A stretch of 64,000 nt of DNA. Origin: Curvularia clavata (lineage: Eukaryota). Below are positions 1 through 64,000 of this stretch, piece by piece. A model generated the notes under the pieces. The model worked only from the letters and a program-made list of their open reading frames with translations. It did no database searches and was not told the origin of the DNA. The translations under genes were made by a program, and so were the position numbers. The first letter of the stretch is position 1; the number at the start of each line of letters is the position of its first letter. Location: positions 1,860,001 to 1,924,000 of the forward strand of contig CP089277.1 in assembly GCA_023920165.1 (NCBI GenBank), in the 5' to 3' direction.

Positions 1-880
1 GATTAGCTTTACGGGCTCTGTACCTGCAGGAAAGAAGGTTCAGGAACTTGCGGGGAAGAGGTATGGTACCATCAAAATACGAAGACGTCTTGAACACTCA
101 CACACACATCTAGCAATCTCAAACGCGTCACGCTCGAGCTTGGTGGAAAATCACCATCCCTGATCTTTGCAGATGCAGACATCGAAAACGCTCTTCAGCA
201 CCACAGCCAAGCCTTCTTGATGAACAGCGGTCAGGCTTGCATTGCAGCAACCCGCACGTTTGTGCATGAAGACATTATTGACGAATTTGTCAAGCAACTC
301 AAAGTGCATTTCGAACGACTCAGCAACGCCATGGGACATCCTGAGAAGCCAGAAACCTTGTTTGGTCCCTTGGCTGACGGCAAGCAGTTTGCGCGCGTCA
401 TGGAGTACCTCGAGATAGGCAAGAAGGAGGCCTCGCTCCTCACGGGTGGAACGAGAAAAGGCAGCAGCGGGTTCTATGTTGAGCCAACTATCTTCCTCAA
501 CCCCTCGGACGATGCGCGCATATACCGAGAAGAGATTTTCGGGCCGGTCATCACCATACGCACATTCAAGACGGAAGAAGAAGGTATCCGCATGGCAAAT
601 GATACAGACTATGGCCTGTCAGCTTGCGTCTTTACAGCCTCTGTACCCCGTGCCCTACGCATTGCGAGGAAGATCAACTCGGGTATGGTGAATATCAACA
701 CGTCCCAGCAGGCTGGGGTGGAGGCACCTTTTGGTGGCTTCAAGCAAAGTGGGCTTGGCAGGGAATGCGGGAGGGCGGGTCTGATGAATTATCTAGAAGC
801 CAAGACAATTTGCATCAAGTAAGTATGCTTGGTTATCTTCAGGAACAATGGACTAACGAGTTAACAGTATGAATATTTAA
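1..880 (+). CDS. Aldehyde dehydrogenase, 3' part (gene starts before the window); introns 61-113 and 819-867
   Basis: ISFTGS, LELGGKSP (catalytic Glu), NSGQAC (catalytic Cys), EEIFGP and PFGGFKQSG motifs; GT..AG introns restore the frame; stop TAA at 878-880. Confidence 0.93.
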
Positions 881-2262
881 GCAGCGAGTGTAGATTGACA
901 AACGGTACCAGTAAGAAATGCTCTTTGTACTGGGCTGGACGTAGCATTCTATGTCATGTGCTATTTTCATACAGTCTATAGAGTTCAGCAAATCAATTTT
1001 TGTTCGCTCTCAACGATGTTCCTTGGCTCGGTCTCAGATAGAAGTGTGGTTTGTACGAGGAAACGTGTTCTCGTCTTTGTTTGTTTTTTCCCTTCTGGAA
1101 TGCACCCACGTGTGCAGATCCGAACACAATTGGCGCTTTGGCGTGCTCGTGGACAGAACAGAGAGTGGTCCGCAAGCAACAAAAAGAATAAGAAAGCATT
1201 GCTCTTCGCCGTTATCATCCGCTCCAAGGCGAGCGTGTCGGTGTAGAGAGAGTGTTTCGTGGAGCCTGCTCAATGGTCGCTCCCCCAAGTCCACGCTCTT
1301 ACTACGCTGTGTCACTGGCCACAACCTCTTCTGCAATCCGAACCGGTTAATAGTCATATGTATAACAAGGTGACATGGCGCTTTTGGGATGGTTACAGGC
1401 CGGTCAGTGGGATCAGCTTAGAGCTAATTGACTGGGTCGCAGGCGTTGCGTGGGGTCCGGTTCTAGTGGTGGCTGATCCTCGGTCTAATTGTTGAGCTGA
1501 GTTTCCAGAAATGGAACTTTGTGAGCGACAGGACACGAAGTCACAGACATGTCGTATGCAGGACAAGACGAGGGCAGCTCCCCGGCACGTGGGATGAGTG
1601 GCCGGCGTAGTGACAGACTAGTGGAGCCAAACCAGGCTAGGCAAGCGAATGACGCCCAGCCTCTCCCGCCGCCGTCGCCGCCTGCATGCCGGTATGCATC
1701 TGGCTGGGCCGTCACACGTCACTGGTGTGTGAATGCACAGCTCGTCCCCTCATTTTCTCATCTGACTGGTTGACACCGAACCGTCAGCCCTTGGTTTCGC
1801 CGTGAGGTTGGGACCGGGGAGCTGCACCAAGCTTGCTTTCGCGATAGCTTCGTCCTTGCTTGCGGAGGGCTTGCCCCAACAATGTCTCCCACTCCATCCG
1901 TGCTCCGTCTTCCAAGGACCTCCAGCCTCCTTTGGCCCCACTGAAACCTTCGCCAGCTGACCTGGGCTGCGACTGCGACGCTGGTTCAATCTTTCGGAAG
2001 CATACAGCAATCGCCCGAACAGTTTCGCCGCCCGCGCCATTGTCTCTGAGCACGTACTTGCAAACGCCAACCAAAATGCTCGCCCTCTCTTGACATGGCC
2101 ACTCTATCTCCCGGTGCGTGTGGTGCGCATTGGAGCTGTTGGGCCATAGCCTGCTAACCTGGCCGCATCATAGACGTCCGCGACTCTACTCTAAAGTCGC
2201 TCAAGCTAACCTGCCCCTCCGCTGAGGTCATTGAAGATCCACCCTCTCCATCCTCCGACGAC

Positions 2263-3661
2263 ATGCCGTCCAACGAGCGGCAAGGCTACCCATTCCCCGA
2301 AGTGGGCGACGAGTGGTCGGACGAGGAAGTCCTGATCCCAAGGCAGAGGCGAAAGACGCAGTATATTCCGCCATTGATGTTTGAAAAGATTACCGCGACT
2401 TCAGCAGAGACGTCATCTGATGATTCAAGTGTGCCATCGCCCTCCCCTCGTCCCCAGCGCGCAGGCGGCAAAGGCAGCCCAAGTGTACCCCTCAAAAGCC
2501 CCTCGCGACAGAGCACATCGCGCGGAAACAGTCAAGATGAGCTGGTACAGCGCTTCTACCAGCTGACAAGAGAGCGCGATGCGCTGAGGAAGGAGCTACA
2601 GCGCAAAAGCATGGGCATCAATGGCACGTCTGGAAGAGGTTCCAAGCTATACAGATCAGAAGAGGATACGCTGATAGAAGAACTACTTGCGCTGCGACAC
2701 GAGATACGCATGTGGAGCGAAGAGTACTTCTCCGGTCCCATCAAAACCTCAAGCAAGCGGCCCTATCTTCACAGAGCGAGAGAGCTCTTTGGGAATCTCA
2801 CCGATAACTATCAAGTCTATCTAAAGGATCCAGAGGACCGGCCACTTTTAATACAAGCATACATATGGATGCGGTTACAGCAAAAGATATTCAATAACTG
2901 GCAAAAAGGCAGCGGATATGTCTGGGCGGGAAAGCTTGGAGACAAGAAACTGCGTGACATAAACGATACGCTACGAAAGGGTAATGTTATCCTAGCATGA
3001 GCTGTGCTTGCTATTTGATGGGCAAAACTAACGGTACGCAGCTGTCAAGAACGAAGCAGAAGCCGCAGAGTACCATCGATGGCGGTCACTGACCGTGAAT
3101 CTTCTGGTTCCACAAATCGATGGCAAATGGCGCCCTACCTTTGACGCAACACCAGTATTGAAACAAATATCCCGCTTCTGCAGTCGCATGCGCCGCAAAC
3201 TGCGTCCATGGTCGACACGATCGCTGAGTGCTGGAAAAGAGCAACTCGGCACGATAGTCTCGGCATCTGTAGCACTAGATCTAAAGATGAAGCGCCAACT
3301 GGCTGACTACCGCTTTGTGACTTTTACCGGCGGCAAGAAAGACCAGTACTGGGGATACGGCTTCTATGATAGTGAAATGGAAGACGTTTTTGACGACGAC
3401 GACTCGGATGACATGGGCGGGGGATACAGCAGCAATGACAATCCACGAGGTCGAAGGGTCGAGTTGGCGCTTGCCCCTGCGCTTGAAAGGTGCGGAAATG
3501 CAAACGGACACGTCTTTGACCAGAGTTTCGTCATGGTCAAAGCAGATGTCAGCTGTGAGAGACTGGAGAAGAGAAAGCAGCAGCCGAGATCAAGAGCCGG
3601 CGGCAGTACGGTTGGTGGTAGACGCGGCAAGAAGGGTTTCGGAAGCTTCTGGGGTCGGTAG
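2263..3661 (+). CDS. Uncharacterised fungal coiled-coil protein, two exons (intron 2981-3041)
   Basis: ORFs 2263-3000 and 3095-3661 join in frame through a GTAATG...CTAAC...CAG intron (RK|AVKNEAEAAEYHRWR); Ser/Pro-rich N-terminus, coiled coil, and C-terminal PALERCGNANG...VKADVSC segment. Confidence 0.75.
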
Positions 3662-4355
3662 GACTCGACTTGCTCTGGCATACATTGTCATGTCCTTCGA
3701 AACGCAGCATGGTGTGACGCCATGCTGGATGTCTCTCCCGGCATCACCAACATTTCCTCACCAATTCCTAAGAGTTCGTTGCGAGGTCGCCCGCAACGAA
3801 CAACGCTGTACTCCATTTGCTTACCCAAATCTCGCCTTTGCACTGCGTCCATCGCATTGCATCATTATACCCCTTTCGTACCTTGCCTTAGCTTGGCACT
3901 CAACCTCGATGTATTTGATGCGTTCCCACGCAGTCCATGAATCATGTATAGTTATCCGTAGCACGAATTCCCCTCCCTTGATTAATCCAATAATGAATGC
4001 TTTATGACACTTTTCAAAAGAAAACAGTGGTTCTAATTCAGCGTGTCTAATGTGATATGAACGAAGCGTTTGGGCCATTGCCGCGTAAGTGGAGAGGTTA
4101 TATCTTGTTCATCTGCGGTTCTTTGTAGCTGGATGATTACAGACAGAAAGGGAGGTGTGCAATACAATAAGCACCGAAAGGCACTCTAGAAACAATATCT
4201 AAGTAGCAGTATAACTGAAAGTTCATAATGATATACAAACTAACAAAGAATCGACAACCTACTAATCTGACCAACCGCATCTAAATTCCGGAACTCGTAA
4301 AACCATTACTATACAACATTATCTACTATGGAAACAACAGGGAAATCATCCAATT

Positions 4356-5843
4356 TTACTCCTCATCCGGAACAACATGCACCTCCCAGTCCGCCCCTTG
4401 CGACCCCTTAACCTTTTCCCTCTCCCCATCCTTCAAAAACGGGCCCTGAGCATTCGTCACCCCACTCGCCAGGACGCCCTTCTTCTCACCCGTGCGCAGA
4501 TACTCCAAAAAGGCCACAGACGCATCGATGTACTCATGCAGCGCTGTTCTACTGTTAAGCGTCGTCCCTGATACCAGTTTCATAATCATAGGCACAATCA
4601 AAGGCGCATCGGTACATGAAGGGTGTGCAGTACCGCTCAGAGTCATGAACCAGCCTTGGTTGACGCTGTCGATGATCTTCTTCACGACGTTGAAGTGCCA
4701 ACCCTGGTCGTAAAACTGCGTTTGCTTTTCTGTCCACTCGCCGCTTTGCATAACGAGGATGGGGACGTCGATGTCTTTGTTAAGGGGACCGGAGCCTTTG
4801 CCGGGATCGAGGGCGATACCTCCGTTGATGGGCATTTCCTTGGTGCCGGCAGATTTAAGTGCTTGCATGGCGCCTGTGGCGCCGTAGGAATGGCCGCCGA
4901 CAGTGACTGCTGAGAGGTTCAGACGGTTCTTGAAGCCGGGTAGGGCGTTGCGTGGTGAGTCAGGCTTGAGGTTTACAACTGGGGCATCGCCTGCGTTGAG
5001 CTGAGCAAACAGCTTGATCGTCTCGCTAATTTCGGCCTCGCGGTAGTTGAGCTGTGCGGCTTTGAGATCGAGCTCCGTCATGGGTGGATTGGCTTCGAGA
5101 TCCTCGAGTTTCATATGCCAGACCTTTTCATCTCTACCATTGGGGTGGTGGATAATCGTGCCAGGTCCGCTTCCATCTCGGTGTTCAACAGCAGCGACAA
5201 CGTACCCGTGACTTGCAATGCTCCCAAGGTAGTGGGCGTAACTCTGGCTCATACCGGCCATGCCGTGCGTAAAGACCATGCAAGGCAAAGTACCAGTGTT
5301 GCTGTCACGCTTCAACTCCATGTGTTCTTGCTCGGCGACGTTCATCATCTTCTCAAAGTCATCGACGCCACTGCCCAAAACATGCTGAGCGCCAGATAGA
5401 ATAGGCGCATCGACAACACCTGGGATAACTGTACTGGAACCAAAAGCCCAAAGCGCAAACGTGAAGAGCGATGATAATTTGGGGACTCCAGCGAGTCGAG
5501 CATAACCCTCGCCAATGAGCGATACAGGCTGGGGCAGCCATGGTCGGGCCCATGGTCGCTGGGAAGGTGGTTCCCGGGGCAATGAAGAAGGATAGTAAAG
5601 GGTGATAGCTAGCGTATTCAGCTCAAAGGCCTTGTCGCCGGTAGCTTTGAGGACCGCATCGTGGACAACTCTTTTCTGGACCTCAGTCTCGACATCTAAG
5701 ATACCCACTTCATAAGGCCCAGTGTATGGCGGTAGCGGCGATATGATAGGCGTCAGCAAGAAGACAAACGTGACGAACAGTATGCCTGCAGATGTGAACA
5801 TGAGGAAGCTTCGCGGCCCGAGGCGGCCTATTCGGAAAACCAT
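4356..5843 (-). CDS. PAF acetylhydrolase-like alpha/beta hydrolase with N-terminal membrane anchor
   Basis: LPPYTGPYEVG, FTHGMAG oxyanion loop, ASHGYVVAAVEHRDGS, GHSYG nucleophile elbow, LDP Asp, GTAH His; most plausible ATG at 5843 (MVFRIG) precedes a hydrophobic helix. Confidence 0.88.
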   Translation of the reverse strand: MVFRIGRLGPRSFLMFTSAGILFVTFVFLLTPIISPLPPYTGPYEVGILDVETEVQKRVVHDAVLKATGDKAFELNTLAITLYYPSSLPREPPSQRPWARPWLPQPVSLIGEGYARLAGVPKLSSLFTFALWAFGSSTVIPGVVDAPILSGAQHVLGSGVDDFEKMMNVAEQEHMELKRDSNTGTLPCMVFTHGMAGMSQSYAHYLGSIASHGYVVAAVEHRDGSGPGTIIHHPNGRDEKVWHMKLEDLEANPPMTELDLKAAQLNYREAEISETIKLFAQLNAGDAPVVNLKPDSPRNALPGFKNRLNLSAVTVGGHSYGATGAMQALKSAGTKEMPINGGIALDPGKGSGPLNKDIDVPILVMQSGEWTEKQTQFYDQGWHFNVVKKIIDSVNQGWFMTLSGTAHPSCTDAPLIVPMIMKLVSGTTLNSRTALHEYIDASVAFLEYLRTGEKKGVLASGVTNAQGPFLKDGEREKVKGSQGADWEVHVVPDEE

Positions 5844-6459
5844 GTTTGTGTGATGATAGAGAGAAATTCTACACAGACTAGGCCTGGGGATTGTTAAAGC
5901 TAATTCCTGGCCTCTGGGGATCGAAGAGCTGGTTAGCAGTGGAGGTGGCGAGGAGACGGATGACGTAGTCCGCCCTCGGAACGCAGATCGTCCGTCTAGA
6001 CCGGACAAGATGACATCCCCGTCCAACCATATTCTTTTATTTGCTGACAGCCTGTGTCCGCGTGGAAACATACAAAGTAAGTTGACGCATTTCACTGTAC
6101 ATGTGTTTTTCGGGAATTTTGAAGACCTTGCGTCCTTTGAACGAGATGCTTGACAGAGATACATGAGTCTGCTCAACATTCTCTTCTGTCTCAATTTTGG
6201 GGGCTACTAACCACTACTTTTCTTATTCATTTAAGATCCATGGTGGAGAGAAATCGTCGTTGTGCTACCGACTTAAAGATCTCAACGCAATGTCTCGTTT
6301 CGCGGTTCACAATCATGCCAAGGTGCTGAGCGGACTCGGCCCCTCGACTCATCACATCTTACACATTTCATGTCACGTCACCTTCACTCTACATTTCTTG
6401 TAGCTCATCCACCCCTGAACACCCCTCGTAGAAGCGATTTGATATAGACCAAAAACACG

Positions 6460-7812
6460 ATGCCTCCACAACTCAAGACGCCAAAGGGCACCCGAGACTG
6501 GCATGGCGAGGATATCACTTTGCGCAACGACACCTTTGCTCAGATGCGCAAAGTGTTCCGGCTCCACGGCGGCGAGGAAATAGATACACCTGCATTTGAG
6601 TTAAAGAGTTACTTGACTGGGAAATATGGGGAGGACACTAAACTGATATACGACTTACAAGACCAGGGTGGCGAGATTTGTGCGCTGCGCTACGACTTGA
6701 CTGTACCATTTGCCCGCTGGCTAGGAATGCACAATACTCGAGCTATCAAGCGATTTCAGATTGGCAAAGTCTACCGTAGAGATCAGCCAGCGCTGAAGCA
6801 GGGGCGTATGCGAGAGTTTTTCCAATGCGACTTCGACTACGCTGGTCAGTGCGACCTGATGGTGGCAGACTCGGAAGTTGTTTGCATCGCAGCTGAGGTC
6901 TTCGAAGCGCTTGGGATACTCGTTGTCATCAGGACCAACCACCGTCTCATCTTGGACGGTATATTCGCGGCCGTAGGCGTCCCGAAAGATCTCATACGGC
7001 CCATTAGTTCGGCAGTCGACAAACTTGACAAGCTCTCCTGGGAAGAAGTGAAAAAAGAGATGGAAGAGAAAGGTCTTGATGCGAGTGTTGCGGCCAGACT
7101 AGGTGAGTATGTGCTGCACGACAAAGCATCGGACACCAACTCCACGCTGGAATTCCTCAAATCAGATGTGCTCCTCTCAACACGCCGGGATGTGCAACAA
7201 GGTGTGAAAGAGATGGAACTGCTTGTCAGCTATCTGAGAGCATACAATGTTGCCAGCTACGTCCAACTTGATCTCTCTCTGGCACGGGGACTAGATTACT
7301 ATACTGGTCTGATATACGAGGTTGTCGCAACAAATCAGAAAGGCACCTCGGTTGGTAGCATCGCCGCCGGAGGCCGGTACGACAAACTTGTAGGCATGTT
7401 CAGCAACCGCGATGTCCCATGTGTAGGTATATCATTTGGCGTTGATCGTATTCTTGCTATCATAGAGAGTAGGAAACAAAAGGATGCGGCCGTTCCAAAT
7501 CGCAAAGTCAACGTCTGGATTGTCATTGCGTCAGACAATGTCAGGTTGGTCGAACAACGCATGGCAATTGCGCGAGAGCTTCGATCCGCAGGCATCAGCG
7601 TCGACTTTGACGCAAAAGCCGACAAGAAACCACGAAAGCAGATGGAAGTTGCTGAAAAGAGCGCAGCTGTTGTAGTGTTCTTGGAAGAAGACACAGCCTC
7701 ACAAAGTACACGAGTCAAGGTGCTTTCACTGCCAGACAAGACTCCTGACCACATAGCAATTATCGAGCGCCAAAATCTGGTTGACGAAGTAAAACAACGC
7801 CTCACACAATAG
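6460..7812 (+). CDS. HTS1: Histidyl-tRNA synthetase (class IIa), intronless, divergent, probably a second paralogue
   Basis: LKTPKGTRD, LRYDLTVPFAR, motif 2 KVYRRDQPA...GRMREFFQCDFD, LARGLDYYTG, AAGGRYD, motif 3 GISFGVDRI, C-terminal anticodon-binding domain. Confidence 0.92.
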   Translation: MPPQLKTPKGTRDWHGEDITLRNDTFAQMRKVFRLHGGEEIDTPAFELKSYLTGKYGEDTKLIYDLQDQGGEICALRYDLTVPFARWLGMHNTRAIKRFQIGKVYRRDQPALKQGRMREFFQCDFDYAGQCDLMVADSEVVCIAAEVFEALGILVVIRTNHRLILDGIFAAVGVPKDLIRPISSAVDKLDKLSWEEVKKEMEEKGLDASVAARLGEYVLHDKASDTNSTLEFLKSDVLLSTRRDVQQGVKEMELLVSYLRAYNVASYVQLDLSLARGLDYYTGLIYEVVATNQKGTSVGSIAAGGRYDKLVGMFSNRDVPCVGISFGVDRILAIIESRKQKDAAVPNRKVNVWIVIASDNVRLVEQRMAIARELRSAGISVDFDAKADKKPRKQMEVAEKSAAVVVFLEEDTASQSTRVKVLSLPDKTPDHIAIIERQNLVDEVKQRLTQ

Positions 7813-10126
7813 CCTGAGCGACCAGACTCGAAAATGAAAAGAAGATCAAACACCAGTTGCATGTTCTGCCTATTCGGACAATTCAGCCTAGTTTTACCTT
7901 CCCGTCACCAACCAATCGCCGCATCTCCCCCATTAGGACTCCATCACGCGCCTCTATACATGACCCCACACCCGCATTCCTCCTCACATGCATCTATCTG
8001 CCGCACGTAACATGCATGCGTGCTTACCGACATATCCATACGTACGTAGCCCGAATCCGAGCCTTACGCCCACATCCGAAGGATTCATCCGCCTCAAACC
8101 CCCGTTTCGGTCTCAACCAGTCGATTCCCCTACGACCCGGGTAAAGCAGAGCGACGAGAAAATCCATTGGCTCACAAGCAAAGCCATGTCTATGTAGTGT
8201 GTAGCACGCGACAAACAGATACGATGGGCCACACTTCCCCCGAAGATATCCGAGGCCATGACCCCTTCCCTATACTACAGCCGTGTTAAGGAAACGGACA
8301 TCCCTAGCCGCTCTACGACAGGGTCAGAGTCACCGGGATACATGACTCTGATTCTTTCTCTTTTTGTCGCTCTGTTATGATAATCTCCATCCGGACGATC
8401 ATCTCGCTTCGAGTCCGGCTGACTGGGGTGACGCTGTCTTCTTTTTTCCTTCCACGAGCTGGGATGGGTTACAAAGTATATGGTTCGCAGGTGATGCGAA
8501 AAGGGGTATAGCGCATCTCCAACCACCAGGCTGCTAGCAAGCTCCACACTTTGACGCACGGAGAAGAAAGTGACCTTTTTTCTGGTTTCTTTTTTCGTGT
8601 TGTTTTCGTATGGCTTTCTCCGCCTGGCTATGGGATTGATCCTCTTTTCTTCAGGGCTGGGCTTTGTCTATATCACCTCAACATTAATCGTCGCTCTCCT
8701 GATTTTCTACTTGTGCTCCACCAGCCCACTGTCTGCACGTATTGGGATGTTTTCGATATTGATATGAGCATATACCTATCGCAGTTTGTCGTAGCGAAAA
8801 TCGCGGCAATAACTCGCTTCAAGCAAATCTATGTTTGTTTATTTACCCACTCCATACCCACCCCGTCTCTCCCTTGATCCCCGCTTTTTCGCATCCAGGC
8901 ATATGCCTCCATGTCATTTTCTCCTAGCGTGTCCGTTGGGCTACCACCTAGTCCCACCAGTGCACGTGTCATCCACGTGTCTCTTTTCGTGATCGTTCGT
9001 CCACAACGACCTGGATTCAGGTTTTAATCGCAGACCACGCACCCCAGACTAGATTAATTTGGTTTCGCGACTTGTTTACACACGACGCTACATGTGTCCA
9101 GGTTAACACAATCAATACAAACGGTTGCAAATTCAAAATAACCGATGCTTTTCGGTTGGTGAGACAACCAAGACTGGCTAAATTGGTGACATACTACGCC
9201 GTACATACATGCGGACCGTTGATGACACAACGTCAAACAAAAATGGTGGCGAAGGGTCCAAGGGGAGAAACATCGCGTTTGTTTGACACAATAGCGGGAC
9301 AGAAAACGGGACTAAGAAATTTCTGCTTGTTTCTTTTTTTGTTCCTGAGAAAAACGTTGTAAACTTTATCTTGGGTCGCCAATCTGCCGAAGCTAAGTAG
9401 CACGATTGTGCCAGACTACCGCCTCACGAGACAACGCGCGGGTAAACATCGAAACAATGACGTTGGTAGGGCGAAACTTGCATATCAAAAGGTCTTGCGG
9501 ATCGCGCCACCAAATGAACGTGTGTGACTGACCTGCTTGGAGACGTCACCAGTGCATTTACAGTCGTTGGGGAAGTTGTTTGCCGGTGGTTAAGCAGATA
9601 TATTTTTAAGTTTTAGATAAACAGGATGCAATGTAATTTGCGACATAGCGTCGCAAAGTGTCCTTGAACATGGAAAGGTCGACTCCGCGGTCCATGTCCT
9701 GAACGCTGAATAGCGATTATACTCCGGTGCCTCTAATCTGAATAAAACTTCTTTGCAGAAACAAAAGAGAAATGTGGCTCGGAACGTTGACAAGATAGGT
9801 CTATAGGGGATGATGAGATAACAGTAGGATGCGCCAATACGATGCAGTCAGAACGAGCTGAGATGGAAAATAGACTCAAGGAAATGTCCAGGGATATTGG
9901 AAGAGATGATTGCTGATAGGAAACGCCCGACCCTTTTGATCTTCCGATGATGAATCCGCCAGTAGATCGTGAGAGTAGGAGATAACATAAGTCGTGAATA
10001 TGTACATGGAATGTAGTAGGGCTGTCCTAGATGCGTGGGATGCAACGCAGCTAGTTCTTCCTAATGAGCCGCCTGGGCTACTGACTAGGTGATGGTTGTT
10101 AGTATTCGATACAATCGAGCGAGGCC

Positions 10127-12705
10127 TTATATGGCCCGTGGTGGTTGTGGGAAAAGTCTCAGAACAGGCGAGCGGGATTGACTGGTAGTTGCCGCACGGC
10201 TGCGTGACACAGTGGGTTTCTTCTCGACAATGGGAGAGGGAGAAAGTAGTTTGGCTGCACCGTCAGAGAGCGCAGGCTTGTGCTGGCGCGCAGATGTGCG
10301 CAAAGAGCGTTTTGAGTCCTGACGGGCAATGTTGAGCGAGGCTTCCAACTCTTCTTCGGCCGTCAAGTGGTTGGCACGCTGAGAACCACGGCGAGCGAGG
10401 TCCAGAGATGTCTTGACATCGGTCTCAATACGGTTCGAGGCTCGTTGCTCGTCCAGTGTTGTCTCATCATCTGAAGCGAAGAAGGTCCGTGCTTCAAAGG
10501 TATGTCCAGGAGGTGTGATGTCATCGTCCTCGTTGTCCTCACGCAAAGATGCAATCTGATCGGACAGTGAATCTCCCAGACTCACACCCAGCTCTTTTCG
10601 GTTACGTCGAGAAGGTACGAGTTCGGGCACACTTCCTGCAGAGCTTGCTGAGCGTCGAACAGGGGAGCTCCACAGACCGGAGCCCTGAATGGAGGACATC
10701 AGACTGCTGTCGTACGAACTGCGCCTGCTGAGCCGGACATGGCTGCTGCGTGCAGAGCTGGTGGTGCTCCGACCATTGTCGAGCATTGGGAAGTGACGAT
10801 CCGATCCAGCATACTCATCAAGGAGATCCTCATAAGTGACATCTCGAGTGTCCTTGTACTCTTGAGGGACCAACAGAGAAGGGCTGAGAGCGAAGCCAGT
10901 GTCATTGCTGTAATGATTGGCATTGAAAAGATCGGAGGGTGTAGTTGGTAGTCCTGAACTGAGAGTAGACGTGGATATCGCAGAGACAGGATCCAATTCT
11001 GGCACGCTGCTTGTGCTTGGGACAAGCAAAGACGAACGGAAGTGGTCTGGCAGAGTGTGTTCACGATGGACAGGAATGACGCGGGATTCGCGGCGGTTTG
11101 GTGCGCCTACAATGGCTGGAATCTGCGAATATTCAGCACCATGGTCAGATGCACGATCCCACTCCAAGTCGCATTCAGCTTCCAAGGCATTGTCATAGAT
11201 GTAATCGACGTCTTCTTCCCATGACTCTTCAATTGCGCGCCACGTATTGGACTGGCGACGGTGAGATGGTCTTCGGATCGACATTCTGCGTGCGAAACCC
11301 GCAGAACCCAATGTATCAGATTGCTGTGATGAGGATCGTGAGTGGGAGGGCTCAGCTCTTGGTGAGACATCATGTTGTCCCCGTGGGTTGGCCCTACTAC
11401 CAACTGGTGATTGTTGGGTCTGGAAAGAGAATGATCCGAAATAAGAAGTTTTCGGCGAGCTTGGAGTCTTGATAGGTGGTTGCGGGGCAGGCCTTGGACT
11501 AACGAAGCGTTCTGGTTCTTCAGCAACATCGGCGAGGCTAGGGCTAAAAGGGGGTGTGGTCGCATGAATAGCGGAATCATCTGGTGTTGTCAAAGCATGT
11601 CCAAAATAGGACGCGTTTTCCTCGATCTCTGGTAGAGGATCTGGAGTAGTCACCGCAGACACCGAAAAAGAGTCCCAGATGCCAGACTCTCGTTTGTGCC
11701 GTGACATCCTGCGCGCAGCAGACATTTTGTCTTCGTATGCGGGATCCAGGGGAGCACGGGATGCCAGCGTGGGTAGCGTCGTGAGACTGTGTTTCCGGGG
11801 GCTGACACCAGGTTGAGAAAAGCTCTCAATTGATCTAGCTAGCCGGATTGGACGCCGTGAGTTGGATAATTGGTGCATGGTGTTGTCAGCAGCAAAGGTT
11901 GTTTCAGGGCTGCGAGGCGGAGATCCAATGCTCAATCCAGATGACAGCCGGTTTTCGCCAGAGATTAAGCTTTCAGAGGAGAAGTTGCTGAAATGGTGAT
12001 TATTGGCTGGTGCAGTGCCTTGCTGAGAGGGTTGTGAGGTATGTCCTGGAAAAGACCCAGAACCTCTTTTGCCACTAGCAGCGTGCTCGAGAGCAGCGAA
12101 TTGGTGCCGATCTGTATGTGAGAGGTGCTGAAAGTCAAACGGGCTGGAAATGCGGGTTATGAGACTGGCGCCTGCGATGATGTAAGTCAATAAACAACCC
12201 AGTCGATAACATCAAGGCACTTACCAGCATCTTCCGATTGATTGGTGCCTCTTCTGGCTTTTCGTAGAAGCGACGTTCGCCTTTCGCTGACGTCTCCTTC
12301 ATGTTCATCGCTGCCGACGATTCCTGTTTCGCTGAGTCGTTTTCCTTTCTTGCCTCGGAACAAAGATCGTCTCGACGCAGTCGAAGGGTAACCCTTGGTG
12401 CTACCCTGTTGGTCGTGCCACGAGGCATCATGGTCCGTCATGTCGTTTTGGCTCTGAGACAACAGAGAGGGTGTTATGGAGGCTCCGGTGTTACTTCTTG
12501 ATCTCAAGTTGAAGACGGAACTTCGCCTAGTGGGATTGAACCTGTGAAGTTGTTCTGGCGATTGCGCACCAGGGTGAGACGAGGATGTGGTTCGGTGATC
12601 CTGCCAAGAGTCTGAATTGGAGATGGATGCTTGCGTTCCAGTTGCCGATGAGTCGATGGATGACTGTCGAGACCGTGAGACATCGTTCTTATGGAACGAA
12701 AACAT
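10127..12705 (-). CDS. CRIB-domain (Cdc42/Rac-binding) Ser-rich effector protein; intron 12172-12224
   Basis: Exon 1 MFSFHK... joins in frame through a GTAAGT...CAG intron to ISSPFDFQHLSH (CRIB motif); SWEEDVDYIYDNALEAECDLEW block; long disordered tail. Confidence 0.82.
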
Positions 12706-14025
12706 GTCTTGCAAGTGCAAAGGAAGCGCAAGAGGATCTGGATGATACTCAATGCGAGTTGGACTGTGCGTGTCTCCACAAATGGCCGACAATAGATCCT
12801 AAGCCCACAACCATCGAGGTTACAAGAGAGATACTAAGGAGCGACCTATCGTAGGCGACGATGGGTCTGGTGGTGTGAGCTTGAACGGCCCAGATTAATA
12901 CGGCTATTTCACGCGTCAGTGGTCTATGCGTGTATAGAAGGGGAGCACTGGAGCATGAGGTGTTGGAAGTGGACGGGGGTACTAACCTGAGCCAAGCCTT
13001 GGAGGACTAGTGGGACAGATGAGGATAGAGTAGTGTAGTCGAAATGCAATAGCAGCCAAAGTAATATATGCGCACCCAGCAAGGAAGCCGGCTTGTTTGC
13101 AGGGCAAAAGGGACGGCAATGCAAGAGAGTGTTCACGGGCCACTGTGCCTCAGGGCAACGGGGTGATGAAAGGGTTCCCTCTGGATGTGTGGTAACAGAC
13201 GAGGATGTGACCAGGGAGTTTGGGTCGAGGGACAGCTGGCGGATGGCACAGACCCAAGTGAGACAGACGGAGGTTGCGAATTCAAGACGAGGGCGTTTAG
13301 CTGTGGTGAGTCGGGTAGTAAGGAGCGTGAGTGGTCGAGGTGGAGGTGATGACGGGAAACGGGGCACATTATCTGGAGCCTCGCATGCCGTGACACGGGA
13401 GTAGATGGGGGATTTGTGGCCAGCCAAGTTGGAGGGCAAGTAGGGATGATCTCACTATGTAGGTACATGGCGGGCTTGGTCCAGCGGCGGAGAGCATGTG
13501 GAGAAAGATGAATTGTGCTCAGTGCGCTCCCACCATGCTAGCGGACATCGCAGGTGTGCAGGGACATGGGTATCTGCCGCTGAGCGACAATGCCAGGGCG
13601 TCTGTTAGTGGCTGGGGGAGGACGGAAACAGGGGCATCTTAGACGGGGGAGGGCCGGCGTCGCATGCCTCTGAGGCCCTGGGCTACTAGGGCCTTGAGCG
13701 CACGCACAAGAATGCGGCCCGACAGGTCGGCCTAAGCAATATAACGTCGCAGGGGCCCAGCAGGCCGTTTGTGATTGGCCATGGCAACGAAATAAACGGT
13801 TAAATCTGCTACGTCGCTGCTCTGACCACATCTAGGCCCGGTATGGGTAGCAGGAGGTGAGGTCCAATTTGCTGACGAGCCGGCGGCATGTTGTTGTGCA
13901 ACCGAGGAGGATCCGACCATGCCTGCACGCAGCGAGGACGACAAGTGGTGCACGGAGCGACTGGAGTGGAGGGGCTGGACCGCGTGCTGAGGCTGCCGCT
14001 GACCAAGGCGAAGACGATGATGGCA

Positions 14026-14053
14026 TGTTGTTGTTGTTGTTGTTGTTGTTGTT
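14026..14053. repeat. (TGT)n microsatellite, about 9 units
   Basis: tgttgttgttg... read directly; explains the spurious poly-N/poly-C/poly-L ORFs here. Confidence 0.9.
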
Positions 14054-14378
14054 TGGGCGTTGGTGTTGGTGTTGCTGCTGGCTCTTGGCCGTGTTGTGTG
14101 CGAACCGATGACTAAGCCCGACGCGTACAGACAGGTTGCCTTGGCCTGCCTTCCTTGTGCTGGGCTGGCGGGGAGAGGGGAGACTTGTGCTGGTTAGTGC
14201 CGAACAGTGCCGGGTTCGCTTTTTGCATTTGCTGTCCAAGTGCAGGTGGGCACGGCGTATTGCGAGCAGGGTTAGGCTGGCATGCACTCTGCACTTGGGA
14301 GCATGCACCCAGTCGTCCAATGCCGGCTTGCCTTGTGTATGTCTGTGTGTGGATGGATGATGTTCGTAGTAGTATGTA

Positions 14379-14404
14379 ATGTATGTATGTATGTATGTAT
14401 GTAT
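14379..14404. repeat. (ATGT)n tetranucleotide microsatellite
   Basis: atgtatgtatgtatgtatgtatgt read directly. Confidence 0.9.
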
Positions 14405-17400
14405 CAGCTATGTGTGCACGCGCAGGTTTGCGCAGCATGGCGGGGCTGGCTATCCTCTCGAGCTTGCGAGGCAGAAAATGGGCCCTTCTGGTACGAGAGC
14501 TGGTACATGTCGCCATCATGGCCTGTTGCGGCGGATCAACAGATCTGTTTGAAGGGGATCGCGACAAGCATCGGGTCAGGCAAGACGGTCTACTGGTGTA
14601 CTGACTGGGCTTGGACTTTGGGCATGGGCCAAGTCGCCATGGTCCTGTCTGCAGATCTTCTTTGCTCGCGCCTGAGACTTGCCAAAGATGAAACAGCCGA
14701 AGAGAGCCCTGTTCGGAGGGCTGTGGCCGACGACGTCGAAGGCGACGACGACGACGCCAACATACGTCTACGACTATGTACGAGTCGAAGGACTCGATAC
14801 CCCGCCTCACTCAAGAGTCTGATGTCTCAACCGCTACAGGGCTCGCCCATGGGTCGGAATGGGCTCAGCAATCGACGACGATAGTCACCATCACAAGCCG
14901 GTTTCGGGTGCCGGTTAGCCCGGCACCCGTGTCTAGGCCTCTGTGCTGTGTAAGAAGCATCGTGTCTTTGTATAGTAGTATGTCGACTGTGAGACCCTGG
15001 TGACGGAGATTTTGTGGTGTAGTTGGTGAAAACGAGTCGCTGCACATAGCACCGTCGCACCGCCAGCGAGCAGTCTCTGCTGCAAGGCCGCACCATAAGC
15101 ACACCGACATAATCTCCATAGCGCCGCGCCATGGTGCCCCCAAGTGCCGTGCGAGCACATGGGCAGCGACACTTTCTGTCTTTGGACGGCGACGTGTCGT
15201 GTCGCTGGTCCCGGCGTCGTGGTGCTGCTGCTTAGCACCACGCTGGCCGTCGTAACGAGACATTTGCCGAGCACCAGCGCTTGTCGCTACAAACAAGTGA
15301 AGACATTGTCACGTGCCCCTCTCCCACTGCCGGCCCGCTTGGCGCACGTGCAAGGTCCCCCCTGGCTTCGCCCTCCCACGGCTCCTTGCAACCTCGCCCG
15401 CTGGTTGCTGCCCACCACAACGATGCATGCCTTTATCGTCGCCCATTCGATGCGGCTGCCGACAACCCATCCTGGACACACCAAACAGAACCGGCACAGG
15501 TCAGCCCACACAGGCTTACTCTTCCACCCGCCGTTGCGCGTGCAAGAGAAGTGAACGGCGCACACTCCCCCCCTGCCCGGTTCCTGCAGTGGTGCCCCAA
15601 CCGCACGTCGCCGACGACTATACGCTATGCCTCCACCTTTTCTGCTGCTACTACAACCTAGCGGGATCCACGTCTTACGCGTGCATGCTTTCTGCGCTTT
15701 TGGCTTGCCCTACCACGACGTATGTGTGTCCTTCTCCATCTGGGTCCCGTCCATCTGGAAACGGTGACGTTGGTTGCATAACGCCTGCGCCACGCCCTGA
15801 AATAGAAGACGAGCCTCGCACCACGGCCACTTTGTACTCCCCGACGCTGCCCTTCACCGGAGTACCCACTGCACCAAACATGCGCGCGTGCTGCAGTCCC
15901 CTCCGTAGGAACCATCAGTCTCCGTCTATTTCGCTGTCTCCACTTGAATTGCCGCCAATGCATCAGAGGCTCTGAGCAACGGAACATGCCCCCTTTGCAT
16001 CGCAGGGCCATGCTGGCGGTGATGCCGAACAAGTGCGTCCATTTGCTGCCCGGTTTGCTGTGTCCGTTGCTGATCTTTCTTTTCCTACTCTCTGCTCCGA
16101 TGCCTTGACCCTGTTTCTGTACCTGCAGCCCGCACTAGCCGTTTTGGTCATGATACCAAATCCTAGCTGAACCTCCCACACCCCACTCGGACTCAGTCCG
16201 CCGATCCCAACGCTGTATGCACACACAGGCGCAACCGATCAGCATGCGCAGTAAACCGTTCCGCGCTTCGCAACCCTTTTTCATCATGACATCCCGAACA
16301 CGAGTCCAGCCAGATCAAGCCAAGCGTGCCCCATCTTGGCCTCGAGGCCATGCCTCACCTACACTGACCAAAACACACATATGGTGACGCGTGACAGCTA
16401 CAGTGATCGTCCCCACGACACCACCATGTTTCTGGTAATACAAGGACACAGTCGCAGCTTCCTCTCGCTCTTTGGTGACTTTTGTTCATGTTTCTGTTGA
16501 ATGCTTCGCAAGTACTGAGGTATGGTGAACTAGCCCACAAGCCACCGAAAGCTCTGTCCTCTTATCGTCAAATTATCTCATCGACTCGATAAAGCAACCA
16601 AGTACATCAACCGTTTGGAAAATATCAGACATAGTTCATTGGGATGCCTTGGTAGGTCGGAAAGTTTATTCTTGTTCCTCAACCGAAAAGCAAACGTAGT
16701 CGTCTACGTGGCGTCTAAGCCTTTCCCGCTCGCTGGGCTTGGTATCTGGCCGGTATCATCTAGGCCAAGGCTACTTTTATGCTTTCTCGTTACAACAGTA
16801 TCCCGAGAAGGTTTCGCTTTCCTTGATCCGATGGCCTACAGATGACACCGCTGAGACTCAAGGCTAGAATAGCCGGGCTATCACTACGCCCGTAAAATCA
16901 GATCTTCATAACGCCTACGCTAGAACTTCGCTGAAACCTGAATACGACATGTCACTTCCACATGCTAGCATGCCTACAACTATCCGCTGCTATTATCCCA
17001 GGAACTAGTCAGGCAGTCCAAAATCTGCCACGTACTTCAACGGCTTGGTTTAGCTTTCGGGCTGAGATCCAATGCTGCTATGAGGCGCCAGGGATCTCTC
17101 ATTCAACATGGATGACGCACTATGTTGCGGCGCTATGTCGTATGACGGAATTCTCCATGAAGAACCATTTCATAGCATTCACAGTTATTGGTCCTGCATT
17201 GCAGCATTCATCTCCACTTTTCAACAAATGCAGTCGCGCAGCAATTGCACCTGACTGCCGCACTATGTACGGGCATACCTCGCACAAAGGTATATCTGAA
17301 GGCTTGTTTTCTTTGCCAATACCTGCAACTAAGTCCTGCGCCGGTAATGACACGGCTGAGCTCGCACAAGAAGAAGCGGTCAATGCGCCCCCACAAATCC

Positions 17401-18919
17401 CGGCATCAGGGTGTATTAGCAAAGTGCAATAAGAGATGTAGTATGTATGTCAGACCTGACCACTAACTAATCAGAATTCGTTGAGCCCCATCTGGACGCC
17501 ACAATACTCTTTGTACTTAGCCTATAGGGCGGACTAACCTTCTTCCCTTTTGACCGTTTTTTCTCAGCTCATCTCATCAAGAGAGGCTGGGGCTGCGGTG
17601 CCACACACACTCACACACTCACGGCCCGTAAGGTCAACGGTAGCGCTCCCTCGCGCCCGACGATCTAGAGCCACATACGACACGCCCACCCACTCCTATG
17701 AGCCGTGCCGCCCCAGCATGAACTGCTGGCCTAACAAACGGGCGAGATGGAGACGCGGCGTTTAGATGCGAATTGGTGGGTGGTGCCCTGGCATGCACAA
17801 TCCTTCTCGGCTGCTCCCTTCAAACGGGCAGGTGGCCGGACCCTTTCTCTGCTCGTGGCACGTTGAAGGATGCAATTTTTTTTTCTTGGACGATCTCTCG
17901 CAGAGCCAAAGGAAATCGGCTTCATGTCGCGCTGACTCATTTCCTTTTGAACGTTAGTATCAATCCATTTCACACACAATCGCGATGCGGCGCGGGTAGG
18001 CCTCCCCCGGTCCTTCGCAACCGTGCTCATGCAAGCCACAATCGCCCTCTGCTTTACGCCTGCATACACGGGCAGGTCATTACCGAGTGAGACGTCAGGC
18101 AAAAAACCAGGGCCCGGCAATATACCAATCAGGCCCCCAGTCTTCCCTGGTGTTGGGAACTGAGGGCTGGTGCCGTCTAAATGAACAAATAGATGAACAA
18201 ACAATCCATCCATCAACTGCCCGCGATTTTAACAGCCTTGGTATGCAGTTGGACAATGACCTACTTCGCACCGAGTGAAAGGAAGGAAACCCCAGAAACA
18301 AGAAAAGGGGATCGCTTATCCCGCAACCGGGACCACGGGTAAGCCCGGAATATACTTTCGTATTCGTCTTCTCTCTATTTATTTGTTTTTGTTGATACAG
18401 GTCGATGCATACTACACCCCACGAATGTACCTATCTGTATAAGCACTAGTACACTCGGTGCCCGTGGTAGCGCTTTCTTTCTTTCTTTCGTTGTTCGGTG
18501 TTTCTTGGGTTTTGGCCTCCTCGAAGACAAAAAAAAGCAACTTATCTGCCCAAAAAAAAACGCCGGTCCAGAGAAACGGGCCGCTGCCGGCTGTGTCCAT
18601 GCACTCGGGAGAACCAGTAGATCGTGAGGCAAACACAAGAAGAAAAAAAGTCAACCCAAAAAGAACCAGGCAAGCAAAGAATCACGAAAGATCACGGAAG
18701 AAGCTCGTTTTCTTTTTCATTGCTCGTCTTTCGTTCCTTTCTGCCTGCTTGTTTCGTCTGGTCTGAACAGAAACATATACGTCACCACCCTGTACACAGC
18801 TGACGCAGGCATCTCTCTTTTCCACCTAGCGTGGGAAAACCCCCCACACATTGACCGACCATGTGCCGAATGTTTTCTTTTCAAACTGCACGCTAGGTAG
18901 AAGAGGTGAGGCTGAAAGT

Positions 18920-18941
18920 AAGAAAGAAAGAAAGAAAGAAA
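18920..18941. repeat. (AAGA)n microsatellite
   Basis: aagaaagaaagaaagaaagaaa read directly. Confidence 0.85.
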
Positions 18942-20755
18942 AACAAAATCACATGTCAAGACTTCTTCCAATCCCAGCAGCTGAACATGCTGGTTGAAGA
19001 AGTGGAGCGAACGTGTTTGAGCTACTGTACACATGTATCAAACTATCTTGGCAAAGTGATAGATAGAGTAGTCCTTGGGCATCTTCCGAGGAGAGGAGTA
19101 GAAAGCGGTGTGGAAAATACAAGGGGGTGTTTACACAAGTCCCGGGGGAAGTTAGAAATATTCAATCTTGAATTCCAGACTTCTAACCCAATTTTTCTTG
19201 AGATAGTAGCAGATAAGAATGGTGAAAGAGTAGACAAGAACTGCCGTGCTTGGGGAGGCGGGTACGAATTCAGTGACTTCCAACTCGTATTCATCATGAG
19301 ATGTGACTTTGTCCCCCCATTGAGTCAGTTATGATCACCAATTCGTCCCCCCCTCAAACCCATCTATCTATTCCTAGCCCTTCTCCTCCTCTCCCCATAT
19401 CACCATACTCCTAAATTCGTCAAATCCACCATCCTCATCTCTGTCCATACATTCCCAAGCGCACGCCGAGTCGCTAGATAACACATACATGCTTCAAAGA
19501 GCCGCCAGTGAACTCCCCTTCGTAACCATTACCACACCATCGTACAATAGAGTTCTTAGCTGGCCACGCATACACACATGCATCTATTAGATCTCTTCTC
19601 TCTTCCTATTACGCTCCCCCTGTCTTTTGTAGATCGCACAGGGTGGGAAGCACACGTGTAACGGTTTTTCTCATGTACGCGCGGGGAACGGATGCACGGA
19701 TAAGGGTAGCGGGTATGCAATGCATGTAAGTTTGGGAACTTGACTCGTGGAATTGGGAAGGTTGTGACGCGTAGGACACACATACATATCTGCATGCTGG
19801 GGGCCAATTCTGCGGGTGCGAAAGGGTGAGGGAGGAACCGGGTGGAGGAGAAAGTATGTTCTGGGTTTTGGTGGGGATGAGGCGGTGTGTAGGAGAAGTA
19901 ACTAGGTAGGAGGGAGGTTTGCGGAGGGATTTGGATGGTCGAGTGGTAAGTTTTGGGGAGTTGGATTTGATGGTGTGTTGAAGAACTTGAGGAATTCGTG
20001 GTGCATGTATCTTGAACCAAACTGGGTTTCATTTTCAAGTATTGGCTTACAATCTATTTTGGTTAGTATCAAATTTATTTTCACTTAGTTATTGTGTATG
20101 AAACTATCGAGTAGTTTGTCTTTTTCATTTTATATATGATTTGAGGTTATGGCACTACCTACTATAATATAACATGATCATGCGACAGACCTTGAGAGTG
20201 CATCTCTAAACCATATTAGCAGCGAATCGCACTCAATGGATGAAATTCCCACGCAATACATACAAGATAAATTTTGGTATAGAATGAAGATGGACATTAT
20301 AGTAGAGAATTTGTTATATTATATCGATAAAATGAGATGAATTGCGAAGCCCACGTTCAAGTACGAGCAGATTAATTTAGCGAAAGATGAGGATATGGCA
20401 TGTGAGAATCCGAGGGCTGTGAAAGGGTATGCCTCAACGCTTGAAGGAACATTGCCAATTTCAAAATGCTAGTAGTGAATGACTTGAGTCAAATAGAATG
20501 TATAGCATCTCATTACACAACTCTTCTTCCAGATAAAGACGTGTGCTCAAGTAGCTATCCTATCTGTAAAAACGATAGCAATATCGACACACATTCTCGG
20601 AAAGGATGGTTGATAGACACTCCATCTCGGCATAGTTTCACTCATGCTCAGTCTTGCTACGGCACCCACATCAAGGATTCTTGACGTCCCCATGGTGAAC
20701 AACATCGAGACCTTCTGTACTCTGAATTTTGATTGAACGTTCTGTGTGGTAAAGG

Positions 20756-20763
20756 TATATACA
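20756..20763 (-). promoter_or_regulatory. Puf3-type 3' UTR element (UGUAUAUA) of the NB2M mRNA
   Basis: TGTATATA on the minus strand about 70 nt after the NB2M stop; matches UGUA[ACU]AUA. Confidence 0.55.
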
Positions 20764-20832
20764 ATCCCACAGCAACGAAACCCGAAGCAACCGGTACGCC
20801 TAGTTGTGCATGCTCTTCCTCAAATGCATGCC

Positions 20833-21129
20833 CTATGCGTGGTGCTCGTCGTGATGTCCCTTATCTTGGAAGAAGAGCTGCTCAGCAACCACGTATCCAG
20901 CAAATGCGACGGTTGCTATTCCGAGGCCGGGGAAGGCGCCCTTGAAACGGTTGAAGCGCGTGAAGGGACCGGTGTATCGCCATTGTTCACTAGCTGAGCG
21001 TAAGTACATGGCGAAGTATACGAGACAGAAGAAGACATACTATCGCGCCCATGGGTCGCCCTTGGTTCCTCTGCCAGCAGCGGCGGCGAACTTCTTGGGG
21101 TCAAAGCCGGTGATAGAGGGGCGTGCCAT
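20833..21129 (-). CDS. NDUFB3: NADH:ubiquinone oxidoreductase B12 subunit (NB2M/NDUFB3); intron 20990-21040; not in the ORF track
   Basis: Manual splice gives MARPSITGFDPKKFAAAAGRGTKGDPWARYEQWRYTGPFTRFNRFKGAFPGLGIATVAFAGYVVAEQLFFQDKGHHDEHHA*; DPWAR..WRY and FPGLG motifs plus His-rich tail. Confidence 0.92.
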
Positions 21130-21562
21130 TGTGAAGATGCTGCTGAAGTTAGGAATTTCTGGGTTCCTACATGCCAATTGGAATGACGGAGAGACAGGGA
21201 AAACGCACTGAAGGGCCGCGTGAGATGCTCGGGTAAGGCAAAGGCGTTCGCGGTCGCAGAAGCTGTTGGCGTCACGTCCCCGAAGCGGTCGTCAGTCGCA
21301 TCTCGCAGCGTCTTGGCGGGCCATCATGGCGCACGGTCTCTATCCATGCTCACCTCCCCACTCGATTCATTCACACCCGCCCTTACCCCCCATCGCTATC
21401 ACCAGCACCCTCTACGTGTTCTGAAAGTTCCTATTTCTTGTAAACGCCTGGAATCTGGATCGGATCTTTTCCAAAGGGTCTCTCGTTCGCGTCATTCTCA
21501 TCAGATAGCCGCCACTCAGCCACTTGGACCGTCGCGCCAGTCGTACCAACACTTCGCCCACG

Positions 21563-23242
21563 ATGCCGCCTCACGGGGGCCGCTTTCCAGGCCACAACCT
21601 CTCCAATCCATTCGCACATCTCTCCGGCCCAATGCCCCAGCAGCAACAATCGCTGCACCAACATCAGCAACAACAACAGCAACAGAACATGCAACACCCG
21701 GGGTTTGGCGGGGGTAACCAGGCCAACAGCCTGAACCTCTTTGGCCAGCACCAAGGCGGTTTCCAATCGAATGCGGCGTTGAATGCTGGCTTGGGAGGCG
21801 CAGGTCTGGGGGCAGCAGCAGCCATTGGCGGGGCCGGCGGAGGAACAGGACTCGACGGACACGAAGCGCGCATGCGATTTGCCCATGGCGCACAAATACA
21901 GGAGAATGCGGCTCGCGGACACGACGGTGCCAAAGGCATTGTGGGACAACGGATACGTCAAGTCTGGCGCTCCAACCTGCATCAGGAGATGGACATGCTG
22001 CGCTCGCTCATCGACCAGTATCCCTACATCAGCATGGTTAGTCTACCCTTCCCTACAACACATTGCGTATGCAATTGTTGGAGAGCCACATCTTATGCGT
22101 GCACAATCGTGTATCAGTGGCGGTTACGTCACTGCTTTTGTTGGGACAGTCTCTATTCTATTTCTCTCCTGAATTGTCAAACAGAATGCTCACTCTTTCC
22201 ATAGGACACAGAATTCCCCGGTGTTGTCGCGCGGCCAATCGGAGATTTCAACTCAAAGGCCTCATATCATTACCAAACCGTACGCTGTAATGTTGACCTG
22301 CTGAAGATCATCCAGCTGGGCGTCACCCTTTTCAACGTCCAAGGCGACGTTCCCCCAACACACCTCGACACCAACACTCTGACCTACAAGCCCAAGTCAT
22401 TGCAAAGATATGCAAATAACATTGTCCCTTGCCCCTGCACATGGTCATTCAACTTCCAATTCTCCCTAGAAGACGACATGTACAACGAAGAGTCAATCCA
22501 AATGCTAAAGAAGTCTGGCGCTGATTTCGAAAAACATCGCGAGCAGGGTATTGACCCGCAGGAGTTTGGCTCTCTACTCACAACGTCTGGAATGACTCTC
22601 TCACAAGACGTCAACTGGATATCATTCCACTCTGGATACGACTTTGCGTACATGCTGAAGATGCTGACCTCACAACCTCTACCTGAGGACGAAGACACAT
22701 ATCGGAAGCTTGTCAACGTCTTCTTCCCCAAATTACTCGACGTCAAGTATCTCTGGCGGCATGCCAATAACCTTGTCAGGCGTGGTGTCATCGGCTCAAC
22801 AGCCACCAACATACTCAACAATCTAGGCACAAAATCCGGCCTCCAGGATCTCGCCGACGAGCTCGGCTGCCAGCGCATTGGTAACTCGCATACTGCTGGA
22901 TCTGATGCCTGGTTAACAGGAGTCGTTTTCTGGGAGATGAAGAGGAAGATTTTCGATGGATCCGTCCCCGAGGAGATGAGCGGCCACATGTGGGGTCTTA
23001 CCGGCGTTGGAGCCCCGGCCAGCGCAGCTGCCCAGGCCGCCGTTTTGGCCGCACAGGGTGCATCACAGGGCTTATCGGGCTTTCAACAAGGTGTCAATAA
23101 CACTTTCTACCCCGGAAACGCAAGACATGGTGTCGATGGACCTAGCACACCCACTAATCATCCTGCAGGCCTTGCATCCAACACACCAGGACCAACCGGT
23201 ATGATTACGCCCGGAGCTTATAGTGGATATGGCAACAAATAG
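21563..23242 (+). CDS. CAF1: CCR4-NOT deadenylase subunit Caf1/Pop2 (CNOT7), Q/G-rich N-terminus; intron 22037-22204
   Basis: YPYISM|DTEFPGVVARP, YQTVRCNVDLLKIIQLG, WISFHSGYDF, HTAGSDA; DEDDh residues intact. Confidence 0.95.
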
Positions 23243-24189
23243 ATGGTGATCAACCATGGCAGAGGCACGATGTATCCTTGTGGCTACAGCAATGGTCAAC
23301 AGTACCGTGCATTGCAGCGCCCGGGTTAGGGTGATTATCTGCACCACCTCTTTATTCTCCATGAAATCATACCCAGTCCAAGCTTTTTGAGGGTAGCTAG
23401 CCAGTATATCACTGTATTATTCTTTCCCTTTGTTAGCACAGGTGTGGTTTAAAAAAACATAGCGTTTGTTCGGTGTTATGTTGAGGAAGCTCTTGGGCTG
23501 TGATGATTTCACAAAACAAGTGAGGATCTGACCGCCTTCATTGATTAGCTATGTGTAGAGGCATGTACGATAGATACCCGGGAAGTAGCTATGGTGTACT
23601 TGTACATTCGGAGTTTCTTTGCTTTGCTTTTCCTTTCCAATCTTGTCGAGTTTTTTTTTTCAGTCTTTAGCTTTGCATGCTTTTCGCGGTTGCGGGTGTT
23701 GTCCTTTGTGCATTCCCTTTCTCGTCTTCCGCTTTTGAGCATAAGAGATAGAAATCTCATGTTAGTGCGCGTAATTTTGCTATTGTTCTTTCGCGCTCTA
23801 AAGAAGGAACAAGTGCCAGGTGTGTGTTGATGTTCTTCATATGATGCATCTTCGGAGGTTCAAGATGTGACTTTCGGTGTGAACGGGATAAATCAGAAAT
23901 GTGTACAATGGTTGTAGCAGAATAAGATATCACATAGCAGGGAGTACAAGGACCATATCGCAATTAAGTGAGAGCGAAGTAACAGGAATTGTCGATAGCT
24001 GTTACGAAAGTAGAGTTCAAGGACACGGTTTAAACTACCGGAAACTCCATTGACCTATTCCTCCTTCATGAGCCGATGCTTTTTCGAGGCTGATATTATA
24101 AAGGTTTCATGTATATTTATCTGCATAGTAAGGTCGATCATCTCTGAAACAGTTAGCATCTAAGGGATAAATTGGTGTTTTGGGTCACA

Positions 24190-24876
24190 TTACAAATCTG
24201 TGTCAGAGAAACCTTCTGGCCGGCGGAATATTCCACCTCTGTAATACACATTATCGGAACCCATTTCTCTTTCTATTTGTGTCCATATACGGTCGAACTT
24301 CAACTCGACCTCCAGCAATGTCATCTCTTTACCCTCCTTAGGGTCAATAAATAATACGTTCTCCTCACTACAAGGCCAGTAGTCTCGAGAAGCACCGTGC
24401 CAGTGCTCGAAGTCACTTCTTTCGTCGAGGACGACCTGGATTTCAGTTACGTTGGGAAAGTTGCGAAGCCTTTCGTGTCCGCCCAGCCTACTCCACCATT
24501 CACCATAGTGGCCCACGAATTTCAAGCGCTTGATCAAGTGTCCGTTGGCCTTGAAGTAAAAAAGCTCGCTAGTATGGACGAAAATCATGTCGATGTCTAA
24601 GTTCACCCAGACATAGGACTGAAATGTCTCTTTTCCGTCGTTTTTGTCATTTATACTGGAGAGGAAACGCTGGTATAACCCAGCGTTCCGGGATTCTCGA
24701 CAAGTCTGTAACGGTGCTGGTATAGGTGTAGGTGAACTTGGAGCGCATCTTCTCTTTCCATCGCATCCATATTGGTCGAGGTAGCGAATCTCAACGACAC
24801 GAGGTTCCACAGTCATCTCCCATATCTGCAGACGGAGTTCCGCAGGGAGTCGTATAAAAGGGTGAAATGTGGTCAT
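24190..24876 (-). CDS. 2EXR-domain protein
   Basis: MTTFHPFIRLPAELRLQIWEMT...PRVVEI...PAPLQTCRESR...WVNLDIDMI, the typical fungal 2EXR pattern. Confidence 0.8.
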   Translation of the reverse strand: MTTFHPFIRLPAELRLQIWEMTVEPRVVEIRYLDQYGCDGKRRCAPSSPTPIPAPLQTCRESRNAGLYQRFLSSINDKNDGKETFQSYVWVNLDIDMIFVHTSELFYFKANGHLIKRLKFVGHYGEWWSRLGGHERLRNFPNVTEIQVVLDERSDFEHWHGASRDYWPCSEENVLFIDPKEGKEMTLLEVELKFDRIWTQIEREMGSDNVYYRGGIFRRPEGFSDTDL

Positions 24877-25473
24877 GATATGGCGTGAATCTGAAGAACG
24901 GCAATGATACGTAAGAGTTTTGGCGCATGCAGAAACTGAGAAAGGTAATAAAGATGAGATCAGAAGGTACAAAAATATTGCTTTGTGCCTATATATCAGC
25001 AAAAGTTCCGTGAAACGCTGCACAACTCTTCGCCAAGAGTGGATGTTCTTGGCAAGAAGGGAAGCTAACCGCACGTCTATCTGACTAGCCCCCATTGACC
25101 ACCACCTGCCATTTCTGGGATGGCCATGGATTCTGACATTCTACCCGCTAGCTCTAGGTTGTGCTATGTTAGGACTGGGAGCAGACTTCATGTCATCTCA
25201 TTTCGGTGTGGAGACCTAGTCACGAGCAATCCGCAAATCTTAGATACTACTACACTCATTGAGAATATGGCCAGACCAGGCCTAGACGTACGAAGGAGTC
25301 ATTCGGAATGAATCTTTGCTTCTAGCGCCATGTGATTCATCAAGACAATAGTCAAGTAATTGTATTTCACACCTCAGTCAGGACCTATAGCATCGCCGCT
25401 ATTTCTCCCACATCATTTCTCAGTTTGACCTCGCAATCACCGCCTTTTCACCTAGTTGCTTCTGCGCTTCGCC

Positions 25474-26312
25474 ATGAAGGCCTCATGCCTGTTTTTGTCC
25501 ATTGGCCTTGCTCATAGGGCTGTTTCCAGTCGCTGGCCACTTTTTTGTGGAGACCCAGCGACTGTCAGGGATTGTATTGAATGGTAGAATCATGAATCGC
25601 CAGAGAAGTCGTGCGAAGAGTTGCGCAGCTGTTTTACCACCACTCCAGAACAATTTCGCAAGTAGAATCCTTCCATTGGACTCGAATGCAAGGGGCGGAA
25701 TGATCAAATGTCATACTGCATTATCACGCAGGAACGACTGGACAATACGCCAAAAACATCGTCTTCGTCTTCATCTTCGAAAGTCTTTACAAGTATGACC
25801 ACCTCATCAACGCTAGCTCCTTCTCCTACTGCCTGGACCGAGAAAGGCTGTCATGAAGACAAACCGTGGCGCACTCTGGAGAAGAATCTCTGACCATTCC
25901 AAAACGTAAAGACACTTGCTATCGCCAGGGTTTTGAGGTCGCAGGTGTACAGGAAGACAACCAGTGCTGGTGCAGCAATTACATTGTGGGCGAGTTCGCA
26001 CCGAACGATTCGGATTGCAATATACCTTGCTCTGGAGACAAGACCACAATTTGTGGCGGAACGGAGCGTTTGATTGTGTTTCTGGCTAAGGAAAAGGAAG
26101 TTATTTTGTCTCATGTCACGTCCGCTAGGAGCAGTAGCATGACGACGTTTACTGCTGCCGTACCTAGCAGTACCACGACTACAGGCGCTACTGCTCTTGC
26201 TAGCAGTACCTTGAGTGTGGAAGGGGCCAGTACTAGCAAGACATCTGGAGCACGAAGGAATGCAATCATTTTCTGGCAGAATTGGAAGCATACCGCCCTG
26301 ATTCTCTCTTAA
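25474..26312 (+). pseudogene. Disrupted secreted LysM + WSC protein
   Basis: Signal-like MKASCLFLSIGLA; LysM-like DCIEW*...SCEELR...TPEQFRK*NPSIGLEC...SYCI with TAG at 25585 and 25663; Ser/Thr linker; WSC (KGCHED..RTL, CYRQGFEVAGVQEDNQCWC, CNIPCSGDKTTICGG) split by a frameshift near 25890. Confidence 0.8.
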
Positions 26313-27388
26313 ATCTGTTTTCATCATCTGTACAAGAATATTACTAAATCATATAATCCCAGACCCTCCTAGTCATTGCATGACTCCAGTTGATTCCTCA
26401 TGCAGCTCCATCGATGACTCACCAGGTACAAAGCACTTACAAAAAAACGTCGTGCCGGCACTTCACTCCAAACACATAATGGAGAACACGCCACAATACT
26501 TGGCAAGCCGACGTACTACCGTTTCCGCAATAAAGGAATAAAAAGGGCTTCAATTAAGCGGTGGCTATGACTCCATTCCCAGAAGGAGTCACCAACAGCC
26601 ACTTTCCAGACTGCCGTGCCGCAAGCATGCAGAAGTCTCGGGCTGGATATTACCTATCATTTCGCTCATGCACGGGTGTGGCGGGAACCGTAACGGTAAA
26701 TCTCAGGCACGGGAGAAAATAGCATTCTGAACGAGCTTTTCAATCGCGGCTTAAGTTTGCCGAGGGTTGGTTTCGCAATTGCAGTTATGATTGTGGTTGG
26801 TGGCGTGGTACTGCGGTTTGAATGGGAAAAAGGGCTTTCTTGACGTATACTGCATACTAACTCTACTGGAAGAAAAGGGGCATCCTGATTTTAGCACTCG
26901 GGTATATTTGCATATTGCTTGTTGATGAGGCCGGGTTAGATCGATTGAAATTCTTCGTGATATGTGAACATGTGGCTTTCCGTTCCGCAGTTACTTGCAA
27001 TTAACCCACTATCATGGGCTCGGAGCCAAAACTATGGATTCGTGTACTCTAGGATAGTCGGTCGGACACCCGAATGATGTAATTCGAGAATAAACGGAGC
27101 GGTTCTTGTTTCCCCTATACGTAGTATTTCTTCCATATACGGTGATACAATTCAATAAGCTTTTCTCTTCTTAAGAACCCCATTCTATTAAGAGTTCCTA
27201 TCACGATGCAGTTCTATCCTGATATGCATCGCGCTAGGGTCCCGAGATGCAAAAACGCAAAAAAAAAAAATGTCGACATTCATGTGCCACTGCAATTCCA
27301 AGAAAGGCGAATTTGAGATATCGCTGTGACAAGAAAGATTTGGTTGAGAGCAAAAGTAGTGCTGGAAAAGGAGAAGAAGATAGCGCTT

Positions 27389-28782
27389 CTACATGTTGAA
27401 TCTCGTCCTTTGCTTGTCCATACGGCCCTTCCACTGCCATTCTTGCCCACTCTTGAACTGGATGCCGCGGTCTATTCTGCGCAGTTTGAGCGTCATCCGG
27501 GGGCTGGTGGTTCCAAGTTAGCAAATGGAACATTCACTTTAAGAAAAGGAGAGACAACATACCCAATCTCCTGCATGCCCACCTTGATATCCTCAGCTCC
27601 AGGAATCGGTTTCCCATCCGTACCAAGGACAGGCTTTTCCGTCTCGCGCTTGTCGCGGAAGACGTAACGATGGCGTCGGACAAATATGTAATCGCGCTGG
27701 TTGTGCAGTGTGAGTACCTGACGGCCCTCCAGCTCGGGGTTGGCAGGGAACAGGTTCTTGAAGAGATGGGCAGTAAGAATACCAAGTGGGGTCTTGAACT
27801 GGTTCAGGATGAGCTCCGGGTAATGACCTGTGTCGTTTGCGTGGCGAGGCAGTTTCTTGCCTTCTACCCAATTTGAGACGCTAAAGTGGAAGTGAGGTCC
27901 ATGAGGGAGAGTGACGATGTCAAGGCCGTCAGGCTTCTTTTCATGCTGGGCTTGCATGAGAATGACAAGAGCGGTGTAACCTCTTGCAGCAGCAAAGCCG
28001 GCGATTTCTCGAACACTGTACTTGTGTGCGTGAGCGTGCTTGGTGCGGCGAATGTAGGTGCTGTTGGGAAAGATGGAGGTCAGGATCTCGGCTTCCTTAT
28101 GCAGTGACGAGTTGATGCTGGTTGTGATGAGGATCTGGGGCTCCCCAGCAGGAGGGTTGAAAATGGAAGGGAATTTCTGTTTAAGGAACTCGGGGGACAG
28201 CTCGAGGTTGGTCGCGGTAGATGTAGCACTGGGGCTGGACGCGCGCTTGGTGGGCTTGGAAGGCGCAGCGTCCGAGTCGAGGTCTGAATCATCTGAGTCT
28301 AATTCCGATTCGGAATCGTCGAGCATGCTATCTGCATCGTCGGAGTTGGGGTTGGAGTCGTCTTCATCCTCGTCGTCATCGTCGTTGTCGTCGTCGTCCT
28401 CATCGTCATCTTCCATAGCCTCATCCCTTTTCTTGAGCTTGGCCAATGTACCCTCCTCTTTTTGATTGTCGTCTTCGCCGCCTTCCTCATGCTCGACCTT
28501 TCTCCGCTTGGCTAGCCTCTCCACGTCTATGGCCCAGCCCAGCGCATCCTCCTCATCGCCCACAGGCTCGTCCCACACCCGCTTGCTATCAATGGTCGCA
28601 GGCTTGTTGTTTGCCAGACGCTCTGCGCGCAATTCGGGATTCTTGTCTTCCTCGCGCTTGCGACGGAGCCTTGCGTCTCGTTTCTCGGATTCGCGCGCCT
28701 TCTTGATGGCCAGGTGGGCGGCCTGTCGGCGCATCTTGTTCTTGGGCTTGAAGCCGGAAGCGACATTTTTGGGGGCAGTCAT
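27389..28782 (-). CDS. RPF1: Brix-domain ribosome biogenesis factor Rpf1; intron 27504-27562
   Basis: PATIDSKR, EPQILITTS, HYPELILNQFKTPLG, GRQVLTLHNQRDYIFVRRHRY, MQEIG|PRMTLKLR; acidic insert. Confidence 0.93.
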
Positions 28783-29082
28783 ATTGGAGTCGGCCTGTGG
28801 CTCTCGATATCGCTCTCAGCAGTCGAGAGTGTGGTGGGTGTTGGGTGAGCCGGAGGCGTTGCAGAGTGCTGGAGACTGTTGGCAGGCTTCACAACTTTTC
28901 TGTGGGGCAGCGGCCGAGCATGTCCCGGAAATCTTGGCGCGTCACACACTGCCTTCCATGATTTGCACGTGCGGCGACTTCACGAGAAATCCAATGGATT
29001 GTAAACTATCTGTGTAAATTTAGTGTAAATTCCCTTCGAATCGCTCGATCCCCGTGCTTGACACAGGGGACCGTCTTAATAT

Positions 29083-31388
29083 ATGCGCCAGCTCCAGGCA
29101 TTGCTGCGCGTCCCTCTGTCTATATCGCGGCCTTCTTTCCATACAACTAGACGGGCAGCTTGTGCCCCACCTCCGACTCATCCCACCAAGCACTTCTCAA
29201 CCACACCACCACGCTTCCGGTACAAGATCCCGCAGCGTAAGAAGCCCGTCATGCCGAGTGACACGACCACGTATAAGGGCAAGCCCTTTGAGCGTGCTGC
29301 TTTTGAGCAGCTCATGAAGGTATGCAAGCGCACATACACTACCTGGACTTCTGGACATTGTGTACTCATGCCGCCAATTGTAGCACAAGTACTTCTATGC
29401 GCCCTCGTTCGACATCTACGGCGGTGTTGCTGGTCTCTACGACTACGGCCCTCCCGGTTCTGCCCTGACCGACAACATTGTTGACATATGGCGTGAGCAC
29501 TTTGTGCTTGAGGAGGACATGCTCAAGGTTGAGCCCACCATTCTCACCACACACGATGTGCTCAAGACGTCGGGCCACGTCGACAAGTTCGCCGACTGGA
29601 TGTGCAAGGACCCAAAGACTGGCGAAATCTTCCGTGCTGATCACTTGGTCGAGGAAGTCCTCGAGGCCAGACTCAAGGGTGACAAGGAGGCTCGTGGCCA
29701 GAAGGTCGAGGTTGAGGAGGAGGACCCCAAGAAGAAAAAGAAGAAGGTCAAGAACATCACAGCTGTCAAGCTCGACGACGCTATGGTGCAGGAGATTGAA
29801 GAGGTTCTGGCTAAGATTGACAACTACAACGGCGAGGAGCTGGGTCTCCTGATGAAGAAGTACGACATCCGCAACCCCGCCACCAATGGCGAACTCCTGC
29901 CTCCTGTTTCCTTCAACCTCATGTTCCAGACTTCGATCGGACCCTCGTCGAACCTGCCCGCCTATCTACGACCAGAGACTGCTCAGGGTCAGTTCGTAAA
30001 CTTCCAGAAGCTGTTGGACCACAACATGCAACAGATGCCTTTTGCTTCTGCCTCCATTGGCAAGTCTTTCCGTAACGAAATCTCCCCTCGCCAGGGTCTC
30101 CTGCGTGTGCGCGAGTTCCTCATGGCCGAGATCGAGCACTTCGTCGATCCAGAGGGCGGCAAGAAGCACCCACGATTCCACGAGGTCAAGGACGTCGAGC
30201 TTGAACTCCTCAACCGTGATGTCCAGCTTTCTGGAAAGACTACAGTTGAGACCACAAAGATTGGCAAGGCCGTAGAAGCCGGCATCGTCGACAACGAGAC
30301 GCTTGGTTACTTCCTGGCCCGTATCCAGCTCTTCCTCCTTAAGATTGGTGTCGACCCGAAGAAGATCCGGTTCAGGCAACACATGGCCAACGAGATGGCT
30401 CACTACGCTGCCGACTGCTGGGATGCGGAGCTGCTCACATCATACGGCTGGATCGAGTGTGTTGGCTGCGCCGACCGAAGCGCATACGATCTTTCCGTGC
30501 ACATGAAGAAGACTGGTGCGCCTCTGATTGTCCGTGAAACAAGAAAGGAGCCGCTCAAGGTCGAGGAGTGGCAATGTGACATTGACAAGAAGAAGTTTGG
30601 CCCCAAGTTCAAGAAGGACGGTAAGGCGGTAGAGTCGGCCATTGAGGCCTTGTCACAAGATCTGCGCGAGAAGCTGTCACTGGATTTGGAAAAGGAGGGC
30701 AAGATTGTCATTGATGTCCCTGAAGTTGCCGATGGCAAGGTTGAGGTACCCAAAGAGCTGATCACTATTGAGAAGCGCACAAGGGTAGAGACGATGCGAG
30801 AATACACACCAAACGTCATTGAGCCATCCTTTGGTATTGGCCGTATTTTCTACGTAAGTAAATCGTTTTACCTAAGGAAAGGCCGTACTCACCATGTTTA
30901 GGCTCTCTGCGAGCACGTCTACTGGACCCGAGAGCAGGATGAAGCCCGTGCTGTGCTTTCCTTTCCTCCTGCGGTTGCACCAACAAAGGTGCTCATTGTC
31001 CCGCTCAGCTCCAACCCAGACTTCGATCCTTTCGTGAAGACGCTCAAGGACAGGCTCCGGAAGCTTGGTATCTCCAACCGTGTCGACGCCTCTGGTGCAT
31101 CAATTGGCAAGCGCTATGCAGTGAGTGTTGCACTTTCTACAAGTATTGAAACTGGTTCTAATGTTGATTCAGCGAAACGATGAGCTTGGTACTCCTCTCG
31201 GTATCACTGTTGATTTCCAGTCCATCAAGGACAACACCTTCACACTTCGCGACCGCGACACGACAGAGCAGGTTCGCTCAAGCTTGGACGACATCGCCCA
31301 GGCTATTTCAAACATTGTCAAGGGTGAGGAGACATGGTCTGATGTTGCCAAGCGCCTGCCCAAGTTTGAGGGTCAGGAAGTAGACTGA
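29083..31388 (+). CDS. GRS1: Glycyl-tRNA synthetase (alpha2 type), likely dual mitochondrial/cytosolic; introns 29320-29383, 30854-30901, 31121-31172
   Basis: SFDIYGGVAGLYDYGPPG, LRPETAQG, SFRNEISPRQGLLRVREF, GWIECVGCADRS, VIEPSFGIGR, SIGKRYARNDELG; two in-frame ATGs (29083, 29251). Confidence 0.97.
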
Positions 31389-32995
31389 GGGCTGTGTTAA
31401 ACGCTAGCCGCAAGAATTCTGGGGCTTAATCGACGCATAGGTGCCAATGTTCGCATCGTGGTTGCAGACCAAAAGCCGAGGACTGTCAATACAATAGATC
31501 GCCCATGTTTTTCTGTAGAAGAGACGGGGCTTGATTGAACCAATCAGTATCACGTTCGTGTCTGAGATTACTACGTCGGCTCAGCCGCGGATTGCTCATC
31601 TGGCTCATTTGTCGTTGATGATTATTGAACATGTACATGTGTGTGTGTGTGATAGTATAAGCAGCCTTGGTTTCATACCAAGGCTGTGTTTCCCCCTGCA
31701 GACGTCGTACCTACTCTGTAGAGCAGCGTCGATCAACCGGTCAAGACGGGTAAAAAGACGGGGCCCATGAAAAGCTAGAGGCAGCATGGAGCATGGTTAC
31801 GTCAGAAGGCCCAGATTCCTTCGTTTTGTCAATCCTGAGCAGATGTGATACCGCAGGTAACCCGACACGCAGTGCATGCTGCATCTTTGGCACCGGGATT
31901 CCGGGCCTTCTGGTGTTCCGGTTGGTGGGTGTAGACGAGGGTGTGGATATGGAGTGGACGATTAATACCGTAGGTGCCCGACGCAGAGTCTGGGGATAAA
32001 ATGCAGGCAGCCATGAGTCAGGGGCGTGGGACCAAGACCTAGAACTTTTGCATGTAAACTATAATCAGCGGAGGGGTAGCGCTATAGCGAGTATCCCACG
32101 ATTGTTCAGATAGCGGCTTTCTCAGTCTCCCGACTGGACTTTTTAGTGTTGGATGATGGTAACCAGAAGAAAGCCAGGCCCGCACGTATCGCAGAGAGGG
32201 TTCCCTTCCCACCTTCCGACAGTCTGGGCCGGTGTATGCGGGCGTACCTAGCCTCAAAGCTCCGAGGGCGTGGCTATGGCGGCTGAGAGGCCGAGAAGGG
32301 ACCGTGGCAGAGCCCCGAGCGTTGGGCTGGATGGACCCTCTGTCACTACTGACATTGGCATGAAGCATGCATGAGGCTGCTTGCTAGCCTGAAGTCTGTA
32401 CAGTAGGTATGCAGCGCCGGCGTGGGGCCATCACTGCGGCTTTCTTGAGATGCGCTGCGCTGCATGTAACGTTGCAATGGACGTCCCCGTGACGCCAAAC
32501 CTCGCCTTGAGACAAACCCATCTCTTTGCTCGAGGGTTTGTGCTTGTCATAGGCTACTTGGTGGTGAACAGCTCACTGCTCGAAACCGGCCATTTGTCAT
32601 GTAGGAAGCTTGGTCAGACGGCAGCTGACCACCAGACAGATGGACAGGCCGGTCGTGCGGCGTCCTCGCGAGCCGTGTTTTTTCCTCAACCCATTGCGGC
32701 CTTGACAAGGACATCGGCTGCCCGTCGCGGCCATGGACATGGTTTCCCACGCCGTCTGCAAGGCCCATCCATCCATATCCCCCAGCCTGGGATGCGTGCG
32801 CCCCCAACATCAATCGACCGTCGCTTAGCATGTGCAACCTCAGGTTCTAGCACCGGCTGCTCGAGAGGAACCCATTGGCAACGCGCACGTAAAGCCACCG
32901 CAAGCCCACTCTCTTGTTCATACCAATCTTTGTCCGCTTGACCTGCCCAGCGAGCGCCGTTCGGCCCCTCTGGAGCGTGTCGGCTTTCCGACGCC

Positions 32996-34416
32996 ATGGA
33001 CGAGGGACCGCCACCACCCGAAGACGTGGTTGCCCCTCACACAAGCCCTCCACTCAAACGCTCTCGAGCTGACTCGGAATCTTCAGTCTCGGTAGAGTCC
33101 ATGTATGCTGCTGTCTCTCTTATGTGTTTGCCACATCGCTGTATTGCTTGTGTCTGCCGGCCTCTGCGCTTCCTGCCACCCAATGCATACTCCATTGCCA
33201 CAGCACAAGAAGGATAACTGACAGTCATTGTAATAGTCGCTCTGTTCGCACATTGGCCTCTGGCGATTTGGAATATATCCACGAAAATGGGAGAACGTAC
33301 GCAAATGAGTCGTACTATTTGCCCTGCGTCTACAAGCCCAACAACGACTTTGTAGAGCAGGATCGCCTATCCTTGCAACACGAGATATTCGTTCGGGCAC
33401 TCAAAGGCAAACTGACCACTACCCGCCTACCCGCCTCTACAAGGAGAATCCTCGACCTAGGCACAGGACCAGGCCATTGGGCTGTTTCCATGGCACAACA
33501 ATACCCCCGTGCCGAAGTCGTTGGGATAGACATCACCGAATGGGACATTGAAACCACTGAGGCCACACTAGGCGAATCCAGAGTCACCTGGGAGCTCGAC
33601 GACCTAGATGTCTGGGGGCGAGAAATTGATGTCGACGACTTAATCGCAAAACTTGCTGAGATTGACCTGGCTACCAACATGATTCATCGGGATCCAATCG
33701 AATCACCTAAAAGATTCAACTACGAAACCGGACTAAGCGATGCGGCAAGTCCGTCGGATGAGTCGCTAACAATCGACCTGACTACGTTGACTCCTCAACC
33801 CGAGCCTGGCTGGCATTTCAGCGACACGTTCGATCTCATCCACCTCCGCAACATGAAGGGTACTTTTACCCACTGGGAAGGAGTTTATGCAGAGATATAT
33901 AAGAGCCTCTCTCCAGGCGGATGGATTGAGTTAGCGGACTGGGACCTGGGCCAAGTACCCCTCGGTCCTGGCGAAACAACGCCTGACAACATGGCCATGC
34001 CTACCTTGCGTAAGCTCTACGTCGCTTTCATGGAAGCGTCTTTCCGGTCTGGCCGACCCCTAGGCCTCTTCTACATGCACCCCAGCTATCTTGAGGAAGC
34101 CGGCTTCGAAGACATACAAACTACGCATGTCAATGTGCCCGTGGGACAGTGGCCGGAAGACGAGGCTCAGAAATCCCTTGGCAAAATGATGTTTGTTCTA
34201 GGCATGGAAATGTTTGAGCCAGTTTGCTTGCGCCTGTTAACACAGTGGGGCAGCAAGAACCGTACATGGACTGAAGAGGAGCTCAAGGCTGATGTGCGGC
34301 TCGCGCAGCAGGAGATCAGGGACTATGTTGAGCGTTCGGAGCGCGGTGAGGTGGAGGGTTGGTGTGCGAGCTTCAAGTGGGTTACTGCAAGGAAGAGCTG
34401 GCATGCTGATAAGTAG
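32996..34416 (+). CDS. LaeA-like SAM-dependent methyltransferase; intron 33103-33236
   Basis: ENGRTY, EQDRLSLQH, RILDLGTGPGHWA (motif I), VVGIDI, FDLIHLR, LSPGGWIELAD, LEEAGF, VPVGQWP. Confidence 0.88.
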
Positions 34417-34850
34417 AAGATATGGGTGCGACTGCGTAAGACAACGGTGGCTGTTTTTTTTTCTAATGCATTGTTAGGGTAAAAAGGGGTGTCGGTATTA
34501 ATTTTTCACTGAATAGGATGTTCGCAACGAGCTTGGAACCATGAGTCGTAAAATGAACGTTGGTGGGAAACCTGCCGTGGCTTTTCCTAGATCAAGCAAC
34601 GAGCAGTGGGTGGTATGTCTAGTATTATGATGATATATTGTTAACACGTGCCTTCAACCACTGCTCAATCCACTTTGTTTATTGCCATTTATTGAGGTTG
34701 GGCAAAACAACAACGTTACACATCCAAGACCGAAGTTAGTAAGACGCATCCGGGCAGCTTCGGAAGGTGGAGCCGTATCACCTACACATTATCATGATAC
34801 TACGCGTGGCATTATTTGCATACAAAAACACGTTAAATGTGGGATTGAAT

Positions 34851-35790
34851 ATGGAGACATCAACCGGACTTTCTGCAAACTCGCTCTTCAGCGTCAATGG
34901 CGTTGTCGCCGTCATCACAGGTGGCGGATCAGGTAGTCTACTCGGCATCGAGACAACCGAATCTGGCGCTGACTCTCATAGGTATCGGCCTAATGATGAC
35001 GAAAGCCCTGGCTGCGAATGGCGCACACCGTATCTACATCATTGGCCGCAGAGAAGATGTCCTAGTGAACGCGGCGAACAGCATCGACCCGAAAGTCGTT
35101 ATTCCCCTACCAGGTGACATAACGTCTCAAGAAAAACTACTCGAAATGGCGGCAAAGATCGAAGTCGAAACAGGTTACGTCAACCTTGTCATTGCAAATG
35201 CCGGTATAATGGGTCCAAGACCATTCAAAGCCGCCCCAGGCAGTCCCTTGCCCTCAATCAGCGAGTACCGAGCGCACGCCCTGCAAACACCCATGCAAGA
35301 TTTCACGCAAACCTACGCTGTAAACGTCACAGGCGTCTACTACACTGCCCTTGCTTTCCTCTCACTCCTCGATGCCGGCAACACTAAAGGCAATCTGGGC
35401 GCTGACACTCGCTCCCAAATCATAGCCACGTCCAGCATCGGCGGCTTCTCGCGCCTCGCAGGCGCTTCATTCGCATACAACAGCAGTAAAGCGGCAGTCA
35501 CGCATATGATGAAGATGATGGCTACGTCGTTCGCTCCCTATCGTATCCGCTGCAATGTGCTAGCCCCTGGCATCTTTCCGTCTGACATCACAACAGGTAT
35601 CATCGGGATCTTGGACCCGGAGCAGAGTGGAAGCGTGAGTGGGAGTGTGATACCAGCGGAGAGGACAGGCAGCGAGAAGGATCTTGCGGGGGCGGTGCTA
35701 TGGATGGCGGGATTGGCGGGGGCGTATTTGAATGGTAGTGTGATTGTGGTAGATGGGGGGAGACTGGGTATGCTGCCGTCGACCTATTAA
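34851..35790 (+). CDS. Short-chain dehydrogenase/reductase; intron 34933-34981
   Basis: VAVITGGGS|GIG, ANAGI, YNSSKAA (YxxxK), IRCNVLAPG, VVDGG. Confidence 0.92.
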
Positions 35791-36087
35791 CGGGGTTTCT
35801 TGTGATTTACTTGTTTTGTTCTGTTGAAGGAGCATGCAGATTACGAATAAATACAGAATGACTAGTTATGGATTATTTTAGTATATCGCAACTAGAGCAG
35901 TCAACAAAGTAGTCCAACACAAGCACGTGCTATGACGCAGCATTCGCGCTAGCGGCAGCGGCCCGTGCCATGCCTGCCGATGCGGAGTTGAAGCCACACC
36001 TCCGAAAGAAAGTCTACTATTACGACGGCTACCCATTCGTCCCATTTCTATGAACGATGCACGTGTGACCCGAACCTTGTATCTAGT

Positions 36088-37170
36088 ATGCCTGTGCAAA
36101 CACACAGGCGCAGCTCTAATGAGCTTATCCATTCGCCCGGCTTTCTCGGTGCTGTAGCACGCTTTTGGCAGGTGTGTGGTCTTGTCAACATCCTGGGCCT
36201 TTTGAAAGCTAACAGGGCCTTTTGGGGTACAAGTAGCGCTCGTATGCTTCGGATTATGTTGGAATAGCGATGCTAGTATGCGGATACATAGGAGTACGTG
36301 GACAACAAGACTAAAAGGCCAGGATACTGGGAAACATACTTACACACTCTGCAGCTACAATTGTTCGCCGAACCCTTCCATCGCATGTTCTTCCTCGATA
36401 ACCTCGCTATCAACTACCCCCATGCCGAAATCGAGCGTGTGTCCGTAGCCTGGCTGTTCATCTACGCGGGGGCCGTGCCCCTTGGCATACTCGTCGTATG
36501 GGCACTCGCATTCCGCCCAGGGACACACAAAGCGCACGTCACCATCCTCGGGCTGGTGATCAGTCTGATCCTCACGAGCTTCATCACGGACGTGATCAAG
36601 AACGCCGTCGGTAGACCCCGACCAGACCTCATTGCACGATGCAAGCCCGCGCCTGGCACGCCCGCCCACCAGCTCGTCACATACGAAATTTGTACCGAAA
36701 CCGACCATCATACCCTGCATGACGGGTGGCGCAGCTTTCCCAGCGGGCATAGCAGCTTCGCCTTCAGCGGCCTAGGATACCTTTCCCTCTTTATCGCTGG
36801 CCAATGCCACGTTTACCGTCCCCGCGCCGACCTCGCTCGCGTCTTGTTAGCCCTCATGCCCCTACTCGGCGCCGCTCTCATCGCCATCTCCCGCTGTGAA
36901 GACTACAGACACGATGTTTATGACGTTACTGTCGGATCGCTAATTGGAATGACGATTGCCCATTACACATACAGGAGGTATTATCCTGCGCTAAGGCACC
37001 GGCTGTGTGCTACGCCGTTCCCTAATCCAGCGGATGATAAGGGGTGGGGGAAGGTCAAGGGAGATGAGGAGAGTTTGAGGGATGTGCAGGAGTTTGAGTT
37101 GAGTGAGTTTGAGGAGGAGGGGGAAGAGAGTGAGGGGAGGTTGTTGAATGGAGGGAGAAGACAGGCTTGA
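36088..37170 (+). CDS. DPP1: PAP2-family lipid phosphate phosphatase (Dpp1/Lpp1-like); introns 36172-36236, 36294-36354
   Basis: C1 KNAVGRPRP, C2 SFPSGHSS, C3 SRCEDYRHDVYD; several TM helices. Confidence 0.88.
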
Positions 37171-37467
37171 TGAGTACGTGGTGATATTAACTCTTCATGA
37201 TTTGGATGAAGGTGTTGAATGCCTGCAAAAACAACCCATAGGTCATGTAGACGGGCAGAAACCTAGGGCTCGCAGTTGTAAGGCACTGGCTGTTTGTTTA
37301 GTCTCCGTAGAGGGCCAAACGGTATTTTTCCTATGATTACGACCTGTGGAGTTAGATGACTTGAAGTAATCGTTAGCGACTTCAGTAACGAAGCTGAACA
37401 ATTGTAGAAAATCGTAGTTGATGGGGTATGTGCAAACAACTACGCAGAACTCAAAACATTTTCAGGC

Positions 37468-40400
37468 TCACGACACGTCTCCCCGGTGTCTCCTCCTCAT
37501 CTCATTCTCTATCTCCAAACTCATATCCCGGCCTATCCCGTCCCCGTACTCATTCCTTAGCACATTGACAATGTACGATGCTGCATTCAATCTCGGACTC
37601 ATTGGCGTAGCCCAATCACCGCCGCCACGGAACAGGATCGTCGGATCGAGGTTTCTGAAGCGCGGAGCTGTGTCGCATTCAGTAGAAAGTAGGTGCCGTA
37701 GGGTTGAGTGCATGCCATCAACCTTCTTGAGATGCTTTTCAATCTTCTTTTCAAAACACATAGGACGTTGGCGGGCAAATTCTAAAACTAGGCCGGCGAT
37801 GCCGGCGGCAATGGGTGTTGCACACGACGTCCCGGCGAGCCGCTTCCACCCCGTCTCTGGTTCTTCAGTGGGGAGATCGAGGGGCCAGGTTGATCGGACC
37901 GCCTGACCTAAGGCTGTGAGGCGATCTCCTTTTTGCTTTGCTCCGGTGGGATTGCTTCCCAGTGGGCGGCCATTCACGTCTGCCGCGTCGATAGCGATAA
38001 CTTCAAGTGCGCGGGCTGGATAAGCCATTCCGGCTTTGGTTCTTAGGCCGTCATTTGAGCTGGCTGCAAATATGAGTACGTTGCTGACGCGAGCATGCAG
38101 CAATGCATTTTCTAGCTCGTCTTCACTGTTGTCTTCCCAACCCAGACTCATACTAATGATATCGACTTTCTTCTTGTCGACTGCATCGAGAATCGCGTCC
38201 GCGACGTGTTTCTTATCAATGTGGCTGCTTCCGTCACAGACTCGGTACACGTATACGTCTGCGTATGGGCAGACGGTTAGAATCAGGCCAGCCGCGTGGG
38301 TTCCATGTCCTTTGCTATCTACATTCCAAGGTAGGGACGGATCTAGCACTTTACCAATCTTGACTCTTGGACCTTTCATGAGGGAGGGCACTGGGCCTTT
38401 TGCTGTGCTCTTGGCTACGCCTGTGTCGAGAACGGCGATTCGAACGCGTCGAGCGGCTTTTGTCATGTCGAAGCAGTCGTCCCGGTACTGGTCTAAGAAG
38501 ACGTGTGTTTTGCTCTGAAGACGGTCGAACCACTCGTCTGCTATGATTTCGCTATATAGGGTCAACAAGATGCATGGATATTTTTGGTAAATTCGTGACT
38601 CACTCTCTATCGCTCCAGTCTTTGCTGTGAGGGACTGGCTTCGACGTCGATATCGGTCTTGGGATATCTACCGATGCAGACCGTCTATGTCCTGTGCCGC
38701 TTGGTTGCGTCACACGTAATCCACCTTGACTGAGTACGTCATTTGAGCGTGATTTTCGCAATTTTTGATTGGAATCCGGTTCATCAAAATCTTGATGCCA
38801 GCCTCCTGGAATAACGTGCTCTCTTTGTCCTGCGTTGAGAGTCCCTGTGCTATGAACATGGATTTGTTCTGGTTGTAGGACCGTATCCAAGGGCTGATCT
38901 TGATCAGGCTTTACAATAGAGGAAGTACTATCAGTCTGGCATGTCTTCGCTGCTGAAGATGGTTGATGACCATCTTCATTTCCTGGGTTGGCAGATTCAA
39001 AACACTCAAGGGCATCTACCCAAAGATACGTGGTTTGGCGCTCGTCCTCGGCTGGCATCGGTTTGGAGTCGGGTATTGACTTCTCTGTAATTGACTTGTC
39101 TAGCGGTTCAATCAGATCTGCGGTCCAGTTGTCTGTCCGTTTTCTTTTAGACTTTTCAGAAGACTTTTCAGAAGAATGTGAAGGCGGTGTCTCTATCCCG
39201 GTACCACTCAACAGAAGAGAATTTCTCCTCGTACTCCTTTCAGCATTTGACTTGTGCTTTGAGATCTGCTCGACATCATTCTCGATCTTTGGCGGCAACG
39301 ACACTCGCGCGGAGTCACTAGATCTAGACCGTCGCTCTTTTCTTTTCGCAATATCTCTATCCACGATACGGAGGGGTGAAGGGACTTCATGGTAATGCGA
39401 CTGAGAGCTTCCCGGCCTCTCCCTCTCGTGCCGGTTTTTGGGTCTCGGTTTCACACTGTCTGGAAGCTGTGTCTGCTGCCTATGCTCCGGTCCTGATAGA
39501 ACTATAGAAGGGGCAGCAGGAATCTGTGAAGCTTTTTCTTCGCCTGAAACCTCCTTTTTTCGTGATTTTCCCTTATTGCTCTGTTCCTCTTGTTTCATCT
39601 CCAGGCTAGAGTGTTGTTCTTTTGAAGCAGTGGGGCTCGTGACCAGATTAATTACATCCGATTCATGCCTTCTATCCGCTGGCTGTGTGCCTGGAGTGGA
39701 GCCTCTGCGGGACTTCTTCTTCTCAGGTTGCGTTGTTGGCATTGAATCCATTTTCTCTCGCTGAGTTTTGCTGTCACTTAGAGCTGAGCATGCTGACTCC
39801 TTATGTCTTGTGGACTTCCCATCTAGTTTCACATCTTTGGGCACTATTGAGCCATCCTTGTAATCACTGGTGCGTTTTGTTCTGCTCACATCGCTTCTAG
39901 TAGAATTCGATCGTTGCATCTTTTTCAATCCAGTCTCAGCTGTACTATGAGGTGAGAGAGTTTCAGAAGCCGAGTGTGGACGAATCGGCAGATCGTGCTT
40001 TGCCTCAGGCTTCTTTGGGGATTTCGACACATCCTTAGGGCGTGGAGATTCGGACTTTGAAGTCTGCTTCGGAGGACTTTTGGATGGCTGGTCGGTAAAG
40101 TGCAGTTCCGGGGTTGCTACTGAAGCAGTCTTTGTATTGTCGGCCTTCTGCTTCGTGCTCGAATGATGCTCATCTGGGCCATCTACTGTACCACGTTTCT
40201 TTGGCTTAGTAGGGGTTTGGCTCGCTTCCTTTATAGGTTCAGACGTCCTTCTTTGCTGTTTCGTTCGCGAGCTTGTCTCAGCGACTTGACGCCGGGTTTC
40301 TTCACCAAGCTTTTCTTGCGTCAATTCTTGGTCGGTTGTATTGCCTGTATGTTTGGGTTGCTTTGGAGTATCTGGAACGCGTGACCTCTGATTTTCTTGA

Positions 40401-41338
40401 ACTTCAGGCGATTCTACCTTTCCGGGCTGTTCGCCCTGATTCTTTTTGTCCGTCTTGTGTGCAGATCCACTCGTCTCTTTTCCTTCCCTAACCACATGTT
40501 TCTTCTCCTCCACTTGTTTTTGTAACTGTCTTCGGATTTTTTCCGCCTTTTTCAATTCTTCCTGTTGCAGAGCAATCTTTTTTGAGCAGTTGCGTAGGGA
40601 TTTTTTGGTTTTCTCGAGATAGATATGGTATTCAGGCGCAGATCTTGCCTGGCATTCGCTTGCTTCCAAAATCTTCAATAGTTCTTTTAATTTGTCAGAA
40701 GCATCACCATACTTGGACAGAGCGTATAACTCTCTTGCGAGGTTGAACCGGATCTTCACAGTCTCGATATGACTTTTGCCTAGATTTTTATCCGCATCCT
40801 GCAGCGTTTCAACGTTCAGATTCACTGCTCTCATAATGTTCCGGTCTGAACCAGATTCGAACAAAGCTGAGGCAAGATCTGCGCGGTCCTTGTAGAGCTC
40901 TTCCCGAGATTGATCTCCCGAGTCTATGACTTTCTCATACACGTATATCGCCGCGGAAAACCTTTTATCTGCCAGGTATGTTTCTGCTAGCTGACGTTGA
41001 GCATATAAATGCCGTTCTATTGCAAGTCTGATAAGATCTTTGGGCGAGTGCTGCAGCCGATGTTGTTTTAAGTTTTCCAGAGTCCAGTCAGCGTTTCTCG
41101 AGTGGCAGATGGTGGCCTCGGCAAGGTTGCCTGTGTTTCTGACGCTGTCTGCCCAACGTTCACGTAGAGTCAGTGTTTTCTCATCCAGATTTCCCCAGTG
41201 CTTCTCAGCTAGCTTGACTGCCTCTCCATAAGCATTCGCTGCTTCTTCAAGGAGTCGTTGATCTCCATCTTCTGCTCTTCTCTCGAGATCCATAGCTTTT
41301 TCGCCGAGCGCGTCGATCCGTTCATCTATACTCTTCAT
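37468..41338 (-). CDS. TPR-like + disordered linker + S8 subtilisin-like serine protease (HET-Q2-like), about 1272 aa; intron 38552-38603
   Basis: ORFs 38600-41338 and 37468-38568 join in phase 2 through GTGAGT...TTGAC...TAG; catalytic RIAVLDTG (D), GHGTHAAG (H), AASSNDG (oxyanion N), GTSCATP (S); kinesin-light-chain-like TPR helices ([32 protein letters not shown]); no signal peptide. Confidence 0.9.
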
Positions 41339-41837
41339 ATCGTAAACTGCCAGGCATCTGAATCATAAAGCCTTGCAGCCTCATGAGAAAAGCAAGCCAG
41401 GTGAGTGTGGTGTATAGTCGAGTCAATACCTCCCGCAACAATCCCTACACACTCTACCTACTTTCGCTTTCCTTGAAGAAACCCCAACCTCAAATAATTG
41501 AGAAGTCGATAATGAGTGCCGACTCGGGCAGCATGTCGCTCCTAGAAAGAAGCTGTTCCATGATTGTCAGCTTAATAAGAGAAGGCGATCAGGCTGCCAT
41601 GAGGGTGGGGGCTGAAAGCTCGCCTGTATGTCCCATATAGGTCAAGCGAATATGCAACTGCTCAGCGCATAACGCCGGATCAATTTCCATTGTTGATCAG
41701 CCCATGACGATTTGAGCACAGCCCATTTATCGATAAACGCCAGCCTTCTCATTTACAGCTTGCCGCGTTCGCACCCAGCCAGACCGAGTGGGCTGTATAG
41801 CTTCAAACTTCATTGCAATGCTAGCTCTATCTTCCAC

Positions 41838-42607
41838 ATGCCTGTACTTCCTGTTGCACCCCAGAGCCAACCATGGATAACGAATCGAACAGATGGTGAG
41901 ACAAATACCGAATCATGCGCATTTGTCACCATCTCGCCTCGAAGATTCGCTTTACGGACGCCGCCCACGCCATCGCTTGCCGCGGAAGTAGAGATCGAGA
42001 CAAGCCCAAGTAGCCCAACAACTCAGAAACCGTCTAACGAGGTTATCGGTGGTGCATTCATAGGCGCATTCCTTGGAGCTCTGTTGTTGATCTTCTTGTT
42101 GAGATATTGTTGTGGAGGTGGTCGCGAACCCAGTGAAGATGGCTCCACAGACTCCAGCCTGAAGTCGTCGAAAGGCCCTCCACCAGCTCCTCAACCCGTT
42201 TACCAAGTACCTCCAGCACCCAACAATCCGACAGGTGGTTATGCAGTTCCCGGAGTTCCAAATCCTAAACCTATTTATCCATATACCGCGTCGAGGCCAG
42301 TTGAACACTCGCGGGTGTCTACACAACGACCTAGGGGGAGTATCACAATAGCCGAAGTCAAAGGAAGACCGAATTGGATTCGACGGAATCCAAGACCTCG
42401 CCGCCCCAAACCTCATAGTGCAGCCGGTTCCGAATCAACATCTAGCTCGAGCGACAGACGCAGACGGAGAGTATGGTTTCCCCCATCCCGATATTATACA
42501 GCTCACATACTAAAGTCAAATGACAGTCTTCAAGGCGCGGCGATGGAGTCCGAATTGTCGAGTTGGACGTGCCCAGAAACCTTGGGTACCTGCATTCGGC
42601 GACGTAA
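41838..42607 (+). CDS. Single-pass membrane protein with Pro/Arg-rich cytosolic tail; probable intron 42471-42526
   Basis: Ser/Thr/Pro-rich N-part, TM VIGGAFIGAFLGALLLIFLL followed by RYCC, PPPAP repeats; GTATGG...CTAAA...CAG intron gives about 237 aa (the unspliced frame ends at 42626). Confidence 0.6.
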
Positions 42608-42892
42608 TCAGGGACGGAAGATCTGATACGTATGATTGGATATTCGACCATGAAAGAATTACAATCAACTTGCTGTAACTGGACGGATATTCCAGGACAT
42701 TCCATCTCCCTAGTGGATCAGAACAGATTCAGAGCCGTTCGCAGTTCGAAAATTGCCCCGTACGCTAGATCATGCATTACACGTCACCCTGCATCTTCAT
42801 GCATATGTCGGATTCAAGGCGCGGTTGCCTATTCACTATTACCTCGTATATTTAATGGCTTAGTACATTGAACCGGTCCCGTAAAGCACGCC

Positions 42893-43753
42893 ATGTCGAA
42901 ATACAAGCCAACCTACTTCCTCACTCCGCCTCGCCCCTCGCCCCCAGATGGCCCTATCCGTCTTGGTGCAATTATCCCTTCGCCTGCTCAACCTGACGAA
43001 CCTTTATACTTGCCATCTCTTCCTGAGTCGACTGATACTAGTACCTTCACGGAATATAACTGGACCGGCTCTTACGTCAAAGCTTCATCGTCCCACTTTG
43101 GCATCTGGACCTCATTCCTTGAAGTGGTACTCGGCGTAGGCGCAGATGTCGGTGTCGAGCTTGATAAGTCACTGGAGAGAAAATGGGACGTGGAGCGGAT
43201 GACGACGCAGACTTTTCTGCCCAGCCGATCCTTCTTGGAGCAAGTAGTTCAGCATGAGGATGTAAAGCGGTACATCATCGAGAATCGTTTTAGAGAAAAG
43301 GTGTACATGATTACAGGCGTCATGATTGCCTCTTCGTCTACTGTGTCGAGCGAGAAATTACAGGAATGTGGTGTGTACGTCCATGCTGGTGTGGATGCGA
43401 CGGCTTGGGCTGGTGTTCCCATATCAGTGGGCCCTGAGGGAAAGTGGAAGCAGAAAAAGGAGACCCGGGAGTCGAGCCGACGGCCCGATGAATTCGTCTT
43501 TGCGTATAGGATTAGGCAAATCAAGATTGGAAGAAAAGGTGAGATCAAGTCGGAAAAAGTGTACGATAAGGGTGCTTTGTTCGATACGCACCGCGAGAGG
43601 GCCACGCGAGATATAGGTGAGATGGAATTAGAGGGCTTGGGTGACGAGGCGGATATTGAAGATATTGAGCTAGAAAGTAGAGAAGTGAGGCAAGAGATGG
43701 GAGGTGGGCAGGAAGAAGAGTTTTTGTGCGTTCTTCCAGAGCCACTCGATTGA
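42893..43753 (+). CDS. Fungal gasdermin (HET-Q1/RCD-1-like pore-forming protein), 286 aa, intronless
   Basis: TYFLTP...PPDGPIRLGAIIPSPAQPDEPL N-terminus, TQTFLPSRSFL, VYMITGVMIA, amphipathic beta hairpins, EFVFAYRIRQI, YDKGALF, then an acidic 56-aa tail; adjacent to an S8 protease. Confidence 0.88.
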   Translation: MSKYKPTYFLTPPRPSPPDGPIRLGAIIPSPAQPDEPLYLPSLPESTDTSTFTEYNWTGSYVKASSSHFGIWTSFLEVVLGVGADVGVELDKSLERKWDVERMTTQTFLPSRSFLEQVVQHEDVKRYIIENRFREKVYMITGVMIASSSTVSSEKLQECGVYVHAGVDATAWAGVPISVGPEGKWKQKKETRESSRRPDEFVFAYRIRQIKIGRKGEIKSEKVYDKGALFDTHRERATRDIGEMELEGLGDEADIEDIELESREVRQEMGGGQEEEFLCVLPEPLD

Positions 43754-44752
43754 AGAGCTGGGTGTTGGAGTCAAAAAGGAAGCTGGGTATGGCAAAGGAT
43801 ATTTGGTCATCAGGATTGTACCGGATGAAAATATTCTACCGAAAGTTTTCATATTTTTCTCCACAAAGCCCCTTTCACTTCATGCTGTATAGAGAAAAAT
43901 CAAGGCTTGAATAGAATCTTCCCAGATATGGAGCTAGAAGAATTGAAACATCGCTTTTACTAATCACTTGTCCTATCTACCATGCTTGGCAGCTCTTTCC
44001 ATAGTGTATTTTTCTCTGTTTCATTATCCTTTTTTTTCCATTGTTTTGGTTCAAAGCTATTTTGATCAAAGAGATCTTACCCAGGACTTCTATGATAGCT
44101 CTGGGATCTCTCACTGATGTTTGTTTTTGGTCAAATATCTTAGCACGAGCCCTCTGAATTGTATGCGCGCGAGTCTTTCTACAGACAGTTCTTAGTACCC
44201 TATGCATCTAAAACTTACGGAGAACAGTACACCATCGATAGGAATTCTGCTGATGGATGGGCCGAAGTGATCAGCTTACCACTGCTCCCACCCAACACAA
44301 TTACAATGGTACCTCGGCGCACTCTTGTGTTTGAAGAGGTGCTACAAGGACGTTTCTATGAGTAGCTACCATTTTGTCTGGTCATTATGAAAATTTCTTT
44401 GCACCCATGTTTCAGGTGGGACTGCATATGTGAGCATCGTCAAGAGTTCGGCCGAGATGTGATGTACTCTGATGAATCGTTTCAGCATTTGTAGTCTGTT
44501 ACTTCAAGTATGTGGCAAGTGTATGTCTATTGGATTTAAGACGAATAAGCAAATCTGAACAGGTACGAGATAAAGTAAATTCACCGCCCTCGTAGCGCTA
44601 ACTTTGTTCCTGAACCAAAGCAGCGACATATCTGCTAGGTCCCTCGCTACGGCCTGGTCCCACTCTCTCACTCACCACACTGTAAATTTTGCAATTTTCT
44701 CGCCACTCATCCAACAAAGAGATCAGCTGGTCTCAAACAACAATCTGAAAGA

Positions 44753-44772
44753 TAGCATCGGTGGTTTAGTGG
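44753..44772 (+). repeat. Exact 20-bp copy of the tRNA-Gly 5' end and 2 upstream bases (TAGCATCGGTGGTTTAGTGG)
   Basis: Identical to 44847-44866. Confidence 0.9.
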
Positions 44773-44848
44773 AACATATTCTCAGCTGTCCGCTCCTTCC
44801 TCCATCGAACAACCAGCTCCTGCCTGGTTTGCCTTTCGACCATCAGTA

Positions 44849-44943
44849 GCATCGGTGGTTTAGTGGTAAAATTAGCCGTTGCCATTCATCTCTTCGAGAC
44901 GAGCGACGTCGGCTAGCCCCGGGTTCGATTCCCGGCCGATGCA
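44849..44943 (+). tRNA. tRNA-Gly(GCC) with 24-nt intron (44885-44908)
   Basis: Acceptor GCATCGG/CCGATGC+A, A box TGGTTTAGTGG, anticodon stem AGCCG/CGGCT around TTGCCAT, B box GGTTCGATTCC, T5 Pol III terminator at 44947-44951. Confidence 0.96.
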
Positions 44944-45124
44944 TCCTTTTTGCGGTGGCGTCCTACTGAGTTAGAGGTCGTAGAGCTGGTTTTTTTTTTT
45001 GCTGTTCTGGTCCGTCTGGAAGTACCACAGAAGGAGGACTCAACAAGCAACATGCGATGGAGAGACCGCGGTTCGGTGAGTTCATTCCAACAATACTCGA
45101 TTCGAATCCAACTAACAGCGAATA

Positions 45125-45141
45125 GATTCCCGGCCGATGCA
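45125..45141 (+). repeat. Exact 17-bp copy of the tRNA-Gly 3' end (GATTCCCGGCCGATGCA)
   Basis: Identical to 44927-44943. Confidence 0.9.
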
Positions 45142-45323
45142 GGGACTTTGTAAGATGCATGAAACGGGATGTGCGATATTCGGGATATCATCGGAGTGAC
45201 GTTCAACGCTGGTTCATTCACAGGCATGAAATGTCTCCTTGCACTGCCTGTCTTGCAGGTCTGAGCGGGTGCAAATGTCAAAATAATCATGTGAATATGA
45301 CGCCGATGTGTGCTCATGACTGA

Positions 45324-46515
45324 TCACTCTTGGTCTTGTTCTTCATCCTGCTCTTGCTCCTCTTTCGTATCCTCTTTTCTGTCCTCATCTTCTGCAGGCA
45401 TAGTGACTGGAAATGAAAGATGCTTCCAGTCCTCAATCTACAATACGTCAGCACGCATAAGGGACAAAGAACCTTAGTACACACCTCTTCGGTTATACTT
45501 TTCATGCGATCTCGGATGCTCTCTACGGCATAGCTACCCAGAATTAATCGCAGTGGAGGGTAGCTGCAATGACCTAATTGCCAGACTAGCTCAGCACTTT
45601 TTACAGCGCTCACAGGCTGCCTGTCATTCAGCCACTGCACCATACGTCGCGCATGTTGTGCGGGACTGGTCAGACTAGCATACGGTTCGCTTGGGTTTGG
45701 TTTTACGGAGAAGTGACCATATCGCTTTGGCCTAGGGGGTCCTTCTCCCAAGGCTGCAGGAGCGATATAGTTTGGTGGAAACATGTTGTCATCTGGCTCA
45801 TCCAGTCGGACATGACCGGGTTCGACCAGTGTAGCTTTGATATTGAAAATGTCCACTTCGTACAACATAGACTCTATGAGTCCCTCGACAGCGTACTTTG
45901 TCGCGCAATATGGGCCCAGTCCCGGTACGCCGAGCGCTCCAGCTGTGGAAGAGAATATGAGATAACGTCCAGAGTTTTGGGCGCGAAAGTATGGAAGTGA
46001 CAGCTGGATGATATGGAGTGTACCAAGGAAGTTGGTGGTAAATTGGTTACGGAGGTCATAATCGTCCTGGTCTTCGCATGCTGCTATGACGCCATATCCG
46101 GTGCTGTTCGCTATAACGTCCACCTGCCCCCAGTGTTCGACGCTCTTCTTGATAACCCAGTCGACCGTATCTCGTACTCTGACGTCGCAAAGCAGGCCTA
46201 AACAGTTCATGTTCTGCCACTTGTCCATTTGTTCTGGTGTGTTCTCTTGGGTCCATCCAACTGCGGTACATTGGTCGCCGTGTGCGAGTATTGATCTAAC
46301 CAGGGATCGCCCTATATGGCCGGTCGCTCCGAAGACCTATGAATGAGGGTCAGTCATGGGGCATGTTTGTAAACGGACGGGTATCTTACAATCCATACTG
46401 CCCGTTTCGGGGGATTGTTTTCAGATGGCGGGTCGCAAGTCGCAGGCAACGTGAGATTAGCATTATGAATCGCTGCGCCTGGAGAGAGGCTCTGGCTCAG
46501 CGTATCGAAGTCCAT
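45324..46515 (-). CDS. Short-chain dehydrogenase/reductase; introns 46337-46389 and 45438-45484
   Basis: AVWI|VFGATGHIG, LCDVR, SSTAG, YCATKYAVEG (YxxxK), TLVEPG, PPLRLILG. Confidence 0.88.
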
Positions 46516-47276
46516 ATGGACGTTGAAGAATGCCTGCAATGAGATGCTACCTGAAGCTGTATCCAAGGTGGGGAGCTTGATCGGCCAATCGGAGATGCAA
46601 CTGCCGCTATCTCCGTGTACTGCAAGTGAAGGAGATGCCGAGGTGTTTGAGGAAGCTCACAACGTAAGCTATCGCAAGAACAAAGTGAACTTCTGCAATA
46701 TATCTGCTAATGTGCAACCGTGTCCAAGGTGGCTGTATCAATCAATCAAGGCATAACGAACCTCCTCTCGTCAATAAGGAAACGGAGAGCGTCAATGGCC
46801 AACTGACTCGGGAACGCTTGCTGTCGATTCATAAAGTTACTGACGAGAATAAAGAACATGATGAAGATATCGAGGTGCATAGGCGACGTGAGAAAGAAGT
46901 GGTACGCTAGGAACAGGAAGGCCTGCGTTCGGTATCGGCTCTTGATCGATCGGATCACTCTGGCCGCCTTGATGGCGGCAGCGCGGTTCGTGGGAGTGCG
47001 GAGGGCAACAACCTTGGAGAGAACACGCATTCTAGGCAAGGCCAATGTCGAGTTATCGCGGGTGGCAGTCGACTGTCTAGGGACATGAGGTTGCAGACAT
47101 AGGTGTAGACAAGTGGTGGAGAGCAAAGGCCGCGCTTATCGATAAGTACCGAGCTCTCCATCTGTGCGGGATCGTCCTGCTGCACAATTACGTCTGAGGG
47201 TTCATCTTCTGTAAACAACCACGAGCCACACCCAATATGGCATTGCTCAGCTGCAAATAGAAATATAATCGCGACC

Positions 47277-48815
47277 ATGGCCCAAGATGTGCCTACGCCG
47301 GTGCCGCTACCGGTCACACAAGGTGGCTCCTCATCGTATTGTGACCTTGACGATTGATCATTCGAACCCCCGCTGATATACCACAGACTCTCCTTTACCC
47401 AAGGCTTCCTACTTGGCCAACTCTCTATAGCATTACTCATCTTCTGCTTCATCAAGTTCTTCATTTTCGGAGAACCCCCCTCAGCTGATGACCGCGCACT
47501 TCACCTCAATTCGTTGCGACGAGCTCGCACACTGGCTCACCAGCAATCCTATAAGCAGCTGCGAGCGCGCGCAAACTCGACATCGCTATCATTACGACAC
47601 AAGCCGTCTCGAAGTATAATACGAAAGGGAGAGGAGAGCATGGGAGGGCCCAGCATAGCGACAATACTAGCAAAGACGTATTACAATGTAAAAGGACATC
47701 AGCCAGAGAGCTTGGACTGGTTCAACGTGCTCATTGCGCAAACCATTGCTCAGCTCCGAGCCGATGCACGACAAGACGATGCCATTCTGACATCGCTGAC
47801 CGAAGTCCTGAACACTGGAAGCAAGCCGGATTGGATTGGCGAAATCAAGGTAACCGAGATAGCGCTCGGAGACGAATTCCCCATCTTTAGCAACTGCAGA
47901 GTTATGCCTGCGGAGGATGGTTTCTGGTATGGACCAGGAAATACAGGCAATGAAAAAGAGAGACTTCAGGCCCGTATGGATGTGGACCTGAGCGACGTGA
48001 TTACTATTGGCGTAGAAACTACGCTGAACCTGAATTGGCCGAAACCGAAGTCTGCCGTGCTGCCAGTTGCACTTGCAGTGAGCATTGTGCGCTTCTCTGG
48101 AACACTCGCAGTGTCATTTATCCCCTCATCCTCACCTGCATCGACCGCTGCACCAATGTCATCACCAAAGCCAGATGCCCAGCGAAGCTCTTCTCCAAAC
48201 CGCCCTTCATCCTCTTCAGGTGCACCTCCGCACCGTCCTACAACTCTTGCCTTCACCTTCCTCGACGACTACCGACTCGACCTCTCCGTACGCTCATTAG
48301 TCGGTTCTCGATCACGCCTACAAGACGTACCTAAGATAGCTCAACTAATTGAGTCACGCGTACACGCCTGGTTCGACGAGCGCGCAGTAGAACCCCGCTT
48401 CCAACAAATTGTCCTTCCTTCTCTTTGGCCCCGCAAACACAACACGAGGGGAGGGGCAGCCACCGCCCCTAACGCCGACTCAGCACTCGAAGACGACGAG
48501 GAAGATGACGAAATCGCAGTCATGGAAGGAAATGGTTCAGCACCCCCTTCCACGTCGTATATCCCTTGTCCAATAGCCGAGAACGTTACCTTGGAAGAAC
48601 GGATCGAGGCAGAGGGACAGAAGCTGCGTGAAGCGGAGATTAGAGCTGGGGTTAGGAAACCCAGTGCTTCAGTAGACAGTAGAGAGCACCGTGCTGATGG
48701 TATGCGTTGGAGGGGCGAGCAGAGAGGGCGACAAGGTGCGCCCAGCAGACCCAAGTTGCAGAGTAGAACTACGACGGGGATAGCGGCAGCGATGCCGGGT
48801 GCTTTGCCCCGATGA
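47277..48815 (+). CDS. MMM1: ERMES complex subunit Mmm1 (SMP domain); intron 47336-47386
   Basis: LSFTQGFLLGQLS...FIKFFIFGEPP TM, KTYYNVKGHQPESLDWFNVLIAQ, FPIFSNCR, SLVGSRSRLQDVPKIAQL, EPRFQQIVLPSLWPR. Confidence 0.95.
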
Positions 48816-49567
48816 CGATGATGTCTACATGCGAGTTGTTGATTCCCACTGAGCTTGGGTAATTTGGGGATTTGATACGATGACACGATTAGACGGGTGT
48901 GAATGATATATTATCCAGCTCCAGTGCCTAGTGAACAAAGGCGAAAGAGAAGGACAAAAAAAAAGTCAAATTAACACATCACTAGCGTCGAGCGATCCAT
49001 TGTACTATATACGTTAATGAGTATACCTATTGGTATTGTCTGCACGCTCTTGCAAAACTTGAATTACACCTCCACGGCTCAAGAAGAAAAGGACCCCTCA
49101 TGCCATTCACTCATCTTCCTCTTCATCTGCGCCCACTACCTCACTTCACCACAAGACCCTCCCCTTCTTATCTCGTGGAACTTGGGATCACCGTCTTCGA
49201 TAGCACCAACCCTTCTTCTCTCCCTATCCTCTACATCTGAGTACCCCACTGAAAAACTTCAAAATGACAATGACAAAAAAAAAGGCAACTCGCGGCATGG
49301 GTATCCATCATGTACTTCTTTGTTTTCCCGCCTTTGCATCATCGCTCTTCCTTCTAACCCAATCACCAGAAGAAGAAAAAACATGGAAGATCATGACATA
49401 AGCTGAATAGGTGAACATGATGCTGATGAGGAAAAAAAGAGAGAGGGAGCATATCGTTGTTGTTTACCTAATCTATGGAAAGAAGGCGCGCACATTTGAC
49501 GCACAGGGATGGTAGAATGATATCGGATTACAGATGTGGTAGAAGTAACCAGCAGGGTTATGCTTGC

Positions 49568-51727
49568 TCATTGCGTTGCTGGAACTTCGGGCGTCATGTG
49601 AGGTTGATTTTCTGCTGGTACCGACTGGGACTTTGGCGCTTCTTCGGGTGCGCTGTACGGTGGGGTTGGCGCGGAGAAAAAATTGTCATCTTGCTTTGCG
49701 GCAACTTCTGGGTGGGCGGCAGGTGGTTGTTGTGGGACGGGGTTGACGGGCAGTGCATCAGATTGTGATAGCGTGGGAACACCATTAATGGCAGAGGGTA
49801 CTGCATCTTGCGCCGCGGACGCCGACGATTGGTTGTTAGATGTAGTTTCAGCCTGTGAAGGCGCTGCGTCAGAGGCTTGTGTAGTCTCGCGAGCTACACC
49901 GTCCATAGTGGTATCTGCATCTTGGGCATCGGATCCTGGCTTACGGTAGCGAAGGGTAACCATCAGGCTTGGCTCATCACCATCATCTTCCGAGTCGTCG
50001 GCGTCAGCGTCGTCCTCATCGTCGTCGAGATCCATCTGGTCTGGCTCTTCCTCGTCATCGTCTCCGCCATCCCACGATGTGGCATCCTCGTCGTCTTCTG
50101 AATCCAGCGCTCGGTTCAGTGTACGCCCGTTTGTCATACCCCGGTTGGCAGCACGTCTGGCGCGGCCGTTGCCCGATTGTGGCTCTTCTGACATGTCCGA
50201 TCGTACATAGTCGCCAGTTGCTGGCGATGGGTGGTCTGTGACTTGTCCACTGTGCAATTGTTCACCATATAGGCCTGTTGCCCGAGACCTAACCTGACGA
50301 CCACTAGCGGTGACAGTTGGACCGGCAGGCGCAGCAGGAGTGTCCCGGCCTGATTGCCTGCCAGAGCGGCGTACAGAAAGGTTGTCCGAGTCAAAATCTT
50401 CCTCTTCATCGAATGTGTATCGTTGACGTTTGCCACGGGTACGGCCCTCGTACAGGGAGAAACCAGGTTCTGGGCGTGCAAAGGCGTCCTTGCGTTGGCG
50501 AGTGTATTCGCGTCGCTTTCGCTTCTACAATGATTTTGTCAGCATTAAGAGTACAGGGTTGGTGAATAACTTACAACTTCTGAAGCCTCAAACCGGGGAA
50601 TGGCGTTGAGCATACGCTCGCCCAGTGCCTTTGCTTCTTTGTGCCCATCAACCTCTTCTAGTTTCTTCGCGAGCGCTCGTATTTCATCAATGGAACCGGC
50701 AACGCTAATCCACTGTACTTTCTTTAACTTGGGGTCGGTCTCGCGATAGACGCGGAAATGGGTGTCGTTTTGTCCTTCAACAAGGTAGTACCGACGCTTA
50801 TCACCGTCACGACCCCAAGCCTGCACCGACAAGGGAATATTGGTATCCTGTCGGTCTTTGGTCGTCCGTGATTTGTACGCCGTGTTGATCGTGGTCTTGA
50901 CCTGTTCGTTTTGGTTCAGACTCCACAGGCAAAGTGAGTGGAGGAGAGTTATCTAGCGCGCCGGTCAGCATGTGGCAGCCAGGTGGGCTGAAGATGGCTC
51001 ACCCGCTCTTCCGCTGTCATTGTGTTGAAGCTGCGACCGCCGCTAAGCGGATTGCTGGCCCATTTTGTCGGCCATTGTGATTTTTGGGTTTGGATGGCTT
51101 CTTCGAGAGCCCGGCCATAGTGACCTTTCCTACAAAGAACACCCACGTTAGCATGCGCAATATGCAATTGGGTATGGAGCAAGTCGGCGACTGGAGAAAG
51201 AGTATTGAGGGAGGGTATACGGGCGGGACTAACTCGACAGGCTTTTTGCGATTGAGGACTAGGCCAAGCAACGCGCAGAGTAGACCCTCGACATCGGTCG
51301 AGGGTGTCTCTTCCGCAACACCTGATTCAATATCTTGAGGGCCGACGTGAGGGGAACCGCGTGGAAAAGCCTCGTTGAAGCGCGATCGAAACATGACAAT
51401 GAACTGCGGCATCTGGTATTAGTTGGGCCTTGGTAGAGACATTGTTCGTGATTGCGACGCAACGCCGCGCGTCCAGACGCGACAGACGCGTCTCATACGT
51501 ACAGCGATGTCTGGATTGTCTTCTGGGACAGGCTCATGGGGCGGGGAGGGCTCCCGTTTCTTCGGGGGCGGAGAGGGCGAGCGATGTTTGAAGAAAGTCA
51601 AGATGGTGCCGTTCTTCTTCCTCTTTTTCTGAGCAGGGGGCTTTGCAGTCGCCGCCTCTAGAATTTGGACGTCCATTTCGTCGTCGGTCGGGGGCGCAGA
51701 AGACAGGGAAGAGTCCGAGTCGGCCAT
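49568..51727 (-). CDS. WHIM1/DDT-like chromatin-associated protein; introns 51404-51502, 51130-51233, 50953-51002, 50525-50574
   Basis: Four canonical introns join DNPDIA|FIVMFRSRF, LLGLVLNRKKPVE, SFNTMTAEER|ITLLHSL (WHIM1-like), WGRDGDKRRYY (WHIM2-like), and an acidic disordered tail. Confidence 0.72.
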
Positions 51728-53548
51728 GGTTGCTGGGGGTGGCGGTTGATGTTGTTGGTGATGGTGGTAGTTGCGGCTGCGGCTGCGGGATGGGGAGAGG
51801 AACTGCTAATAGAACACGGTTGGGTATGCATGAGGTAATGCTAATCCGCTAGCACCAGGGATCGACTAAATAAATCTTCATAGCTGGGGTAATCAAGATG
51901 ATGGCAGAATTTACGTAGAGACGCTTTGTTTGATGCAAAAGGACCCAGAGAGAACAGAAAGACGCTGCAACCGTTTTAAAAGCAAAGTCTGAATGGCATA
52001 TATGTCATCAACCTATGTAAAGTTCCTATGGTAATGCGGCGCTTGATTTTGTTCTCAATTTTCTCAATTCTGGGTAAGACAGAAAAGCCGACTCCCACGA
52101 CCACGTCAGGCCGTCAACATTCCTTCTCGCCGCAATCGCCCTTGCCATGCATCTTCTGATGCTGGCACACCCGCCTGTTTATGCTTGTCGGAGCGACCAC
52201 TTTTGCTTTTGCATCTCTTTGGCTCTCGTAGATACGGTCATTCTGGGGTCGCATTGAAGGTACTGAAGACAAAATTGGACAACCGAAATTTTGATGAACA
52301 AAGACACAGAATCGATTGTGTTTGGGGGAGCGTGAATGCTAGTCACTGTTTTGGTGATGCGTGTGATGCCATGACACATGTCGGTGGTTCTGCTGCCGCA
52401 CGCGGCCATGGCAAGGGATCCATAGGAAGGGCTACGAGACGTCCACTACACAGGTCATACAGGCGCATCGCCCACGCCAGAGCCGCAGTGCATGCGCGCG
52501 ATACCTCGTCACTGTTTTTTTGTGATTACTCGTGGGTGTCGAGGCCTAGTTTTCACAACTCCGTCTCTTGTACTAAGTTTTTGGATCGATCAAACGATAC
52601 AGAATAATGGAGGGCTGATTCAACGAGTGGATGTAGCGACTTGGGTAGAGTTCCAGATAGTATGGAAGAAGTTGGCCATGGCTGCAGGCGGGGGAATATG
52701 CGTCGTGGTCGAGGTTGATGTACGGTTACCACGCGGAGACTTGGATGTGCAGCGCATCGGCTTAAGCTTCTACGTCACAACTGTCGAGCAGGGTGATGCG
52801 AGGACGGGGTTGGGATATTGTGGACCTGCCTGAAGTAAAAACCGGTGGTTGAGGTTGGGAATTGCAGATGGCGCTTGCAGGGTCACGTGCACCAACCACG
52901 CTTGAACGGGTGCTATGCATCGGTGCCAACCATGTGTGTGTGTGAAGCTTCCATGGATGGGGATCTGATTGGCTCTGTAAAAAAAAGATTAGTGCAGTGC
53001 AGAGTCAATGACTGAGGGCACTTTGCTGGTGCCATGCTTGCCTGGCGACAAAGGCAGTACAAAAGACGTCATGATGGCGGTTTCTGCAGGGGAATGAAGG
53101 AAGAGTGGTCGAGGACCGGTTGAGGCGAAGGTGACGCAGCAACATGACAGTGACATTGGCAGACAGCGGCAGTATTATTTGCAGCGGGAGGACAGTTCGA
53201 GATAGGAAGGCGATAGTGGAGGCAAAGGCGCCTGGCTGCGTCTTGGAGCGTCTGGACGGGGCACTAGGAGGGCCAACACAAGCTTCTCACGCCCCGTTGG
53301 AGTGCCATGGCGCTTGAGAGGAGCGACGGCCGGGTGGTATAGAGGGCGGTGACAGGGCCGATGGGGCGGCTAGACGAGCCAAGTGTGTTGTGTGTTGAGC
53401 GACTGAAACTTAGCACGGGGCCCATGAGACGATGGCGAGCGTGTGGTTGTGTGTTCTGGCGTTGGCTCTGGGCCAGCCCCGGCACCGCCTAGGCTAGTGG
53501 CGCGCCCATGATCCCCGCAGTGCCTGGCCTGGCCTTGCGTCTGAGTGC

Positions 53549-53569
53549 GTGTGTGTGAGTGTGTGTGTG
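53549..53569. repeat. Interrupted (GT)n microsatellite
   Basis: gtgtgtgtgagtgtgtgtgtg read directly. Confidence 0.75.
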
Positions 53570-53987
53570 TCTGAAGAGGAGGCTACGCTATTACACGCTG
53601 CCTCCACCCATGGGTCCTTGGGCCTTTGGCTCCTGAGGCGGCCCGTTGGCCGGCGAGGGGAATTGGGCCTATAATTGTATTGAACACGCGTTGGCCCGCC
53701 TTCACCATACTACTGTCCACGCCGCCGCCCACAATTACGAAACCCTCCCTCCTCTCCCTCACTTGCCCTCTCGTATCTTGACTCCTACTCACAACCCTCC
53801 CCCCAATCGCTCGGCTTTCGCTCGAGATTGATCGCCCTGCCTATCCTGGTTCCGTCTTGCGTGCACGCGCAATCCGTATCCCTGCACACGGCCCAGTACT
53901 TACTCTCACCACCCACCGCCTCCCCGCCTCCATCTTTTTACTCCTTCCCTCCACGCTGGCCTCTTCTGCACTCTCCAAGTTGCAATC

Positions 53988-55519
53988 ATGAACATCAACA
54001 AGAAATTCGACCGCTTGAAGCAATGGACAAACGAAAAGATGGGCGCAGAGGCCCGCACCGGCCTGTCCGACGAGTTCAAGGCGCTCGAGATAGAGATGAA
54101 CTTGCGTCATGAAGGTATCCACGACTGCGACCCCCGCGCCCACGTCCCAACGTCGTATACTGACTCCCTTTCCCAGGCATGGACAAGATGCACAGCGCCA
54201 TGGCGCTCTATGTCAAGTCGTTATCCAAGCGCGCAGAGGGCGCCGACAAGGAGAAGCAACTTCCAGGTGGCCATTTGGGCTCCTCCATGGTCACCCACGG
54301 CGAGGACTTTGAGCCAGATTCGGAATTTGGCACCTGCCTTTCATGTACGCCCTCCTACGAGTCACACCATATTGTACCCTGCTAACCCCAAGCAGCTTTG
54401 GGTCGGGCAAACGAGCGTCTAGCAAGAGTACAAGAGACGTACATACAAAGTGCTACCTCGACATGGTTAGAGGGTCTGGAGCGCTCCCTGGTCCAAATGA
54501 AAGAATACCAGGTATGGCATTATCTCGTCACAAGACCATCGCTGTCACCAAAGCTAACTCTGCCTAGGCTACCCGCAAGAAGCTTGAGCAACGTCGCCTC
54601 GCCTACGATACCTCACTCGCAAAGATGCAGAAGACCAAAAAGGAAGACTTCCGCATGGAAGAGGAGCTCCGCTCACAAAAGGCAAAGTACGAGGAGACCA
54701 GCGAAGAGGTCTTCCGGAGGATGCAGGACATCAAGGAGTCAGAAGTCGACATGGTCCAAGACCTCACCGCTTTCCTCGAAGCAGAGTTGAGTTACTACGA
54801 TCGCTGTCGTGAGATCTTACTCAATGTTAAGCGCGAGTGGCCCGTCCAGTAAGCCAAATATTGATCAGCATGCTATGCAATTAATCGCTGACGCATTCTG
54901 CAGGGACACCAGAGCTACCCCATCCCGTCCCACACGCTCCCGGTCCAATACTGCACACGGTTACGCCGAACGTTTCAACCCGGTCGAGGAAGAACCGGAG
55001 CCTGAGGTGCCGCGGATGACGATTCCCAAACTGACCAAACAGCGAAGCCGGTCGCCAGGTCCCAGTAATTCGCCCAGCAACTATGCTCTGCGTCCTTCCA
55101 TTAGCCGCACCTCGACCTATGACGATTCCAACGGTTATCGCGATGACTCCCCTGCCCGCAAACTGTCTCGTGTACCCACCGATTCATCCGTCATTTCATC
55201 CGGTCGCAGCAACCTTCGTCCAGTTCGCCAAACCAGTGGAACCCAACAGAACGCGTTTGCCGACGACTATGACGACGATTACGCGCCATCAAACGGAAGA
55301 CGTGAAAGATCGCCTCCCAGTCCTGACACGGCTTCATCGGTTGGCAGTGCACGCGGTAACGTCATGTCTCGAGCTGCCAGCTGGGCCACGGCGGAACAGG
55401 GCGGCAGCGCCAAAAAGGCTCCGCCACCACCACCTCCATCGAGGTCAAAGAAGCCTCCGCCACCTCCCCCGCCAATGAAGCGAAGTGCACTGAGTGAATC
55501 TCAAGTCACTCGCTACTAG
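53988..55519 (+). CDS. Endophilin/Mug137-like BAR-domain protein with Pro-rich tail; introns 54115-54176, 54345-54395, 54512-54567, 54849-54903
   Basis: KQWTNEKMG..RTGLSDEFKALE, HGEDF, RKKLEQRRLAYD, EEELRSQKAKYEE; C-terminal KKAPPPPPPSRSKKPPPPPPP. Confidence 0.88.
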
Positions 55520-56577
55520 CACCAATTCTGGCAATTTCCGTGTTTTCTCCGTTCCATCTTCTCCCGGCTGATCCGCATGGACAGTTGTTGCATGTGAAAC
55601 AATGATTGGTCTTCGGCAAGTATTACTCCGCCGAAAGATAGAAGAAGAAAAGAGAGAGAAGAAAAAAGTCAGAATTCACAGTTGTGAGATTGGCAACCCC
55701 ATCATTGCTGTCATAGACTGCAGGGCGGTCTTTTTTGGCACCACTAACAGCGCAGTAATATCTCCTCTGTCGCTTTTCTCCATATGCGAGTGTAGTATGT
55801 ATCCATCAACGTGTCTGACATATCAACTTCCCTAATGGCGTTTTTTTTTCTTGGTTCAAGGATTTCAACTAGGTGGTCAATAAGGAACAGAGAGCAGAGG
55901 GACGGGCAAGGTCAAGAAAGGATGAGTCAGGTCCTTTGTTTTCTCCGACATATTGCGAATGCACAAAACATAGATCCCTTTTTTTTTGACAATCGAACTC
56001 CGTGTATATATTTTCCTTTTTCCTTTTTTTGCCTCCGTTAGGGTTGAAATTCTATAACGATGAAAGTTGTCCTTATCTTCGAGTCCTGCTTGAAAACATT
56101 GTGGTCACTGCGTGCATTACGTTTTGTGCTCGTATCAGAAACTCCCGACTTTCTCCCTTGCCCGGTTTGGGAAAGGAAAATCATGACTAGGTCTATTTGA
56201 TGGATTGCGTAACCGTCAGATTGGGACTAGTTGCCGTCGGTTGTGTTCTCGTGTGCTTCGTGTGTATTTATAGGCTAATCCCCTTATGCTCAAATGCAAA
56301 GCACAAGCCGGGTGAGAAAGAGAGATGTGTCGTGTGCGCAGAAAAACGAGAGCGAATTTAAGAAAAGAGGTCGGTAGTCTATCTTCATGTACGCGTTGCT
56401 TCTATGTGAGGATACGGATATCAACATGCCTCGCTTCCTTTTCTGTTTTTCCCTGTTTTAGTCTATTTACTGCGCCTAAAGAGCGCAGGTTATGAACGTG
56501 TCCACAGTCTTCTTTCATACGTGCTTCTCCATACCTGAGATTTATGCAAGATCCCTTACTCATATCCACTATATCCC

Positions 56578-59233
56578 TCATTGCGGCTGCTGCTGTGATG
56601 GAAAATTCCAGTTTTCCTATTTGCCACGTTAGCCGTTTGACCTGTCTTACATGTAAATAAAGGCGTCAGAGAGAGACTTACCCACTGCTGTAACCCCCCG
56701 TTCGGACTCGTAGTTCCAAATTCAGTATGATGACTCGCTGTATCCACCGGGACAAAAATAGCGCCTCCAGTGTCCTGTGCACCCGCGCCTCCCATCCCAG
56801 CCCAAACGTCAAAGTCATCGGGCGTAACGCCATTGCTGGTACCATTGCCGGCGCCATTCAGACTCCCGAGTATACTATCGAAATCGACATTCAATCCATC
56901 TAGCGTACCTGTAGTAGGCGTTCGTTGCAATGATCCGTGGATATGTGACGATGAAGACTGCGTATGCTGGTGTCCACTACTGCCAAATCCGGGACTTGTG
57001 ACAGTACTGCTAAATGAAGGCAGAGGCTGCAGTGTGGGATGCTGCTGGGGAGCAAGCTGTTGGCGTTTTTTGTTGAATCCTTTCATTACATAAAATGCTT
57101 CCAGGTTCTCTTTTACAGTGAACAACAGGTCGGAGCAGCGTTCTCGTACCCCGACGCCATAACAGTGACCGAATATGTGATCTATGATGGTAGCCATGCG
57201 TTCTTTGCGAGGCAAGTCGGGCGTACGGTAGAGCTCGGTCAGTAGGAGTAGCACGGCATGGTATTGCTGGTATGTCGTTGAGTACCAGGCCCATGGAGCA
57301 AGTGATGGCAGAGTGTCTAGCGTCGCACCGATTTCCAGTGTTGTCAGGGCAGCTGAGAGAAGAACATCTCGGAGTCGGTTTTCTGACTCGGATCGTGGCT
57401 GAAGTGAGGTTTGAGGGAGGTGGCGGTAGAGCAGCATCGAGTCGCAGCGGGACATGAGTAGAGTAGCGACAAGGCCTGCGTAACGCTGAATTGGAACGTT
57501 TGCATCGAGATACTGCAGGTATTTTGTTTGGATCTGGCGTTTCCTTGCTTCCACCCGGGCGCGTAGGTCGTGCAGTGTAATGTGCTTGCGATCCATTTCG
57601 ATCCTACCACGGAAGATGAGACGGTGGATTTCATTGCATTCATACCTAATCAATGATAGCGTAACGTCTGACCAGCCGTTTCTTGAAGTAGGGTTCTGCT
57701 GCCAGCTGGGACTGCCAAACTCGAATACATCGTCATCGACGTTCAGTGGCAGCGCAATGTCAAAGTCATCTGATCGAATGGAGGGATGCGGGCCTTGGGC
57801 CTCTGCGGTCTTGAAATCGAGAAAGCAAATCTGGTACCATAGTAGAGATCGAACATGGCGTTGCAGGGGAGTCAAGCTGTTGGCCGAGCTATGGCTCAAA
57901 CGGTGAATGCCTATGCACTGCGCTAGACGAACGAGTGCGCCCACTACAACAGATGTCGCTCGAGAGATTTGGGCTCGACAAAGGGGTATCTGTCATGGTC
58001 AACAAATGCTACACGTGGTAGTCGCAGCTCAATGACATACCAAGTAAATGGTCAAAGCTTGCAAAGTGCGAATGTTGGACGTCTTCGCCCAATTAGCGCG
58101 AAGCAGCGCCCGTTCAGTAGCTTTTTGTAGCCTCAAAAATAAGTCTTCTTTTGTAATGCCAAATTGTGACTTTGCCTGCAAGGGGGAAACGGATGCGGCT
58201 GCAGCCATGCAAACTGCAAGAATCAAGGCGGTACACGAGTTCTGATTCGGATTGCCAATTTCAACATTCATCCAGAAGCGCTCGAACAGGCGTTTGAACG
58301 AGGGCAGATGCAAGACATGAGCAAGTGGGCTGACTGCTTGGGCATAGCGTTGAAACAGGGCGTCTGCTTCCATCTTGGTAGGTAGCTGCGGGGGATCCAC
58401 GTCATCGTTTTGACGAAGAGATAGCGAGCCACCCAATAGCAAGTTCAAAGAAGGCGCAAGCGAGGGCATCTGCTCTGCTGACAAGAGGGCGGAAGATTGG
58501 GTTGCCCTTTGGCCTGCGACAGAGGAAGACGGGGTGAAGTTCTCCGACAAGAGCTTGCCGAGCTGCACAACATTTCAGTTCATGTCCGAAAAAACGAAAA
58601 GGGGAACAAGAAGAAGAAGAGACGACGCAGAAATAGGACAGGGCGCATAGATGGGGCAGAAAATACCTCTTCGGCATATTGGGGGCGAAAGAAACCAGTA
58701 ATATTTTCACAAATGATCATCCTCCCGATTCGAATGGTGAGATCAGTCGCAATCTGGTCCTCGTCATCATTTTCATCCTCGTACACATCGTCCTGCGTCT
58801 CCTCGGGCTCGGCGGGCAGCCTCTCCCAGGCATCTGTTTCGGGCTCGACATCCTGCTGGTAGGCCTCCCACTCGTAGTCTCGAGGTGGGGTGCCAGGCGT
58901 GGTGGTGTCGACAGAATTGGCGTTGTCATGTCCTTCGGGTACACTTGCACTGCTCTGCGTGCGCACGGGGAGATTCTTGGTCCAGTCCGGGACCGTGACA
59001 CCGGTGCCACTCTTGCTCTGGGCGCGCTCCCGCTGTTCCCTCTCTTTCTTGCGCGCTGCGCTCTCAGGAACGGTGATGAAGACACAGTCGCGGCCAAAGG
59101 CGGTGCAGTTTTGGCACGGATGCGTCTTGGAACATCGCGACTTACGGGTGCGGCACTCGACGCAGGAATTGATGGGGCGTGGATTTCTCCGGCGGACCAC
59201 ACGAGACTGCAAGACCTGACCTTGTTCTGGCAT
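56578..59233 (-). CDS. Zn(II)2Cys6 transcription factor with fungal TF middle-homology domain; introns 58563-58666, 57990-58040, 56617-56681
   Basis: CVECRTRKSRCSKTHPCQNCTAFGRDC; VLHLPSF, TLQALTIYL, LAQCIGIHR, RSLLWYQICFLD, LPLNVDD. Confidence 0.92.
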
Positions 59234-59696
59234 GTCTCACGATCATCATGTTTGCGCCATGGGGGGTGGTGAAGTGGGAGGGCGGCTGAAGAGATGGAGA
59301 AGAGTAATCGGAAGTCGGCCCGTGAGGATCCCGGCCGCCTTTAACGGTGGCAGGATTGGCTGGGCAGTGCTGCACGTGTTCAGCCTTGTCGGACGACTGA
59401 CCCTCTTGGCTGCGCGCGGCTGAGGGCAGACTTTTCGCCGCCCTGAGACGAGCCATGCAGGTACTGGTGGGGCAGAGACATCATCAGGCAGACGACGGAG
59501 ACGCACACGGCCTTGGTTGCACCTTGGTTGCATATGTTGAGCACCACTATCGACCTATCCGGACATGCAGCATAGTACAGTACCGACTCGCTTCAACGCC
59601 ATACACCAAACCCCTTGCTGGCCCTGCCCAATCCCACAGCCTGTTGCTATCATGCGACGACTTGGGCGGCCATGTCAATACGAGAATACAACAACA

Positions 59697-61635
59697 TCAT
59701 CTGCCCACCTCGCGCTTGAGCCGCGCCGCAGCTGATGTGGCAGGCGGCTCGGGCCACGAATCCACCGCGTCCTCGACTTCTTCTAGGAACGACGTGCTGT
59801 TATGCACCATAGTGCCTCCAAGCACAACGCGAACGCCTGGCGAGCTGGCATTGACTTGAGCAACCATCTTGGCTTCCTCATATGTCGTACCGCCTACCAT
59901 GAAGATGATGATGTCCTGCGGCTTGTCCTTGGTCGACCCGCCACCCTCTACAAACGGATACACCTGCTGGCTCAAACGTCCCTTGATTAGATCCTGCAGA
60001 GTCGCCTCCAAGCGCGGCGAGTGTTGTGTATATACGTTCTCTACCCCCTTCAACCCTTTGAGTCGATCTCGTGCACCTCCAAAGAAGGAGCCGGCTTGGA
60101 ACAGATCAGGCACTCCTCCTGCCCCAGTCGTGACTTGCAGCGAGTCGTGATACGTCATGAGCTTGGTAATGAGGTTGACACGATGTCGTGACAGTCCGCC
60201 AGCGACAGCAAGCAAATCAAGCAGCATTGCTGTAGAGTTGGAAGACGTCTTTGAGTAACGCAGGGCGTAGATAGCAACCAGCCTAAGCTTGTTGTTGGCC
60301 GGTACATTTGGATCCTGTATTATCTTCTGCAATGACTTGACATCGTTGGAGTGATTGTCGGTGCATGCCAGACTCTGTTCCAGCTCACTGATGTCCAGCA
60401 AACTCTCCTCGCCAACCCGCCTGCTCAGCTCGCCGACCAGCGTGACGTGTTTTGTCACGTTACCAGAAAGCTTGCGGAACTCTGGGAAGTCTTCGATGAA
60501 GCGCTTCATGTCTGCTATTGAATCCAGCTTCTGAGACCCTTGCTGCTTGGACGCAAACTGTTCGACATATTCTTTTGCGTTTTGACCTAGGTCACCAAAG
60601 TTGAGATACATGTTCTTTTTGAAAAAAGGATCTTGGTCTTGGGACAGGACAATCTCTTTGAGTTCAGGTCGTATATCCGGCACGTCGCGCAGGTCTACCC
60701 TTCCGTTGTGTATCCCAAGCAGCTCGTGCACCATGGCCTGATACGTCCATTGCGTCAGCAGTGGTGTGACAGGGTCGTCTCTGCGATCGACGATCAAGAG
60801 AATGGGCGGTGTGTCTGTCTTGCGGAAATCGAACAACTGATCCTCCTGCGTCATATGGTATCGAACCTCAGTCGCCAGCTTCTTCACGAGCAGACTGTTC
60901 TTCTGGTATCGAATCAAGGGCTTCTTCTTGAGCGATAACAATAGTGCCATGACCGCCTCAGTAGACCTCTGTAGCGCATCTTGATTCCAAGAATCTGGGC
61001 TCGTACTCCATATGCGGTGGTTGGGGAAGCCGAGGTTGAGGGACATGAGGTCGGGGTTAATGACGAGGAAGTCTGCGAAATATTCCTGGACAGCGCGCAC
61101 AACCTCATGGTCGTCTGCTTCAGCCAGGCGTTCGAGCGATGATTTCTTGATTATGTTGCTAAAGTCTGTGCACATTAGCCACAGTGTATAGCCTCCTTCT
61201 CCTCGCACAAGACATACATATGTTGTATTCGCCGTACTTGGGCTCTCGCAGCTCTTCGATGAGGTTTTGGATAGACTCAGGTGAGGGCCGTACGAAGCAC
61301 AAGCATCGGAGGTGCCGCATCTTTTCCCGTTTCTGGTTGTCCAGACGGCTACCGTAGCATTAGCCATATACCGCATCATGGATCGAAGGGGAGCGGTACT
61401 CGGTGAGATAGACCTCATGGTTGAGGAGGGCGGATTGTGTCGTGGCCGTGGAAACAATCGAAACCTATACCGAGTAAGTCTCCCTCATACAGCTACTTGG
61501 TAGAGCAGACAAACCCACAGTCTCGTTGTCGAGCAGGAGGATCTTCATCTTGGCCGCGGAAGTGCCTGTGGCCGCATTGTCTCCGACCGACACCATTTTG
61601 GTGATGTAGCCGGAGACGGCTTGGATAACGTCCAT
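59697..61635 (-). CDS. VPS45: Sec1/Munc18-family vacuolar sorting protein Vps45; introns 61465-61518, 61349-61399, 61166-61217
   Basis: MKILLLD, LERLAEADDHEVV, DRRDDPVTPLLTQWTYQAMVHELLGI, KGVENVYTQH, FMVGGTTYEEA. Confidence 0.95.
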
Positions 61636-62255
61636 GGCGGCGAGTGGTTCCTCTTCTTCTGGAGGGGCTATGTGAAATCTTGACGCCACAAATCAACAAG
61701 GTCGGGGTGTTGCGCGCTCGTCCATGGCGACGCGGCGGTTGCACAAGCTAGTTGGGTAGGACGTGGCTCAAGCGCGACCCCCAGGGTACGGTGCAGCTAG
61801 CCACAACCCCCGCCAAGGTGACGGTCGGCATTCTTTCGGGCCTCTCTGCAGAACGCTTCAGCCATGTCCTGAATCTAGAAAATTCCCTTCTTGAGAGCAC
61901 TGAACATGTTTCTTTGGTGTTTTTATTGGCGCAATACGAACGTCGCGCCACACCAACAAGCTCCCTCAACCCCGCTTGGCTCGCAAGCGGGGCAGCTGTA
62001 TAGTGATCATCCTCGCTGTACCAATCGCATGCACCATGATGGAAGACTGTCATGCAAACAACCTTGCCGTCATATACGTACCACCTAGAAGAGGGATATG
62101 GTATGCTTGCAGTTGACCAAAGCTGGTAAACACTTCATGCATGGGTACTTTGATAAGCATATTGTTGCTTCGTCATCAACAAGTCGCTTGCTGCTTGGTA
62201 ATGAGATAGGAGGTGGTTTAGAACGACAAGCCTGTGACGACATTGGGGGAAAGGC

Positions 62256-62263
62256 TATATAAA
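62256..62263 (+). promoter_or_regulatory. TATA box of the downstream epimerase/dehydratase gene
   Basis: TATATAAA about 90 bp upstream of ATG 62349, followed by a CA-rich leader. Confidence 0.55.
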
Positions 62264-62348
62264 CTTACTATAATATCCGCACACCAACACAAACTCAATA
62301 GCCATCCTTCAATAGCATTCACCTAACAACTACTCAGACTTTATCAAC

Positions 62349-63458
62349 ATGCCAAAACTCTTCATGTAACCAATCCCGTCCACTTGACCATGACTGCCGA
62401 CTGACCAATTCCCAAGCACCGGCGCAACTGGTTACATTGGAGGTGACATTCTCTATGCTGTTGCAAACACCTATCCAGACCTTGAAATCACGGCCCTGGT
62501 TCGCAACAGCGACAAAGGCGCCAAAGTTGCGGCGAGATTCCCCAAGATCCGCCTCGTCTACGGCACACTTGACAGCACTGAGCTCATTACCAAGGAGGCT
62601 TCCAATGCCGATATTGTCCTCAACTGTGCCAATTGCGACCATTTAGCTTCTGCTGAAGCCATAGTCGCAGGCCTTGCCCGCAGTGCCCGAAAGACCCATC
62701 TCATCCACGTCTCCGGCACTGCGATTGTTTCCTCTATCGACTTGGCGGAAAACACGTACGGAATCAGCCGCGAGAAGGTTCATGATGATTGGGATAACAT
62801 CAGTGAAATCACCGTTTCTCTTCCAGACGCGGCCCCTCATCGCAACGTAGACAAAATTATCTTGGGCGCCAACGAAGCGTCAGCGGGCAAGATCCAATCA
62901 GCCATCGTCTGTCCACCAACCATCTATGGACCCGGCCGCGGCCCTGACAACACCCGCAGTGTTCAAGTCTACGACATGGCCAAGGCAACTCTGGAGCGCA
63001 TGAAGGGTTTTGTTGTTGGAGAGGGCCTCAACCGGTGGCACGAGGTCCACGTTCAAGATCTTAGTGAATTGTTCCTCGCCCTGGTCACCGCTGCTCTATC
63101 ACCTGATGGCGGCAAGGCCACCTGGAACAAGGAAGGATACTACTTTGCAGAGAACGGAGAATTCTCCTGGGGCGATGTTGGACGGAAGATTGGAGAAATT
63201 GCCTTCAAGAACAAGCTCATTAACCATGAGGGAGTTGACAATCTGAGCAAAGAGGAGGCAGATGCGCTGAGACCGTTTGGAAGCTTCCTCTGGGGCACCA
63301 ACTCTCGTGCCACGGCTATCAGGGCCAAGAAGCTCCTTGGATGGACGCCCAAACAGAAGAGCTTGTTTGACCTGCTGCCAGATATTATCGACGACGAAGC
63401 CAAACTGTTAGGTCGTATCAAGCCGCACGCCCAGTTGGCTGCTGAGGGACGATTCTAA
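62349..63458 (+). CDS. NAD(P)-dependent epimerase/dehydratase (atypical SDR); intron 62366-62417
   Basis: MPKLFI|TGATGYIGG, ALVR, LIHVSGT, PPTIYGPG, HVQDL, AKKLLGWTP. Confidence 0.9.
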
Positions 63459-64000
63459 AGTAGATCTGGGAGTAGCTTGAACATTGAACAAGTAGTACAG
63501 CGTCATGATATTAGCGAGAACCTGAATACCACAGTATTCGTATGACTAGAAGCCCACTGGCGAATATTTGTGCAAAGCCGTGGAAATTGCGTGTTTACTG
63601 TTGACCGAGTATATCTAGTCTCCTCGGAGTTGCACTCCCACTCCTCACTGTCTACGCGGACCTCGGCAAAGATGTTTGACCTTACGTCATGCATCCCAAC
63701 CTCTAAACACCACGTTCTTCTCTATTCTTAATGTTTTGAAAACAGGGCGTAGGATTTCTGCAGGTTTACCTCCTACATTGTTTCTACTTTGTCTATTCAA
63801 AATGCCTCTCTGCACACTGCATCTCGTGGCGCTCCACAATACAACACCTAACCCTGTCCCCACATTCCTTTCTTCACTCAAATCGGCCAATATTTCCCCC
63901 CTGGTCGTATCACGTGTCATACGCTGGATCATTCTCCCTTCCAAGCTTTCGACCGAGCATCTGCTGGCGAGGAACATACATTGGGACCTGCTCCTTGTTC

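Follow-up and report, generated by a model that had tools for sequence, protein, structure and literature searches.

A conserved membrane-protein gene between a TPR-led S8 protease and a gasdermin in Curvularia clavata: a possible third component of a fungal cell-death module

The analysed window, a stretch of 64,000 nucleotides of Curvularia clavata, carries a locus in which a small membrane-protein gene lies between a gasdermin gene and the gene of an S8 (subtilisin-like) protease with an N-terminal TPR domain. The protease is encoded on the minus strand, divergently from the rightward membrane gene and gasdermin, and its ATG lies 1554 nt from that of the gasdermin (Table 1). Judged by homology, the gasdermin and the protease very probably form the core of a known class of cell-death systems; the pairing of a gasdermin with a TPR-S8 protease is already known, and the undescribed part is the middle membrane gene. 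The reading that we tentatively favour is a three-part regulated cell-death module, in which the membrane protein would recruit and license the protease.

Table 1 Features of the gasdermin–protease locus, in positions of the window.
Feature	Positions	Strand	Basis or remark
Protease exon 1, TPR domain and linker	ATG 41338 to 38604	-	
Protease TPR domain at the N-terminus (aa 1-284), with a long final helix	40487..41338	-	
Protease linker, ~625 aa, low-complexity, basic (aa 285-911)	38604..40486	-	
Protease intron, 52 nt, GT..AG	38603-38552	-	Restores frame; joint 38551/38604 in RNA runs X15, X19, X5
Protease exon 2, S8 subtilisin-like domain and C-terminal extension	38551-37468	-	
Pfam S8 region within exon 2	about 38448-37771	-	PF00082
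Catalytic/oxyanion codons	D954 38427, H994 38307, N1078 38055, S1154 37827	-	Positions computed by hand
Probable short bidirectional promoter between protease and rightward transcript(s)	41553..41757	.	RNA contig ends
Membrane gene exon 1 (aa 1-211)	41838..42470	+	Hydropathy, homologues, pN/pS
Predicted TM helix, aa 69-88, with GAxxGAxxG	42042-42101	+	Hydropathy 2.57
Membrane gene intron, 56 nt, GT..AG	42471-42526	+	Joint in runs X15, X19, X5
Membrane gene exon 2 (26 aa + TAA)	42527..42607; TAA 42605-42607	+	
Transcribed spacer, 285 nt, membrane gene to gasdermin	42608..42892	+	Spanning contigs
Conserved DNA motif in spacer	about 42770-42807	+	Shared among loci
TATA-like run in spacer	42847-42855	+	
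Gasdermin ORF	42893-43753	+	286 aa, single open frame
Gasdermin pore-forming domain, aa 1-230, ending G-A-L-F230	42893..43582	+	Sequence and fold matches
Acidic C-terminal tail, 56 aa, net -15, and stop	43583..43753	+	Predicted inhibitory segment

The 286-residue protein is a fungal gasdermin of the RCD-1/HET-Q1 kind by both sequence and fold. All the motifs on which the sequence-only reading had based this assignment (PIRLGAII, VYMITGVMIA, FVFAYR, KGALF and an acidic tail) are found in the intronless frame, and the RNA contigs show no splice joint within it. The Neurospora RCD-1-1/RCD-1-2 proteins are the best sequence and structure matches: RCD-1-1 is the best match by sequence (E 3e-13), and profile comparison gives E 3.5e-28 to RCD-1-1 and 1.6e-15 to the HET-Q1 pore chain, whereas no gasdermin family of Pfam matches the ORF. 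The AF2 model (pLDDT 68.8) bears out the assignment with a gasdermin fold containing two long beta-hairpins, for which Foldseek retrieves the RCD-1 pore (8jyz, E 1e-13), the top matches being RCD-1, bacterial and animal gasdermins. HET-Q1 is cleaved after F238, its tail being A239-A277. In the window protein L229-F230 is followed by 56 residues and falls at most one residue from where the HET-Q1 pore chain ends, by a manual count from FAYR in the alignment, and the preceding G227 and A228 are kept in at least 90% of 37 homologues. By analogy with HET-Q1, F230 is the predicted cut site of the Leu-Phe type and the acidic tail the predicted inhibitory segment; aa 231-286 have a pLDDT below 50. 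Short gasdermin entries in Alternaria clusters, considered as truncation alleles, are explained by N-terminally late gene calls.

The spliced protease, interrupted by one intron whose joint is present in three of four RNA runs, has 1272 residues, and a database protein of 1272 aa (P0056) is a 100% match over the S8 part. The pairing of the gasdermin with a HET-Q2-like S8 protease holds by sequence, fold, Pfam (PF00082, E 2e-22) and PDB alignment (subtilisins, E 3e-14), with D954, H994, N1078 and S1154 intact and aligned with the subtilisin catalytic and oxyanion motifs; the gene lies less than 10 kb from the gasdermin, in a pairing that is conserved. The protease is predicted to be intracellular, as its N-terminus is modelled as TPR helices and is not hydrophobic (best 15-mer hydropathy 0.21, a crude test and not a signal-peptide predictor). 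TPR_12 of Pfam is matched under the curated cut-off (E 6e-5), and the AF2 model of the domain (pLDDT 95.6) has 12 helices, the best Foldseek match being the Podospora KLC-like TPR 4y6c (E 3e-6), followed by LGN and KLC1/2. Among the closest structures are KLC and LGN domains determined in the presence of linear peptides, one peptide coming from the membrane protein calsyntenin. The linker is 70% P/E/S/K/Q/T/R/D with a net charge of +19 and contains a PGGW-type short motif at aa 844-851. By eye, 12 of 32 related sequences have a PG.W-like motif, but its tracking of the membrane gene was rejected, the motif being absent in L024, L025, L027, L032 and L035. Neither P0056 nor exon 1 contains a P-loop family (NACHT/NB-ARC), and the protein is accordingly not counted as a protease-bearing NLR.

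TPR domains are among the architectures that are common in HET-Q2-like proteins, and an Alternaria gaisen pair (KAB2101014/KAB2100880) is labelled TPR + Peptidase_S8 in Datasets S1/S2 (Clavé 2022, PMC8851545). In these pairs, as in the window, the gasdermin adjoins a TPR-led S8 protease, and the A. gaisen pair is orthologous, KAB2100880 (P0225) being 36% identical to the window protease in an end-to-end alignment. The TPR-led protease is therefore not the undescribed variant that the sequence-only reading had suspected. The three-gene layout, in contrast, is undescribed as far as the searches reach, and its middle gene is conserved, spliced and under selection: the clusters of Clavé 2022 (PMC8851545) are described as two-gene ones, its 'three-gene clusters' consist of a gasdermin with two proteases, and its main text mentions no transmembrane protein, membrane protein or third gene. 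Within the part of the study available, no TPR-S8 pair is found among those tested. With Podospora HET-Q1/HET-Q2 the window shares the gasdermin fold, the Leu-Phe site, the short C-terminal tail and the S8 triad, whereas different strains carry het-Q1 and het-Q2 as idiomorphs and the window genes are linked; the catalytic Asp is residue 35 in HET-Q2 and residue 954 in the window protease, behind the TPR domain and the long linker. RCD-1 acts without cleavage and requires a pair of allelic variants, whereas the window gasdermin has a 56-residue tail and a linked protease.

The membrane ORF noticed between the two genes is real and single-pass, but not at its intronless length, as the 56-nt intron gives a spliced protein of 237 aa. 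The joint is present in three of four RNA runs, and a 53-nt intron is predicted at the same position in L011 and L013. Unspliced, the frame runs for 262 codons from its ATG, which none of 1000 base shuffles of the interval matches. Comparison with L011 indicates purifying selection (pN 0.40, pS 0.79, changes third-position-biased). The protein has a 68-residue S/T/P-rich N-terminus without a signal peptide, a single hydrophobic segment, Cys91-Cys92 and a Pro/Ser/Arg-rich tail, with charges of -2 and +14 on the N-terminal and tail sides of the helix; conservation of the tail is weak beyond close relatives. No Pfam family reaches threshold for the ORF (nearest Mucin15, E 0.01), nor do any of nine homologues reach a Pfam cut-off. 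Library matches number 458 at E<=0.001, being unnamed Ascomycete proteins of mostly unrecorded genomic context, and 4 of 146 have a signal-peptide-like start by a crude test. The gene was found in one copy in this genome: a distant relative of unrecorded context (P0252) has the window ORF as its best match in the 32-Mb genome (E 2e-6, the next 4e-3). P0276 and P0255 match unrelated longer membrane ORFs first and do not retrieve the window ORF, the TM motif being fairly generic.

In its S/T-rich segment, Gly-rich TM helix and disordered tail the membrane protein resembles the Mid2/Mtl1/Wsc sensors and Pin2-like proteins. The nearest named Atlas clusters of a homologue, P0243, are Mid2/Mtl1 (0.90, with only 116 shared features), P0252 has a weak Pfam Mid2 match under the cut-off (E 0.005), and the window protein itself is placed near PSI_induc_2 at 0.80; at the curated Pfam cut-off the window ORF reaches neither Mid2 nor WSC. 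Cell-wall sensors of the Mid2/Wsc type have a signal peptide and a long S/T-rich ectodomain, whereas the window protein is much smaller, lacks a signal peptide and has about 68 residues before the helix, and these likenesses are leads rather than membership. Presumably the protein also resembles palmitoylated transmembrane adaptors such as LAT. Three unnamed Ascomycete Atlas clusters lie near it at 0.87-0.89, likewise as leads only.

All three genes are transcribed. Contigs of run X5 end at 41552 and start at 41758, with one contig of depth 2.9 at 41608-41758, and the interval is probably a short bidirectional promoter, although contigs do not fix true starts. The membrane gene and the gasdermin lie on one RNA contig in X15 and X5 and on two in X19 (break at 42750/42765), and contigs cannot establish a single transcript molecule; where X19 and X20 leave the stretch uncovered, this was not counted as absence. 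The putative joint RNA has 14 ATGs upstream of the gasdermin start. The spacer may act as the promoter of the gasdermin, as the signal for the 3′ end of the membrane gene, or as both, its motif being common to L010, L015, L018 and L022, weak in L011 and not found in L017. In the window the gasdermin is in the same frame as the spliced membrane ORF and an 87-codon frame of the spacer, and this common frame contains two stops, at which no variant occurs among those listed. A read-through or fusion was rejected, since the frame relation differs across loci and the spacer frames carry stops.

That the locus is inserted among housekeeping genes holds only loosely, and a recent island was rejected: the GC content is like that of the rest of the window, and the PAP2 neighbour is common to two related locus groups (L011; L019/L021), which suggests that the site is old. 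An Rfam search of 36000-46000 gave a tRNA as the sole match.

Gasdermin–S8 pairs recur in many other loci, and membrane-gene homologues lie beside the gasdermin in 10 of 28 informative locus groups, which are related clades rather than independent samples, from a scan seeded with the window's clade. Of 10 groups whose S8 protease is TPR-led, 8 have the gene, against none of 12 with other defined protease architectures, a correlation that follows the gasdermin phylogeny. Across positive groups, whose gasdermins are 27-77% identical, the homologue lies 0.4-1.3 kb from the gasdermin start in every locus and has the same orientation in 9 of 10 groups. When the window's clade is left out of the profile, the window ORF is still recovered (E 5e-7), and no off-site match lies below E 0.01 in the 612 kb searched. 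In the Alternaria genomes the protease and gasdermin have consecutive locus tags, while Alternaria-like contigs carry an intact middle ORF, so annotation-based surveys can miss components. In the available part of Dataset S1, leaving out the Myriangium multi-protease rows and one Zopfia pair, 16 Dothideomycete S8 pairs with an accession gap of 2-3 were examined (three full TPR-S8 with gap 2, seven of unrelated architectures, and six S8-only fragments like the window's clade by eye, four with gap 3 and two with gap 2) together with two pairs of gap 1; the gap is 1 for the Westerdykella TPR-S8 pair. With the intervening models unread, such gaps are a weak sign of an annotated middle gene and were not counted. 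Fusarium torulosum, with a distant family member, is not in Dataset S1 and has no gasdermin link by accession, and Aureobasidium THY66474, nine accessions from a listed gasdermin, is uninformative as linkage.

In the favoured three-part reading, the membrane protein would have its N-terminus outside or in the lumen and its tail in the cytosol, with the Cys-Cys pair probably palmitoylated. The disordered tail would be bound by the kinesin-light-chain-like TPR domain, bringing the long-tethered protease to the membrane, where a signal at the surface or in the membrane would license it by clustering or modifying the membrane protein. The cytosolic protease would then cut the gasdermin after F230, releasing the acidic tail, and the freed N-terminal domain would form membrane pores and kill the compartment. 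A complex prediction for TPR aa 1-275 and tail aa 140-211, run without alignments or folded controls, scored 0.01 and speaks neither for nor against the binding. Against this reading stand the TPR-led clusters L034 and L062, which lack the membrane gene, and L040, which has it with no S8 match in its flanks. The membrane protein may further be a dedicated sensor at the cell surface or in a membrane that switches the protease via its tail, with the three genes co-transcribed, although we consider this somewhat unlikely; the miniature palmitoylated single-pass protein would detect an attacker's enzyme or a disturbance of the wall or membrane, and the cascade would have gone unnoticed since the small gene usually escapes gene callers.

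Transcripts of both the gasdermin and the protease occur in the same RNA sets, which calls for some restraint on the pair. The membrane protein could itself be this restraint, acting on an otherwise active protease that would be freed when the membrane protein is lost, cleaved or modified by an attacker. The co-occurrence data fit this equally, and co-expression of the short HET-Q2, which has no long N-terminus, is lethal; however, L034 and L062 keep the TPR-S8 protease and the gasdermin with start codons 336 and 392 nt apart and no membrane gene nearby, so the gene is dispensable there, and the long N-terminal region of the protease could autoinhibit by itself, as assumed for the TPR-CHAT protein Q2L-6 (Clavé 2022, PMC8851545), which leaves the restraint an unlikely role. 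Similarly improbable is a co-regulated but functionally idle membrane gene, captured by an ancestral cluster and passed on through linkage. It is absent from 18 of the 28 groups, most positive loci belong to a single gasdermin clade of weak support (83/82), and similar small TM proteins are numerous; yet the gene stays beside gasdermins only 27-40% identical despite changed flanks and after an inversion in L040, was found in one copy in this genome, and decays with its partners in L019-L021, where all three frames are damaged together.

A direct partnership with the gasdermin, in which the basic tail (net +14) would bind the acidic tail (net -15) or the pore domain and position, prime or block it independently of the TPR domain, appears distinctly improbable. 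The constant proximity, the co-orientation and the joint RNA contig fit it, as does L040, which keeps the membrane gene with no S8 match within its 8-kb flanks, but charge complementarity is non-specific, HET-Q1 and RCD-1 make pores without a partner in reconstitution, and such a partnership would not explain the gene's absence from all 12 non-TPR groups. Allorecognition of the het-Q type, with death on fusion of strains carrying different parts or alleles, is very improbable in spite of precedent in the gasdermin family, as far as the sources available in part report it, and of five non-synonymous changes among six listed gasdermin variants (very small numbers), as both genes, unlike het-Q idiomorphs, lie on one haplotype and are transcribed in the same runs, 18 of the 22 listed runs (found by choice, and so no guide to absence elsewhere) contain at least half of the stretch's words, and near-identical runs vary little and give no hint of divergent alleles.

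The stimuli that activate the sensors controlling fungal gasdermins are a major open question in the available part of a 2025 review (PMC12881547). A linked het-q1/het-q2-like pair of Coccidioides is reported to be needed for developmental death of disjunctor cells (bioRxiv 10.64898/2026.10.27.762035), so gasdermin–protease pairs need not serve defence; that pair has a CHAT protease, and the accessible part of the preprint mentions no third gene, whereas the window has an S8 protease and a third gene. Should the membrane gene be a passenger, the locus would be an ordinary member of the catalogued class. Conserved and linked to a single protease architecture, this third gene is a concrete candidate input to fungal gasdermin sensing, and if it does act as a sensor, the locus would encode a receptor-protease-pore cascade, and its hundreds of unnamed Ascomycete relatives could mark further clusters.

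The product of the gene lying downstream in the cluster, which the sequence-only reading had called a fungal gasdermin, is clearly of that family. Pfam yields no noteworthy match to it; a single-sequence search against solved structures matches RCD-1-1 (E 3e-13) and HET-Q1 (E 0.008), and a profile of 37 sequences matches the same two proteins at 3.5e-28 and 1.6e-15, respectively. The AlphaFold and Foldseek comparison proposed as a check likewise returned a gasdermin fold, the AF2 model (pLDDT 68.8, below 50 in the tail) retrieving the RCD-1 pore first (E 1e-13), followed by bacterial and animal gasdermins. Sequence searches place its homologues in Pleosporales as well as in other ascomycetes. 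In the accessible text of the HET-Q1 studies, that protein is cleaved after F238, with L237 and F238 both needed (PMC8851545; PMC13475620). L229-F230 of the window gasdermin lies at most one residue off this position and is followed by a tail of 56 aa with a net charge of −15, and by analogy the protein would be cut there. Among the compared sequencing runs, non-synonymous changes account for five of the six listed gasdermin variants, none of four in the S8 exon and none of three in the membrane-protein gene, numbers too small for a claim of selection.

In the protease gene, a 52-nt intron, whose joint is present in three of the four runs compared, separates a first exon of 911 codons from the one encoding the S8 domain, and the spliced frame yields a protein of 1272 aa; a matching database protein of the same length (P0056) carries the source label Curvularia clavata. 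The catalytic residues are intact, as had been noted, with D954, H994, N1078 and S1154 lining up with the subtilisin motifs in a structure-database alignment. Residues 1-284 are predicted to form a TPR solenoid (pLDDT 95.6), closest in Foldseek to kinesin-light-chain-like repeats of Podospora, LGN and KLC1/2, and are joined to the protease domain by a linker of about 625 low-complexity residues. Pfam TPR_12 is found in 9 of the 12 nearest longer relatives, the self match set aside. Of 32 related sequences, 12 retain a PGGW-type Trp-plus-acidic motif about 110 aa ahead of the catalytic Asp, similar to TPR-binding W-acidic motifs and perhaps an internal autoinhibitory ligand.

The pairing of the two genes recurs elsewhere, as anticipated, the Alternaria orthologues of the protease having locus tags consecutive with those of their gasdermins. 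The accessible text of the published survey reports an S8 gene adjoining 63% of 1884 fungal gasdermins, lists TPR among the common add-on domains of the linked proteases and catalogues the orthologous A. gaisen pair with a TPR label (PMC8851545), so the earlier suggestion that the TPR-led protease may be undescribed has to be withdrawn. The window locus is a genuine member of this catalogued gasdermin/TPR-S8 class. The companion suggestion, that the three-gene layout may be undescribed, holds within the literature searched, where no description of the membrane gene in fungal gasdermin clusters was found; the SI appendix and figures of PMC8851545 and most subscription journals lay outside that scope. 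The third gene is conserved, expressed and apparently undescribed.

Features of the window, with related features elsewhere
Feature	Position	Strand	Remarks
Left flank			methyltransferase, short-chain dehydrogenase, PAP2; ordinary genes (Pfam)
PAP2 gene, part	36170-36354		two introns visible as joints in RNA contigs
S8 protease gene	37468-41338	-	
PGGW-type motif	38786-38809		protease aa 844-851
Contig, run X5	41758-43953		spans membrane gene, spacer, gasdermin
Contig, run X15	41814-43963		spans membrane gene, spacer, gasdermin
Membrane-protein gene	41838-42607	+	
Spacer frame	42608-42871		87 codons, open, in phase with both neighbours
Gasdermin ORF	42893-43753	+	286 aa
Gasdermin variants	42986-43664		
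Right flank			tRNA, second dehydrogenase, MMM1; ordinary genes (Pfam, Rfam)
Region with tRNA repeats	44755-45141		exact copies of 18 nt of tRNA 5′ end (at 44755) and of 17 nt near its 3′ end (at 45125)
Intron-containing tRNA gene	44849-44943		Gly by eye; anticodon unassigned by ARAGORN
Second gasdermin in genome	G000:C2:451.7-455 kb		L002, L003
Third, weaker S8 match in genome	G000:C3:527.5-528.1 kb		L008
Inverted membrane gene	L040:6440-8885		divergent from gasdermin; no S8 match in flanks
SLATT_fungal two-TM effector gene	L039:5949-6719		E 5e-12; divergent from gasdermin; S8 gene downstream

The membrane ORF between the two is a real gene, as first read, and is spliced, which that reading had missed: RNA contigs of three of the four runs show a 56-nt intron, giving 237 aa, and an intron is predicted at the same position in the related loci L011 and L013. 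An ATG-led frame of this length arose in none of 1000 shuffles of the interval. Compared with L011, the gene has a pN of 0.40 and a pS, saturated, of 0.79, with 84, 74 and 120 changes at codon positions 1, 2 and 3; the TPR domain gives a pN of 0.35 in the same comparison. All three variants listed among near-identical runs are synonymous. In the protein, an S/T/P-rich stretch of 68 residues is followed by a single helix carrying GAxxGAxxG, a Cys-Cys pair and a tail of net charge +14, and by the general rules for topology and palmitoylation it would be oriented N-out/C-in and palmitoylated. Neither it nor any of the nine homologues searched matches a Pfam family at cut-off. A search with a profile of 15 sequences matches 458 proteins at E<=0.001; among the 146 examined, 126 have at most 330 aa and 110 a Cys pair or aromatic-Cys after the helix. 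The nearest named look-alikes are the Mid2/Mtl1-type sensors, a likeness at the level of a lead only.

Single contigs join the membrane gene to the gasdermin in two runs, and run X19 has two contigs with a break near 42750-42765. The runs are marked RNA by guess or not at all and the contigs show no starts, strand or level; the spliced joints show that they hold mRNA-derived sequence. Since 14 ATGs precede the gasdermin start, and a motif and a TATA-like run in the spacer are conserved among close relatives, the preferred model is one of overlapping transcripts, the gasdermin having a promoter of its own; a bicistronic mRNA of the two genes is possible. Polycistronic transcripts are on record for filamentous fungi in the accessible literature. 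The open spacer frame is not conserved in other loci and was dismissed as chance.

A single scan of metagenomes, for which 23 gasdermins of the window's clade served as seeds, yielded 63 loci. Clustering at 90% identity gives 39 groups, of which 28 extend 1350 nt or more upstream. A membrane ORF lies 0.4-1.3 kb ahead of the gasdermin in 10 groups, co-oriented in nine and inverted in one. Because these ORFs were initially picked by position, homology was tested with profiles built without one clade at a time. The omitted ORFs scored E 5e-10 to 3e-5, apart from L024 (0.03) and the broken L019 (0.04), and of the 8505 frames in the 612 kb searched none off-site scored better than E 0.01. A profile of 83 library cores, some of them the same proteins as the loci, gave the identical 21 matches. 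The gene is present in 8 of the 10 groups with TPR-led S8 proteases (absent from L034 and L062) and in 0 of 12 with other defined types, namely S8-first NLR-like or S8-then-TPR (seven), DUF7580-S8 (three) and S8 with an unannotated N-terminus (two). In four more groups without it the protease is undefined or undetected; among the positives, the L030 contig is not long enough to reveal a protease, and the L040 flanks contain none. Proteins similar to the L040 membrane protein include the Penicillium entry P0258.

In a gasdermin tree of 37 rows, with each group represented once or twice and very short loci left out, nine positive groups and the window fall in a weakly supported 17-row clade together with the negatives L026, L031, L034 and L038, and L040 lies outside. 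The pattern is read as loss from an ancestral cluster of three genes and not as repeated independent gain. Loci L019-L021 hold an orthologous cluster at the window's PAP2/methyltransferase site in which all three genes are damaged: the gasdermin has no start and is interrupted by a stop at codon 185, the protease has a broken frame and the membrane ORF is shortened. A fragment of a dehydrogenase separates PAP2 from the protease there, and a longer form of its membrane protein, of 268 aa (P0244), exists in other records.

The genome itself (32.4 Mb, 8 contigs) holds a second gasdermin, of 28% identity, that is arranged convergently with a DUF7580-S8 protease gene and has no membrane-gene homologue alongside; near the third S8 match, no gasdermin match was found in the 3.6 kb fetched. 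In L038, L048, L052, L057, L065 and L067 gasdermins adjoin NLR-like genes of the NACHT/NB-ARC type that start with S8 and, on contigs long enough, also show WD40, ankyrin or TPR; Clavé 2022 had described this layout (PMC8851545). The placing of the window cassette among housekeeping genes stands to the extent that both flanks hold ordinary genes. A tRNA-Ala lies about 0.76 kb past the gasdermin in L011 and L013, and the right-flank genes of the window have no match in any fetched locus, so synteny appears to break on the right, at a point marked by a tRNA.

Homology to tested pairs makes it very probable that the S8 protease cleaves the gasdermin. The third protein is best read, more tentatively, as a membrane adaptor or sensor working through the TPR, as its gene tracks the TPR-led proteases and such TPR domains bind linear peptides. 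That it acts instead as a guard or inhibitor is less likely, and a passenger is equally so; a direct gasdermin partner is less likely still. An allorecognition locus is the least probable reading. As to the biological setting, a recent preprint ties a gasdermin-protease pair to developmental cell death (bioRxiv 10.64898/2026.10.27.762035). The TPR-S8/gasdermin pairing is known and already catalogued, and what appears to be new is a conserved, expressed third gene with a putative role in the cluster.
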